From: an uncultured Candidatus Rokubacteria bacterium
GTDB lineage: Bacteria > Methylomirabilota > Methylomirabilia > Rokubacteriales > CSP1-6
NCBI GenBank assembly: GCA_963789955.1
Contig: CAWBMV010000001.1
Coordinates: forward strand, 288,001 to 352,000
Direction: 5' to 3'
DNA length: 64,000 nucleotides
The stretch's first letter is position 1. Each line of letters begins with the position of its first letter. Positions 1-64,000 of the stretch are shown in pieces. The notes under the pieces were generated by a model. That model saw only the letters and a program-made list of their open reading frames with translations, made no database searches and was not told the DNA's origin. The position numbers were made by a program, and so were the translations under genes.

Positions 1-9
1 TCGGACGGT

Positions 10-882
10 CTAGTTGGCTCCCGGGTAGAACGCGTCGCGGCCGCGCTGGTAGGTCCTCTGCTGCTGGGCCGCATTCCGAGAGACCAGCGGGCGCATGTAC
101 ATCGGATGCGTCGCGCTGCGCACCTCGTGCTCGATGGTGAAGAGCACCTTCGAGGTCTCCGGATCGACGATGTCCTTGAACCGGTACTGGACGGGGTTCG
201 ACTCCTCGCTGATGAGCCCGCGGTCCTTCAGCCACCGGTGCGGACCCGAGAAGTTCGTGACGTAGATCGCGATGTGATGGCCGTCGTACGGCACCTCGGG
301 CTCGGTCGTCTCCCGGAAGATCAGGTGCTGCTTGGCGCCCACCTGCACCTTCGCCGAGGTGTTGCCGTTGAACGTGACGCTCGCGGGCGCGCCCATCGCG
401 GTCTGGTAGAACTTCGCGATCCCGACGGCGGTGTTGGGCCGCACGGCGAACTCCACGTATGGAATGCCGAGGGTCATGTCGCCGAACTCGGGGCCCGGGG
501 CGTGAAACCGCATCTTGTTGCCCCACGGGCAGGTGACGCTGACGTACTTGTCGTCGGCGGCGCACATGAACTTCGTCCCGCCCAGCTTCTCGCGCGCGCT
601 CGTGAGCCGCATCTTCAGGCTCTCGAGATCCGGCACGACGAATCCGACGACGCCGCGGAGCACTTCCGGCTTCCCGGTCGGCATGTGGAACTGCTGCTGC
701 CCGGCATTGATCCACATGTTCTCGGTGCCGGTCATGATGTACGGGTCACGCGTGAGCCCGAGGGCCGTCACGTAGAAGTTCGTCGCGACGATCTGGTCCG
801 GGATCTTCACGTTGACGTGCTCGAGCAGCACGATGTTGCCGATGTCCTCTGCGCTTCGATCGAACACCCTGTCGCCTGGCAT
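10..882 (-). CDS. VOC/glyoxalase-like family protein
   Basis: 290 aa ORF with LEHVN and YDGHHIAIY motifs typical of two-domain VOC proteins; GGAGG upstream. Confidence 0.7.
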   Translation of the reverse strand: MPGDRVFDRSAEDIGNIVLLEHVNVKIPDQIVATNFYVTALGLTRDPYIMTGTENMWINAGQQQFHMPTGKPEVLRGVVGFVVPDLESLKMRLTSAREKLGGTKFMCAADDKYVSVTCPWGNKMRFHAPGPEFGDMTLGIPYVEFAVRPNTAVGIAKFYQTAMGAPASVTFNGNTSAKVQVGAKQHLIFRETTEPEVPYDGHHIAIYVTNFSGPHRWLKDRGLISEESNPVQYRFKDIVDPETSKVLFTIEHEVRSATHPMYMRPLVSRNAAQQQRTYQRGRDAFYPGAN

Positions 883-960
883 TGTTGGCCCCCTCCGTCT
901 TGGCCCCCCGTCATGGGACGCTCAGGCGTAGGATATCTCGAATTTCAAGGGGAGGGCGAG

Positions 961-2007
961 ATGGAATTCGGCCTGTTCACGGAGTTCGCGAGCCCGCCGG
1001 GGGTGAGCGAGGCGGCGGCGTTCGACGAATCGCTCGGCCAGATGCAGGCGGCCGAGGACATGGGCTTCGACACCGTCTGGCTCGCCGAGATCCATTTCCA
1101 GAAAGATCGATCGGTACTTGCGTCGCCCCTGGTGATCGCCGCAGCACTCGCCGCCCGCACGCGGCGCGTCAAGATCGGGATCGCCGTTCAGGTCCTCCCG
1201 TTGAGCCACCCACTACGGCTGGCGGAAGACGTCGCGACGGTGGACCACATCTCGAAGGGAAGGCTGGAGTTCGGCGTAGGGCGCAGCGGTTTGCCCGGGC
1301 ACTACCAGGGCTTCAATATCCCGTACAGCGAGAGCCGCGACCGGTTCCTCGAGACGCTCGACATCCTGACGAAGGCCTGGACCCAGGAGCGCTTCTCGCA
1401 CCAGGGGAAGTACTTCCAGTTCCAGGACGTCTGCGTCATGCCGAAGCCGTACCAGAAGCCGCACCCGCCCATCCGCATCGCCGCGACCACTCCCGAGACG
1501 TACCCGCTGGTGGGACGGCTCGGCGCGCCGGTCTTCGTCGCCGTGCGCACGGTCTCGCTGTCGGATCTCAAGCGCCATCTGCCGACGTATCAGGCGGCGT
1601 GGACGGCGTCGGGCCACGCGGGGCGCGGCGACGTCGGTGTGAGCATGCCGCTCTACGTGGCCGAGACCGCGCGCCAGGCGCGCGAGGAGCCCGAGGCGAG
1701 CACGATGGGTTTCTTTCGCTCGATCAGCAAAGCGCTGAAGAAGTCCGACGGCGCGACCGCGCAGACGGCGGAGCGGCGCGAGGAACGGGCGAACCGCTTG
1801 GCGGAGATCACGTACGACGAGGTGCTCGCCGACTACGCGGTCGTGGGAACGCCCGAAGAAGTCACCGAGCGGCTGCTGGAGCTGCGTGAGGACATGGGAT
1901 TTTCGACGCTCTCGCTGTGGATGAATCCCGGCGGACAGATTCCGAATGAGCGCGTGATGAAATCGATGCGGCTCTTCGCCGAGCACGTCGCGCCCCGGCT
2001 CGCCTAG
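961..2007 (+). CDS. LLM-class flavin-dependent oxidoreductase (luciferase-like monooxygenase)
   Basis: MEFGLF start after GGGAGG; GFDTVWLAEIHF, PLRLAEDVATVDHISKGRLEFGVGR and PKPYQKPHPPI motifs. Confidence 0.9.
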   Translation: MEFGLFTEFASPPGVSEAAAFDESLGQMQAAEDMGFDTVWLAEIHFQKDRSVLASPLVIAAALAARTRRVKIGIAVQVLPLSHPLRLAEDVATVDHISKGRLEFGVGRSGLPGHYQGFNIPYSESRDRFLETLDILTKAWTQERFSHQGKYFQFQDVCVMPKPYQKPHPPIRIAATTPETYPLVGRLGAPVFVAVRTVSLSDLKRHLPTYQAAWTASGHAGRGDVGVSMPLYVAETARQAREEPEASTMGFFRSISKALKKSDGATAQTAERREERANRLAEITYDEVLADYAVVGTPEEVTERLLELREDMGFSTLSLWMNPGGQIPNERVMKSMRLFAEHVAPRLA

Positions 2008-2034
2008 GCCGTCGCCGCCGAGCGTCGCGGCCGC

Positions 2035-2964
2035 TCAGTCCCAGAGGCGGGTGGAGAAGTAGCGCTCGCCGATGTCGTTGAAGAGGGTCACGAAGCGGCC
2101 ACGGCCGGTTCGTCGGGCGACTCGCTCGACGCCGGCCATGTAGGCGCCCGACGACTGGCCCACGAAAAATCCGGCCGCCGCGAGCCGCACGCACATTCGA
2201 TACGCTTCGTCGACGGTGACGGGCACGCGCTCGTCGATCAGCTTCTCGTCGAGGATCGCCGGCACGATGTCCTCGGCGCGTCCGAGCGGCTTGAGCCCTT
2301 CGACTCCGGGAAAGGCTTCGGGGATCACGCAGATCAGCCGGATCGCCGGATCGTGCTCCTTGAGACGCCGTCCGAGGCCGGTGAGCGTGCCGCCGGTGCC
2401 GACGCCGACGACGACGTGGGTCACGCGACCGCCGGTCTGCTGCAGGATCTCGACCGCCGTCGTCTCGTAATGCGCGCGCCAGTTGTCCTGGTTGCTGTAC
2501 TGATCGCAGAAGAAGTAGTAGTCGGGATCGGCCTCGAAGCGGCGGCGCACTTCCCGGAGCGCCTCGTCGTAGCCGAGCAGCGCGTCCGTGAAGGTGAGCC
2601 GCGCGCCATGCGCGAGCATCCGCTTCTTGCGCTCGGCGCTCGCGTTGTTGGGGATCACGATCTCGACGGGCACGCCGATGATCCGGCCGATCATCGCGTA
2701 GGCGATGCCGGCGTTGCCCGACGAGCTGTCGAGCACGGTCTTGCCCGGCTTGAGGTGCCCGTCGTCGAGCGCGCCGAGCAGCATGCGCAGCACGGGCCGG
2801 TCCTTGAGCGAGCCGCCCGGGTTCAGCGACTCCAGCTTCGCGAACACGTCGACGTCCGGCAGGTCGCGGCGCAGGACGTCCACCGGAACCAGCGGCGTGT
2901 TGCCCACCGCCCGCAGCACGGGGTAGCGATCGACCAGCGCCTGGATGCGAGGATCCCAGGGCAT
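2035..2964 (-). CDS. PLP-dependent cysteine synthase family protein
   Basis: GNTPLV, KLESLNPGGSLKDR (PLP lysine), SSSGNAG, GVGTGGT, DIGERYFST; start ATG 2964 probable. Confidence 0.9.
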   Translation of the reverse strand: MPWDPRIQALVDRYPVLRAVGNTPLVPVDVLRRDLPDVDVFAKLESLNPGGSLKDRPVLRMLLGALDDGHLKPGKTVLDSSSGNAGIAYAMIGRIIGVPVEIVIPNNASAERKKRMLAHGARLTFTDALLGYDEALREVRRRFEADPDYYFFCDQYSNQDNWRAHYETTAVEILQQTGGRVTHVVVGVGTGGTLTGLGRRLKEHDPAIRLICVIPEAFPGVEGLKPLGRAEDIVPAILDEKLIDERVPVTVDEAYRMCVRLAAAGFFVGQSSGAYMAGVERVARRTGRGRFVTLFNDIGERYFSTRLWD

Positions 2965-3131
2965 GGCGCCTAGCCGATCCGGCGGGAAGAAGTCATGGGA
3001 GGCCATTCTAACGTCACTGGCAAGTTTGGCGCTGAAGCGCGGCGGGTTGTCCACGCCGATGCCCATGCGACCAAGGTCGGATTGCCGAGCGCGGCGACCG
3101 GTGGGATCGTGATCGCCGCACCGTGATCCCG

Positions 3132-3530
3132 ATGCCTCGCGCGCTTCGACTCGTCGTGCTGACGCTCTCGGCCGCAGCTCTGGCCGCCTGCGCGACCGTT
3201 GACGTGCAGTCCACGGAGTATATCGGCGCGCCACGCTACCAGCCGACCGACCCGAAGAGTGTCCAGATCCTACGGGCCGAGCCGAAGGCCCCGCACGATC
3301 GCCTCGGCGAGGTCATGGTGGACGCGAGCACCGATCCGCCGCCGCCCGTCACCGAGATCGAGCAGAAGCTCGCTCAGGCGGCGGCCAAGATGGGTGCCAA
3401 CGCGGTGGTCGTCGTGCTCGACCGGGTCCAGCCGGTCGCCGCCTACGTCACCGGACCGTACTGGGGCCGGAGCATCGAATCGGTCTCGGGACGCAAGGTC
3501 ATCGGCGTCGCGATCCGCTTCCGGCAGTAA
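3132..3530 (+). CDS. Lipoprotein of unknown function
   Basis: Lipobox LAAC; 'AAKMGANAVV' resembles YbjQ/RcsF-like small lipoproteins. Confidence 0.65.
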   Translation: MPRALRLVVLTLSAAALAACATVDVQSTEYIGAPRYQPTDPKSVQILRAEPKAPHDRLGEVMVDASTDPPPPVTEIEQKLAQAAAKMGANAVVVVLDRVQPVAAYVTGPYWGRSIESVSGRKVIGVAIRFRQ

Positions 3531-3619
3531 GAGCGATTTCGACTGGCCCGCCGTGCCGCCGTGATGCGCGGCGCCCAGGGTCGGTGGGCGCCGCGCGATT
3601 CCGTTGACCGATTCCGGTT

Positions 3620-4013
3620 CTACTCCTTGGCGTACTTGAATTCGGGGGCGGCCTTCAAGGCGTCCTTGGTCGCGCCTTTCAGGACGATCTTGCCCATCTG
3701 CTGCTTGCAACTTCGACACCGGGACGGCGACGTCGCGCTCGCCCACGCCGAGGAACCCGCCGACGCCGACGATCGCGTACGACACCGACTTGTTGGGCGC
3801 CACGATCAGATCGCTGATCTCGCCGATCTTGTCGCCGGTGTCGTTGTAGACGTCCTTTCCGAGAATCTGCTTCTTCGCGCTCCAGCCCTTCGCGACTTCT
3901 TTTACCTCCGATACCGAGACGCTGACCACGCTCGAGCCGGCAGTCTGCGCCACCGAGTCGGCCGCCGCGGCTGCGACGACGAGGCTCATGAGCACCACGA
4001 CTACTGTTTTCAC
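3620..4013 (-). CDS. PRC-barrel domain secreted protein (frameshift near 3700)
   Basis: Signal peptide; ILGKDVYNDTGDKIGEISDL...GVGGFLGVGERDVAVP; continues in another frame as GKIVLKGATKDALKAAPEFKYAKE*. Confidence 0.85.
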
Positions 4014-4181
4014 CGCGTTCCTCCTGTCAGATGGTATTCGATCGGGTGTTCGGGCCAACACGCGGGCCCCCGGTACGAAGGACTACGCTTCTCTGGGTGA
4101 GGTGGGAACTGGACCTTAGTCCAATCGTCGACACGCTTTGCGGGTGATGACGACTTCGCGATCGGAGTAGGCTGAAGCATC

Positions 4182-4874
4182 GTGGCAAGACGCGGGCGCG
4201 CGCCGATCGTCGCCGTCGTGGCCGGACTCCTGTTCGGCTGCACGCCGCTCTACATCTGGGACATCAACACCACGTCCACGGCCAGGCCTCCGTCGTTCGA
4301 CGTCGGCGAGCTCTCGCGCGAGCCGGTGGCAACCCCTGGTCTCGTCGCCCCCGCCGCGCTCCAGGGATTGAGCACGGCGCTGTCTCACGCGCTCGTCGCC
4401 GCGCTCGCCAACGCGTCTCCGCCCATCCGCTCGATTCCGGCCCGCGAGATCGCGAACGCACTCAACGATCAGGGGCTCGCGACCGCGTACGCCGAGCTGC
4501 TGGAGGGCTTCGCCCGCACCGGCATCATGGATCGTGAGCGGCTGCAGCGAATCGGATCGGCGCTGGGCTTCCGCTATCTGCTGCTTCCGGGGCTGGCGCA
4601 GCTCGATCACGTCATCCTGGACAGGTTCGAGATCGCCGGCATCAAGGTGATCAGGACTCGCGTGACGGTTCTGCGCGTGTGGCTGCAGCTGTGGGACACG
4701 CGGACGGGCCACATTCTCTGGGAGTCGGCCGGGGAGGTCGCCACCGCGAGCGAGGTGTTGAGACACGACCGGGTCGTCCCGATCGACGAGACCGCCGAAA
4801 AGTTGTGGCGCCGCATGATCCAGCACGACTTGCTCGAGGGCGGGACCGGGTCACGGTCCATCTTCGACCTCTGA
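4182..4874 (+). CDS. Lipoprotein of unknown function
   Basis: LLFGC lipobox; 'LQLWDTRTGHILWE' resembles CsgG/LpoB-like folds. Confidence 0.6.
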   Translation: MARRGRAPIVAVVAGLLFGCTPLYIWDINTTSTARPPSFDVGELSREPVATPGLVAPAALQGLSTALSHALVAALANASPPIRSIPAREIANALNDQGLATAYAELLEGFARTGIMDRERLQRIGSALGFRYLLLPGLAQLDHVILDRFEIAGIKVIRTRVTVLRVWLQLWDTRTGHILWESAGEVATASEVLRHDRVVPIDETAEKLWRRMIQHDLLEGGTGSRSIFDL

Positions 4875-4905
4875 ACGCCTGTCGTGATCGAAAGGGAGCC
4901 AAGTG

Positions 4906-6613
4906 ATGCGGAAAGCCGTGTGCTGTCGGGTCCTTGGCTTCGCCGTCATCGTGGCGACGCTCGTCGTCGCATCGCCGGCGGCGCCGGCTGACCACGACGG
5001 GCGCCAAGTCCGCGCCCGTCGCGACAGCGCCGCCGCCAGTCGACGAGCTCGGACGCGGCACCCCTCAAAGCGCGCTGCGCGGCTTTCTCGACGCCGCAGC
5101 CCTTCACAACTATCGTCGCGCCGCGAGCTATCTCGACTTGCGGCGCATCCCCGCTGCCGACGTCGCGGCACGCGGACCCGAGCTGGCGCGTCAGCTCCGG
5201 GTCGTGCTCGACAACACGCGGTTCGATCTCGGGGCGATCTCGGACGAGCCGGAGGGACGCCCGGAGACCGGCTTGGCATCGAACCGCGAGCTCATCGGGC
5301 GGGTCGAGACCGACAAAGGAACGTTCTCGCTCCTCATGGAGCGGGTGCCCCGCGACGACGGCGTCCCGATCTGGCAGTTCTCGAACGTCACCGTCTCGCG
5401 GATCCCCGATCTCTACAAGAACCTGACCTACGGCATCGTCGGCGAGCGGCTGCCGCCGTTCCTCGTCGAGACGCGAGTGCTCCGGCTCGCGCTGTGGCAG
5501 TGGATCGGGCTCCTGATCCTGCTCGGAGTGTCCGCGCTCGTCGCGTGTCTCGTCGTTCGCCCCGGGCTGCCGCTGACGCGTCGGGTGGCGATCCGCGCGG
5601 GCTTCGACGTCACCGATCCCGCCTTCGGCCGAGCGCTCTCGCCCCTGCGCGGGCTGGTCGGGCTCGTCGCGTTCAAGATCGGCGAATCCAGCCTCGCGCT
5701 GCCGGTGGCCGTCCAGCCCATCGTGGTCGGCATCCAGAAGTTCGTGCTCGTCATCATCATGAGCTGGCTCGCCCTGCGTCTCATCGAGGTATCGAGCCAG
5801 CTCGTCCGGCGGCGACTGCTCCGGCGCCAGGAGCCCCCGAGCCAGCCGGTCATCGACTTCATCCAGCGCGGGCTCAAGATCGTGGTGACGGTCATGGCGG
5901 CCCTGATGCTCCTCGAAGCGGTGGGCGTCCAGGTCAGCGCGCTGATCGCGGCGATCGGTGTCGGCGGCATCGGGATCGCGCTGGCCGCCCAGCGCACCGT
6001 GGAGAATCTCTTCGGAGGGCTCGCGGTGGTCGGCGACCAGCCTGTCCAGGTGGGTGACTTCTGCCGCTTCGGCGACCAGCAGGGGACCGTCGAGCGGATC
6101 GGCCTGTGGTCCACGCGCGTACGTACGCCCGAACGCTCGGTGATCACGATCCCCAACGCCAAGTTCCTCGACCTGCAGGTAGAGAACCTTCAGGAGCGGG
6201 ATCGCATCCTGTTCAACACGACCCTGCGCTTGCGTTACGAGACGTCACCGGACCAGCTTCGCTGGGTCCTCGTCCGCGTCCGGGCCTTGCTCGACGCGCA
6301 TCCTCGGGTCGACCCCGACACCTCGCGCGTGCGATTCAGCGGCTTCGGCGTGAGCTCGCTCGACGTCGAGCTCTTCGTCTACGTTCGCACCCGGGAGCTG
6401 AGCGAGTTTCTGGCGGTCCGCGAGCATCTCTGTCTGCACGTGATGGATGTCGTCTCGAGCGCCGGGACGGCATTCGCCACGCCGGCGCAGACCAACTACA
6501 ACGGCGCCCTCGGTCTCGACGCGGAGCGGGCCGGCGCCGCGGCCGCCGAGGTGCAGCGCTGGCGTACCGAGGGCAAGCTTCCCCTGCCGGAATTCCCGCT
6601 CAAGACGCGGTGA
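4906..6613 (+). CDS. MscS-family mechanosensitive channel with periplasmic N-terminal domain (frameshift near 4990)
   Basis: GVGGIGIALAAQRTVENLFGG, DQPVQVGDFCRFG, GTVERIGLWSTRVRT, ITIPN. Confidence 0.9.
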
Positions 6614-6879
6614 GGGCGAGCACGACCGCCGCTGGTCGTCGGGCGCCGGGCGACCTCGACGCAGCTTCTCATCGGTCAAGAGCCCGAGCAGGTACCGGTC
6701 CTGGCGGCCGAGCCGGCCCGGCGCCGCGGTGCGCGCGACGAGGCTCGGATGACGCCGCGTGCAACTCGCGCACGCGCGTCATGAGCATCGGCAACCGACC
6801 CTCCACGGTCGGCGGAAGAACCGCCGAAGCAGCGTCGAGCGCGCTTCGTCTGTTTCTTCGGCGGCCTGCTCCGCGCGGC

Positions 6880-7506
6880 CTATTTCTTCGCGGGTTTGTC
6901 GAGCGACACGGCGAGTGCCTGCATGTAAGTGATTTCGACCAGATCTCCGACCTTGACGAGGTCGAGGTTCTTCGGGTCCTTCGCCTTGACGGTCTCCGTG
7001 TTGCCGTCGGGACCCTTGATCGTGACGGTGTGGGCCTTCTTGTCGATCGCGGTGATCGTGGCGGTCACGGTGACTTCCTGGCCGATGGCGCCGGCCGGCG
7101 TCTCGCCGGGCTTCGAGCTCACGCGGCTCTCCTGAACCGCGGTGCCCGGCGTCGCGGTGCCCGGCTTCTTGATCTGGAACGCGACCGCCTCCATGTAGGT
7201 GGCCACGACGGGATCGCCGACCTTGATCACCTCGAACTTCTGGGGATCCTTCACCTCGAGGGTGATGGTGCGGCCTTTGGGCCCTTTGAGCGTGACGGTG
7301 CTCTTTTCCTTGTCGATGGCGGCGATGGTTCCCTTGACGGTCACGGCCCGCCCCTGGGAGCGCCCAAGCGGTTTGTCGGTGGCCGCCGGCGCCTTCTCGG
7401 TCCCCGACGTCTGGGCGAGTCTCAGCGCGTCAGCGTCGACCGCGGGCGACTGAGCGCACATCAGAATGCCGGCGATTGCAGTGAATGTCGTCACCTTCAG
7501 GCTCAT
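6880..7506 (-). CDS. Secreted protein with tandem OB-fold-like repeats
   Basis: Signal peptide; two copies of I.AIDK...TVT.KGP.G......KDP......KVGD.V..TYM.A.A; paralogue of 21029-21613. Confidence 0.75.
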   Translation of the reverse strand: MSLKVTTFTAIAGILMCAQSPAVDADALRLAQTSGTEKAPAATDKPLGRSQGRAVTVKGTIAAIDKEKSTVTLKGPKGRTITLEVKDPQKFEVIKVGDPVVATYMEAVAFQIKKPGTATPGTAVQESRVSSKPGETPAGAIGQEVTVTATITAIDKKAHTVTIKGPDGNTETVKAKDPKNLDLVKVGDLVEITYMQALAVSLDKPAKK

Positions 7507-7613
7507 GTGAGGCCCTCCTGGTGCTCAGGGTATGACGAGTGGACGAATCGGCCATGAGACCTAGGTCCAGTGTCCGGCGGCAGTCAGCGACGAGAAGGGA
7601 CGGGGGAGCGGGC

Positions 7614-8036
7614 TCAGGCCCGCGGGTGATCTTCGGTGCCGGCCGGCGCGCCGACACGGCCCATCACATTCGCGATCGCCTCGAGCAACAGCTCGTCGTG
7701 GAGTGGCTTGCAGAGATACGCGCCGGCCCCGGCGCCCAGGCACCTGGCCCGTGCCTCCGGCTCGTCGTGGGCGGTGATGATGATCGTCGGGAACTGCACC
7801 CCGGCCGCCGTGAGCGCTCGCTGAATCTCGAGCCCGGTCAGGCCGGGCATCTGAAGGTCGAGGATCAGGCAGTCAGGGTGGCGCCCTCTCAGGGCATCGA
7901 GGAACTCCTGTCCGGAGGCGTAGGCCACGGCGTCGAGGTCGGCTGCCATCAACAGGCGCCGAAGGGACTTTCGGATCGATTCCTCATCGTCGACGATGGC
8001 AACGAGCGGTCGGGTGAGGCTCAGGTGGCTGATCAT
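7614..8036 (-). CDS. Single-domain response regulator receiver
   Basis: VAIVDDE, CLILDLQMPG, IIITAHD, YLCKP. Confidence 0.85.
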   Translation of the reverse strand: MISHLSLTRPLVAIVDDEESIRKSLRRLLMAADLDAVAYASGQEFLDALRGRHPDCLILDLQMPGLTGLEIQRALTAAGVQFPTIIITAHDEPEARARCLGAGAGAYLCKPLHDELLLEAIANVMGRVGAPAGTEDHPRA

Positions 8037-8196
8037 GAGACCCTGCAAACGATAGTAGCAAACGTGTACCCTAGTCCACGCGCTGGACCAAAGTCGGATT
8101 GCCCTGGGGCTCAGGACCCCATACCTTTGAGCGGCTGAGCTGACCCCGGGTAAAGGGTCCGCAAGGCCGATACCAACGAGGTGGCGAGCGGAGCCC

Positions 8197-8892
8197 ATGT
8201 CGATGTCGATCACCCCGAATCCACCGTCGAGTCGCGAAGCGTCGACGGCTCCCGCGGGGCCGCAAGGCGAGCCACTCGAACAGCCGATCGTCTTCGTGAT
8301 CGACGACGACGACTCGGTGCGGCGCTCGCTCGAGCGCCTGCTCCGGTCGGTCGATCTCGAAGTCGAGACCTTCGCTTCGGCTCAAGACTTTCTCCGCAAG
8401 CCGATGCCGGATCGGCCGGCGTGTGTCGTGCTCGACCTGCGGCTACCGGGTCCGAGCGGCCTCGAGCTCCAGGAAAGCCTGATCCGGTCCGGCCATGACG
8501 TCCCGATCGTCTTCATCAGCGGTCACGCCGACGTGCCCTCGAGCGTGCGCGCCATCAAGGCGGGCGCGATCGATTTCCTCCAGAAGCCGTTCGGCGACCA
8601 GGCCCTGCTCGACATCATCCACGGCGCGCTGCAGCGCGATCGCGAGGCACGGCGAGATCGGGCGGAGGTCGCCACCATCCGCGGGCGGTTCGACACGCTC
8701 ACGCCTCGAGAGCGCGACGTGCTCCGGCTCGTCATTCAGGGGCGACTCAACAAGCAGATCGCGGGCGATCTCGGCATCAGCGAGAAGACGGTGAAGTTCC
8801 ACCGCGGCCGCGTGATGGAGAAGACGCAAGCCGGATCGGTCGCCGAGCTGGTCCGCCAGGCCGACCGGCTGGGGCTTCGTCCCGGCGAGTGA
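8197..8892 (+). CDS. FixJ/NodW/TodT-like response regulator (REC + LuxR HTH)
   Basis: VIDDDDSVR, LDLRLPG, DFLQKPF, LTPRERDVL, NKQIAGDLGISEKTVKFHRGRVMEK. Confidence 0.92.
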   Translation: MSMSITPNPPSSREASTAPAGPQGEPLEQPIVFVIDDDDSVRRSLERLLRSVDLEVETFASAQDFLRKPMPDRPACVVLDLRLPGPSGLELQESLIRSGHDVPIVFISGHADVPSSVRAIKAGAIDFLQKPFGDQALLDIIHGALQRDREARRDRAEVATIRGRFDTLTPRERDVLRLVIQGRLNKQIAGDLGISEKTVKFHRGRVMEKTQAGSVAELVRQADRLGLRPGE

Positions 8893-8922
8893 CCGCGGGA
8901 TCCGCCGGCCCAGTCGACGCGG

Positions 8923-11304
8923 TCAGCTCACCAGGCTGAGGCTGTCGTTCCTCGGCAGGAGCAGCCGAAAGGCCGATCCGCGATCCCCGTTGTTGCCGGC
9001 CCGGAGCTGACCGCCGTGCGCGGTGGCGATCGACCGGCAGATGGTGAGCCCGAGCCCCAGGCCCTGCTGCTTGGTGGTGACGAACGGCTCGAAGAGCTGA
9101 TCGAGGATGTCGGGCCGGATGCCGCTGCCGTTGTCGAGCACCGCGATCCCGACCGTCTCGTGATCGACGACGCTCGTCTCGATCACGAGCGCGCGATCGT
9201 TCGGCTCGTTGCCGATCATCGCCTCGCACCCGTTGACGATCAGGTTCAACAGCACCTGCTGCACCTGGACGCTGTCCCCCCGCACCTGCGGTAGATCGGG
9301 AGCGAGCTTCGTCGTCACCTGCACGTGCCGGGTGAGGATGTCGCTCCGGGCGAAATCGAGCACGTCGCGCGTGATCTCGTTGAGGTCGAGCAGTTGCCGG
9401 TTCGACTCTCCGCGCTTGAACATCGCGCGCAGGCGCCGGATGACCTCGCCGGCGCGCCGGTCTGCGCTCGCGATGTCTGCCAGGATCTCGTCGATCTCGT
9501 GCAGGTCGACGGGCTCCCGCGCGAGCAGGCGCCGAGCGGCCTGGGCGTTGCTCAGAATCGCGGTCAGCGGCTGGCTCAGCTCGTGGGCCAGCGCGCCGGA
9601 GAGCTCGCCGAGGACCGCGACGCGGCCCAGATGCGTCAGGAGCTGGCGCTGCTCCTGCGCCTCACGCTGGGCGCGCTGGCGCTCGGTGATGTCCCGGATC
9701 GTCGTGATGAAGCACGCGTGACCGCTCATCTCGACGGTCTCGGTCGCGATGATCGCCTCGCGCAGCTCGCCCGTCAGCGTGAGGAACTGGGCCTCGACGT
9801 CGCGCACGGGGCCCGGCGCCTCGACCAGACGTCGCAAGATGGCCTGGTCGTGAAGGCCGGCGGCGAGCGGTAGCTCGGTCATCGTGCGCCCGACCACGGC
9901 CGCCCGGGCGTAGCCGAAGAGCGTCTCCCAGCGATCGTTGACGTCGATGATCTGGCCGCCCTTCTGGCGGCTGATGAGCATCGCGTCCGGGCTCGAGCGG
10001 AAGGCGCGCGCGAAGAGCTCCTCGGACGCGCGCACGGCTTCGTCGGCCCGCTTGCGGTCGGTGATGTCGACGTTGACGCCGAGAAGCCGCACCGGATGGA
10101 CGTGCTCGTCGCGCAGGACCTCGCCCTTGCCCATCACCCAGCGGACATTGCCGTCGGTATGCACCACGCGGAACTCGACGTCCCAGGGCGCGGCCTTCTC
10201 GATCGCGGCGGAAATGGCCTCGGCGACCACCAGCTGATCGTCGGGATGCACCGCGCGGAGCATGGCGCCGAACGGCGCGGGGCTCGACTCGCGCGGCCAG
10301 TTCCTGTCGCCCGGCGGCAGGGTCCAGTCCCAGATCGTCATGCGCGCGGCGTTGAGCGCCAGCTTCAAGCTTTCGGCGCTGAAGACGGCCGCGCGCTCGG
10401 CCCGACTGCGCTCCTCGATGACCGCGCTGAGCAACAGAAGCGGAATCGAGGCGAGGATGAGACACAGCTGGATCGACAGCGCGCTGTCGCTCGGCGAGCT
10501 CGCGACGAAGGGGCCGACCAGGTTGATCGCGCCGCGGGTCTCCAGCAACGCGACGACGAGCGTCGCGGTGCTGGTGCCGATCGACCCCAGGCGCACGGTG
10601 GCCCAGACCAGGAAGGGCAGGGGCGCGTAGAGCAACGCGTGGATGCCACCCAGTCCGGAGTCGCGCCACACGAAGACCGCGACGCTGACGCCGAGGAGGC
10701 TGACGATCAGGCCGATGACTTCGGCCAGGGAGCGCCCGGACACTTTCCGGAGGTTACGCACGTCGACCTGCGACCACGCGATGATCGCGGGAACCACGGT
10801 CAGCTCCGCCAGCACGTTCGAGAAGAAGCGCGATCGCCAGAGCTGCCAGAAGGGACCCTGGCCCCAGCCCCCGACGATTTCCACGAAGCCGACGTCGAGA
10901 AAACTCGACACGAACACGCCGACGATTGAGCCGAAGACGAACACTCCGACGTGGCGGGAATCGTCGAATCGCAGCGTGTTCCCCGCGAGGTGGCGAATGC
11001 ACGTCGCCCCGACCAGCGCCTGCGAGCAATTGCTGATGAACCAGAGCAGGATCATCGTCACGGGGATGTGGTTCGCGAGCTGGATGGCGAGATGCGCGGG
11101 GAACGCCGCCAGGAGCAGCATCGCCCAGGACCGCGTCGGGGCCAGCAGCAGGGCAGCCAGCAAGATCGAGTTGGGCGGCCAGAGCGTCGATATGGGAGGG
11201 TCGATCGTGAACGCGAAGCCGACCAGCGCGCCGACGAAGTACCCGACGCACACGAGCGCCGCTGCCGGCAACATCGACGCTCGGTCCGTCGAGTTTCTGC
11301 TCAT
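8923..11304 (-). CDS. MASE1-PAS-PAS sensor histidine kinase
   Basis: N-terminal multi-TM region with LWPPNSI (MASE1); PAS/PAC; H-box AHELSQPL; QQVLLNL; GLGLGL. Confidence 0.92.
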   Translation of the reverse strand: MSRNSTDRASMLPAAALVCVGYFVGALVGFAFTIDPPISTLWPPNSILLAALLLAPTRSWAMLLLAAFPAHLAIQLANHIPVTMILLWFISNCSQALVGATCIRHLAGNTLRFDDSRHVGVFVFGSIVGVFVSSFLDVGFVEIVGGWGQGPFWQLWRSRFFSNVLAELTVVPAIIAWSQVDVRNLRKVSGRSLAEVIGLIVSLLGVSVAVFVWRDSGLGGIHALLYAPLPFLVWATVRLGSIGTSTATLVVALLETRGAINLVGPFVASSPSDSALSIQLCLILASIPLLLLSAVIEERSRAERAAVFSAESLKLALNAARMTIWDWTLPPGDRNWPRESSPAPFGAMLRAVHPDDQLVVAEAISAAIEKAAPWDVEFRVVHTDGNVRWVMGKGEVLRDEHVHPVRLLGVNVDITDRKRADEAVRASEELFARAFRSSPDAMLISRQKGGQIIDVNDRWETLFGYARAAVVGRTMTELPLAAGLHDQAILRRLVEAPGPVRDVEAQFLTLTGELREAIIATETVEMSGHACFITTIRDITERQRAQREAQEQRQLLTHLGRVAVLGELSGALAHELSQPLTAILSNAQAARRLLAREPVDLHEIDEILADIASADRRAGEVIRRLRAMFKRGESNRQLLDLNEITRDVLDFARSDILTRHVQVTTKLAPDLPQVRGDSVQVQQVLLNLIVNGCEAMIGNEPNDRALVIETSVVDHETVGIAVLDNGSGIRPDILDQLFEPFVTTKQQGLGLGLTICRSIATAHGGQLRAGNNGDRGSAFRLLLPRNDSLSLVS

Positions 11305-11311
11305 TCCGCTC

Positions 11312-11737
11312 TCAAGATTGTGGCCGGAGCCGCACGATGTACGGACGCCCGTCGGCCGCGGTGCCGTTCACTTGCAAGAGACGCGGCGGCTGCCCGGTCT
11401 GGGTGAACAGTGTAGCGGTCCCCCGGCCGCCGCGCTCGCCCCGGATCAGGAGCTTGCCGTCGGACACAGACACGGTTCCCTTGACGTCCATGACCCCGAT
11501 CGTGCGCGCCGAGGCAGCCTGGTAGGTGCCATCGCCGGCGATCGTCACCTCGACGTAGTCCTCCCGGTCTCGCGAGCCCGATATCTCGAGCAGTCCGACC
11601 CACTTGCCCGTGATGCTCGCCACATCGCTGATCGCGATCGGCCCGCCCGCTGTCGCCGACCCGCTACTCACGCAGCCGGCGAGCCCGAGCACGACCGCGA
11701 GCCCCAGCGCGCAGATGCCTGATGTGTCACAACGCAT
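11312..11737 (-). CDS. Small beta-rich lipoprotein of unknown function
   Basis: LAGC lipobox, ITGKWVG motif; ends 7 bp before the kinase start. Confidence 0.65.
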   Translation of the reverse strand: MRCDTSGICALGLAVVLGLAGCVSSGSATAGGPIAISDVASITGKWVGLLEISGSRDREDYVEVTIAGDGTYQAASARTIGVMDVKGTVSVSDGKLLIRGERGGRGTATLFTQTGQPPRLLQVNGTAADGRPYIVRLRPQS

Positions 11738-11967
11738 CGGTTCCTCCCGCGAGGGTTCATCTGGCTGAAAGCGTGATGAGTTTACCGCGTCGCGAGCGGG
11801 TCGAGGCGCGGGATCTGGACGCTGACATTCAGCATGGCTCTTGTGGTAGCCTTCCCGTGTCGTGGGTCGTGAGCGTATCCGACCAACGTCCCATTGAGTC
11901 GGCTTGCCAGGGCGTATAGGTGTAGCAGAACCATTGCAGTAGGCAGAAGAGGAGCGGAGGGCTAACC

Positions 11968-12545
11968 GTGCGCACGTTCATTGACCGTTCAATTCTCGCT
12001 TCACTGATCGTCGGGCTCCTTTTCGTGTCGGCCTGCGCGAAGCGCCCGGTGGCAGCCCCGAATCCGGTGGCGGCCCCCGCGCCCGCGCCGGCCCCGCCGC
12101 CGCCGGCGCCCGCGCCGGCCCCCGTCGCGCCGGCCCCGCCGCCGCCGGTCGTCGCCGCGCCGCCGCCGCCCGCGCCGCGTCCGGCGCCGCCGAAGGAGTA
12201 CATGGCGAACGACAATCTGAAGCCGATCCACTTCGATTTCGACAAGGCGAACATTCGTCCGGCGGACGCGAAGATCCTCGACGCCAGCGCCAAGTGGCTC
12301 GCCGCCAACCCGAATCAAATCCTCTTGATCGAGGGGCACACCGACGAGCGTGGCACCGAGCAGTACAACCTCGCGCTCGGCGATCGGCGCGCGAAGGCCG
12401 CGATGAACTATCTGGTCGCGCAGGGCGTCCAGGGCGACCGGGTGACGCATCTCGTTCGGCGAGGAACGCCCGCTGTGCAAGGAAAACAACGAAGGGTGCT
12501 GGTCTCAGAACCGTCGAGACATGTTCCTGGTCAAAGACAAAGTAA
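11968..12545 (+). CDS. pal: Peptidoglycan-associated lipoprotein (OmpA_C domain); frameshift near 12448
   Basis: VSAC lipobox, Pro/Ala linker, IHFDFDK, IEGHTDERGTEQYNLALGDRRA; continues in another frame ISFGEERP...NRRD; exact stop uncertain. Confidence 0.85.
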
Positions 12546-12551
12546 GCGGCA

Positions 12552-12595
12552 TCACCCGCGGAAACGCGCGAAGACTCGCGCGTTTCCGCGGGTGA
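12552..12595. terminator. Perfect 20-bp inverted repeat between convergent genes
   Basis: tcacccgcggaaacgcgcga-agac-tcgcgcgtttccgcgggtga; no U-tract. Confidence 0.6.
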
Positions 12596-12657
12596 CAGAC
12601 CCGTCCCCGCTCTCGCTTTCTGCTTCGATTGGAGCGTGTCGACCGCCCGGCGCGCGG

Positions 12658-13086
12658 TCAGTGGCTGTCGAGCGCGCGCCGGATGCCTGCGAGCAACGAC
12701 TCGTCGTTGAAGGGCTTGCGGAGGTAGTCGATGGCGCCGGCGCGGCGCGCACGCTCGCGCGTGGCCGCGTCGTCGTGGGCGGTAATGAAGACCACCGGGA
12801 TTCGTCGCCCCGAGGCGAGAAGCTGCTCCTGGAGGTCGAGCCCGCTGAGCCCGCCGAGGTGCACGTCGAGCACGAGACAGGCGGGCGTCGCCTTCGCCGA
12901 CTCCAGGAAATCCTCGGCCGACGAGAACGTGCACACGCGAAAGCCGCCCGCGACGAGCAAGCGGCGAAGGGCACGCAGGAGCGAGGCGTCGTCGTCGATC
13001 ACGTACACGAGGGGTGACGGCGATGCGGTCGGGCTCAGTCGGCCCGCGTGTTGTTCTCGGGTATCCGGACAATCAACTTGAGCCAC
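12658..13086 (-). CDS. Single-domain response regulator receiver (start uncertain)
   Basis: VYVIDDDASL, CLVLDVHL, VFITAHD, YLRKPF. Confidence 0.85.
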   Translation of the reverse strand: MAQVDCPDTREQHAGRLSPTASPSPLVYVIDDDASLLRALRRLLVAGGFRVCTFSSAEDFLESAKATPACLVLDVHLGGLSGLDLQEQLLASGRRIPVVFITAHDDAATRERARRAGAIDYLRKPFNDESLLAGIRRALDSH

Positions 13087-13161
13087 GTTGGTGGCTACTA
13101 TCGCCGGGCGCCCCTCTTCGCGCCAATGCGTTATTGGTCCCATACGGGCGGGCCGATCGGC

Positions 13162-16100
13162 TCAGCGAATCGGCGTGCCGTTCTGCGGGACGACGCTTTC
13201 CTCGCACGGGAGCTCGACGTGGAGTGTGAGACCGCGATCGGGGTTGGCGATGGCGCGGATCTGTCCCCCGTGCGCCTCGACGATCGATCGGCTGATGGCG
13301 AGACCCATCCCGAGGCCCCCCGGCTTCGTGCTCACGAACCGCTCGAACATCCTCGCGAGATCGGACCCCTTCGCGCCGGTGCCGCTGTCGCGTACCGCGA
13401 CCTCGACCCGACCCGGCGTCCGGTACCGGGTCGTGATCGTGACCTCGCGCTTGCCGCCGTCGGTCAGCGCGATCGCCTCGCTCGCGTTGACGAGCAGGTT
13501 CAGGACGACCTGCTGGAGCTGGACCGGATCGCCCGAGACCGTCGGCACGACCGGATCGAAGGCGCGGAGGACCATGATCTGCTTGCGCACGAAGTCGTGG
13601 CGGAGCAGGCTCACGACGTCGTCGATCAGAACGTTGAGATCGAGGCCCGCCTGCGGGGCGTGCTCCTTGCGTGACAGGGCGCGGAGACGCTGGATGATCG
13701 CCGAGGCCCTCCGGGCGTCGGCCGCTATGTCGGTCAGGGCTTCGGACACGTCGGTGTGCGCGACGCCCTGCCGATTGAGCAGGCGAACCGCCGCCTGGGC
13801 GTTGGTCACGATGGCGGCCAGCGGCTGATTGATCTCGTGGGCGAGCGAAGCGCTCAGCTCGCCGAGCGTGGTGACGCGCTGCGCATGCGCGAGCTCCTCC
13901 CGCTGTCGTCGGGCCTCCTCCTCAGCAAGGTGTCTTCGGGTGATGTCGATGTAGGAGATGACGGCCCCGCCCTCGGGGCGCCGGAAGGGCTCGACGGCCA
14001 TCTCGAACCAGCGCTCACCGTCCCGCGAGCGGCAGGCGTACTCGAACACGTGGTCCTTGTCGCCCTTGAGCACCGCGGTGACGGCCTCGTACGCGCGGAA
14101 CGCATCCGCGTCGCCGGCGGCGGCGGTCTCGCGCCAGACCTCGAGACAGTTGGCGCCAACCGCGAGGCCGCGGGTCGGGTCAGGGCTGTTCTCGGCGAAC
14201 CGCGTCCACGAGTGGTTGACGGCGATGATGACCCCGTCGGAGTCGATCGCCGCGACCTGCCCGTACAGCGAGCCGAAGATGGCGCTCCGGAGCGCGTTGC
14301 TCTCGAGGACCGCCTGGAGCGCGGTGTTCAGCGCGGTGATATCGATGACCGACCCGACATACCCGACGAAGACGCCGTCCTCGTCGATCCGGGGGACCCC
14401 GTGATCGAGAATCCACCGGTCCTCGCCGTCCAGCCGCCGCAACCGGTAGTCGATCGTGAAGGACCGCCGCTCGGCGACCGCCTGCTCGTACGTCTCGTGG
14501 AGGGCCTTGTGGTCGTCGGGGTTCACGCTGTCTATCCAGCTGTCGGCCAGATCTTCGTCGGCGCTCCGGCCCGTCAGGTCGAGCCAGCGCCGATTGAAGT
14601 ACGTGCGCCGGCCAGCCGGATCGGACATCCAGATCATCAGCGGCGCCGTCTCGGCCAGCAGCCGGAACCGGTCCTCGCTCTCGCGCGCCGCGCTCGCGGC
14701 CTTGTGCCGGGCGAGCGCATTGGCGAAGATCTCGGCCAGCAGCCGCAGCCGCTGTGCCAGCTCGTCGGACCACTCGCGCTCCTCTGAGATCGAGCTGAAC
14801 GCGAGCGCGCCGCCGACGACGCCGTCGATGATGAGCGGCACCGCCACGAGCGACCGGGTGCCCATCGCGATGAGACTGGCTCGGTCAGTCTCGGCCTCGG
14901 CGGGAAGGTCGTCGACCCGCCCCAGGGCCACAATGTGGCCCGCCTGCACGCGTGACCCCACCCACGGGTACGCTCGCTTGACGACCGGTCTTGGAAGAGC
15001 GTTGACCCCTGAGCGCGTCCACGAATGCGTGACTTCCATCTCGTCGGGGCGCCGGTTATCGCGCTCGACGAGGACCGCGCGGTCCAGGCGCAGCTCATCC
15101 ACGATGCGCTCGAGTGCTTTCTCGATCTGTCCGGGCGCGTCGCGCGCGGGCAAGGTGATGAAGGCGGCCGAAAGCTCGGAGACGAGCGTCTCGAAGCGCA
15201 GGCGCTCGGCGAGGGCTCGCTGGGCCCGCCGCCGCTGCCGCCGGTTCACCAGCAAGCCGACGATGAGGGCGCCCTGGAGCGCCACCACGGCCACCCCGCC
15301 CAGCACGGGCCACTTGTAGAGCTCCCACGGCGCCGGCTGCCGGAAGCGCACCTCGCTCCCGGCCGGCAGGCGCGTCTCGTCGAGTCCCCACCGCCGGAGC
15401 TGCCGCCAGTCGAACACGTACGTGTTCGCCGCACCATCGAGAGGACCGGGCCGGGCGCCATTGAGTACGCTGGCGGCGAGGTCGCCGGCCCGTGCGCCTT
15501 GCGTGGTGAAGCTCACGACGTGACCGCCGACGATCCCAGCGCCGACATACGTGTCGCCCGGTCCGTACACCGGGACACTTGAGCGCGCGGCGACGCGCCG
15601 GACGACTTCTGCTGCGATAAGATTCTGGCCGGTCGAATCGCGGGTGAACGCGCCGAACAGCACGATCGTGCCCTGCGAGAGCGCGGCCACGCGCTGCAGG
15701 ACCTGGTCGACCGCGAGATCGGTCACGTACTCGATGGCCACCCCCCTATAGCGGTCGACGTCGAGCTGACGGCGGGCGGCCGCCTGCCACACCCGGTCGA
15801 TCGCGGAGGTTCCCGTGATCACGACCACGCGGCGTGTGCCGGGCTGAAGACGAAGCGCGGCCTCGAGGGTCCCCGCCCAATCGGTGTTCAGCCAGATGCC
15901 GGTGACATCGTCGTCGAGCTTGAGATCGCCGAGGGCAGCGCGGTCGACGCTGCTGAACACGATGGGGGCGCCCGGAAAGAGATCGGCGCGATTCTGGACC
16001 GCGAACCGCACCGCGCGACTGGAGAACGCGGCGACCAGGTCGAGCTTGACGCCGACATACTTGTGCTTCAGCAGCGCGCGGAGCTCGGGCCGCGGCTCGT

Positions 16101-16395
16101 CACCGCGGAACAGCGTGAGATCGAGATACTCGGTGTAGAAGAACACGGGCGCCGACAGCCGCGACGACAGGGTCGATCGAAACGCCTCGTCGATCGCGAT
16201 CTGGGCGGGTGTCAGCCGCGGGGACGCAAACAGCAACAGCACGTTATAGGAGGCGCGACTGGCCGGCGGCGGATCGGCGGTCGCCGTCGGCGGCGTCACC
16301 AGCAGGGCGAGCAGCAGTGCCGCCGACGCGAGTGCGGCGCGGGGGACTCCGCGGGAGGACCGTCCTGACCAGGAGCAATTGGACGAGCGATTCAT
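13162..16395 (-). CDS. Sensor histidine kinase: periplasmic ABC-substrate-binding-like domain, TM, GAF, PAS, HisKA/HATPase
   Basis: Signal/TM; FYTEYLD, GIVGG, FDWRQLRRWG periplasmic motifs; AHEINQPL; GLGMGLAISRSIVEAHGG. Confidence 0.9.
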   Translation of the reverse strand: MNRSSNCSWSGRSSRGVPRAALASAALLLALLVTPPTATADPPPASRASYNVLLLFASPRLTPAQIAIDEAFRSTLSSRLSAPVFFYTEYLDLTLFRGDEPRPELRALLKHKYVGVKLDLVAAFSSRAVRFAVQNRADLFPGAPIVFSSVDRAALGDLKLDDDVTGIWLNTDWAGTLEAALRLQPGTRRVVVITGTSAIDRVWQAAARRQLDVDRYRGVAIEYVTDLAVDQVLQRVAALSQGTIVLFGAFTRDSTGQNLIAAEVVRRVAARSSVPVYGPGDTYVGAGIVGGHVVSFTTQGARAGDLAASVLNGARPGPLDGAANTYVFDWRQLRRWGLDETRLPAGSEVRFRQPAPWELYKWPVLGGVAVVALQGALIVGLLVNRRQRRRAQRALAERLRFETLVSELSAAFITLPARDAPGQIEKALERIVDELRLDRAVLVERDNRRPDEMEVTHSWTRSGVNALPRPVVKRAYPWVGSRVQAGHIVALGRVDDLPAEAETDRASLIAMGTRSLVAVPLIIDGVVGGALAFSSISEEREWSDELAQRLRLLAEIFANALARHKAASAARESEDRFRLLAETAPLMIWMSDPAGRRTYFNRRWLDLTGRSADEDLADSWIDSVNPDDHKALHETYEQAVAERRSFTIDYRLRRLDGEDRWILDHGVPRIDEDGVFVGYVGSVIDITALNTALQAVLESNALRSAIFGSLYGQVAAIDSDGVIIAVNHSWTRFAENSPDPTRGLAVGANCLEVWRETAAAGDADAFRAYEAVTAVLKGDKDHVFEYACRSRDGERWFEMAVEPFRRPEGGAVISYIDITRRHLAEEEARRQREELAHAQRVTTLGELSASLAHEINQPLAAIVTNAQAAVRLLNRQGVAHTDVSEALTDIAADARRASAIIQRLRALSRKEHAPQAGLDLNVLIDDVVSLLRHDFVRKQIMVLRAFDPVVPTVSGDPVQLQQVVLNLLVNASEAIALTDGGKREVTITTRYRTPGRVEVAVRDSGTGAKGSDLARMFERFVSTKPGGLGMGLAISRSIVEAHGGQIRAIANPDRGLTLHVELPCEESVVPQNGTPIR

Positions 16396-16587
16396 CTCGC
16401 TCCTCTGCCGTCCACGGGTCACCGCAGTGGCCCGTCGACCCGGACGAAGCTCGTCACGTTCGACCGGAGCCGGTTCGGATCGGAGCCCGTATGGTACACG
16501 ACCTCGGCCGGCTGCGCTCCGCGACTGACTCGATCCGGCCGCCAGGCTCTCGAAGCACCGGCTGGCGAGGGTGCGTGCGCAGCCGCC

Positions 16588-16965
16588 CTACCTCGAGCGG
16601 CGGAGGCTGACGGGAAGGCCGGCGAAGACCTGGCCGCTCATCGTGTCTTGTTTGACCGTGAGCTCACCGAGCGCCACGCGCTCCAAGGATAGGATCAGCA
16701 GCTCGCCCTCGATCGACCCCGTGACGCCCCCGGTCAGCCCAGACCGACCCCCCACGCTCATGTCGCCGGTCACGGTCGTCCCGGTTTGCGTCAGGGTCAT
16801 CGTGACGGGCATGAACGTTTCTCCAGTCCTGGCGCTTCCCGTCCACACGCCGGACACGTTGGCCGTCGGCGCATTGGCCGCCGGCCTCTGTGCTTGCGGC
16901 GCGGTCCCGCAACCAGCCAGGACACCGCACAGCGCCAGGAACACGAACGTGAGCCTCATGGGCAC
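16588..16965 (-). CDS. Small beta-rich lipoprotein of unknown function
   Basis: LAGC lipobox, VSGVWTG motif, MTLTQTGTTVTG. Confidence 0.65.
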   Translation of the reverse strand: MPMRLTFVFLALCGVLAGCGTAPQAQRPAANAPTANVSGVWTGSARTGETFMPVTMTLTQTGTTVTGDMSVGGRSGLTGGVTGSIEGELLILSLERVALGELTVKQDTMSGQVFAGLPVSLRRSR

Positions 16966-17031
16966 GCCTCCATCCCCAGGTAACAGGTCGGGGGGCCGGC
17001 GTCCTACTGGACCTTCGTCGCAGCGCGCCGG

Positions 17032-17558
17032 CTAGTTCAGCTTCTCGATGTCCGGCAGCATCCCTCCTCGGCGTTCAGGTGGTAGAGGTTCCCGAAGAAC
17101 TCGTCGAACCCATGGTTGGTCGGCAGGAACTCGTTCCGGTCCCCGAGGTGGTTCTTGCCGAACTGACCGGTGGCATAGCCCATGGGCTTCAGCGCCTGAG
17201 CGATCGTGATGTCGCGGGGCTGGAGTCCGACGGGAGCACAGGGGATGCCCACCTTCGACAGACCGGTCCGCTTGGGCGTCTGACCGGTGATGAAGGACGA
17301 GCGGCCGGCGGTGCAGCTGTTCTCGGCGTAGTAGTCGGTGAACATCACGCCTTCCCGCGCGATGCGGTCGATGTTCGGCGTCTTGTAGCCCACCACGCCG
17401 TGGGCGTAGGCGCTGATGTTGGTCTGCCCGACGTCGTCGCCGAAGATCACGAGGATGTTCGGCTTCTTCTGCGCCACCGCGGGGGACGCGACGCTGGCGA
17501 GCGCCAATGCGACGATCGCCGGAACAATGGTCCTGGTCAGGAGGGCCCGCTTTCTCAT
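17032..17558 (-). pseudogene. Arylsulfatase, N-terminal fragment only
   Basis: [18 protein letters not shown] (formylglycine motif), [14 protein letters not shown]; similarity stops abruptly after LYHLNAEE at about 17075. Confidence 0.85.
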
Positions 17559-17863
17559 TCCGTTTCTCCTCAGTGTCCTCGACACCGCGAACGAAGCACT
17601 CGAACGCAAAGATCCTCTTCCAGCCACGACCCTTCGCCTCGTGGACGAGGCCCATGAACCGCCGCCTTCGCCGGCTGCCGTCCACTGGAGCATCTGCTGG
17701 TCGAGATGAACCGACTACTAGACCTTTGGTCTATGAAATGTATGGACCGATGCCGCGCCGATGGCATCGGTCGAATCGTCAAGTCCGCTTGCTTCGGCGC
17801 CGTCGCGACCGTACAGTGCGGTCGGACTGAGCCGGCCTCGTGAGAAGCAACAATTCGAACCGC

Positions 17864-20218
17864 ATGCCAACAACCGCACTCGTCGCCGCCGGCGTGGTCC
17901 TCCTCGCGGCTGGCGCCCTGCTCGGCTGGCACTACTTCGGGACCTGGCCTCTCGGCCTGCTTGGCTCGTCACGAACCAGCCGCGACGAGCCCGCCGCAAC
18001 CTACGTCGGTGCTCAGGCGTGCGCCCGCTGCCACGCGAAGGAGCATGCGGCGTGGATGGGTTCGGATCACGCGCGGGCGATGCAGGTCGCAAGCGAGGCG
18101 ACCGTGCTCGGCGACTTCGCCGACCGCCGGTTCGCGTACGGCGCCGTCACCTCGACCTTTTCCCGGCGCGCCGGCCGATACATGGTCCAGACGGATGGAC
18201 CGGACGGCAAGCCGGCCGAGTTCGAGATCAAGTACACGTTCGGCGTGCGGCCGCTGCAGCAATATCTGATCGAGCTGCCCGGCGGCCGCCTGCAGGCGCT
18301 CTCCATCGCGTGGGATGCGCGCCCGCGTGAGTCCGGCGGCCAGCGCTGGTTTCATCTCTATCCAAAGGAGAAGATCGACTACCGCGACGAGCTCCACTGG
18401 ACCCGCCGGCAGCAGAACTGGAACTACATGTGCGCGGACTGTCATTCGACGAACGTCCGCAAGAACTACGACGCCGCGGCGGATCGCTACGCGACCACGT
18501 GGTCCGAGATCAACGTGGCGTGCGAGGCGTGCCACGGCCCAGGCTCTCGCCACGTGGCCTGGGCTGACGCGGCACGACCCGGCCAGACATACGACGCGAG
18601 CGACCGCAAGGGACTGACGGCGGTGCTGCGCGAACGCCGCGGCGTGCAGTGGGCCATCGACCCGAGCTCGGGCAACGCCAAGCGGAGTACGCCGCGCGCC
18701 ACGGCCGTCGAGGTGGGCGTGTGCGCCCAGTGTCACGCACGGCGGAGCCAGATCTCGTCCGACTACGTGGCCGGTCGGCCGTTTCTCGATCACTACCTGC
18801 CGGCCGTGCTCACGCCGCCGCTCTACTGGTCCGACGGGCAGCAACGCGACGAGGTCTACACGTGGGGTTCCTTCCTCGAGAGCCGGATGCACGCCGCCGG
18901 GGTCACGTGTAGCGACTGTCACGAGCCGCACAGCCAGAAGCTCCGCGCGCCCGGCAATCAGGTCTGCGCCCAGTGCCACGCGCCGGCGAAGTACGACGCG
19001 GCGACGCATCACTTTCACCGTGCCGGCGGCCCGGGTGCCGAGTGCGCCGGCTGCCACATGCCGGTGACGCGCTACATGCTCATCGATCCGCGCCACGACC
19101 ACAGCTTGCGGGTGCCGCGCCCGGACCAGTCGGCCGCGCTCGGCGTGCCGAACGCGTGCACGCGCTGCCACGCCGATCGCAAGCCCGACTGGGCGGTCGC
19201 CAGGATGCAGACCTGGTACGGCCACACCGCAGCCGGCTATCAGCGATTCGCCGAGGCGTTCCACGCGGCGGAAACGGGTGCGGACGCTGCGGCCCGGCAA
19301 CTGGCCGCGATTGCCCGCGACCCGCTTCAACCCGCGATCGTCCGCGCGTCGGCGCTGGTGCAGATGGCGCGCGACCTCGGGCGCTCGCCGTCGGGCGTGG
19401 ACGCGGTGAAGCAGGCTCTGGGCGAGGCGGATCCGCTGGTGCGACGTGCCGCCGTGACGGCGGTCGAATCGCTGCCGCCCGACCAGCGGAGCACGCTGGC
19501 CACGCCGCTCCTGAGTGACCCGGCGCGACTCGTCCGGATCGAAGCGGCGCGCGTGCTGGCCCCGGTCCGGCCCGAGACACTCGACCAGGCCTCTCGCGCC
19601 GCCTACGAGCGAGCCGCCGCCGAGTTCATCGCGGTGCAGCGCACGAACGACGACCGGCCGGAGTCGCGGACCAACCTCGGCACCTACTTCGCCGCCCGCG
19701 GCCGGGTGGCCGCGGCGGAGACCGAGATGCGCGCGGCGCTCGCGCTGGATCCGACGTTCGTGCCCGCGTACGTGAATCTGGCCGACATCTATCGGGCCGA
19801 GCAGCGCGAGCCCGACGTCCGCCGCGTGCTCGCGGAAGGATTGACGGCCGTGCCGGACGACGCCTCGCTGCACTACGCGTTGGGGCTGGCCCTCGTGCGG
19901 GCGCAGCGAACGGCCGAAGGATTGATGCACATCGAGCGTGCGGCCGTGCGCGCGCCCGACAACGCGCGCTTCGTGTATACGTACGCCGTCAGTCTGTACT
20001 CGACCGGTAAGGCGCGGGAGGCCATCGCCGTGCTGGAGAAGGCGCTCCAGCGGCGCCCGAACGACCGCGACGTGCTGGTCGCGCTGGTCACGTTCAACCG
20101 CGACCAGGGCGCGAGCGAGCAGGCTCTTCGCTACGCCGAGCGCATGGCCGCGCAGTACCCCGACGACCCCGAGGCGCAACGGCTCGTCGCGCAGCTCCGC
20201 GCACGATCCCCCCGCTGA
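17864..20218 (+). CDS. Multiheme cytochrome c with C-terminal HEAT/TPR repeats
   Basis: 8 CxxCH motifs (CARCH, CADCH, CEACH, CAQCH, CSDCH, CAQCH, CAGCH, CTRCH); N-terminal TM; TPR-like helices. Confidence 0.9.
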   Translation: MPTTALVAAGVVLLAAGALLGWHYFGTWPLGLLGSSRTSRDEPAATYVGAQACARCHAKEHAAWMGSDHARAMQVASEATVLGDFADRRFAYGAVTSTFSRRAGRYMVQTDGPDGKPAEFEIKYTFGVRPLQQYLIELPGGRLQALSIAWDARPRESGGQRWFHLYPKEKIDYRDELHWTRRQQNWNYMCADCHSTNVRKNYDAAADRYATTWSEINVACEACHGPGSRHVAWADAARPGQTYDASDRKGLTAVLRERRGVQWAIDPSSGNAKRSTPRATAVEVGVCAQCHARRSQISSDYVAGRPFLDHYLPAVLTPPLYWSDGQQRDEVYTWGSFLESRMHAAGVTCSDCHEPHSQKLRAPGNQVCAQCHAPAKYDAATHHFHRAGGPGAECAGCHMPVTRYMLIDPRHDHSLRVPRPDQSAALGVPNACTRCHADRKPDWAVARMQTWYGHTAAGYQRFAEAFHAAETGADAAARQLAAIARDPLQPAIVRASALVQMARDLGRSPSGVDAVKQALGEADPLVRRAAVTAVESLPPDQRSTLATPLLSDPARLVRIEAARVLAPVRPETLDQASRAAYERAAAEFIAVQRTNDDRPESRTNLGTYFAARGRVAAAETEMRAALALDPTFVPAYVNLADIYRAEQREPDVRRVLAEGLTAVPDDASLHYALGLALVRAQRTAEGLMHIERAAVRAPDNARFVYTYAVSLYSTGKAREAIAVLEKALQRRPNDRDVLVALVTFNRDQGASEQALRYAERMAAQYPDDPEAQRLVAQLRARSPR

Positions 20219-20346
20219 CGCCGACAGCCGATCAACTGGACCTTCGTCCAGGCTGCCGAGCGCCGAATCGGGCCTTAGGTCATTGGTCCGATTGACGAGC
20301 CGGCTCAGTCTGTCTATTGTCCCGCGCGCCCCTGGGAGGTGCCCAC

Positions 20347-20996
20347 ATGACGGGTCGATCACTGCGGTTGCTCGCGTGCCCGCTCACGCTATCACTGGTC
20401 GTGGCTGGTCGGGCCGCGGCCGATGAGATTCTGTTTCTCAACGGCGACAGGCTCAGCGGCAAGATCGTCAGCGCCGATGGTGGCAAGCTCACGATCAAGA
20501 GCGAGACCGCCGGTGAGGTCATCGTGGATCTGGCGAAGGTGAAGACCTTCTCGACCGACGAGCCCATTGTGATCAAGACCGGCGACACCACGCTCAGCTC
20601 GAAGGTCACCGGCGGGGCCGACGGCACCGTGCAGGTCGTGCCCGTCGGCGGCGGGAGTCCACAGGTGATCGCGCTCAAGGACGTGGCGAAGATCAATCCG
20701 CCGCCGGTCACGTGGACCGGGTCGGTGGTGGGCAACGCGCTGATCACCACCGGCAACTCCGAGACCGAGAGTTTCGGCGCAAGACCGTCAAGCTCTTCAA
20801 CAACGTCGAGTGGCTGCCGAACATCACCGACTGGTTCGGCGACTACAATTTGAACGCGGACGTCGGCGCGCGGGCGACCATCTACGAGGGCCTCTTCGCC
20901 GAGGCCAAGATCGAGCTCCGCTACGACTCGACTCCGGCACCCGGAGCGAAGAAGGAAGATGTACGCTATCTCCTCGGCGTCGGCTGGTCATTCTGA
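20347..20996 (+). pseudogene. DUF481/YdiY-like outer-membrane beta-barrel with internal deletion and frameshift near 20780
   Basis: ADEILFLNGDRLSGKI N-domain, WTGSV...GNSET barrel start, then C-terminal YDSTPAPG...LGVGWSF in another frame; barrel far too short. Confidence 0.7.
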
Positions 20997-21028
20997 CCGA
21001 TGGCACACCCGTACTCGGAGGATGCTCG

Positions 21029-21613
21029 ATGAAGACCTTGATCGCGGTGCTCGCCGTGGCCGCGGTGGTCACGGCGCAGGCCTGCACGTCCACCCAGACG
21101 CCGAGCGCCGAGGAGGGGCCGGCCGTCGGAGTCGTCGGCGAGGCCGGCATGGTGACGGTCCGCGGATGGATCGACGCCGTCGACAAGACCAACCGGACCG
21201 TGACGTTGAAGGGACCCCGGGGCGGCACGGTGACGCTCGACGTGAAGGACCCGAAGAAGCTCGACACGGTCGCGGTCGGCGATCCGGTCGTCGCCGCGTT
21301 CATCGAGGCGCTGGCCCTTCAGGTCAAGAAGGTCCCCGGCGCGACGCTGGGCGTGAGTGTGACGGAAGCTCGGATGACATCCAAGCCCGGAGAAACTCCG
21401 GCCGGCGCCGTCGGCCGGGAGGTCGTCGTGACCGCAACGATCACCGCGATAGACCGAAAGGCGCAGACCGTGACCATCAAAGGCCCTCGCGGCAATATGG
21501 AGACCATCAAGGTGAAAGACGCGACGAACCTCACGGGAGTCGAGGCCGGTGACGTGGCCGAATTGACGTACACCCAGGCGCTGGCGGTCACGCTCGACCG
21601 GGCCGGCCTGTGA
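21029..21613 (+). CDS. Lipoprotein with tandem OB-fold-like repeats
   Basis: AQAC lipobox; paralogue of 6880-7506 (shared SKPGETPAGA linker). Confidence 0.75.
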   Translation: MKTLIAVLAVAAVVTAQACTSTQTPSAEEGPAVGVVGEAGMVTVRGWIDAVDKTNRTVTLKGPRGGTVTLDVKDPKKLDTVAVGDPVVAAFIEALALQVKKVPGATLGVSVTEARMTSKPGETPAGAVGREVVVTATITAIDRKAQTVTIKGPRGNMETIKVKDATNLTGVEAGDVAELTYTQALAVTLDRAGL

Positions 21614-22471
21614 GCGCGCCGGCTCGGTTCTTCGCCGCGGCCGTGCTCGCGCTGTTGCTGCCCGGCGTCGCGCCGGCGCAAGAGCTCACGGGAACCTTGA
21701 AGAAGATCAAGGACAGCGGAACGATCACGATCGGCTACCGCGAGCAGTCGGTGCCGTTCTCGTTCCGCGGCCCCGACGGCAGGCCTGCCGGCTACTCGGT
21801 CGACCTGTGCCAGCGGATCGCGACGGGTGTCCAGCAGCAGCTCAAGCTGCCGAAGCTCGACGTGAAGTGGGTCGCGGTCACGCCCGAGACGCGCATTCAA
21901 TCGGTCGTGAACGGCACGGTCGATCTCGAGTGCGGCTCGACCACGAACTCGCTCTCGCGCCAGGAGCAGGTCGACTTCAGCCACATGATCTTCGTCGACG
22001 GCAGCAGCCTTCTCATCAAGGCCGACAAGGTGGCCGCGATGCAGGACCTCGGTGGCAAGAAGATCGCGGTCATCCCGGGGACGACAACCGAGCCGGCGGT
22101 GCGCGCGGCGCTCCAGAAGGCCTTCGTGACGGCGCAGCTCGTTCCGGTGAAGGACCATCGTGAAGGGCTCGCCGCGGTCGAAAGCGGCAGCGCCGACGCC
22201 TACGCCTCGGACCGTGTCATCCTGATCGGTCTCATCATTACGGCGAAGGAGGGGCAATTCGCCATCGGCGAGCAGTACCTCGTCCTACGAGCCGTACGGC
22301 TTCATGCTGCGGCGGGGCGACGCGCCGTTCCGGCTGGCGGTCAATCGAGTCCTCTCGAGCCTCTATCGGTCGCGCGAGATCATGCAGGTCTACGGTCGGT
22401 GGTTCGGCAAGCTCGGTGAGCCCAGCAATCTTCTGCTCGCGATGTACGCGCTGCACGCGCTGCCCGAATAG
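21610..22471 (+). CDS. Amino-acid ABC transporter substrate-binding protein (GltI-like), frameshift near 22280
   Basis: GTLKKIKDSG, REQSVPFS, GYSVDLC, DLECGSTTN; continues EPYGFMLRRGD...ALPE*. Confidence 0.88.
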
Positions 22472-22516
22472 GCCCGCGCACGCACCGCGCACCGCGGGCG
22501 CCACGCTCGCGCAACA

Positions 22517-22561
22517 CGGCCGACCGCCTCGCGGTCCGGCGGTCGGCCGCGCTGGTATGCT
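22517..22561 (+). promoter_or_regulatory. 12-bp hairpin followed by extended -10 (TGgTATGCT) ahead of the tamB-like gene
   Basis: cggccgaccgcc/ggcggtcggccg at 22517-22549; TGGTATGCT at 22553-22561. Confidence 0.4.
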
Positions 22562-22570
22562 AGGCGCGCC

Positions 22571-25500
22571 ATGAGCGAGAGCTTCCCGAGGCGTGCTCGG
22601 CTCTGGCGCTATCTCGGCTACGCCGCGGGCGCACTGGTGCTCCTGGCACTCGTCCTCGTCGTCGGGACGTGGCTCGCCGTCCGCGCTTGGGGCCCGGAGT
22701 TTGCGCGCGAGCGACTCGAGACCGCGCTGACCGCAGCACTCGGCCGGCCCACTCGTGTCGAACAGATCTCCGTCCAACCCTGGCTCGGTCGCGTCGTCAT
22801 CGGCAACGTCACCGCCGACGCGCTCCCGGGCGAGCCCGGGACCCATTTCTTCAAGCTGGGGCGGCTCGACGTCAACTTCGCCGTCAGTAGCTTGTGGCGG
22901 CGCCGCTTGATCCTGCGATCGATCGGGCTCGACGATCTCGACCTCACGATCCGGGCCGGCGGCGGCCCCGCGCTGCGTGAGCTGCCGATGCTGCCGGAGG
23001 TCGTGCGGGCCGGCCCGGTCGAAGTCGAGCTCGGCACCATCGAGCTTCGGCGCGGCCGCCTCGTCTACGACGATCCGGCGACGGCCACGCGAATCCAGGT
23101 GCAGGGCATCACCGCGAGCCTCGTGCCCGGTCGCGACGCGATGAGCGCGACCGTCGCCGCGCAGGAGCTGGCGCTCGACTTCGAGAAGATCCGTGAGCGG
23201 GTCGAGCAGCTGGACGCCGACGTGCGCATTCGGCCGACGCGGCTCGAGATCCGGCGGGTCGCGGCCACGTGGGAGAAAGCGCGCATCGTCGTCGCCGGCA
23301 AGGTCGACGGGCCGTTCGATCAAACTCGTATCGATCTGACCGTCCGTGGTGACGTCGAGCTCGCGGATGTCGGCCGCCGCGTCGGCGCCCCGGTGCCGCT
23401 GGCCGGTGTGGTGCGCGTCGACGGCAAGCTCGAAGGCCCCGCCGCGTCGCCGCGGGTGACCGCCGACGTCGCGTTCGACGAGCTCACGGCCGGGCCCGTG
23501 AAGGCGCGATCCGGGAAGGCGCACGCCGCGCTCGCCGACGGCGTGCTCTCGGTCACGAAACTCGACGTGCGAGCCTTCGACGGCGCTATCAACGGCTCGC
23601 TCACCGTCGAGCTCCAGCACGTGGACCGTGCGCACCTGGTGCTCGGTGCGCGCGGAATCTCCGTCGCGGCGCTCGGGCCGCTCGCGGGAACCCGGACCGG
23701 TGTCACCGGCCGGCTCGACGCCGCCGTCGAGGCCCGGGGCGACCTTCGCGATCCCGTGCGCGCGCAGAGCAAGGTGCGCCTCGAGGCGCGCGCGCTCAAG
23801 CTTCCCGATCGCCTCGCATCGCTGGGATACGGCACCGTCGATGCCGAGGCGCACGGCCAGCACGGCACGCTCACGCTCTCTCGGGGCGCCGCGAGCTGGC
23901 CGGGTCTGCAGATCGACGCGCAGGGGCCGGCGACCGTCGACGGGCCGAAGGGCCTGCGCGTGACCGCGAGCGGCGAGCTCGCCAAGCTCGGTCCGTTGAT
24001 GGGGCAGAAGTCGGCGTCGGGCCATGGCGTGCTCGTGGCCGATCTCACGGGGCGGTGGCGCGACCCCGTCGTCACCGGCAACCTCGAGCTCCGCTCGCCA
24101 GCGGTCGACGATCTGCGCGCGGACGAGATCGTGCTGCCCTTCGAGCTCACCACGCATACCCTGAAGCTCGCGGCGGCCAGCGCGCGCCTCGGGCGTGCGC
24201 GCCTCGTCGCATCGGGGAATCTCGCGTGGCCTCAACGCGCGTCTCCCGCGGTCCCGTCTCCGGAAACGGTTCGCGTCGATCTCCAGGCGCAGACGGAAGA
24301 TGCGCGCCTGGAGGATGCGTGGCCGTGGCTTCCGCCGGCGGGCCGCGGCAACGGGCCGGTGCGCGCGGCCGTCGCGGTGAAGGGGACGCTCACCGCCTGG
24401 CATGCGACTGGGCAAGTCGAGTCGAGCAACCTGACATGGCCCGATATCCCGGCGTCGCGCGAGCTGAGCGCGACCTTCGAGGCGACGCCTGATCGCATCG
24501 ACATCTCAGCGTTCAAGGCCGTGGTGCTCGACGCTCCGCTGACGGCACGCGGCCGCTGGCGGTGGGCGGGAGGCGGCGAGGTCGAGGCCAGCACCGGGCT
24601 GGTCGATCTCGCGCGGCTTCCCGGCATACCGGCCCGGTTGCGCGTCGAGGGCCGCGCGCGCGCGAACGTCACCGCGAGCGTGCGCGACGGCCGCGTGAAC
24701 GGCTCGGGCAAGCTGGTGGGTGAGCGTCTGGCGGTCGCCGGCTGGGCCCTCGGTCCAGCCACCGCGGATGTCTCGCTGGACGACAACGCGCTCAAAGGCG
24801 ACGCCGCCCTGCCCGAAGCGCGGATCAGAGCGACCGCGCAGGGCCGACTGGACGGTATGATCGCCACGCGCCTCACCGCGACGGACTTCGAGCTCGGGCC
24901 GATTCTCCGCCAGCTGCGCCCGGATATCTTCGGTGACGCCGCCGGCCGCCTCTCGGCCGTGGCCACGCTCGACGTGCCCGCGCGAGACCCGCGTGCCGCG
25001 CGCGGCGTCGTTCACCTCGAGCCGGTCCACCTCGAAATGGCTGGCGAGCGCTGGGACGCTCAAGGACCGATCGTCATTCGGCGCGAAGCCGGCCGGCTTA
25101 CCGTCGAGCGCCTCGAGATTGCCGGGCGACTCGGGACCGCCAGCGCCACCGGCTGGCTCGACGACGCCGGCACGCTCGACGGGACGCTCCGTGGCCAGGT
25201 GCCCCTTGGGCTATTGGCGGTGCTGCGTCACGAAGTACGCGAGGCCTCGGGAAAGCTCGATCTCGACGTGCGCTTGGGCGGGACCCTCGTGAAGCCGACC
25301 GTCCTGGGGCGCGGCACGATTACCGGCGGACTGGTCGCGCTTCGCGACCTGCCGTTCGTGGCCCGCGATGTGGAAGGACGGCTGGTGCTCTCGCCGGCGC
25401 GGCTGCGCATCGAAGAGCTGAAGGCCGGCATCGGCACCGGCACCGCCCGCGCGACCGGCGAGATCGCGCTCGATGGCGCGACGGTCGGCGCCTACCAGGT

Positions 25501-26392
25501 CGCGCTCACCGCCCAGAGGGTCGGGCTCACGCCGGCTCGATGGTCTGGAAACGGGCTGGAACGGCGAGCTCGCGCTGGTCGGCCGAGGGCCGAAAGGGCT
25601 CGCGCGCGGCGAAGTCATCTCTACGCGGCACGTACACGAAGGACCTCTCGATCCTGCCGCTTCGGCTCCAGGGCGGCGGCCGGGCGGAGCCGGCCGCCGG
25701 AGCCGGGAGTCGCGCTCCAGGTTCAGGTCCATTCGACGACAGACCGGTGATCGCTCGCCGCAGCGCAGGTCCGGGCAGCGGCACGCCGGCTGCGCGGGAC
25801 GATCGCTGAGCCGACGATCCTGGGTACGCTCGAGACGCAGGACGGCCGGGTCACGTTTGCCGGAACTGGTTGTCTCGAGAACGTGCTCGTGCGCTTCGAT
25901 GATCCCGGACGGACCAATCCCTAGATCGACCTGCGCGCGACCACCGGGATCCGCACGTATGACGTGACGATGCGGCTCAGGGCCGCGCCGAGGACCTGAC
26001 GATCCGGCTCGCGTCGGAGCCGCCGCTCGCGCAGGCGTCTCCTCGCGCTGGTCAGGTCGGCTCGACAAATCCGAGCTGGAAGCTGGGCGGCGGTGGCACT
26101 GTGTTCGCGACCGAAGCGGTGCAGCTCATTTCCAAGGAGCTCCTCGGCGGCGAGCTCAACGCGCCGACCGTCGACATCCTCGAGTTCGGGGAGAACGAGG
26201 CAGGCGAGAGCGAGTTTCGCGTCGGTAAGCGCTCCACGACCGCACCTGGCGACGTACTCGGGAGCTTCTCCGAGAACGGCAAGCAGAAGATACGCATCGA
26301 GTATCAGCTGTTCGGACCCGTGCTCATCGCGGGCGAGCAGGTGTTCAGCGGCGGCGTCGGGGGCGACGTGATCGCGCTTCGGATTTCGATGA
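22571..26392 (+). CDS. tamB: TamB/AsmA-like (DUF490) translocation and assembly module protein, several frameshifts after 25530
   Basis: N-terminal TM anchor, long beta-repeat body, C-terminal fragments ending in an ATGA overlap with the Omp85 gene. Confidence 0.75.
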
Positions 26393-29136
26393 TCCGCTGC
26401 CTCGCCGGGGCTCTGCGGCGGTTCTCGCCGCGCTCTCGCCGTGATGACCAGGGCGAGCCCCGAACCGCCGGCTCCGACGGCGACGGGGTCGAGGGGGTTC
26501 ACGGCATCAGTCGACCGGGTGGTCGGTCGATCAGTTCTCACCGGCTTGGTCGGCCAGCCGTTCTTGCGCGCGCGTACGTGAGAGCCTCGACCGCCTCTGG
26601 GTGCCGGGCATCTTCGACAAGGTCGAGGTCGAGTCGGTCGACGAGCCCGGCGGCGTCCGGCTGCGTTTCGTGTCTCGCGGCGACCGTTCTCGAGAGCCTG
26701 AAGTGGACCGGTGAGCTGGGCTCGACGCCGCCGACCTTGCTGCGACGCCGCGCTCGCGTCGGAGGCCGGCCGAGCCCGCGCGCCTCGACCGCGCGCAAAG
26801 GGAAGTCCTCCGCCGCCTGCGTCGCGAAGGCTATCTGGCGGCCAACGTGCGCGCTGACGCGCGCGAGACCCTGTAACGAATGGACGGCAGTCACGATGGT
26901 CGTGGACGCCGGCAGGAAGCGCGGATCGGTCGCCTCGAGATCGGCGGACTCGCGCGCGCCGAGGAGAAGCCGCTCCGCAAGGCGCTCGACCTCGACCCGG
27001 GCGACAAGTTCAAGGAACGCAAGTTCCGCGACGGCGTGCGCGCCATGGAGGCGACCCTGCACACGCAGGGGCTTCTTCGAGTCGCGCGTGTCGTCGCGCG
27101 AGCCCGCCTTCGACGGGGCGACGAACACGGTCGATCTCACGGTCGAGGTGATCGAGGGCCCACTCACCGTCGTGGAGTTCCTGGGCCGGGAGGCGCTGAA
27201 GGAGGCGGCGCTCGCGAGCGGCTGGTCTCGGCGACGACCGCATCGTCGACGATGTCGAGGTGCGGGCCAGCGCCGATCAGATCGAAAAGGCCTACCACGA
27301 GGCGGGCTACGACTTCGCCAAGGTGAGCGGGACGCTCGGCGGTGACGCGACCGGACGCATGGTGAAGTTTCAGATCGACGAGGGCCGCGCGTCGTCGTCG
27401 AGAGCATCACCTTCGAGGGGGCGGTCACCCTGACCGACAAGCAGCTGGCCGAGCAGATGCAGACGCGCCCGGCCGGGCTGATCCCGATCGGCATCTTTCG
27501 CGGCCTCTTCGTGAAGAACGGCTCGAGCAGGACGTGAGGCTCATCCGCTCGTACTACCGCACGGAGGGATTTCCGTCGGCGGAGGTCGGGCCTGCGCGCG
27601 TGGCGTTCAGCGATGATCGAACGCACGCGCAGATCGTCATTCCGGTCGTCGAGGTCGCGGCGCATGGTGTCCGCGGTCACCGTGACCGGCAACCGCGTCC
27701 TCGACACCGACACGGTCATGAAGACCATCGGATTCAAGGCCGGCGATCCCTGGGACGCGTCGCGCGCCGAGGACGCGCGGGGCAAGGTGGAGAAGCTCTA
27801 TCAACGGCGGGGATACCGCGGCACCGTGTGGGCCTGAGCTGGCGGACAAGGATGGCGCCGTGTCGGCCGCGTACACGGTCGAGGAGGGCGAGCTGACGCG
27901 GATCGGCCAGATCATGGTGTCCGGCCTGACGGCCACGAAGCCGTACGTGGTCGCGCGCGAGCTTCAATTCTCGCCGGGTGATCCGCTCACCGCCGTGACG
28001 CTTTCGGAGGCACGACGCCGCCTGGATACGACGCGCATCTTCGACCGGGTCGACGTCGAGCCGACCGGCGACCCTTCCGCGCCGATCCGGGACGTGCTGG
28101 TGACCCTGCGGGAAGCGAAGCCGTGGCGCGTCGAGTTCGGCGTGGGCTACGAGACGGAGGAGGGCTTCCGGCTTCGTCACGATCGCCTACGACACTTGCT
28201 CGGGACCGGCCGCGGCGCCTCGATCCGGCAGCGCGTGAGCGAGAAGGGGTATCGCACCGACCTCGACTATCTCGAGCCCTGGATCCTGGGCTCGGAGTGG
28301 CAAGGCGACGCCCTCGGGTTCATCGAGCAGAAGCAGGAGATCGGCTACCTGAGGAACAGTTTCGGCTCGTTGCTCACCGTGCGGCGTGATTCCTGAGACC
28401 TCTCTTCCGCCCCGAGGAACCCACCGATCATCCCAAGAGCCTGCAGGGCGGGTTCCGGTATCGGGTCGAGCACTTCAAGCGCTCGAACATCGATCCCGAC
28501 CTCATCGCGGATGGCAGCATCCGGGAGCGGGACGACCTGGTCACGAGCGTGAGCTCGTTCCTTACCCTCGAGCTGCGCGATCAGATCGCCGATCCCAAGC
28601 AGGGCAGCTATCATTTCACCGCGCTCGAGGTGGGCAGCACGGCGCTCGGCGGCAATGTCAACTTCGTGAAGTTCCGGCTCGAGGACACCTGGCTGTTTCC
28701 TCTGCCGGCGCGGACCCTCCTGGCGTTCTCGACTCGCCTCGGACTCGCCGGGCCCTACGGCGACACCGCGGACCTCGTGATCGAGGACCGATTCAAGGCC
28801 GGCGGCAGCACGACCGTTCGTGGCTACAAGGAGGACATGGTCGGACCCCTCGACGCGGGCGGCAACCCGCAGGGCGGCGATCTGCGGATCCTCATCAACA
28901 ACGAGTTCCGCTTTCCGATCTACCGCTGGCTCGGCGGGGTCGTCTTCTTCGATGTGGGCATGGTCACGCCGACCGTGCCCGACTTCGCGTTCTCGGCCTT
29001 CTACCCCGGTGTCGGGAGCGGATTGCGGATCACGACGCCGATCGGACCGATTCGTCTCGACGTGGGCTACGGGCTCCGCCAAGTTCGCAACGACGACCGA
29101 ATCCAGGTCTATCTGACGGTTGGGCAAGCCTTCTGA
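26389..29136 (+). CDS. Omp85 family (BamA/TamA) outer-membrane assembly protein with POTRA domains; heavily frameshifted
   Basis: POTRA fragments (RSYYRTEGF, VARELQF..GDPL); barrel end RFKAGGSTTVRGY, GSGLRITTPIGPIRLDVGY, LTVGQAF*. Confidence 0.85.
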
Positions 29137-29137
29137 T

Positions 29138-29800
29138 GTGCGGGCGCGGCCGGAGCCGCGCGATCCGCGCCGGCCGGGGCTCGCGGCGGTCGTGCTGCTG
29201 ATAACGCTCCTCCACGTTTCCTTTGCGCCGGCCGAGCCCATCGATACCTTGCTCGCCCAGGTCGACGCGCGAACGATCGCCGCGAGCGACATCGCATTGG
29301 CGCGCGCTCTTCGCGTGCTCGGCTTCGCGCCGTCGAGCTCGCCGATCACGCGCATCGATGTCGATCGCTTCGTCGATGTCCGGCTGATCCTCTCGGAAGC
29401 CGGAAAGATCGGAGTCGAGGCCGAGCCGGCTGCGCTCGACCGGGCGTGGGCCGAGGCCGCCGCGCGCGCCGGGGGCGAGGCCGCGCTGGCGCGCTGGCTC
29501 GAGGACAAGGCCATCGACCGCGACTGGGCGCGCCTGATGGTCGGGGAAGACATCGTGAAGTCGAAGTTCCTCGAGGCTCGATTCGCGGCGTTCATCGTCC
29601 CGGACGAGGAGATGGTGACGCGCGTGCTCGGCCCGGGCCAGCACGACGAAGAGGCGCGGGAGCGCGTGCGCCAGAAGCTGATCCGTGAGGCGGCGGTGGA
29701 GGCTCAAGCGAAGTGGCTCGATGACGCCCGGCGTCGGGCTTCTATCAAGATTCTGCTGCCCGACGGGGCGTCGGTCGTTCCGCCCTTTTCTGGGCCGTGA
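29138..29800 (+). CDS. SurA N-terminal-like periplasmic chaperone (putative)
   Basis: IDTLLAQVD..TI.ASD start and WLDDARRRASIKI end match SurA_N-like pattern; follows the Omp85 gene. Confidence 0.55.
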   Translation: MRARPEPRDPRRPGLAAVVLLITLLHVSFAPAEPIDTLLAQVDARTIAASDIALARALRVLGFAPSSSPITRIDVDRFVDVRLILSEAGKIGVEAEPAALDRAWAEAAARAGGEAALARWLEDKAIDRDWARLMVGEDIVKSKFLEARFAAFIVPDEEMVTRVLGPGQHDEEARERVRQKLIREAAVEAQAKWLDDARRRASIKILLPDGASVVPPFSGP

Positions 29801-29807
29801 GCGACCT

Positions 29808-29979
29808 ATCGGGGCGGCACCGGGGCAGGGGTAGTGAAGGGGGTCCTGGGACCACGCGGCGCGCGTGCGCTGCTCCTGGGGTGGCTGGGCTCCATCTGGG
29901 CGCGCCTCGTCCGCGGCTCGCCTGGATGGAACGGGTCCCAGGACCCCCCTCACTACCCCTGCCCCGGCGCCGCCCCGAT
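29808..29979. repeat. Long-stem hairpin element, family 1 copy A
   Basis: 44-bp arms (29808-29851 and 29936-29979, 2 mismatches) around an 84-bp core homologous to the reverse complement of 36201-36282. Confidence 0.85.
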
Positions 29980-30222
29980 GACGTCGGCTCGCTGCGAGGG
30001 AGGGTTGCGACGATTCCCTGCGCAGCGGATTGGTCGAAGCGCGAATTTTCGGTGCGAGCCTAGGACGTCGTGGCAGGCATCGCGACGTCGTGCGCGGGCG
30101 GTCGTGTTGGGCGTGCCTGCATGACCGCCGTGCAGCTCGCCCTGCCCGATGGCCGTACGCCGACGCCGGCGTGAGGCGACCGCGAATGACCGCCCACGAC
30201 GCTTCCTTGGAGCGGGGTGGGG

Positions 30223-31446
30223 TTAGTTGGTTGGGGGGTGGCGGGCGGTGATGGTGGGGTCTGGTTTGGGGGCGTAGTGGAGGATGGCGATGTCGAGGGC
30301 GCGGAGCATGGCGAGGATGTAGGTGTCTTCTCGCCAGCGGGCGAAGAGGTGATCGGCGCCGAGCGCGACGATGTTGACGCCGCCGGGCCACACCGCGTCC
30401 GCCAGGAGCACGACGCCGTCGTTGGGGCCGCGCGACGTCAGGACTTGATAGCCCGGGTACACCTGATAGCCGACGCTGCCGGAGACGGGTACCGCGACGA
30501 CGTTGAGGACCATGATCGTCTCGGCCAACCGCAAGGTCTCGAGGCGCTGCCGGCTCTGTGTGGTCTCGAGCGACTCCAGCGCGTCCCAGTTCCAGCCGCT
30601 GAGCCAGAAAATTCCTCGAGCCATCCACCTCACCGGCCGGCGCAACGCCGAGTCGGCGAGCGGCGTCCCGCGCAACGCGCCAGCGATGTTGATCCACGCT
30701 GCGACGCAGCCGGCTTCCTCTGACGTCAGGCCGGCCAGGCCCATGGCCGCTTCGGCGCCCGACTTGCTGGCGCTGACCAGGACGACGGGCCCGTCGTCAC
30801 ACCCCAGCTCGCGGATCGTCCGGCTGATCACGGCCGCGTTGTCTTCGACCGAATCGCTCTCGCCCGACTCGGCCATCCGATTGCGGATGCCGAGCTCGTC
30901 GAGGAGCTGGCGCTGGCGCGCGAAATCGGCGCCGTTCTCCGGATGGCTCTTGTAGAGCCACGACGGCGCGAAGAGCACCGTGTAGGGAAAGGCCCGCGGA
31001 CGTTGCAGCGCATCGGCCGAGCGTCCCGCTCCTTCCTGTCGGAAGCGATCGAACGCGGCTTGCACCGTCCGGCTGCGGGAATCGGTCGTGAGCGCGCGCG
31101 CGAAGATCAGCGCGGCGAAATCCATCGACGTCTGGTCGGCGAGCTTCTTCAAGACGGCTTGATCCGGGAGGCGCGCCGTGTCGGCGGCTCTGCCGAGCTG
31201 CGGCTCACCCGACGCCAGATCGGCCAGATAAGAGCTTTCGGCCGCGGCCGGAGGCCAGGCATCGGCCAGACGCCGGGCCAGCAGATCGACGAGCAGCCGT
31301 CGCGCGGCGTCGGAATCGACCAGCGCCGCCAGCTCCGAGTCCGGCGAGTCGCTGTTCACCAGGTCGATCGGGCGGACGCAACCAAACGTCAAGGTCGCCG
31401 CGAGAGCGAGCGTGGCGCCGCGTACCGACCACGACGGACGAATCAA
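30223..31446 (-). CDS. Lipoprotein with alpha/beta-hydrolase-like C-terminal domain
   Basis: TFGC lipobox; VVLVSASKSG, GALRGTPLAD, PNDGVV, ADH. Confidence 0.6.
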   Translation of the reverse strand: MIRPSWSVRGATLALAATLTFGCVRPIDLVNSDSPDSELAALVDSDAARRLLVDLLARRLADAWPPAAAESSYLADLASGEPQLGRAADTARLPDQAVLKKLADQTSMDFAALIFARALTTDSRSRTVQAAFDRFRQEGAGRSADALQRPRAFPYTVLFAPSWLYKSHPENGADFARQRQLLDELGIRNRMAESGESDSVEDNAAVISRTIRELGCDDGPVVLVSASKSGAEAAMGLAGLTSEEAGCVAAWINIAGALRGTPLADSALRRPVRWMARGIFWLSGWNWDALESLETTQSRQRLETLRLAETIMVLNVVAVPVSGSVGYQVYPGYQVLTSRGPNDGVVLLADAVWPGGVNIVALGADHLFARWREDTYILAMLRALDIAILHYAPKPDPTITARHPPTN

Positions 31447-31459
31447 GAGGCTTCCTCTA

Positions 31460-32722
31460 TTACCCGACGATCTGGTGGAGGTACCACTCCGTGTAGCGAA
31501 TCACGTTGTATTCGCGCTTCGTAGAGTAGGGCCCGGGCGTGAACGCCGACGAGTTGACCCCGGCCTGATTCTTCTCGCAGAGATCCCAGTCCTGCTCGCT
31601 GGTGAGCTCCCAGAACGGGAGCAGCGCGTCCAGGACGTAGTCCTTACCTTCGACGGCGTCCTCGTGAACGAGCCACTGCACCTGCACGAGCGTCGTTTGC
31701 GGCCCGGCCGGCGCGAGCCGTGTAGCCACGGCGTGATCGGCGCTCGAGTGGTTCCAGAAGTTGGGCATCGTCCGCATGCGCAAGGTGCCGACGTCGCGCG
31801 TCCGGTACGAGCCCATCAGCGGCGCGACGGGCCGTCCGTCCATCGACTCGCTCACCCAGCCCGGCACCAGCGGCGTGCGGTTGATCGACCACCAGTAGTC
31901 GGGCGACGGGAAGCGCACCATGCCTGCCTCCTGGTAGTCGATCCGAAGCCCGTCGGCCTTCAGGCGATCCGACGTCACCCGGGCCTGCGTCTCGATCTCG
32001 TGCTTGAGCGCCGGGTCGTCGATCGGCGCGTTGTCGTAGTTCGCCTTGATGTACTGCGGGTGGTTCGCGTTGCAGTGCCAGCACTCGCGGTTGTTTTCCC
32101 ACACGAGCTTCCAATTTGCGTGGACCTCGTAGCTCCGGCTCGCGGCGATCCGCGCGCGCTCGAGCCCTTGCGGGCGCAGGAGCGCGCCGAGCGCGTCCGC
32201 GGCGCCCTCGAACGGGGGCGGATCGTCGGCCAGGCACACGAAGATCAATCCGCCGACTTCACGGGCCTGCACGCGGTGCAGTCCGTAGTCGCGGCGCTCG
32301 AGGTCGCCATCCTGGTCCATCCCGCCGCACGCGATGAGCTCGCCGTTGCGCGCGTAGGACCACTGGTGATACGGGCAGACGATCCGCGCGACGTGCCCGG
32401 ACTGGGTCTGACAGACCTTCATTCCCCGATGACGGCAGGTGTTGTGGAGCGCTGCGATGTGTCCGTCGTCACCGCGCATGACGATGATCGAGTCGGTGTC
32501 GATGTCGAAGACGAAGTAGTCGCCCGGTGCCTTGACCTGACAGGTGTGGCCGGCGAAGAGCCACCCGCGACGCCAGATACGCTCGAGGTCGAGCTGGTAA
32601 ATGCCGGGGTCGGTCTGGAACTCGCGCTGCAGCGCGTGGCCCGGCGGGTGCTCCGCGATCAAACGCTCGAGCAGCGCGCGGGCGTCGGCGAGCTGTGAGG
32701 ACGTGAGGAACGGACTCGGCAT
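31460..32722 (-). CDS. Rieske non-heme iron oxygenase alpha subunit, glycine-betaine/stachydrine N-demethylase (GbcA-like) clade
   Basis: CRHRG...CPYHQW Rieske motif; NWKLVWENNRECWHC...H; WLVHEDAVEGKDY; QDWDLCEKNQAGVNS.A..PGPYS. Confidence 0.88.
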   Translation of the reverse strand: MPSPFLTSSQLADARALLERLIAEHPPGHALQREFQTDPGIYQLDLERIWRRGWLFAGHTCQVKAPGDYFVFDIDTDSIIVMRGDDGHIAALHNTCRHRGMKVCQTQSGHVARIVCPYHQWSYARNGELIACGGMDQDGDLERRDYGLHRVQAREVGGLIFVCLADDPPPFEGAADALGALLRPQGLERARIAASRSYEVHANWKLVWENNRECWHCNANHPQYIKANYDNAPIDDPALKHEIETQARVTSDRLKADGLRIDYQEAGMVRFPSPDYWWSINRTPLVPGWVSESMDGRPVAPLMGSYRTRDVGTLRMRTMPNFWNHSSADHAVATRLAPAGPQTTLVQVQWLVHEDAVEGKDYVLDALLPFWELTSEQDWDLCEKNQAGVNSSAFTPGPYSTKREYNVIRYTEWYLHQIVG

Positions 32723-32761
32723 CGCCTCACCATTATAGTGACAGGCGACGGCTTTGCGGCG

Positions 32762-33512
32762 TCACTTCAAGGGTATGCGGAACTCGACGAACACGCCGCC
32801 GCTTCGGGGGATCCCGACCCGGATGTCCGACTTGATCCCGAGCAGGCTTTCCGCCATGTAGTTCAGCGCGCCGATCGGATCGGTCGCGATCAGGCCGACG
32901 TGGTCGTACCACTTGAGCTCGGGCTTGCGTCTGATCCAGTTTCTGAATGGCTCGAAGACGAAGCCGCCGAGCAGAGAGCCCCCGACGGGCGTGACGATCA
33001 GATCCTGGAAGGAGGGCCGTTCGAAGATCGCCTCGATCCCGAACTCGTAGATCGCCGAGGCGACGGCCGAGTACAGGAACGAGTCGATGCGGTCGAAGCC
33101 ACGCTCACGCGCGCGAGTGTAGTAGGTGGCGCCAAAGTACGAATGCCCGATGTAGTTCACGGGCCAGCTGTCGTCATCCCAGTGAGGGCTTGAAGCGTTC
33201 TCCCACCATTTCTCGAAGCTGATCTCCTTGTTCTGATGGGACCAGTTCGAGACGCTCGCCGGGACGACGATAGAGGATCGCGGCGCCGACGACCTGGTAG
33301 CCGATGATGAACCCGGTGTCGCGCAAGAGTCCCAACCAGTCGCGAGGCTGCTCCGAGTCGTCGGGCAGGAGGTGAAACTTCACGGGCGCATTCTCGGTCG
33401 TCACGCGAACCCACCATTCGGTCGCGTCGGGATCTTCCTCGGCGAACGCCGCCGGCACCGCCGCGAGCGAAAGGGATGCTGCCACGAGTAGAGCGACGAG
33501 GGAACGCAACAC
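32762..33512 (-). CDS. DUF3943-like secreted protein (frameshifts about 33160-33270)
   Basis: Signal peptide; WDDDSWPVNYIGHSYFGATYY, YEFGIEAIFERPSFQDLIVTPVGG. Confidence 0.7.
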
Positions 33513-33603
33513 CGGATGCGTACCATGCCGGGCGCGAGTCGGCTCCGTCCATCGGACCTTGGTCCATGCCGACCCGGACGGACGAGACGCGCGCGATATG
33601 GCG

Positions 33604-36056
33604 CTAGACGCGAAGCCGTGCGCCCGCGGGATCGTAGAGCACGTCCGGCGCGACCTCGGCGGCGAAGCGCGCGCCGAAGGCTTCCACCTCGAGCGGTGTG
33701 CCGGTCGCCGAGAGCGCCGTTGGTAAATACACGAAACCGATGTGCTTCGCGACCGTGTAGCCCCAGCCCACGCTGCGCAGCCGTCCCGCCACACGGCCAC
33801 CGGCGTACACCGCCTCGCCACCGTAGAGGTCCGACATGGTCGGGCATCGCCGCCGTCAGTGTGATCGTGCAGAGCTTCCGCGTGAGTCCCTCGGCCTTGA
33901 TCCGGCTCAGCGCCTCGCGGCCGACGAAGTCTCCCTTCTGCAGGCGCACGCAGAAGCCGAGCCCGGCTTCGTAGGGGTTCTCGGCCGGCGTGAGATCGCT
34001 GCTCCAGTAGCGGTAGCCCTTTTCGAGCCGCAAGGAGTCGACGGCCTTGTACCCGACGGGCTCGATGGCAAAGGGCCGGCCGGCCGCGAGCAGCGCGTCC
34101 CAGACCGCGACGGCATGGCGGTTCTCGACGTAGAGCTCCCAGCCGAGCTCGCCGACGTAGGTCACACGCTGGGCGCCGACCGCGGCGCCGGCGATCTCGA
34201 TCGGTCGCGCCGACATATAAGGAAGGGCCGCGTTCGACACGTCGCTCGCGGTGACGGCCTGGAGCACGCGACGCGCGTCGGGGCCCCAGAGGCCGATGCA
34301 CGCGAACGCGTCCGTCACGTCGCGCACCTGCACGCTGTCGTCGGACGGCAGGTGCATCAGGATCCACCCGAGGTCGCTCGCGACGAAGTTGCTGCCGGTC
34401 GTCACCCGGAAGCGATCCGGCGCCCAGCGCGTGACGGTCAGGTCACTCTCGATTCCGCCGCGCGGGTTGAGGAACTGCGTGTAGATCACGCTGCCGACCG
34501 GGCGATCGACGTCGTTGTCGGCGAGCCGCTGCAGCAGCGCCAGCGCGCCCGGGCCGCTCACGTCGAGCTTGCCGAACGAGGTGAAGTCGAAGAGGCCGAC
34601 CCGCTCGCGGACGGCCCGGTGCTCGGCGCCGACGCGGTCGAAGAACGCCGCGCGCGCCCAGCCCCAGCGGCGCTGATCGGTGCCCGCGCGGCGACCGGGT
34701 GTGCCCGGCATGAAATAGTTGGCGCGCTCCCAGCCGTTCTTCTCGCCGAACACCGCGCCGGCTTCGCCGAGCCGCGCGTCGAGCGGGCTCAGGCGGCGCG
34801 CGCGGGCCCACTCGTTCTCGTCGTGGGGATAGCGGAGCATGTAGTAGTACTTGTACGATTCGCGCGCGCGCTCGGCGGCGTACGCGCGATCCTCGTACAC
34901 CGGCCCGAAGCGTCGGACGTTCAGCTCCGTCACGTCGTGCGGCGGCTCGCCGTCGACGAGCCAGTCGGCCACGATGTGGCCGATCGCGCCGCCGGCGCCG
35001 AAGCCGGTGTGCGACAGACCCGCCGCGACCCAGAACCCGGGGACGCCGGGCACCGGACCGAGCAAGGGACGGCTGTCGGGGGTGATACCTTCGGGGCCGT
35101 TCACCAGGTGCGCCAGCTCGGCCTTTGACAAGATCGGCACGCGCCGGATCGCGCCCTCGAGGATCTCGTTGAACAGCTCCCAGTCGGACGGCAGGAGCTG
35201 CTGCGTGAAGTCCCAGGGCACGCCGCCGACCGACCACGCGACCGGGCTACGCTCGAAGCCGCCGATGAGAAATCCGCCGACCTCCTCACGCATGTAGACG
35301 AGGTTCTCCGGGTCGCGCAGGCACGGCGTCGAGCGGGGGAGCTGGTGGTCCGGGATCGGCTTCGTCGCCAGATGCTGATGGACCAGCGGCGTGATCGGCA
35401 GACTGACGCCGACCATCGCGGCGATCTGCGACGCCCACATCCCGCCCGCATTGATGACGATCTCCGTGTGGATCGCGCCGTGGTCCGTCTCGACGGCCGC
35501 GACGGCGCCCCGGCGATGTCCGCCGGATCCCGGTGACGCGCACGCCGGTGTTGAGCTCGACGCCCAGGCGGCGTGCCTGCGCGGCCAGCTCCATCGTCGC
35601 GCCGCTCGGATCGAGCCAGCCATCGCCCGGCAAGTACATCGCGCCGTGGAGGCTCTCGGCGGACATCAACGGGAAGATGCGAAGTGATTCGGCCGGCGAG
35701 ATGGTGTCGACGTCGAGCCCGATCGCGCGGGCCATGCCGACCTGCCGCTGGAGGAATCGAAGCTGATCGCCGCTCGAGGCGACGCGAAGGCTCCCGACCT
35801 CGTGCCAGTGCTCCGCCGATCCGGGCTCCGCCTGCAGCCGCCGATAGAGCTCGATGCTGTACTTCCGCATCCGCATGAGCGTCGGCGACGTATGAAAGTG
35901 CGTCACCATCCCCGCGGCATGCCACGTCGACCCGCTCGTCAACTCCCCCTTGTCGACGAGCACGACATCCGTCCACCCCTTCCGCGCCAGATGATACGCA
36001 ACACTACACCCCGCAATCCCCCCACCAACAATCACCACCCGCGCCCTCTCCCTCAT
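33604..36056 (-). CDS. GcvT-family FAD-dependent dimethylglycine/sarcosine dehydrogenase-like protein (frameshifts near 35520 and 33840)
   Basis: VIVGGGIAG, TSGSTWHAAG, NGPEGITPD, GWERANYF, DFTSFGK, SLRLEKGYR, YDPAGARL. Confidence 0.9.
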
Positions 36057-36158
36057 AAGCCGCGCCACCATCCCATCCGCTCCACCCGCGGTCTCATGCG
36101 CACGACCGGGGGCGCGTGCTCGGCGTGGATCACGGCAACATTGGCCGACACGGGATGT

Positions 36159-36323
36159 CGGGGTGCGGCGGGCGAGTGGGCGTGGGAGGGGTCGACCGGA
36201 CCCGTTCCCTCCAGGCGACGTCGGAAGTCGCGTGCCGAGATGGAGCCCAGCCGCCGCGGAGCAGCGCACGCGTGCCGCGTGGTCCGGCGACCCCTCCCAC
36301 GCCCGCTCGCCCGCCGCACCCCG
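36159..36323. repeat. Long-stem hairpin element, family 1 copy B (opposite orientation to A)
   Basis: About 41-bp arms (36159-36200 and 36283-36323; 1 bulge, 1 mismatch) around an 82-bp core homologous to copy A. Confidence 0.85.
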
Positions 36324-36354
36324 GCGCCCAGCGTCGAAGCGGAGGTTGTGGGCA

Positions 36355-38060
36355 CTAGCGCTGTCGCCACGCTTGCGTCCGCCGCGTGAGCCACCGACCG
36401 AGGAGCAGATGGAGCATGCGAGCCGCGACGTTGGTGTAGAAGATCATCATCGCCATGGCCGCTGCGGACGCGATCTCACCCGTATCGTCCATGTTCAGCA
36501 CGGAGATGGACGCCAGCTCCGTCTTCGGTCCATAGATGAAGACGACGCCCGAGACGGTCGTCATCGCGTTCACGAACATGTAGATCGCGATGTCGAGCGT
36601 CGACGGCAAGCACACCGGCACGGTCACGCGCCAGAAGGTTCGATAGAACGGCTGCTTCAGCGAGGCGGATACCGTCTCGAACTCGGGATCCATCTGACGC
36701 AGCGCCGTCAACGCGGTCAGGTGCCCCACGGTGTAGAAGTGCACGATCGTGTTGATGACCAGGATCGCCATCGTGCGGTAGAGCACGTTGAGCGGATTCG
36801 CCGGGTGCGTTGAAGAAGAAGATGTAGGCGAGGCCGAGGACGAGCCCGGGCACCGCCATCGGGAGCATCGCCAGGAAGTGGAAGATGCCTCGGCCCAGCG
36901 CGAAGCCCCGCGCCTTCTCGACGAGATAGGCGCCGGCGAACACGACCACGGTTCCGATGACACCCGTCAGGAACGCCAGCCGGATCGAGTTGTAGTACGA
37001 GGCCCAGCCCCCGCCGCCCTTCTGGTCGAAGTCGTAGTGCGCCGTCGTCAGGGTCAGGTTGTAGGGGAAGAACTTCACGACGGCTGCGAACTGGGAGATC
37101 GCGACGATGCTCAGGATGGCGAGCCCCGTCACGACGCAGTAGCCCAGCATCAGGAGGTCGAACAGGCGCTGCGGCGCTGGCTGGTAGGGCACGGCGCGCG
37201 CGGAGAGGAGCGCCACCTGGCGGCGCCGCACCGCGCGATCGACGATGAAGGCGAAGATCGCGGGCACCAGCAAGATCACGCTGACGACGGCGCCCATCTG
37301 GAAGTTCTGCTGGCCGATGACCTGCTTGTACACGTCGGTCGCCAGCACGTTGTACTGGCCGCCGATGACCTTCGGCGCGCCGAAGTCGGTGACGACCGTG
37401 GTGAAGACGACGAACGTGGCGCTGATCAGACCGTAGCGCGCGCCCGGCAGGGTGACGGTCCAGAAGATCTTCGGCCGCGACGCGCGGAGCGCCACCGCCG
37501 CCTCGTAGAGCCGCGCGTCGGCGAGCGCGAGCGCGGCCAGGATGATCAGCAGGGCGTGCGGGAAGGTCGTGAAGACTTCCGCCATGACGATGCCGATCGG
37601 CCCGTAGATGCTGTGTCCGAGGAGCGCCCCCTTCAGCAACCCCTGGTTGCCGAACAGATAGACGAGCGCCAGGCCGGGCAGGAGCGAGGGCACGAGGATC
37701 GGGACGAGCGCGACGGTCTTGAAGAATCCGCGAAAGGGCATGCGCGAGCGCGTGAGCGCGTACGCGTACACGAACGCCAGCGGCACCGTGATGAGGGTGC
37801 TGAGGATCGAGACCCACAAGCTGTTACCGATCGACTGGAAGAGCGCCGGGGTCGAGAAATATCGGACGTAGTTGGCGAGACCGACGAACTCTTCCTTCGG
37901 CCCCTGGAAGCTCTTGGCGAGCATGAGACCGAGCGGCAGCGCGAGCGCGGCGACCAGGTAGAGCCCGATGACGCCGATGAAGAGGCGCATGAGCCGATCG
38001 TCGCGGCTCGACTCGGGCCGGACGATCGCGGCGGCATGATCCGCGCGCGCGACCGCGGCG
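36355..38060 (-). CDS. Putative 2-aminoethylphosphonate ABC transporter permease (start uncertain, frameshift near 36805)
   Basis: Double permease domain; PSLLPG, FGNQG, TDFGAPKVIGGQYNVLATDVYKQVIGQQNF, FVNAMTTVS. Confidence 0.82.
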
Positions 38061-39150
<1,090 letters not shown>

Positions 39151-39157
39151 GTCTGCC

Positions 39158-40212
39158 TTACTTCTTCGGCTCCGACTTCGCGCCGTAGCGCTTCTCCCAC
39201 TCGCCGAGGATCTTGGCGCGGTTCGTGGCCGCCCACTGGAAGTCGTTCTTGACCATGTGCGTCGAGCATGTTGCCCGGCAGGTACTCGACCGGCTGCGAC
39301 ATCTTCGAGATCGCGACCACCGCGTAGCCTTCGTTGTAGAGCTTCATGGCCTTGTCGGTGACCGACCAGTCGACGAGGGTCTTGGCCGCTTCGAGGTTCT
39401 TCGTGCCCTTCACGATCGCGGTGGCCTCCATGTCCCAGCCCGAGCCTTCCGACGGGAACACGATGTCGATCGGCGCGCCCTGCTTCTTCTGACGGGCGGC
39501 GCGGAACTCGAAGGACACCCCGATCGGGTACTCGCCGGCGCCGGCCATCGTGCACGGCTTGGAGCCGGAGTGCGTGTAGACGCCGATGTTCTGGTGGAGC
39601 GCGTCCATGTACTTCCAGCCCTCGGTCTCGCCGAAGAGCTGGAGCCAGCTCGAGACGTCGAGAAAGCCCGTGCCCGACGAGGCCGGGTTCGGCATGACGA
39701 TCGTGCCCTTGTAGACGGGCTTGGTCAGGTCCTTCCACGAGGCCGGCTTCGGGCAGGTTCTTCTTCTGGGCCTCGACGGTGTTGAAGCAGAGGGCCGCGA
39801 CCCACGCGTCCATCCCGACCCACGCCGGCGGGTTGTCCTTGTCCCGGAACTGCGCGTCGAGCCGCTCGACGCCCTTCGGCGCGTACGGCATCAGCATGCC
39901 CTCGGGCTTCAGCACCAGGAGACTCGTCGCGGCGAGACCCCAGATCACGTCCGCCTGCGGGTTTGCCTTCTCCGCGAGCAGCTTGGCGGTGATGACACCC
40001 GTCGAGTCGCGGACCCACTTGATCTCGATGTCCGGATAGTCCTCGTTGAAGCGGGCCGCGTACTTCTTGAGGTCGTCAGCCTCGACGGCCGTGTAGACCG
40101 TCAAGGTCGCCTTGGCGGCGCGAACGCTGGTCGCCGCGAATCCGATCGCCGCCGCGACGATCGCCGCGCACACCAGGAATGAGCCAAGCCTGACGCCGGT
40201 TCTGTGAGCCAT
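39158..40212 (-). CDS. Putative 2-aminoethylphosphonate ABC transporter substrate-binding protein (frameshifts near 39750 and 39265)
   Basis: [50 protein letters not shown]. Confidence 0.85.
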
Positions 40213-40287
40213 TGAGGGCCCTCCCTTCGCGAGGTGTCGCGATTCTAGCCTAGACGCCGGACTTTGTCAGGGCTCGCCACGAAACCG

Positions 40288-41134
40288 TCACACGAGCCGA
40301 TCACGCAGCCGCGAGCTGATCGCGTCGACCACCATCACCATGGCCACCGTCACGAGCAGCACCGTGGACGCCGCGCGGTAGTCGATCATCCGCAGATAGG
40401 TTTGAAGGTAAAAGCCGATGCCGCCGGCCCCGACGAAGCCGAGCACCGTCGCCGCGCGGATGTTGGTCTCGAGGCGATAGAGGACGTAGGAGAGGAACAG
40501 CGGCAAGCACCTGCGGGATCACGCCGAAGCGCAGCACCTGCAGCCGGGTCGCGCCCGTCGCGGTGATCGCGTCGACGGGCCCGGGATCGACGCCCTCGAC
40601 GGCCTCGCCGTAGAGCTTGGCGAGTGAGGTCGTCGTGTAGGCGACGACGGCGAGGACGCCGGGAAACGGGCCGAGCCCGACGGCGGCGACGAAGACCAGG
40701 GCGTAGACCAGCGTGTCCACGCTGCGGAAGAAGTTGAGGACGGCTCGCGCCGGGTAGAACACAGCGCCCGGCGCCACGTTGCGCGCGGAGAGGAAGCCGA
40801 GCGGCAGCGCCAGGACGGCGGCCACGGCGGTCCCGAGCAGCGCGATCTCGACGGTCTTGATCGCGCCCAGCAGCGCGGCCGGCAGCACGCTGAGATCGGG
40901 CGGCATCATGCGCCGGAGGAAATCGACGATCCAGGGCACGCCGCGGGCGAGACGGACCGGGTCGGCGCCGGTGTCCCAGACGAGCCACGCGAGGACGAGC
41001 AGCGCGACGAAGAGCCGGCGCGCATTATTGTAGCGGGGGCCGTGAGGCCGGCTGGGCCGAGGGTGGCCTGAGACAGGTGCGACCCGGCTCCGCACGCCCG
41101 GTCTTCTTCTCAACGCGAAGTGGCCCGGCTTCAT
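40288..41134 (-). CDS. phnE: Phosphonate ABC transporter permease (start uncertain, frameshift near 40505)
   Basis: VGLGPFPGVLA, KLYGEAVE, YRLETNIRAATVLGFVGAGGIG. Confidence 0.85.
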
Positions 41135-41877
41135 GTGTTGGGATCGTCCCCGTAGATCGCGCGCACGACCGTCGGCGTCACGGCGGCGGGTGGGCCGTCG
41201 AACGCGACGCGGCCCTGGCGGAAGCCGACGATGCGCGTCGCGTAGGCCAGCGCGGTTTCGAGCTGGTGCTGGCTGACCACGAGCGTGAGCCCCTGCTCGG
41301 TGTTGATGGCCTTGAGGATGTCCATGATGCTGCTGGTGAGCGCGGGATCGAGGCTGGCCGTGGGCTCGTCGGCCAGGATGACCTCGGGCCGTTGCGCCAG
41401 CGCGCGGGCGATCGCGACCCGCTGCTGCTCGCCGCCCGATAGCTTATCGGCGCGCCGCTCGGCGAGGTGAGCGAGGCCCACCTGGTCCAGACACGCGCGA
41501 GCCAGCTCGCGGTCGGCCTGCGGAAAGCTCCCGAACACGCTGGCGATCGGCGGCACGTAGCCGAGCCGTCCCGCGAGGACGTTGTCGATCGCCGAGGCGC
41601 GCCGCACCAGGTTGAACTGCTGAAACACCATGCCGATCTGCCGGCGAACCTCGCGGACCGCGACCGCGCCGGCGCCGGTGACGGCGCGGCCGGCCACGCG
41701 GATCGTTCCCGCGGTCGGCTCGACGAGCCGGTTCAGGCAGCGCAAGAAGGTGGTCTTGCCGGCGCCGCTCCGGCCGAGGACGACGACGAACTCGCCGCGG
41801 CCGATCGAGAGATCGACGCCGTGCAGCGCGACCGTCGAGGGCGGCAGGACGACACGCAGCCCCGCGACCTCGATCAT
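41131..41877 (-). CDS. phnC: Phosphonate ABC transporter ATP-binding protein
   Basis: [23 protein letters not shown]...[20 protein letters not shown]. Confidence 0.88.
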
Positions 41878-41897
41878 CGGAGAGGAGGCGGCGGAGG

Positions 41898-42775
41898 TCA
41901 GCGCGGCTTGACGCCGAGCAGCTCGACCGCTGCGCGCACCGGGTCGTAGTCGCGGTCGTCGGCCGGCGCGAACCCGTCGATTTCGTAGAGGCGGCGCAGC
42001 AGCGCCGCATAGGCCGGCGCGCGAATCTGCAGGAGGGCCTCGCGCACCTTCGCGAACGTCGCCGGATCGAGGCCCGGGCGCGCGGCGATCCCGGCCTCCG
42101 GGATCTCGGGCGTCTCCGCGATATAGATGATGCGCTCGCGCTCGACGGGATCGGTCAGATACTGCTCGCGGGCCATGTCGAACGAAGCGAGCGCATCGAC
42201 GTGACCGTTGAGCAGGGCTCGCATCCCGGCGTCATGCGCGCCCGCGAACAGCACCTCACGAAAGAACGTCTTCGGGTCGCGGTCCTTCACGAGGCCGCGC
42301 TGGATCAAGAGGACCATCGGGTAGGTGTACCCCGACGAGCTGGCCGGATCGATGAACGCCATCGTCTTGCCGCGCAGATCCTCGAGCGTCTTGAGCCCGG
42401 ACTCCTTGCGGACGTAGATGCGCGAGGTGAACGAGCTCTTACCGTGCCAGAGGTTGCGAACGACGATCGTCGCCTTCGCCTCGCGGCTCGCCAGCACGTA
42501 GCCGACGGGGTGCACGAACGCGAGGTCGGCCGTGCGGTTGCGCAGCGCTTCGATCACCGCGGCGTAGTCCGAGGCGACGGTCACGCGCACCGGGATGCCC
42601 GACGCAGCTTCGTCAGCACCTTCGCGAACTCGTCCCCGGTCGCCAGCAGATCGGTCGGCTTCTGCGAGGGCGTGAGGACCAGGTGCAGGCCGTCGGCGGC
42701 GAGCGCGCTGCCCGGCGCTATGGCGCTCAGCGCGAGCGCCCACAGCGTCAGGCACGCAAGAGTGCGGGCGATCAT
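41898..42775 (-). CDS. phnD: Phosphate/phosphite/phosphonate ABC transporter substrate-binding protein (frameshift near 42605)
   Basis: Signal peptide; ASDYAAVIEAL, DPASSSGYTYP, FAGAHD. Confidence 0.85.
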
Positions 42776-42806
42776 CGGCGGTGAGTGTACCATCGAGAGA
42801 CCGGCC

Positions 42807-43499
42807 ATGAGATTCCTCTGGGCGCTGGTCTTCATCGCCGCGGCGGCGGGCGGCATCTATCTGGCCGATCGAATGGTCCTCGCTCCGAGCCGCGCGATGC
42901 AGCGCCAGCTCGAGGAGCGCGACGCGCAGATCCGCGCGCTCACCGAGCGCAATCAAGCCCTCGAAGCCGCCGTCCGGCTCCTGCGTTACGCCGAGCGGCG
43001 TGCCCGTCTCGTCGTGCTGGATCAGGCGCCCGGTCCCGAAGGTCATCAGCGGACCCGCGTCCGGTTCACCGAGCTCGACCCCCAGGGCGATCCGGTCGGC
43101 GAGCCGCGCGAGCTCACGCTCGACGGCGACGAAGTCTACGTCGACACGCTGGTGATCAAGTTCGAGGACAACTTCGTGATCGCGGGCGACGCGCTCAAGG
43201 GCAAGGCGCTGCTGCTCTTCCGGCGGATCTTCACCGACCGCAAGCGGCCCGCGGAAGGCGAAGTGCTCGACAAGGAAGGTCAGATCCCGCAGAGCTACGC
43301 CGCGGAGCGCGCGCCGACGGCGTTCGAGCGCGAGCTCTGGGCGCGATTCTGGGAGCTGGCCAACGACCCGGAGGAGGCGAAGCGGCGCGGAGTCCGCGCG
43401 CTGCACGGCGAGGCGGTGTCGACGCGCCTGCGTAAGGACCGCGTCTACTCGATCACCCTGCGCTCGACCGGCGAGCTGACGATCCAGCCGATCAAGTAG
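42807..43499 (+). CDS. Membrane-anchored coiled-coil hypothetical protein
   Basis: N-terminal TM helix, coiled coil, typical codon usage. Confidence 0.7.
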   Translation: MRFLWALVFIAAAAGGIYLADRMVLAPSRAMQRQLEERDAQIRALTERNQALEAAVRLLRYAERRARLVVLDQAPGPEGHQRTRVRFTELDPQGDPVGEPRELTLDGDEVYVDTLVIKFEDNFVIAGDALKGKALLLFRRIFTDRKRPAEGEVLDKEGQIPQSYAAERAPTAFERELWARFWELANDPEEAKRRGVRALHGEAVSTRLRKDRVYSITLRSTGELTIQPIK

Positions 43500-43501
43500 C
43501 G

Positions 43502-43529
43502 TTGACAAGCGCGCGGGGCGTGCGACCAT
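43502..43529 (+). promoter_or_regulatory. Sigma70-like promoter
   Basis: TTGACA at 43502-43507; TGc-GACCAT at 43521-43529. Confidence 0.4.
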
Positions 43530-43539
43530 ATCCCCCCGC

Positions 43540-44916
43540 ATGAGCGCGCCCACCGCGGAAGTCGTCATCTGCGGCGCCGGCATCGCCGGTATCGCCGCCG
43601 CGTATCACCTGGCCGTGCGTCGCGGCGTCACCGGCGTCGTGCTCGTCGACGAAGGCCCGCCGCTCTCGCTCACCAGCGACAAGTCGACCGAATGCTATCG
43701 GAACTGGTGGCCGGGACCCGGCGACGACATGGTCGCCCTGATGAACCGGAGCATCGATCTTCTCGAGGATCTGGCGCACGAGAGCCACAATCGATTTCTG
43801 CTGAACCGGCGCGGCTATCTTTTCGTCACGGCCGATCCGGCGCAGGTGCCGGTGTTCGTCGAGCGCGCGAAGGAAGCCGCGACGCGCGGCGTCGGCCCGG
43901 CCCGCATCCACGATCACGCGTCGAGCGACTACGAGCCCGCGCCGGCCGACGGCTTCGAGGATCAGCCGACCGGGACGGACGTCATCACCGATCCGACGCT
44001 CCTGCGCCGGTACTTTCCACACCTGGCGAGCGATACGAAGGCCGTGCTGCACGCGCGCCGCTGCGGCTGGTTCAGCGCGCAGCAGCTCGGGATGTACTTG
44101 CTCGAGCGCGCGCGCGAGCACGGCGTGCGATTCGTCGAGGGCCGGGTCGAGCGCGTCGACACGACCGGCGGGCGCGTGCGCGGCGTGCAGGTCGGCGCGC
44201 GGGGCGGCGACGTGCGCATCGCGACGGACCGGTTCGTGAACGCGGCCGGGCCGTTCGTGGGACGCATCGGCCGCTTGCTCGGTCTCGATCTGCCGGTGTT
44301 CTGCGAGCGCCACGCGAAGGTCGCGTTCAACGATGTCCTGGGCGCGGTGCCGCGCTGGGCCCCGATGACGATCTGGACCGACCCGATCACCTTGCCGTGG
44401 TCCGACGAGGAGCGGCAGGAGCTCCTGGCGTCGGCCGAGCACAAGCGCCTCGTCGACGAATTTCCGGGCGGCGTGCACGGTCGGCCGGAGGGCGCCGGCG
44501 ACAGCCCGGTCGTCCTGCTGATCTGGACCTACGACATCGAGCCGGTCGAGCCGACGTTTCCGATGGAGTTCGACGGCGCGTACGGCGAGATCTGCATCCG
44601 CGGGATGTCGCGAATGATCCCGGCGCTGTCGAAGTACCTGACGCGACTGCCGCGCGTCGTCGTCGACGGCGGCTATTACACGAAGACCCGGGAGAATCGT
44701 CTGCTCTCCGGGCCGTTGCCCGTCGAGGGGGCGTACATCCTGGGCGCGCTCTCCGGCTACGGGCTCATGTCTTCCAATGGCGCGGCGGATCTTCTGGCCG
44801 ACCACATCGCCGGACGCACGTTGCCGCGCTACGCGCCGGCATTCGCGCTGTCCCGCTACGACGATCCGGCGTATCGCGCGCTCGTGGAGCAGTGGGGAGA
44901 CTCGGGGCAGCTCTGA
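43540..44916 (+). CDS. FAD-dependent oxidoreductase (DAO/sarcosine oxidase beta-like)
   Basis: VVICGAGIAG, FVNAAGP, GGYYTKTRENR, GALSGYG. Confidence 0.85.
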   Translation: MSAPTAEVVICGAGIAGIAAAYHLAVRRGVTGVVLVDEGPPLSLTSDKSTECYRNWWPGPGDDMVALMNRSIDLLEDLAHESHNRFLLNRRGYLFVTADPAQVPVFVERAKEAATRGVGPARIHDHASSDYEPAPADGFEDQPTGTDVITDPTLLRRYFPHLASDTKAVLHARRCGWFSAQQLGMYLLERAREHGVRFVEGRVERVDTTGGRVRGVQVGARGGDVRIATDRFVNAAGPFVGRIGRLLGLDLPVFCERHAKVAFNDVLGAVPRWAPMTIWTDPITLPWSDEERQELLASAEHKRLVDEFPGGVHGRPEGAGDSPVVLLIWTYDIEPVEPTFPMEFDGAYGEICIRGMSRMIPALSKYLTRLPRVVVDGGYYTKTRENRLLSGPLPVEGAYILGALSGYGLMSSNGAADLLADHIAGRTLPRYAPAFALSRYDDPAYRALVEQWGDSGQL

Positions 44917-44977
44917 TCGAGGTGCGGCCGGTCGCGAGCGATCACCCGTGGCAACCATCGAGAAGAGGAGAACGATC

Positions 44978-45373
44978 ATGGCGGCGAAGCTCGAGAAGTA
45001 TTGCGCGCCGGGCGTCTACGATCCGCCCGGCTACAGTCAGGCCATCAAGGTGACGGGCGCTCAGACGATTCTGTTCCTGGCCGGCCAGGTGCCCTACGAG
45101 ATGGACGGCACCGTGAAGCACCGCGGCGATTTCCGAGGGCAGGCGCGGACCGTGTTCGGCGCCGTCAAGGCGCTCGTCGAGGCCGGCGGCGGCACGCTCG
45201 CCAACGTCGTGAAGATCACGACCTACGTCACCGACGTCCGCTATCGGATGGACTTTCGCGTCGTGCGCGACGAATTCTTCGGCGAACGGGGTCCGGCCTC
45301 GACGATGGTCCAGGTCGCGTCGCTCTCGCACCCGGACTACATGATCGAAGTCGAGGCTCTGGCGGTCGTCTAG
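44978..45373 (+). CDS. RidA family protein
   Basis: YSQA, LFLAGQV, VVKITTY, PASTMVQV.SL, IEVEA. Confidence 0.88.
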   Translation: MAAKLEKYCAPGVYDPPGYSQAIKVTGAQTILFLAGQVPYEMDGTVKHRGDFRGQARTVFGAVKALVEAGGGTLANVVKITTYVTDVRYRMDFRVVRDEFFGERGPASTMVQVASLSHPDYMIEVEALAVV

Positions 45374-45573
45374 CCTCTAGCCCGCATGCCCAATTGCGGG
45401 CCATCGGGCGTGACGCATCTGGCAGATCGCGCCCCGGACGCGCGACCGCGTGGCGTTGGGGGATGCTCGGCGAATATCCTGATCTGGGTATCCCGCTGCA
45501 CGGCGGACATGTGATGGGCGAAGTCCGCGTCAGGGCGGCGCGATTCGCCTGTACCGGACGTGCTCAGGCCCGC

Positions 45574-45635
45574 GATATGCTGCGAGATATGCCGCGAGGC
45601 GGGGATATGCGGTTCTGGATAGTTAGAAGTTAGGC
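45574..45635 (+). mobile_element. Putative integron attI-like site
   Basis: GTTAGAA-GTTAGGC at 45622-45635 preceded by three GATATGC direct repeats (45574, 45586, 45604); opens the cassette array. Confidence 0.5.
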
Positions 45636-45757
45636 TTCGACCAATATTGCGCACTGCGTGGATGAGAGATCGAACGGTCTCCCGGATTCTCGCGCTGCTC
45701 AGATCGCGACCGCTGAGCCCGAGCATTCGCCATCCGTGGCATTCGGCCACTAGGATC

Positions 45758-46735
45758 ATGCCGCTTGGGCTCACCGTTGTTCTGGCGTTTGTCCACCACG
45801 CCGCGGCACCCACCGTTGAGGCCCAACAGGCGTCCAAGGTGGCCCGGGTCGGTGTCCTGGCCGGTGGGGGTGATCTCTTCCGTGCCGGCTTTGAGTCTTT
45901 TCGGCGGCGGCTGCGGGAATTGGGCTACGTGGAGGATCAGACCATCACCCTCTTTGTCCGGACCGCTGAGGGTCGAGCCGAGCGCTATCCGGACCTTGCC
46001 GCCGAACTCGTCCAGCTCCGGGTCGATGTCATCCTCGCTCAGGGCAATCCTGCTCTCGTTGCCCTTAAGCAGGCGACGTCGACAATCCCCATTGTGATGG
46101 CTCAAGTCGGCGACCCGGTGGGGTCCGGCTTCGTGGCCAGCCTCGCCAGACCCGGGGGCAACATCACCGGGCTGTCCAACATGGCCGAGGGCATCAGCCG
46201 CAAGTGGGTAGAACTGCTCAAGGAGGTGTCGCCCAAGACCACGCGCCTTGGCGTCCTCTGGGACCCGCGAATCGCTGCGCACGCGGGTATGTGGAAGGAA
46301 ATCCAGGTGGCGGGCCGGGCGTTGAACGTGACACCGCTGGCCTGGGAGGTCCGAGGGCCCGACGACATCGAGCGGGCCTTCTCGGTGATGGGCAGCGAGA
46401 GGATAGGCGCCATTGTCATCCTTCCCTACCCGGTGGCCGGCCAGAATCGACGCCTCATCGTCGACCTCGCGGCCAAAGCCCGGCTACCCGCCATCTACGC
46501 GTTTCGGGAGTTCGCGGAGGCAGGGTGCCTCATGACCTACGGACCGAACAACGCCGACTTGTATCGGCGCGCGGCCAACTACGTGGACAGGATCCTGAAG
46601 GGTGTCAAGCCGGCGGAGCTGCCCGTGGAACAACCCACCACGTTTGAACTGGTCATCAACCTTAAGACCGCCAAGGCCCTCGGGCTGACAGTCCCGCCGG
46701 CGCTCCTGCTGCGCGCGGACCAGGTCATTGAGTGA
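45758..46735 (+). CDS. Stand-alone ABC transporter substrate-binding protein (ABC_sub_bind family); cassette 1
   Basis: DPVGSGFVASLARPGGNITG, YVDRILKG.KPAELPVEQPTTFELVINLKTAKALGL...LLRADQVIE. Confidence 0.9.
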   Translation: MPLGLTVVLAFVHHAAAPTVEAQQASKVARVGVLAGGGDLFRAGFESFRRRLRELGYVEDQTITLFVRTAEGRAERYPDLAAELVQLRVDVILAQGNPALVALKQATSTIPIVMAQVGDPVGSGFVASLARPGGNITGLSNMAEGISRKWVELLKEVSPKTTRLGVLWDPRIAAHAGMWKEIQVAGRALNVTPLAWEVRGPDDIERAFSVMGSERIGAIVILPYPVAGQNRRLIVDLAAKARLPAIYAFREFAEAGCLMTYGPNNADLYRRAANYVDRILKGVKPAELPVEQPTTFELVINLKTAKALGLTVPPALLLRADQVIE

Positions 46736-46744
46736 TTTGACACT

Positions 46745-46816
46745 GCCCAACATTGCGCTCCAACGGACCGGCTGCTCGCGTTGCTCGCATGCCGTCCGCT
46801 GAGCGCAGCGTTATGC
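46745..46816 (+). mobile_element. Integron attC site 1
   Basis: R'' GCCCAAC ... R' GTTATGC; inner arms gcgctc(c)aacggac / gtccgctgagcgc with an extrahelical base. Confidence 0.85.
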
Positions 46817-46843
46817 GGAGTGAGATGGAAGGAGGCTAGGTCG

Positions 46844-47404
46844 ATGTTTGATCTGGATGTGTTCAAGGATCAGTGCGCCGCGGCGGCAGCTGGAGGAGCG
46901 GGCCAACAGGCCATTCGCGAGATCGTGGCCCGCGCGGTCGGGATGCCTGACGTGGTTCTCAAGTTGCTAGGCGAGCCCCGGCGCGCCGAGGTTAAGACTC
47001 TACACCGCTCCGCAGGTCTCACGATTCTGAATGTCATCTGGGGGCCACGCATGACCGTGATGCCGCACAATCACAACATGTGGGCCGTCATCGGGATATA
47101 CACAGGCCGCGAGGATAATATCCTATGGCGGCGGGTAGCGGATGAGTCCAGTGGTCGAATCGAGGCCGCAGGCGCCAAGGCACTCAGCGAACGTGATGCC
47201 CTACCCCTTGGCCGCGACATCATCCACTCCGTGACAAATCCGATCGGGCGGTTGACCGGCGCTATTCACGTGTACGGCGGCGACTTCTTCAGCGCGCCAC
47301 GCAGCGAGTGGGATCCGGAGCGGCTGGTCGAGCAGCCTGGCGATGTGCAGAGGACACTGCAGTTGTTCGAGGAGAGCAATCGCCTGTACGCCGCGCGATC
47401 GTGA
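46844..47404 (+). CDS. Cupin-fold (cysteine-dioxygenase-like) protein; cassette 2
   Basis: AGGAGG RBS; PHNHNMWAVIG, IHSVTNP, AIHVYGGDFF. Confidence 0.8.
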   Translation: MFDLDVFKDQCAAAAAGGAGQQAIREIVARAVGMPDVVLKLLGEPRRAEVKTLHRSAGLTILNVIWGPRMTVMPHNHNMWAVIGIYTGREDNILWRRVADESSGRIEAAGAKALSERDALPLGRDIIHSVTNPIGRLTGAIHVYGGDFFSAPRSEWDPERLVEQPGDVQRTLQLFEESNRLYAARS

Positions 47405-47450
47405 CGGAGCGGGCCGAGCAAGCCGTGGAAGCGCGAAGTGCAGCCAACCC

Positions 47451-47507
47451 GTATAACTTCGCAGTAGAGCGGACGCGCTTCGCGCGCCGCTCACCGCGGC
47501 GTTAGCC
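47451..47507 (+). mobile_element. Integron attC site 2
   Basis: R'' GTATAAC ... R' GTTAGCC; arms gcagt(a)gagcgg(a)cgcgc / gcgcgccgctcaccgc. Confidence 0.85.
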
Positions 47508-47534
47508 CGATTGGACTGATGTCCAACCCCTGAC

Positions 47535-48287
47535 ATGTACGACGAGATTGCGCCGCTCTATCACCTCATCTATCGAGACTGGAACGCCGTCATCGCTCAA
47601 CAGGCGGCGGCACTCGACGCCATCATTCGCGAACATGTGGGGCCGCCTCCGCGGTCGATCCTCGACGTCTCGTGCGGGATCGGTACCCAAGCCCTTGGTC
47701 TCGCGGCGCTCGGGCATGCGGTCGCGGCTTCCGATTTATCGTCGGCGGCCGTGGAGCGTGCTCGGCTCGAGGCGGCTCAACGCAACCTGGCCATTCGCTT
47801 CACGGTCGCGGACATGCGCCGGTGCGCAGGGGTTCACGGATCAGGGTTCGACGTCGTGCTCAGTGCCGACAATTCCATCCCGCATTTGCTCAGTGACGAC
47901 GCGATCCGCGAGGCGCTAGGAAACTTCCACCAATGTGTCCGACCCGGTGGAATCGCGATCCTCGGTCTCCGCGACTACTTGACGGAGGAGAGATCTTCGC
48001 CACGGCTGGTGCCGTACGGATTCCGCTCGGACGGTGACGACCGCTACTTCGTCGCCCAGACGCGAGACTGGGACGGCGACTTCTATGACGTGGCGATGTA
48101 CTTCATCCGCGAGGGGCGCGGTTCGAGACCGGCGGCGTTGATTGCGGGCTCGTCGCGATACTACGCCGTCCCAATTGATCGACTAGTCTCGCTGCTCGAG
48201 GAGAGCTCCTTCATTGAGATCCAACGGCTCGATGGTGTTCTGTACCAGCACCAGCCAGTATTGGTTGCGCGCCGTGGGACGAGCTAG
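47535..48287 (+). CDS. Class I SAM-dependent methyltransferase; cassette 3
   Basis: ILDVSCGIG, ADMR, DNSIPHL, RPGG. Confidence 0.85.
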   Translation: MYDEIAPLYHLIYRDWNAVIAQQAAALDAIIREHVGPPPRSILDVSCGIGTQALGLAALGHAVAASDLSSAAVERARLEAAQRNLAIRFTVADMRRCAGVHGSGFDVVLSADNSIPHLLSDDAIREALGNFHQCVRPGGIAILGLRDYLTEERSSPRLVPYGFRSDGDDRYFVAQTRDWDGDFYDVAMYFIREGRGSRPAALIAGSSRYYAVPIDRLVSLLEESSFIEIQRLDGVLYQHQPVLVARRGTS

Positions 48288-48480
48288 CATTCGCATTCAC
48301 GAGGTTATCGCGGTTCAGAAGGACGCCCACGCGGCTCAAGCGCGGAGCGCAGCCTGACCCGGGCCGCTCTTCGGGCGAAGAGGAATGATTGCACCGACCG
48401 TCGGCTGCCGCTCCAGCCGTCGACGCCGAACACACGCTGATACGGCACGTGAGCGTGCGATCAGCGCAGAGGCGAACCGT

Positions 48481-49299
48481 ATGAGCAATGCCGATACCGA
48501 CAAAGTCTTCAGTGGCTCGATTGCGAAGCTCTACGAAACCTATCTGGTTCCGCTGATCTTCGAGCCCTACGCGACAGATCTGGCGAATCGCCTTGCTTCA
48601 AGAACTCCGTCGCGCGTACTCGAGATTGCGGCCGGCACGGGTGTCGTGACGCGTGCGCTGGCATCCGTGCTACCCGAACGCGTGTCCATCGTCGCCACGG
48701 ATTTGAATCAGGCCATGCTCGACCAGGCTCTGGTAGTCGGGACCAGGCGTCCTGTGGAGTGGCGTCAGGCCGACGCCATGCGACTGCCGTTCGCAGACGA
48801 GACGTTTGACGCCGTCGTATGCCAGTTCGGAGTGATGTTCTTCCCCGAAAAGTCCAAGGCCTTTTCGGAGGCACGTCGAGTGCTTCGACCGGGCGGCGTT
48901 TTCATGTTCAACGTGTGGGATCGCATCGAGGAAAACGAATTCGCTGACACGGTCACGACCGCTCTGGAATCCCTGTTTCCCGAGGATCCGCCCCGCTTCC
49001 TGGCCCGCACACCCCACGGCTACCACGACCGCCCCACCATCGAGCGCGATCTCGCAAACGGGGGCTTCACGAAGTCAGCCCAGATCGCGACCGTTGCGGC
49101 GCGCAGTCGGGCGGAATCCTCGCGCGTGCCGGCCATCGCGTACTGCCAGGGAACCCCCCTGAGGAACGAGATCGAGGCGCGCGGCGCTTCGCGTCTCGGC
49201 GAAGCAACCGACCACGCGGCAGCGGCGATTGCCCAGCGTTTCGGGCGGGGGGCTGTGGACGGCAAGATCCAGGCGCACATCGTCACCATCGAAAACTGA
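48481..49299 (+). CDS. Class I SAM-dependent methyltransferase (UbiE-like)
   Basis: [34 protein letters not shown]. Confidence 0.88.
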
Positions 49300-49349
49300 C
49301 AGCCGCGAATCGTGAGTGCCGGAGACCGAACAGCGCGAGGTGGTTCCTG

Positions 49350-50014
49350 TCACGACAACGAGGCACGCACGGCGGCGAAGGGCGCCGTCCAGCCGACGAT
49401 CCCGCCCTGCGCGTGGACCATCGCGAGCGTGGCCTGCTTGAACTCGGGGAAGTAGCTCTCGGTCGCGTCCTCGACCAGCAGGCACTCGTAGCCGCGGTCG
49501 TTGGCTTCGCGCATCGTCGTCTGCACGCAGACTTCCGTCGTGACGCCGGCCAAGATCAGGTGCGTGATGCCGCTGCGATCGCAGCAGCTCGTCGAGCGCG
49601 GTCGCGTAGAAGGCGCCCTTGCCGGGCTTGACGATGACGGTCTCGCCGGCGCGCGGCGCGAGCTCCGGCACGATGTCGTTGCCGGGCTGGCCGTCGACGA
49701 GGATGCGGCCCATCGGGCCGGCGTCGCCGATCCGAAGCGCCGGACGGCCCCGCTGCCGCTTGGCCGGCGGGCAGTCGGCGAGATCCGGGCGGTGGCCTTC
49801 GCGCGTGTGGACGATGCGGATGCCGCGTGCGCGCGCCCACGCCGAGCAGGTCGCGCACGGTCGGCACGATCGCGGCCAGCCGGCTCACGTCGTTGCCGAG
49901 GGCTTCGCCGAAGCCGCCGCGCTCGACGAAATCGCGCTGCATGTCGATCACCACGAGCGCCGTGGTCGCCGGCTCGAACGAGTACGCGTACGGCCGCGCC
50001 GCGATCTCAGCCAC
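49350..50014 (-). CDS. trtA: Triuret hydrolase-like cysteine hydrolase (isochorismatase family); frameshifts near 49840 and 49575
   Basis: [71 protein letters not shown] match the TrtA pattern as I recall it. Confidence 0.8.
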
Positions 50015-51591
50015 GGGCAGGTGAGAGCGCCGGCGCCGCCGCGTGGTGTCCGGCCATGCACGGACCGATGACCGCGATGTCGGCCTTCGCGGTGGCGGTC
50101 TCGTGGACGATGCGGCCGTCGAAGATGACCACGATGCGGTCCGACAGCTCGAGCAGCTCGTCGAGGTCTTCGCTGACCAGCAGGACGGCCGCGCCGGCGT
50201 TACGCGCCGCCAGGATCCGGTCGTGGATCTCGGCGACCGCCGCGAAGTCGAGCCCGAAGACCGGATTGGCGGCGATCAGCACCGACACCGGCTCGGACAG
50301 CTCGCGCGCGAGCACCGCGCGCTGGACGTTGCCACCCGAGAGCGTCGCCATCGGCGCGTCGGGCCCTTCGCGTCTTCACGCCGAACGCGCGGATCCAGCG
50401 CTCGGCCTGAGCGCGGAGCGCGCCACGCCGGAGCCACGGGCCCGACGACTGAGGCGGCCGGTCGAAGTTTCGCAAGGTCATGTTCTCCGCGACGCTCATC
50501 GCAGGCACGCAGGCGTTCCGCAGCGGCTCTTCCGGCAAGCTGAACACGCGGTGACGGCGGATCTCGTCGCGGGTGGCGTGGAACGGCTCGCCGCCGACGA
50601 GAATCTCGCCCCCGGCCCTCGGGCGCTGGCCGATGAGCGCCTCGACGAGCTCGCGCTGGCCGTTGCCCGAGACGCCGGCGATGCCGACGATCTCCCCGGC
50701 GGCGATCGTGAGGTTCAGCCGGTCCACCGCGACCCGGCCGGCGTCGTCCTCGACCCGCAGATCACGGACGACGAGCGGGGGCGCACCGCCGTTACTCGGC
50801 GCGAGCGTCTTCTTCGCATGCGATTGCGGGATCTCGCGCGCCCCGACCATCAGCTGCGCCAGCACGGCCGGCGTCAGCTCGGCCGTCGACCCCTTGCCGA
50901 CGAGCTTGCCCCGCCGCAGCACCGCGACCTCGTCCGCGAACGCCATCACCTCACGGAGCTTGTGCGTGATCATCAGCACGGTGACATTGCCGGCGCGTGT
51001 CATCGCCCGCAGCATGCCGAGCACCTCGTCGGCCTCGACCGGTGTGAGCACGGACGTCGGCTCGTCGAGGATCATGAACCGGCGGCGGAGATAGAGCTGC
51101 TTCAGGATCTCGACCTTCTGCTTCTCGCCGGCCGCGAGCCGCGCGACCGGCCGATCGAGGTCGAGCTTGAACGGCACGGTGGCCATGAAGGCGGTGAGAC
51201 GATTCCACTCCGCCGGCCAGTTGACGACCGCGGGCACCTCGTCGCGGGCCATCACGAGGTTCTCGGCCACCGTCATGCTCGGCACCAGGGTGAAGTGCTG
51301 GTAGACCATGCCGATGCCGAGCGCGTGCGCGTCGTGCGGCGAGTGGATATCGCGCTGGCGCCCGCCCACGGTGATCTCGCCGGCGTCCGGCCGGTGATAG
51401 CCGACCAGGCATTTCACGAGGGTGCTCTTGCCGGCGCCGTTCTCGCCCAGGAGCGCCATGAACGAGCCCGCGCCGACGCGCAGCGACACATCGTCGAGCG
51501 CGGTGAAGGCGCCGAAGCGCTTGGTCATGCCGAGGACCTCGACCGCGACCGCGCGGCGCTGACCGCCCGCCGGCGCGCTGGCGCTCGCCAT
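50007..51591 (-). CDS. ABC transporter ATP-binding protein, tandem-domain CUT2/nucleoside type (frameshift near 50370)
   Basis: [46 protein letters not shown]. Confidence 0.9.
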
Positions 51592-52300
51592 CAAGCCGGC
51601 TCCCGGATGGCCGCGATGAAGTCGGTGGAGCGCGACACCGCGCCGAAGACGCCGCCTTGCATCGTGACCATCTTGATCGCGGCCTGGTAGTTGCCGTAGT
51701 CGGTCGCGCCCGTGCAGTCCTCGAGCAGCAGACACTCGAAGCCGCGGTCGTTGCCTTCGCGCATCGTCGTGTGGACGCAGACGTCGGTCGTGATCCCGGT
51801 GAGCACCAGGTTCTGGATGCCGCGCGTTCTCAGGATCAGCTCGAGGTCGGTCGCGCAGAACGAGCCCTTGCCGGGCTTGTCGATCACGGTCTCGCCGGGC
51901 TTCGGCGCCAGCTCGGGCACGATCTCCCACCCGGGCTCGCCGCGCACGAGAATGCGCCCGCACGGCCCGGGATCGCCGATGCCGGCGCCGATGCGCCGCG
52001 AGCGCCAGCGCTTGTTCGCCGGCAGATCGGACAGATCCGGCCGATGTCCCTCGCGCGTGTGGATCACGTGAAACCCGCCGGCCCGCGCCGCCGTCAGGAC
52101 CGCCCGGATCGGCTCGATCGGCGCGCGCGTGAGCGACAGATCGTAGCCCATGCGATCGACGTACCCGCCGATCCCGCAGAAGTCCGTCTGCATGTCGATC
52201 ACGACCACCGCCGTGTTCTCCGCCCGCAGATCCCCGTTATACGGCCACGGATACGGCTCCGCCTTCACATACCGCTCGGTCCCCGCGAGCCGTTAGTCAT
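51591..52300 (-). CDS. biuH: Biuret hydrolase (probable start ATG 52300, 1-nt shift before [11 protein letters not shown])
   Basis: [64 protein letters not shown] closely match Rhizobium BiuH as I recall it. Confidence 0.88.
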
Positions 52301-52356
52301 GCGTCCTCCGTTCTAGGCAAGAAACCGAGCATGAACGGAATCGCCAGCCCGGGCCG

Positions 52357-52383
52357 GGCCCTGCGACAGGCCCCGCCCGCCTC
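52357..52383. repeat. 27-bp fragment of hairpin element family 2
   Basis: ggccctgcgacaggccccgcccgcctc identical to 63591-63617. Confidence 0.7.
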
Positions 52384-52432
52384 GACGCGACGATCGCTCA
52401 TGAATAGGCCGGGCCGGCGACTCACGCTCATG

Positions 52433-53351
52433 CTACGATTGATGCTCAGCTCGCCCGGCGCGCCGGAGAGCGTGCGCCGTGGCGAGCACGTGGCGATCAT
52501 GATGCCGAGCGTGACGACGTACGGCGCGGCGTTGAAGAGATAGTAGCCGGACGTGACGCCGACCGACTGGAGCGCCGGGCCCAGCGATCCCGCGCCGCCG
52601 AAGAGCAGCGCGGCGTAGAAGCACTGGATCGGGTTCCAGCGCGCGAAAATCACGAGCGCCACCGCCATCAGTCCCTGACCGCTCGACAGTCCTTCGCTCC
52701 AGCTGCCCGGATAATACAGCGACAAGAACGAGCCGCCGACGCCGGCGAGAAAGCCGCCGAGCGCGGTCGAGAGCGTGCGCACGCGCGGGACGGCGTAGCC
52801 CATGGCGCGCGCCGCATCCGAGCTGTCGCCGACCATGCGGACGACGAGACCCCAGCGCGTGTTGCGAAACGCCCAGCCGAGCCCGATGGCGAGCGCCAGG
52901 CCGATCAGAAACAGCGGGTTCACCTGCAGCGCCGCGCGGATCTGCGGCGAGTCACTCCACGCACCGAGCGGGATCGCCGGCAAGGTCGGCGCCTTCGGCT
53001 GCACGTACGGCTTGCCCAGGAAGAACGCGAGCCCGGTGCCGAACAGCATGAGCCCGATCCCGACCGCGATGTCGTTGACCTTCGGCAGGTTGCACGCGAG
53101 GCCGTGGAGCAGGCCGAGCAGAAGCCGGCTCCGCCGGCGGCCAGCACGCCGAGCCAGGGGTTGCCGCTCGTGTACGAGACGGCGTAGCCGCTCATCGCGC
53201 CCATCACCAGAATGCCCTCGAGGCCGAGGTTGATCCGCCCGCTGCGCTCGGTGATGCACTCCCCGAGGCTCACGAACAGAAACGGCGTGCTCACGCGGAT
53301 CGCTCCACCGATGACACCGATCGGCACGCCCCACCACCCCAGCTCGACCAC
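52433..53351 (-). CDS. ABC transporter permease (BPD_transp_2); frameshift near 53125, end uncertain
   Basis: GECITERSGRINLGLEG, GQGLMAVALVIFARWNP. Confidence 0.85.
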
Positions 53352-53352
53352 G

Positions 53353-54414
53353 TCAGGCCGTCCTGGCTCGGAAGAGCCGGAGCCGGCCGTAGAGCGCTTC
53401 GCTGCCGAGGATCATCATGAACGCGATGCCTTGCAGAACGAGCACGGTCGCGTCCGGCAGATCGAGCCGGCGCTGTAGCATGCCGCCGGACGCCGAGAGA
53501 CCGCCGACGAGCACCGCGACCGGCACGATCGCGAGAGGATTCTGGCGGGCGATGAACGCGACGACGATCCCGGCGTAGCCGTAGCCGGCGATCAGCGAGG
53601 CGTTGGCGCTGCCGTGGACCGCGGCGACTTCGACGGCGCCGGCGAGCCCGGCGGCGGCGCCGCCCAGGAGACACGCGATCAGCACGAGCCGCCCGACCGG
53701 CAACCCGGCCAGGCGGGCCGCGCGCGGGTTGCCGCCGACGATGCGCAGCGCGAAGCCGAACGTCGTGTACCGAACGAGCACGTACATCGCCGCGCAGAAC
53801 ACGACGCCGTACGCGAGGCCCCAGTGAATGTCGAGCCCGGGCAGGTTGCCGAGCATGTTGACGTCGCCGATGTGGGTGGTCGAGGGCTTGTTGAGGCTCG
53901 ACGGATCGCGCAGCGGTCCCTCGACGAAGTGGTTGAAGAGCGCGACGGCGACGTAGGTCAGCAGGAGGCTCGAGATCGTCTCGTTGACGCCGCGATACTG
54001 GCGGAGCGCGCCGGCCAGCGCGATCCAGAGCCCGCCGATGACCATGCCGGCCAGCGCCATCGTCACCTTCACGCCGATCGGCGCGGCGCCGCTCAGGAGA
54101 TGGCCGGCGACGGCCGCCGCGAGGCCGCCGAGCACGACCGCGCCCTCGCCGCCGATCACCATCAGGCCCGCCTGCGCCGGCAGCGCGACGCAGAGCGCCG
54201 TCAGCACCAGCGGGGCGGCGCGCGAGAGCGTGTTCTGCCAGGAGAAGGCGCTGGCGAAGGCGCCCTTGTAGATCAGCGCGTAGATCTCGAGCGGATTCTG
54301 CCCGAGCGCCGCCGTGAAGATGCCGAAGACCACCATCGCCGCCGCCAGCGCGCCGATCGGGATCGCCAGCGCTTCGGCGGCGTGGCGCCACGCACCGGAG
54401 CGGTCGGACGCCAT
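53353..54414 (-). CDS. ABC transporter permease (BPD_transp_2)
   Basis: APLVLTALCVA, IGGEG, GVNETISSLL, GYGYAGIVVAFIARQNP. Confidence 0.88.
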   Translation of the reverse strand: MASDRSGAWRHAAEALAIPIGALAAAMVVFGIFTAALGQNPLEIYALIYKGAFASAFSWQNTLSRAAPLVLTALCVALPAQAGLMVIGGEGAVVLGGLAAAVAGHLLSGAAPIGVKVTMALAGMVIGGLWIALAGALRQYRGVNETISSLLLTYVAVALFNHFVEGPLRDPSSLNKPSTTHIGDVNMLGNLPGLDIHWGLAYGVVFCAAMYVLVRYTTFGFALRIVGGNPRAARLAGLPVGRLVLIACLLGGAAAGLAGAVEVAAVHGSANASLIAGYGYAGIVVAFIARQNPLAIVPVAVLVGGLSASGGMLQRRLDLPDATVLVLQGIAFMMILGSEALYGRLRLFRARTA

Positions 54415-54425
54415 CGCCGCCGAGA

Positions 54426-55548
54426 TCAGACCTTGCCGATCACGCCCTCGACCAGATAGTTCATCTGCTCGAGCACCACGTCGGTCTGCTTGTGCGCGGT
54501 CCCGGCGGCGATGACGGTGCTTGCCGGTGTTGTCCTTCAGCGGCCCCTTGAAGATGACGAAGTCGCCCTTCATCATCTGCGCCTTGACCGCGTCGGCGCT
54601 CTTGCGCGCGGGCTCGCCGACCGCGCGGCCGTAGGCGCCGGCTTTGACGAAGCCGTCCTTCAGGCCGCCGCGCATGAAGTTGTTCATCGGCCGGCCGGCC
54701 ATCGCCTCCTTCACGTGCGTGGTGTACGGCGTGGTCCAGTTCCACTCGGCGCCGGTCAAGTAGCCCTTGGGCGCCAGCGCCGACTGATCGGCGTGATAGC
54801 CGCAGACGAAGATGTTGCGGCGCTCGGCGGTCTCGACGATCACCTTCGGGCTGTCGACGTGGCAGGTGACGACGTCCACGCCCTGGTCGATCAGGCTGCT
54901 GGCCGCCTCCGCTTCCTTGACCGGCAGGGACCAGTCGCCGGTGACGATCAGCTGCGTCGTGATCTTCGGATCGACCGTGCGCGCGCCCATGGTGAACGCG
55001 TTGATGTTCCGCAGCACCTGCGGGATCGGCTTGGCCGCGATGAAGCCGAGCTTCTTCGTCTTGCTGGTGTGGCCGGCGACGATGCCGTTCAGGTACTGGC
55101 ATTCGTCGATGTAGCCGAAGTAGCTGCCGACGTTCCTGGGATGCTTGCCCTCGGTCCAGAGCCCGCCGCAGTGCGCGAACCGAATCTTCGGGTACTTCTC
55201 GGCCATGCGAAGAATGTGCGGATCGAAGTAGCCGAACGAGGTCGGGAACAGCAGGGTCGCGCCGTCCTGCTCGATCATCGAGCCCATCGTCTTCTGCACG
55301 TCGGTGGTCTCCGGCACCTTCTCCTGCTCGACCACCGTGATGCCCGGCATCTTCTTGAGGGCGGCGGCCGCCTGGGCCTGCGCCTGGTTGTAGCCGTAGT
55401 CGTCGCGCGGGCCGACGTAGATGACGCCGACCACCAGCTTGTCAGCGGCGAACGAGCGGCCGACGGCCGCGAGCGCGCCGAGCGCTCCGGCTCCCGCGAG
55501 GCCCAGCAAGAGTTCCCGGCGATCGAGTTGTCTCACGAGCTCCTTCAT
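54426..55548 (-). CDS. BMP-family ABC substrate-binding protein with Tat signal (frameshift near 54520)
   Basis: RRELL Tat motif; YVGPRDDYGYNQ, TSFGY, AAKPIPQV, HVDSP. Confidence 0.88.
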
Positions 55549-55616
55549 TTCCGCTCCTTCGTGCAGAGATTTCCGCCCCGGCTGAGTCCGTTTCCCGCCT
55601 GGAGACACGGCAAATC

Positions 55617-55633
55617 AGCAAGGACCAAGCCAG
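55617..55633 (-). promoter_or_regulatory. Sigma54 -24/-12 promoter of the triuret/biuret operon
   Basis: Minus strand CTGGCTTGGTCCTTGCT with exact GG-N10-GC spacing, about 70 bp before the start codon. Confidence 0.65.
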
Positions 55634-55777
55634 GGCGGGCCAGGTGACTAAGTCGCGGTTCTATTTGCCTCTGGCGCCGGCAGCCGGGACCGGCACCGAC
55701 CCGATTGCCTCTCTCTTGGGCAGTCGCCGGGCGGCGACTGACTAATACTCGTGCGTTCGCGGCTCGTGGGGCCCGGG

Positions 55778-57008
55778 CTACCCTCGCACCGTCACGCCGC
55801 CCTTGATCACGCGCTTGATGCGGCGCTTGTCCTGCAGGATGGTGATGTCCCGCAGCGGATCGCCCTCGACGAAGACCAGGTCGGCCCACTTGCCCTTCTC
55901 GATCGTGCCGATCTCGCCCTGGAGCCCGAGGCACTCGGCGGCGCGTCCCGTCGCGGCCTGCAGCGCCTGCATCGGCGTCATCCCGGCCGACACCAGCAGA
56001 GCCGGCTCGAGCGCGTTCGCCGGGTGGCCGTGGCCGCCGGCGTCGGTCCCGGCGACGACCTTCACGCCGGCCGCGAGCGCGCGCGCGACGCTCTCGACGT
56101 GGTGCGCGCGCAGCGCGTGGGCGCGCTCGCGCACGTGGGGCGCGGGCGACTCGCGATGATACTCGTAGACCGTCAACGTCGGGACGTAGAAGACGTGGTG
56201 CTCGGCCATCATCGGGATCAGCTCGCGGTCCTCGTCGAGATAGCAGCCGTGCTCGATCGAATCGACCCCGGCCTCGATGGCGACGCGCAGCCCGGCTCCG
56301 CCGAGCGCGTGGCACATCACGCGGCGCCCGAGCGAGTGCGCCTCGTCGACGAGCGCTTTCATCTCCTCGAGCGTGAACTCGGAATCTTTGGGTCCGTGGC
56401 CGGCGCGCGAGCTGGCGCCGCCGGTCGTCGCGCACTTGATCACGTCGGCGCCGGCGCGGACCATCGTGCGGACCGTCGTCCGCACGGCCTCGACCCCGTC
56501 GGCGACGCTCGAGGGCAGACTCGGATCGCTGTCGGCCGGCGCCCGGTGGCCCGACGGGCTCACGCGATCGCCGAGCCCGCCGGTCGGCGAGATGATCGCG
56601 AGCGAGAGCACCAGGCGCGGCCCGGGGATCAACCCTTCCTGGATGGCGACGCGGAAGCCCGCGTCGAGCCCGCCGGCGTCGCGGATCGCGGTGTAGCCGG
56701 ACTCGAGGATCTGCCGCGCGACGGTGGCGGTCCTGAGATGCCAGGTCGAGCGCGGCTCGTCGAGCCCCCAGCGCTTCGCGAGCTCGTAGCCGTGAAAGGC
56801 GAGATGGTCGTGGCAGTCGATGAGCCCGGGCAGCACGGTGAGGCCCGATGCGTCGATCACCTCGGTGCCGGCCGGCCAGCTCCCGCTCGGCGCGGCCGTC
56901 GTCACCGCCTCGATCCGGCCGTTGTCGATCTGGATCACCGCGTCGCGAACCGGCAGGCGCGCCGGTGCCGTCGATCAAGGTGCCCGCGCGGACGATCTTC
57001 ATCGTCAT
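55778..57008 (-). CDS. Metal-dependent amidohydrolase (frameshift near 56950)
   Basis: LIDGTG, PGLIDCHDH, GADVIK, MCHA, SIEHG, AGTDAG, GKWADLV. Confidence 0.88.
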
Positions 57009-57853
57009 CCCTTCACCGAGCCGGCCGTCAGGCCGGCCACGTAGTACTCCACGAAGAACGAATAGATGATGGCGACCGGCACCGAGCCGAGCAGCGCGGC
57101 CGCCATGAGCTGGCCCCAGTAGAAGACGTCGCCGCGGATCAGCTCGGTGACCACGCCGATCGGCACCGTGCGGACGTCGCTCCTGGCCAGGAAGATCAGC
57201 GCGTACAGGAACTCGTTCTGGGCCAGGGTGAAGGCGAAGATGCCGGCCGAGAGCAATCCCGGCGTGCACAGCGGCAAGATGATCCGGGTCATCGCCTGGA
57301 ACCGGCTGGCGCCGTCGATCCGCGCGGATTCTTCCAGCTCGCGCGGCACGCTCTTGAAGTAGCCCATCAGGAGCCACGCGCTGAACGGGATCAGCAAGGT
57401 CGGATACGTCAGCATGACGGCCGTCAGCGTGTTGCCGAGCTCGAGCCGGTTGATGATGTCCGACATCGGGATGAAGAGCAGCGGCTGCGGCACGAGGTAG
57501 GTGGCGGCGACGCCGATGGCGACGACGGCCGTGCCGGGAAAGCGCATCCGCGCGAGCGGGTACGCCATCATCGTGCCGATGACGAGCGAGATCACCGTGG
57601 TGACGACCGCGACCAGCATCGTGTTGTAGGTCCACGTGAGGAAGTTCGTCTCGTACAGCAGGTCGACGTAGTGCTTGAGCGTCGGCTGGTAGACGATCAG
57701 CGGCATGATCTTCGCGTTGTAGAGCTCGCGGTTCGGCTTGATCGACGTGATCAGCATCCAGTAGAAGGGAAAGAGCATGCCGACGACGAACACGGCCAGC
57801 GGCATGTAGAGCCGCAGCATTCGCCCGCCGAGCGTGCGCCCGCCGATGATCAC
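57005..57853 (-). CDS. Carbohydrate ABC transporter permease
   Basis: FPFYWML, ELEESARIDGAS, NEFLYAL, GLTAGSVKG. Confidence 0.9.
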   Translation of the reverse strand: MIIGGRTLGGRMLRLYMPLAVFVVGMLFPFYWMLITSIKPNRELYNAKIMPLIVYQPTLKHYVDLLYETNFLTWTYNTMLVAVVTTVISLVIGTMMAYPLARMRFPGTAVVAIGVAATYLVPQPLLFIPMSDIINRLELGNTLTAVMLTYPTLLIPFSAWLLMGYFKSVPRELEESARIDGASRFQAMTRIILPLCTPGLLSAGIFAFTLAQNEFLYALIFLARSDVRTVPIGVVTELIRGDVFYWGQLMAAALLGSVPVAIIYSFFVEYYVAGLTAGSVKG

Positions 57854-57874
57854 GGTCGCCGGGCCCCTGGGCGA

Positions 57875-58807
57875 TCATTCCCGCCGCAGGTAGATCGTCA
57901 GCCCGACGATGAGCACGGCCAGCGCCGGCAGGATCGCCAGCGCGACCGCGGCGCCCATGCCGAGCTGGCCGGCCGACATCCCGATGTCGAACGACAACGT
58001 CGAGAAGACGTGGGTCGCGTTGGCGGGCCCGCCGTGGGTGAGCGCGTAGATGAGCTGGAAGTCGCCGAACGTGAAGATCACCGAGAACATCGTCACGATG
58101 ATCAGCACCGGCTTGATGACGGGCAGGGTGACGTAGAGAAACCGTTGCACGCCGGTGGCGCCGTCGATGGCGGCAGCCTCGTAGAGCTCGGCCGAGATCG
58201 TCTGCAGCCCCGCGAGCAAGGTGATGCCGTAGAAGGGCATGCCGCGCCACGTGTTGACGACGATCAGCGATCCCATCGCCAGGGTGGCGTTGCCCAGGAA
58301 GGAATAGCCGCTGGTGAGCAGCTTGCCGTGCACGAGCAGCCAGTTGACGACGCTGAAGGTGGGATCGAGGATCCACATCCACGCGACCGTCGAGAGCGCG
58401 GTCGGGACGATGAACGGCAGCAGCAGGAACGCGCGCACGAGGTTCCGGCCGCGGAACGCCTGGTTCATGACCAGCGCCATCCCGAGCCCGCCCGTGAGCT
58501 TGAGCACCGTCGTGATCGCGACGTAGACGAACGTGTTGCCGACGACCTGCCAGAAGACGGCATCGTGCGCGAGCGTCACGAAGTTGGCGAAGCCGACGAA
58601 CGTGCCCTGGCTCGCGACCCGGCGTTCCTGCAGGCTCAGGAAGATGCCGTAGAAGAACGGGTAGGCGACGAACGCGAGCAGGAAGAGGACGCCGGGGGCC
58701 AGCATGAGCCAGCCGAAGATCCCTTCCCGCTCGAGGAACCCGCGCAGCGCGGAGCGTCCGGCGGCGACCGGAGCGGTCCGCGCGAGCGTCGCCGGCCGGA
58801 CGGACAT
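57875..58807 (-). CDS. Sugar ABC transporter permease
   Basis: LLAGLQTI..ELYEAAAIDGA, THGGPANAT. Confidence 0.9.
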   Translation of the reverse strand: MSVRPATLARTAPVAAGRSALRGFLEREGIFGWLMLAPGVLFLLAFVAYPFFYGIFLSLQERRVASQGTFVGFANFVTLAHDAVFWQVVGNTFVYVAITTVLKLTGGLGMALVMNQAFRGRNLVRAFLLLPFIVPTALSTVAWMWILDPTFSVVNWLLVHGKLLTSGYSFLGNATLAMGSLIVVNTWRGMPFYGITLLAGLQTISAELYEAAAIDGATGVQRFLYVTLPVIKPVLIIVTMFSVIFTFGDFQLIYALTHGGPANATHVFSTLSFDIGMSAGQLGMGAAVALAILPALAVLIVGLTIYLRRE

Positions 58808-58813
58808 CGCGGG

Positions 58814-60089
58814 CTACTTCGCTTTGTAGATCTGCTTCAGCTGCGGACGCGGCCGTCGCGATGACGTCCTTCGTCGAGTCGCCGCGGCACGCCTTGGCGA
58901 ACATGTCGACGAGCACGTACTTGGCCACGCTCTCCGACATGGCGTGGCTCGGCGGCCCGGGCCACCCGTGCAGCCGCGACGTCTTCAGCGACTCCTTGTA
59001 GGGCAGGTAGCGCGGCTCAGGACCCCACATCGGGTGGTTCTCGTAGCCGTTGAGGAACGGCGCGTAGTAGGCGTCGCCGGACGCGAGCCAGCGCGACAGC
59101 TGCTTATCGTCGTAGAGCCAGCGCAGGAAGGCCTTGGCCGCCGCCTGGTCCGGCGCGTGGGTCAGGAGGGCGTGCGAGACCGGATTCAGAAGGTGGAACC
59201 GGCCCTTGGGCCCCTGCGGATTCATCGCGTGGTCGGTGACCTTGGCGATCTCGGGGAAATCGCGCTTGCCGACCACCAGGATCGACGACGCGTTGTTGGT
59301 GCAGGAGATCTGCTCGCCGAAGAACGACTTGTTGTTGCTCACGTCGGTCCAGCCGAGCACGTCCTCGAACATCGTCTCCTTGTAGAAGCGGCGGCAGAAA
59401 TCGACGGCCTTGGCCGTCTCGTCGGAGTCGATGAGCACGGTCTTGCCGTCCTTGTCGACCTCGCGACCGCCGTACGACCACAGAAGCGGGTAGAGCCAGC
59501 CGTGGTTGTCGCCGAAGCCGTGACCGAGCTCGAAGCCGAAGGGATGGCCGGCCTTCTTGAGCAGGCGCCCGGCCGAGAGCAGGTCTTCCCAGTTGTCGGG
59601 GAACTTGCTGACGCCGGCTTCCTTGAACCAGTCGGTGCGGTACACCTCGAGCTGGCCGATGTTGCCCCACGGCAGCGCCTTCCACTTCTTGTTGACCACG
59701 ACCGCGTCGAGGATGTTGTCGTGCCAGGGACCGATCTTCTTGCCGATCTCGGTCGCGATGTCGGTGAGGTCCACCAGGCTCGCGTCGAAGAGGTGAGGCC
59801 AGTTGAGCGCCGTCATGGCGATCTCCGGTCCCGACTTCGTCTCGGCGATCGTCGTGAGCCGCGTGAGCATCCCGCCCACGCTCGTGGCCTCGTAGTTGAT
59901 CTTGATGCCCGTGAGCTTCTCGTAGTCGGTCGCCAGAGTTTTGGCGAAGTAGTCGTCGAACGGCTTGATGAAGGAGCTCTCGCGGACGACGGTCATGGCC
60001 TTGGGCGCGGCGGCGGCGCGCCGGGCGCCGAGTGTGGCGCCGGCGAGGGCGCCCGCGGTCACGGTCAGGAAGTCGCGACGGGTGGTCAT
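58814..60089 (-). CDS. Extracellular solute-binding protein (family 1) with Tat signal (frameshift near 58845)
   Basis: MTTRRDFL; YRTDWF; FPDNWEDLL; ends QLKQIYKAK*. Confidence 0.88.
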
Positions 60090-60102
60090 GGGATCCTCCC
60101 GA

Positions 60103-60357
60103 CTACTTGCCCGGCTTGGCCGCATCGTCTTTGGCTTTCAGGCGCTCGGCCTGCTCCTCGGCGAGCCTCTGATAGGCGAGATAGTACTTGTCGCTGTTGG
60201 AGACGTAGGTGACCGTCGAGGTCGCCGGTCCACTTCGTGGCGACGGGGCTGCGGAGGTCGAAGGCGCTCGCCGGCGCCTGAGCGGGAGCCTGGGCTGCGC
60301 GACGGCGGCGGGCAGGCAAAGCGCGGGCGGCGGGGCGAGGGACACAATGCGCGTCAT
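60103..60357 (-). pseudogene. Remnant of an MltF-like (substrate-binding + SLT) gene: N-terminus fused to C-terminus
   Basis: KWTGDLDG in one frame overlaps TVTYVSNSDKYYLAY in another; both recalled as terminal motifs of this family. Confidence 0.6.
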
Positions 60358-60432
60358 GAGGCGACCCTCCATACGATGAATGACCGTTCGGGGCAAAGAT
60401 CGCGTTCCGGCGCACGTCACCGCCCGCCGTCC

Positions 60433-60461
60433 TTGACACCCGCGCGCCGGGCGCGTATCAC
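60433..60461 (+). promoter_or_regulatory. Sigma70-like promoter
   Basis: TTGACA-N17-TATCAC, then GGAGG and ATG 60503. Confidence 0.55.
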
Positions 60462-60502
60462 CCAATCGGATCGGCCGTTTAGGCCGAAGAGGAGGACACA
60501 CG

Positions 60503-61439
60503 ATGCGCGCGACCTCGCAGCTCCGGCAGCTCCTGAAGTCCGGCAAGACCGCTGTTCGTGCCCGGCTGCTACAACGCCCTCAGCGCCCGGATCCTCGCCG
60601 ACGTCGGCTTCCCGGCCGTCTACATGACCGGCTACGGCACCTCGCTCTCGCTGCTCGGCATGCCCGACGCGGGGCTGGCGACCATGACCGAGATGCACCT
60701 GAACGCGCGCTACATCGCCAACGCCGTGCCGGTGCCCGTCATCGCCGACGCCGACAACGGCTACGGCAACGCGATCAACGTGATGCGCACGGTGCGCGAG
60801 TACATCGGCACCGGGGTGGCCGGCATCCACATCGAGGACCAGGTGATCCCCAAGCGGTGCGGCCACGTGGCCGGCCGCCGCGTGATCCCGATCGAGGAAG
60901 CCGTGGGCAAGTACCGCGCGGCCGACGCGGTGCGGCGCGAGCTCGATCCCGATTTCGTCCTGATCGCCCGCACCGACGCCCGCGGCGCCACCGGCGGCTC
61001 GCTCGACGAGGCGATTCGCCGCGCCAACGCCTATCTCGCGGCCGGCGCCGACCTCGCGTTCGTCGAAGGGCCGACGAGCGTCGAGGAAGTGCGCCGCGTG
61101 TGTCGCGAAGTGAAGGGGCCGGTGTTCTACAACCAGACCGGCGTGTCGCCGCGGTTCAGCCTCGCGCAGATGCAGGAGCTCGGGATCGCCGTGACCATCA
61201 TCCCCGGCGCGACCTTCCGCGCCACCATCGAGGCGGTCTACGATCTGGCCGTGGCGCTCCGCGACGAGGGCCCGCTGGCCGAGGAGCGCTTCGCCGAACG
61301 GTTCAAGCGCCATCCGCTCGGCGACGTGCACACCTTCGCCGGCTTCGATCGCATCCGCGAGTGGGAGGCGCAGTACTTGCCGCCCGAGGAAGCGGAGAAG
61401 TATGCCGACTCGGTCGGCCACCAGCCCACGCGCAAATGA
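60503..61439 (+). CDS. Isocitrate lyase/PEP mutase superfamily protein, lyase (PrpB-like) branch; frameshift near 60555
   Basis: LGMPDAG, DADNGYG, IEDQVIPKRCGH, IARTDA. Confidence 0.88.
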
Positions 61440-62143
61440 CCGCTTCGCCCGTGCGCAAGCAGATCGTCGCGATGGGCGGCGGCAGCTTCAGCGCCGAGCC
61501 GGACGGCTCGGCCCTGGACGCCTATGTCCTGGCCCTGGCGGGTAAGCCGCGCCCGAAGATCTGCTTCGTCCCGACCGCGAGCGGCGACGCACCGGAGTAC
61601 GCGACGAAGTTCTACGATTCGTTCGCCCGCCGGGCCGAGGCGAGCCACCTCTATCTCTTCGGACGCCCGCGCACGGACATGGCGAGCCTTCTCGCGAGCC
61701 AGGACATCATCTACGTCGGCGGCGGGAACACCGCGAACATGCTCGCGGTGTGGCGCGTGCACGGCGTGGACCGAATGATGCGTGACGCATGGGAGCGCGG
61801 CGTGATCCTGACCGGTGTCAGCGCCGGGATGATCTGCTGGTTCGAGTGCGGGGTGACCGATTCGTTCGGGCCGCTCGCCGCGCTCCGCGACGGCCTCGGC
61901 TTTCTCCCGGGCAGCGCGTGCCCGCACTACGACGGCGAGAAGGACCGGCGGCCCACGTATCAGCGCCTCGTCCGCGGCGGCTTTCCGGCCGGCTACGCCG
62001 CGGACGACGGCGCCGCGCTGCACTTCGTCGACACCGACCTGGTGGCCTGCGTCGCCTCGCGGCCGACGGCCGGCGGCTACCGGGTGCGCGCCGAGAGCGA
62101 CACGGTCACGGAAACGCCGCTCTCTGTTCGTCTCCTCGGCTGA
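61436..62143 (+). CDS. Peptidase E (family S51)
   Basis: FVPTASGD, YVGGGNTANM, GVSAG, CPHYD. Confidence 0.88.
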   Translation: MTASPVRKQIVAMGGGSFSAEPDGSALDAYVLALAGKPRPKICFVPTASGDAPEYATKFYDSFARRAEASHLYLFGRPRTDMASLLASQDIIYVGGGNTANMLAVWRVHGVDRMMRDAWERGVILTGVSAGMICWFECGVTDSFGPLAALRDGLGFLPGSACPHYDGEKDRRPTYQRLVRGGFPAGYAADDGAALHFVDTDLVACVASRPTAGGYRVRAESDTVTETPLSVRLLG

Positions 62144-62423
62144 AGCGGGCGAATCTCGAACACGACACGGCTTCGTTCGTCACGGCGCGCCCGGCTCCTC
62201 AGGGGCTCGCCGAAATAGTCGATCAGGCGGTCGATGCGCCGTGCCGAGTCTCGCTTGAATGGCGTGAACCGATCGAGCACGACCATGGTAGTCATGCCCC
62301 CGCGACGCACTCAACTTCGATGCCATGCCTGAGCCACGCGTTTCCGCGGGGTTGCCCGCTTGCGCCGTCGCGATTGTTTCCGAACGGAACGCGATGTTCC
62401 GGGACGAAACGGTAAATTCGAGC

Positions 62424-63360
62424 TCAGGCCGCTCCGACGTGGGCGGCCATCCGGTCGCGCATCGCCGCATCCGGGAGCCTGCCGGTGGCGGCCTTGAGAT
62501 TGTCGACCATGTGCTGCGGCCGGCTCGTGCCCGGGATCGCGCAGGTCACCGCCGGGTTCGCCAGGATCCACTTCAGGAAAAACTGCGCCCAGCTGTCGCA
62601 GTCGAACTCGGCCGCCCACGGCGGCACCGCCTGGGCGCGCACGCGCTGGAAGAGTCCGCCCTCGGCGAACGGCCGGTTGGCGAGCACGGCGACGCCGCGG
62701 TCGCGGGCCAGGGGCAGGATGCGGCGCTCGGCTTCACGCTCGCCGAGGGAGTAGTTGACCTGGACGAAGTCGAGCGTCTCGGCACGCAGCACGCGCTCCA
62801 GCTCGTCGTAGGCGCTCGACGTGTAGTGCGTGACCCCGAGATAGCGAATGCGGCCGGCCGCCTTCCACTCTCGCAGGGTGCGAAGATGCGTCCGCCAGTC
62901 GAGGAGGTTGTGGATCTGGATCAGATCGAGTCGCTGGGCGCGCAGCCGCTTGAGCGACTGCTCCATCTGCGCCACGCCGGCCTCTCGCCCGCTCGTCCAC
63001 ACCTTCGTGGCCAGGAACAGCTTGTCGGTGATCGCGAGATCCGCGGCGAGATCGCCCACGACCGACTCGGCCGTGCCATACATCGGCGACGAGTCGACGA
63101 CACGTCCGCCCAGCTCGAGCAGACTCTTCAGCACGTCCTTGAGCGGCGCCCGCTCGGATGGCGAGCCTGCCGACGTCGAACACGCGCCACGTGCCGAGTC
63201 CGACCACCGGGATCATCTCGCCGCTGACGGGAATCGGCCGACTCAGCACCGGCGAGGCCGCACCACCGCCGCCCGGACGCACCGCCAGCCCCGCCGCCAT
63301 CAATCCAAGCACCACCCGCCGCGAGAGCCGCCCCGATCGATCGTCATGCCCTCTCCTCAT
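62424..63360 (-). CDS. Aldo/keto reductase with Tat-like signal (frameshift near 63165, start uncertain)
   Basis: [35 protein letters not shown]. Confidence 0.88.
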
Positions 63361-63445
63361 ACCACGGACATACCACGACCACCGACCGAGTGCCTACGCG
63401 ACCCAACCGAGCGAGTGTCTACGCCGAACTGACGAGCGGTAACGA

Positions 63446-63620
63446 CGTGACGAGGGCGGGGCGAGAGCCGGGCGGGTGGCGCAGGGCGCGGCTCCGGCGA
63501 GCCCGGCGGAGTGGGCCCCCCTCGTCCCGCCCGCAGCTCGAAGAGCTGCGAATCGGGCGAGCGGGTGACGCAGCCGGGCTGGCCGGAGCCGGCCCTGCGA
63601 CAGGCCCCGCCCGCCTCACG
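63446..63620. repeat. Nested hairpin element, family 2
   Basis: Arms 63480-63507 and 63573-63599; outer arms 63446-63462 and 63604-63620; inner cgcagctc-GAA-gagctgcg. Confidence 0.7.
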
Positions 63621-63640
63621 CGGCCACCACGCCAGGAGAG

Positions 63641-64000
63641 CTAGCGATCGATTCCGTATTCTTTGAGCTTCCGCCAGAGCGTCGTCCGCCCGATCCCGAG
63701 CGCTTCCGCGGCGCTGGAGTGATTGCGCCCGAAGCGCTCCAGGGTCTGCGAGAATGTGCACGCGCTCGGTTTCGGCGAGCGTCGTCTGGCGCGGAAGCTG
63801 AGGCGAAGGGCCGAGCAGCAGTCCCGCCGACACGTGCGGCGGCAGATCCTCGGGCTCGACGCTGTCGCGGCGAGCCAGGATCGCGGCGCGCTCGATCGCG
63901 TTCTCGAGCTCGCGCACGTTCCCGGGCCAGGGGTAGCGGAGCAGCCGCTCGACCGTCGCGGGCGACAGACGCAGCTCGCGGCCGAGCTTGCCGCCGGCCC
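63641..64000 (-). CDS. Sigma54-dependent transcriptional activator, 3' end (partial; frameshift near 63750)
   Basis: [17 protein letters not shown]; Fis-type [23 protein letters not shown]. Confidence 0.88.

Follow-up and report, generated by a model that had tools for sequence, protein, structure and literature searches.

The window, the whole stretch of 64,000 nt analyzed here (positions 288001-352000 of the source contig), contains two copies of a hairpin repeat (family 1), an unrelated element with a similar arm architecture (family 2) and, next to them, gene ends that are poor in synonymous C on one strand, hereafter called halos. Genes were called by our own codon-model finder rather than taken from curated annotation. 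Expected numbers of C-ending and G-ending codons among the codons that allow these endings (C3 and G3, respectively) were calculated from the codon usage of the source genome. The features are as follows.

29808..29979, plus strand: family-1 element, copy A (arms 29808-29853 and 29934-29979, core 29850-29938).
30058..30063, plus strand: GCNTAG hexamer 3' of copy A, read from the sequence.
30223..30360, plus strand: halo of copy A; the C-poor core strand is seen as G3 loss at the 3' end of a minus-strand gene, 0/28 (14.1 expected).
33401..36056, minus strand: GcvT/DAO-family oxidoreductase gene (Pfam DAO, FAO_M, GCV_T), split by indels in the assembly.
35876..36056, minus strand: halo of copy B, GcvT codons 1-60, strongest at 35967-36056; C3 0/24 (14.9 expected), then 8/25 (13.8 expected).
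36146..36336, minus strand: family-1 element, copy B (5' arm 36288-36336, 3' arm 36146-36194, conserved core 36199-36284).
52179..52268, minus strand: first codons of an isochorismatase-family gene (Pfam), weakly depleted in C3, by the next-listed fragment; 7/24 (14.1 expected).
52349..52389, strand not given: coreless arm-like fragment resembling a family-2 arm, a possible remnant.
63261..63360, minus strand: family-2 halo, covering codons 1-33 of the adjoining gene; C3 4/28 (15.2 expected).
63461..63621, minus strand (the halo strand): family-2 element with an unrelated core of ~70 nt at about 63506-63576 and arms like those of family 1.

An earlier note on this DNA had observed that GcvT codons 1-30 (35967-36056, minus strand) all end in G or T, and the counts bear this out: none of the 24 C-capable codons ends in C, against 14.9 expected (P about 1e-11.7), and the longest G/T-ending run in the 5,915 other called genes is 20, the N-terminal GcvT piece lying outside that gene set. 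The absence of G endings from the final 45 codons of the minus-strand gene that ends at 30223 (0/28 G-capable codons, 14.1 expected) and the skew beside the family-2 element at 63461-63621 (C3 4/28 against 15.2 at the gene start) were likewise recovered. At 52180-52290, where a similar skew had been noted, a deficit is present (7/24 against 14.1, z -3.2), but it is weaker and adjoins only a 41-nt arm-like fragment without a core. The split of the GcvT gene is probably an assembly indel, as a Logan contig from a separate run, X3, spanning 34188-36012 (33 differences in 1,824 nt, overlapping 46 nt of the zone) is without the base at 35514.

Family 1 is an element of ~170 bp, present in 36 copies in the source genome, with a conserved asymmetric core of ~88 nt between variable inverted arms of about 36-56 nt. 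The arm sequences vary between copies while their complementarity is kept, the 5' arm being G-rich and the 3' arm C-rich whichever strand is read. Both strands of copy B fold as DNA at about -87 kcal/mol (z about -8.5 and -9). Two core pairs (29:56 and 30:55) covary with compensatory changes, and thus the core fold is probably under selection. The copies are extragenic, and four facing pairs lie about 300 bp apart. Cores were found flipped between the arms (loci L002 and L007) and, in contig C26 as compared with C22, deleted with the arms left behind. Family-1-related matches occur in 16/16 other genomes of the genus, 20/24 genomes of the family and, weakly, 4/16 others. The exact core pattern was found in at least 112 stretches; the 80 matches listed comprise 70 from records titled Rokubacteria or Methylomirabilota, seven from one Binatia-titled record and three labeled "uncultured", and the viral contigs scanned with this pattern gave no match. 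No Rfam family matched at gathering score anywhere in the window; copy B had no match at E<=10, and copy A had only generic long-hairpin matches far below the cut-off.

The C-poor zone has a fixed position relative to the element. Synonymous C falls to ~0.6 of expectation 3' of the element on the core strand, with a peak at 75-175 nt past the arm and a return to baseline by ~350 nt, while the upstream flank stays at baseline. Averaged over the 36 copies, the C fraction of about 0.345 has dropped to 0.22 by 150-200 nt beyond the core; it recovers by about 450 nt and is flat upstream. The zone's strand follows the element and not the gene: at fourfold sites 100-250 nt downstream, C3 is 0.07-0.26 in same-strand genes (background 0.48), and G3 is 0.17-0.27 in opposite-strand genes (background 0.43). 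For family 1, the C-poor strand is the core strand, as had been proposed. When 153 elements with full cores and arms (of 181 hits pooled from the source genome, other-genome loci and core-pattern loci) are aligned at the arm end, the first 25 nt show a skew of +0.01, which rises to +0.20 at 75-150 nt and is close to zero again past 275 nt.

The same polarity is seen copy by copy. Downstream, 23 of the 36 copies could be scored, the other 13 being in facing pairs or lacking a called gene; 21 of the 23 were negative and 17 had z<-2. Upstream, 14 of 34 scorable copies were negative and two had z<-2. A skew on both sides of the element, noted earlier at copy A, was not upheld as a genome-wide rule (z<-2 in 2/34 upstream against 17/23 downstream); upstream of copy A itself the deficit is only mild (8/28 against 14.5, z -2.7), and a two-sided halo was rejected on the baseline upstream flank. 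Gene ends more than 1 kb from elements were at baseline, so the skew is not equally common there: in 60-codon windows, z<-2 occurs in 5.3% of 5,608 starts and 4.6% of 4,476 ends, and z<-3 in 1.1% and 0.8%, respectively. The data thus support the central part of the note's proposal, namely that C is lost in a strand-biased way next to the elements and that this loss decays within a few hundred bases.

In support of these observations, the pattern recurs in other genomes. From the best-scoring of about 150 listed and 226 further matches we took 60 loci, mostly in assemblies of 140-820 contigs; 58 contained one element, and among the 56 scorable loci the skew was positive downstream in 49 and upstream in 22. 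Its recurrence in these fragmented assemblies speaks against an assembly error. After grouping by flanks, downstream skew exceeded upstream skew in 69/81 groups, which are still related and not independent; only five of 62 flank groups occurred in both roles, too few for a flip comparison. The contigs of runs X1-X3 and X15 came from relatives (17-34% of words shared) and bear on neither transcription nor rare variants. The compositional scar is real, lineage-wide and anchored on the element.

Gene arrangement makes little difference. For the 102 of 153 elements that could be scored (51 could not), observed/expected core-strand C was 0.74 with both neighbors in sense (40 loci), 0.70 with convergent (26), 0.78 with divergent (7) and 0.75 with both antisense (29), and host transcription was rejected as the cause since the effect is equal across the four arrangements. 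Similarly, the 11 copies on the leading-like strand gave a ratio of 0.51 and the 15 copies on the lagging-like strand one of 0.63 (p 0.08), the replichore strand being inferred from a weak keto skew of about 0.01 on nine contigs where it is consistent; both inferred orientations are affected, and a gap restricted to the lagging strand was not supported. Other families behave likewise: family 2 (11 copies) has a one-sided zone (0.68, z -8.6), with one copy having it on the opposite side, and family 4 (13 copies) has a weaker one (0.85, z -4.4).

Orthologous genes with and without the element provide natural experiments. Most GcvT orthologues with an element in the same orientation have the halo, and distant ones without it lack the halo. 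Within codons 5-40, C3 is 4/36, 3/36, 5/35, 8/36, 11/36 and 16/36 in the former; it is 17/36 beside a remnant, 18/36 beside arms only, 21/36 with no element and 20-23/36 in the four outgroup rows listed out of eight. Where the element is inverted, C3 is 19/36 in L007 and 6/36 in L002, the nearest relative, whose low value despite the flipped core we read as a recent flip. Locus L004, with a family-2 core in the expected orientation as read by eye, has no halo (22/36). Beyond codon 100, C3 is 0.49-0.57 in all orthologues.

For the gene ending at 30223, G3 is 0/28 and 2/32 with the element, 0/32 with half an element (L221) and 6/32 in an element-free locus with the same synteny (L220), while seven distant element-free orthologues have z from -2.6 to +0.4. 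For the family-2 neighbor (12 of 20 loci examined), C3 is 5/35 twice with the element, 2/34 and 4/31 in two close relatives without a detectable element (L248 and L249) and mildly low (z -1.2 to -2.8) in the other eight element-free orthologues. Several element-free halos retain arm remnants of a deleted copy (contig C26 compared with C22, L221, and contig C4 compared with contig C3). Hence the expectation that orthologues lacking the element would lack the skew holds for distant ones, while several close ones in which the element was lost or flipped keep it. These cases agree with a scar that remains after the element is gone, but they equally keep alive the reverse order of events considered below.

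The composition of the zone indicates what kind of change has occurred. At 127 loci, the core strand between 40 and 200 nt past the arm has C at 0.60-0.67 of expectation at fourfold sites and at 0.80 at twofold sites; T is raised 1.3-1.9-fold and 2.2-2.5-fold, respectively, and G is raised 1.3-1.4-fold; A is unchanged at fourfold and same-strand twofold sites and falls to 0.45 at twofold sites of antisense genes. The fourfold C ratio is 0.55-0.66 for all four 3' neighbors, with no strong neighbor dependence. The sequence context expected for a targeting deaminase was not seen in this spectrum, and neither cleavage-site avoidance nor slippage-type misinsertion, both rejected, had a matching context. 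The shift is also seen outside third positions: TTG (0.22 vs 0.10) and AGG (0.15 vs 0.08), which reflect the first codon position, are about doubled, and amino-acid usage moves toward Gly, Val, Trp and Cys in sense genes and toward Pro, Thr, Leu and Ile in antisense genes, to which gene-family composition may contribute.

Comparison of the window GcvT gene with five element-free, inverted or remnant orthologues over codons 5-40 gave, in sum, C>T 41 against 0 in reverse and C>G 39 against 5, a direction that is a pairwise asymmetry among related loci and not one of polarized branches. Beyond codon 100 the asymmetry vanishes, the differences being symmetric. In L006, which has the weakest halo, the asymmetry is confined to C>T (30 vs 2). 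Since C/G is the commonest synonymous difference throughout the genus, G is a natural sink under GC pressure. Where the element is missing in the source genome, the paired comparison for C>G is weak (91 vs 61), because the source-genome sites are already G-rich. Fourfold-site divergence amounts to 0.36 within the zone as against 0.34 farther out; the twofold-site values are 0.27 and 0.18, and those between duplicate contigs 0.123 in the zone against 0.134 (146 sites). These values give little sign of a raised substitution rate, and we favor a biased spectrum over hypermutation because divergence is little raised. For the element-directed mutagenesis envisaged in the note, this means that the bias stands, with little sign of a raised rate (fourfold sites, above).

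The cause is probably local exposure of single-stranded DNA. On balance, we think that the element is a polar site which exposes its own core strand downstream, where deamination-type change accumulates; the single-strandedness, the chemistry and the trigger are what we infer from the pattern. The core strand would be left single-stranded repeatedly over about 200-350 nt 3' of the last arm, either because a nick is followed by 5'->3' displacement of the strand or because a transcript that starts in the element forms an R-loop. Pairing between the two arms would protect the C-rich 3' arm, and with this pairing a nick-and-displacement or R-loop geometry could explain the arm's survival. In the unpaired flank, hydrolytic deamination of C to U would produce C>T, removal of the uracil followed by bypass of the resulting abasic site would produce C>G and C>A, and conversion of A to hypoxanthine would produce A>G. 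The genome preference for G/C-ending codons would then remove many T and A, leaving G to accumulate; such an added selection step is required, since the absolute gain of G exceeds that of T, contrary to simple C>T. After loss of the element the scar would survive for a time and then fade.

Adenine deamination gives A>G. Cytosine deaminates mainly in single-stranded DNA, according to the part of the source consulted (PMC10030826), and the amino-to-keto shift of the zone matches deamination of an exposed core strand. Symmetric causes, that is, cruciform extrusion, which the note had listed among its examples, and double-strand breaks, are disfavored because the zone is one-sided, on one strand and of 3' polarity. 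The source genome has four UDG-superfamily matches and four Y-family polymerase matches, one of which has a second DnaE about 2 kb away; these predicted glycosylases and polymerases make a deamination or a stall route possible and prove neither. Counting against the exposure model are the unskewed first ~25 nt past the arm, the undiminished A at fourfold and same-strand twofold sites, and the strong halos found with a flipped core (L002), with half an element (L221) or with no detectable element (L220, L248 and L249). The barely raised divergence, the family-2 core of L004 without a halo, the family-2 copy with its zone on the opposite side and the failure to find a trans factor among the protein families sought (below) weigh in the same direction.

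Among the alternatives, a polymerase stall survives best, although we consider it unlikely. A structure in the anti-core strand, serving as leading or lagging template, would leave an anti-core gap on the zone side, as at the RRS elements of Escherichia coli, and either G damage or error-prone filling by Y-family polymerases or DnaE2 would put G, T or A in place of C. This model, too, does not depend on fork direction, and it puts the zone in the same place; the 5' arms are rich in G runs, 93/153 having at least four GGG runs; C>G stands out, and the genome encodes translesion polymerases; and RRS elements trigger one-sided gaps in the portions of the reports consulted (PMC11194060, PMC13308219). 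However, since the two strands carry G-rich arms in symmetric positions, a stall should leave its mark upstream as well, and the upstream flank is at baseline. Core-strand C>T and A>G form the amino-to-keto pattern of the exposed strand itself, C is lost no less when another C follows, a context closed to slippage-type misinsertion, and the zone of 200-350 nt is far shorter than the 1.2-2.5 kb of RRS.

Two further explanations appear improbable to a similar degree, more so than the stall. Elements could insert or persist preferentially 5' of sequence already rich in G and T on that strand, as would agree with the halos in close orthologues without a detectable element (L220, G3 6/32; L248 and L249, C3 2/34 and 4/31) and with the genome-wide scan, in which only 14 of 310 C-poor windows, many of those listed being low-GC islands, lie downstream of a family-1 copy. 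Against this order of events, few gene ends away from elements are skewed in this way (z<-3 in 1.1% of starts and 0.8% of ends), the same GcvT codons end in C in element-free relatives, and several element-free halos retain arm remnants of a deleted copy. Alternatively, selection on RNA or ssDNA folding could favor C-poor flanks, as C-rich sequence would compete for the G-rich arm. The arms remain complementary despite turnover and the core pairs covary, which suggests that structure is selected, and divergence is barely raised. But the effect is just as large at the 29 loci where all host transcription runs antisense to the core strand (0.75), it spans 50-100 codons with opposite amino-acid shifts in sense and antisense genes, and the zone is one-sided although the arms are symmetric. 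Finally, a long-read assembly artefact or ordinary gene-start composition, to which the indel errors in the window (split GcvT) and the C-poor N-terminal regions of orthologues of the 62737 gene would be relevant, can be dismissed with near certainty, given intact reading frames and motifs, skew in 49/56 scorable other-genome loci and at 3' ends of opposite-strand genes, and control starts and ends at baseline.

Returning to exposure of the core strand, by analogy family 1 would work most like the RRS, that is, as programmed exposure read through a deamination footprint; judged by the features compared below, it is not a member of the RRS, REPIN/RAYT, IS91, Ssn or DGR systems. As described in the portions of the RRS reports consulted, these are conserved, GC-rich, structured intergenic repeats of about 200 bp, beside which a single strand on a single side becomes ssDNA, to an extent that declines with distance (PMC10287960, PMC11194060, PMC13308219); family 1 would cause a similar exposure. 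The same portions describe two fixed RRS copies, tied to the lagging strand and flanking the terminus, with gaps of 1.2-2.5 kb (PMC10287960, PMC11194060, PMC13308219), whereas family 1 has dozens of mobile, flippable copies in either orientation (14 vs 11 on contigs with a consistent skew). By our own reading of the coordinates given there, the RRS gap is 5' of the element on the exposed strand, while the family-1 zone is 3' on the C-poor strand. No mutational footprint of RRS is described in the portions consulted (PMC10287960, PMC11194060, PMC13308219), the flanks of the E. coli RRS show no clear compositional signal, and the family-1 profile had no hit at E<=10 in either E. coli RRS locus. 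By run count, the G runs of the family-1 5' arms may be G-quadruplex-capable tracts, but they are paired in the hairpin.

REPINs have conserved arms and a variable center. Family 1 is the reverse, with variable arms and a conserved center, and no conserved tetranucleotide (a GTAG-type guide) precedes its arms. Family 3 has GTAG inside its core, its profile having recovered one copy against five hairpin entries. Family 1 resembles REP, BIME and REPIN sequences with their TnpA(REP)/RAYT transposases in being a multi-copy extragenic inverted repeat after genes, in some facing pairs, and, on the exposure model, in strand-specific ssDNA processing near the hairpin, as far as the consulted part of the source goes (PMC8266576); there TnpA(REP) cleaves at CT/CA (PMC8266576), and the family-1 loss of C is not limited to CT/CA. 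The Y1 HUH transposase (TnpA-REP/RAYT, PF01797) was found neither in the source genome (0/1) nor in 17 genomes of the genus (66-99% complete), with a control search positive in 6/14 genomes. The Y2 transposase of IS91-type rolling-circle elements (PF04986) was found in 5/17 genus genomes and not in the source genome, and its nine loci gave no family 1-4 hit. The source genome (87% complete) has no RVT_1 (PF00078) match, and its sole PF01541 GIY-YIG match, sought as an Ssn-type nuclease, is a UvrC-like N-terminus after a UvrB-like end. The repeats spread without RAYT, and the footprint points to the machinery behind their spread.

DGRs combine a reverse transcriptase, a template/variable repeat pair and adenine-specific change, whereas the base lost in the family-1 zone is mainly C. 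The Ssn nucleases likewise act at an oriented hairpin repeat (NTS/SRM), of which they process a single strand, and the genes next to it are reported to be more diverse, but SsnA cuts a few bases upstream of its own repeat, unlike the family-1 zone (PMC11893778, in the portion consulted). Deamination at forks and transcription bubbles, and kataegis, produce a similar one-strand amino-to-keto shift, with C and A down and G and T up (PMC10030826, likewise in part); the family-1 zone differs in being local (200-350 nt), anchored on a repeat and independent of host transcription and inferred fork direction. In yeast, inverted repeats that form hairpins change the genes beside them by way of single-stranded intermediates and translesion synthesis, but the part of that study consulted describes a two-sided effect that reaches 8 kb and follows double-strand breaks (PMC3681665), as opposed to a one-sided, short, strand-fixed zone. 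The literature searched, including few subscription journals and excluding supplements, contained no account of such a footprint or of the family-1 repeat.

These observations suggest that, in soil Rokubacteria, a repeat exposes a strand and thereby slowly rewrites the adjoining gene. Bacterial strand asymmetry is usually ascribed to genome-scale replication and transcription; here a small repeat would impose, in any gene arrangement, a skew about 20 times stronger (0.2 in the zone vs about 0.01 regionally). The RRS authors count two examples of sequences that program single-stranded DNA, in the portion of their report consulted (PMC13308219), and the footprint offers a purely computational screen for more. 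It could also date the loss and inversion of elements, and it shifts amino-acid usage at protein ends. More tentatively, and with less confidence than in the exposure at family 1 itself, we speculate that several unrelated repeat families mark sites where unwinding or nicking is polar and programmed by the sequence, with a host or mobile factor at work on them. They could act in cis as local mutators that recode the adjacent 50-100 codons, including amino acids, on a fixed strand and leave a datable scar after loss or inversion, forming a general, undescribed class of DNA transaction that spans phyla.

A short motif accompanies some of the elements. The hexamer GCNTAG has no fixed reading frame; it was rejected as a TANNNT -10 box, T being found in only 2/48 cases after arms, and as the trigger, observed/expected C being 0.98 after 507 element-free intergenic copies. 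Nevertheless, it occurs in 33% of family-1 downstream flanks as compared with 4-9% of controls, and it accompanies the stronger halos.

Among synonymous differences, C/G transversions are the most frequent class genus-wide, and this holds even between segments that are 96% identical (273 of 751 differences). In the source genome bin G000, a divergent Y-family match lies ~2 kb ahead of a second DnaE gene (contig C22:141815-144940), an arrangement that resembles an imuB-dnaE2 cassette.

The reading frame of the GcvT gene (window positions 33401-36056) is split by indels. The base at 35514 is absent from a contig of a relative from sequencing run X3, and further one-base indels differ close by; therefore the assembly probably contains long-read indel errors. 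The G000 bin also holds 70 duplicate segments, 288 kb in total, with identity of 88-99%, which probably represent a second strain or species. They pair the following contigs:

C33 and C1
C23 and C34
C26 and C22
C21 and C22
C4 and C3

Two G000 gene starts, at C4:14370 and C3:65017, are strongly C-poor; they lack any known element and follow a common promoter-like leader containing TTGAC. In intergenic regions of G000, several element-free sites of GCNTAG, the hexamer enriched 3' of the family-1 arms, are located ~17 nt 3' of TTGAC and followed by NNT. Judging from this spacing and context, we suggest that these sites could represent the -10 box of the lineage.

Two IS91-family transposase genes in genome G006 (loci L206 and L211) are strongly enriched in C at third codon positions (158 C vs 93 G and 206 vs 91), and thus their antisense strand is C-poor; two other IS91-family transposase genes lack strong enrichment of this kind. 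The bias at L206 and L211 possibly reflects the same chemistry as the one-sided synonymous-C loss 3' of the elements, acting on a displaced strand.

Four pairs of family-1 copies in G000 are spaced by ~300 bp, with their 3' ends pointing at each other:

C34:274803/275134
C34:1056991/1057302
C23:27847/28137
C16:55486/55766

The copy at C6:254943-255181 has mirror-fashion C-poor zones on both flanks, as expected from a flip of the core. The two flanks of locus L048 (G004:C277) match the upstream sides of two separate G000 copies, suggesting a rearrangement between elements. An apparent insertion-sequence end truncates the 3' end of the family-1 copy at C23:35478.

A third element family shares the arm architecture of the first two families, and has GTAG within the core and one-sided C-rich flanks. 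Its G000 copies include:

C34:1162833
C1:876314
C34:500096
C1:779751

Finally, a fourth repeat family (G000 C12:279686 and 12 more copies) has a long internal hairpin, short inverted ends, and a weak halo on one side.
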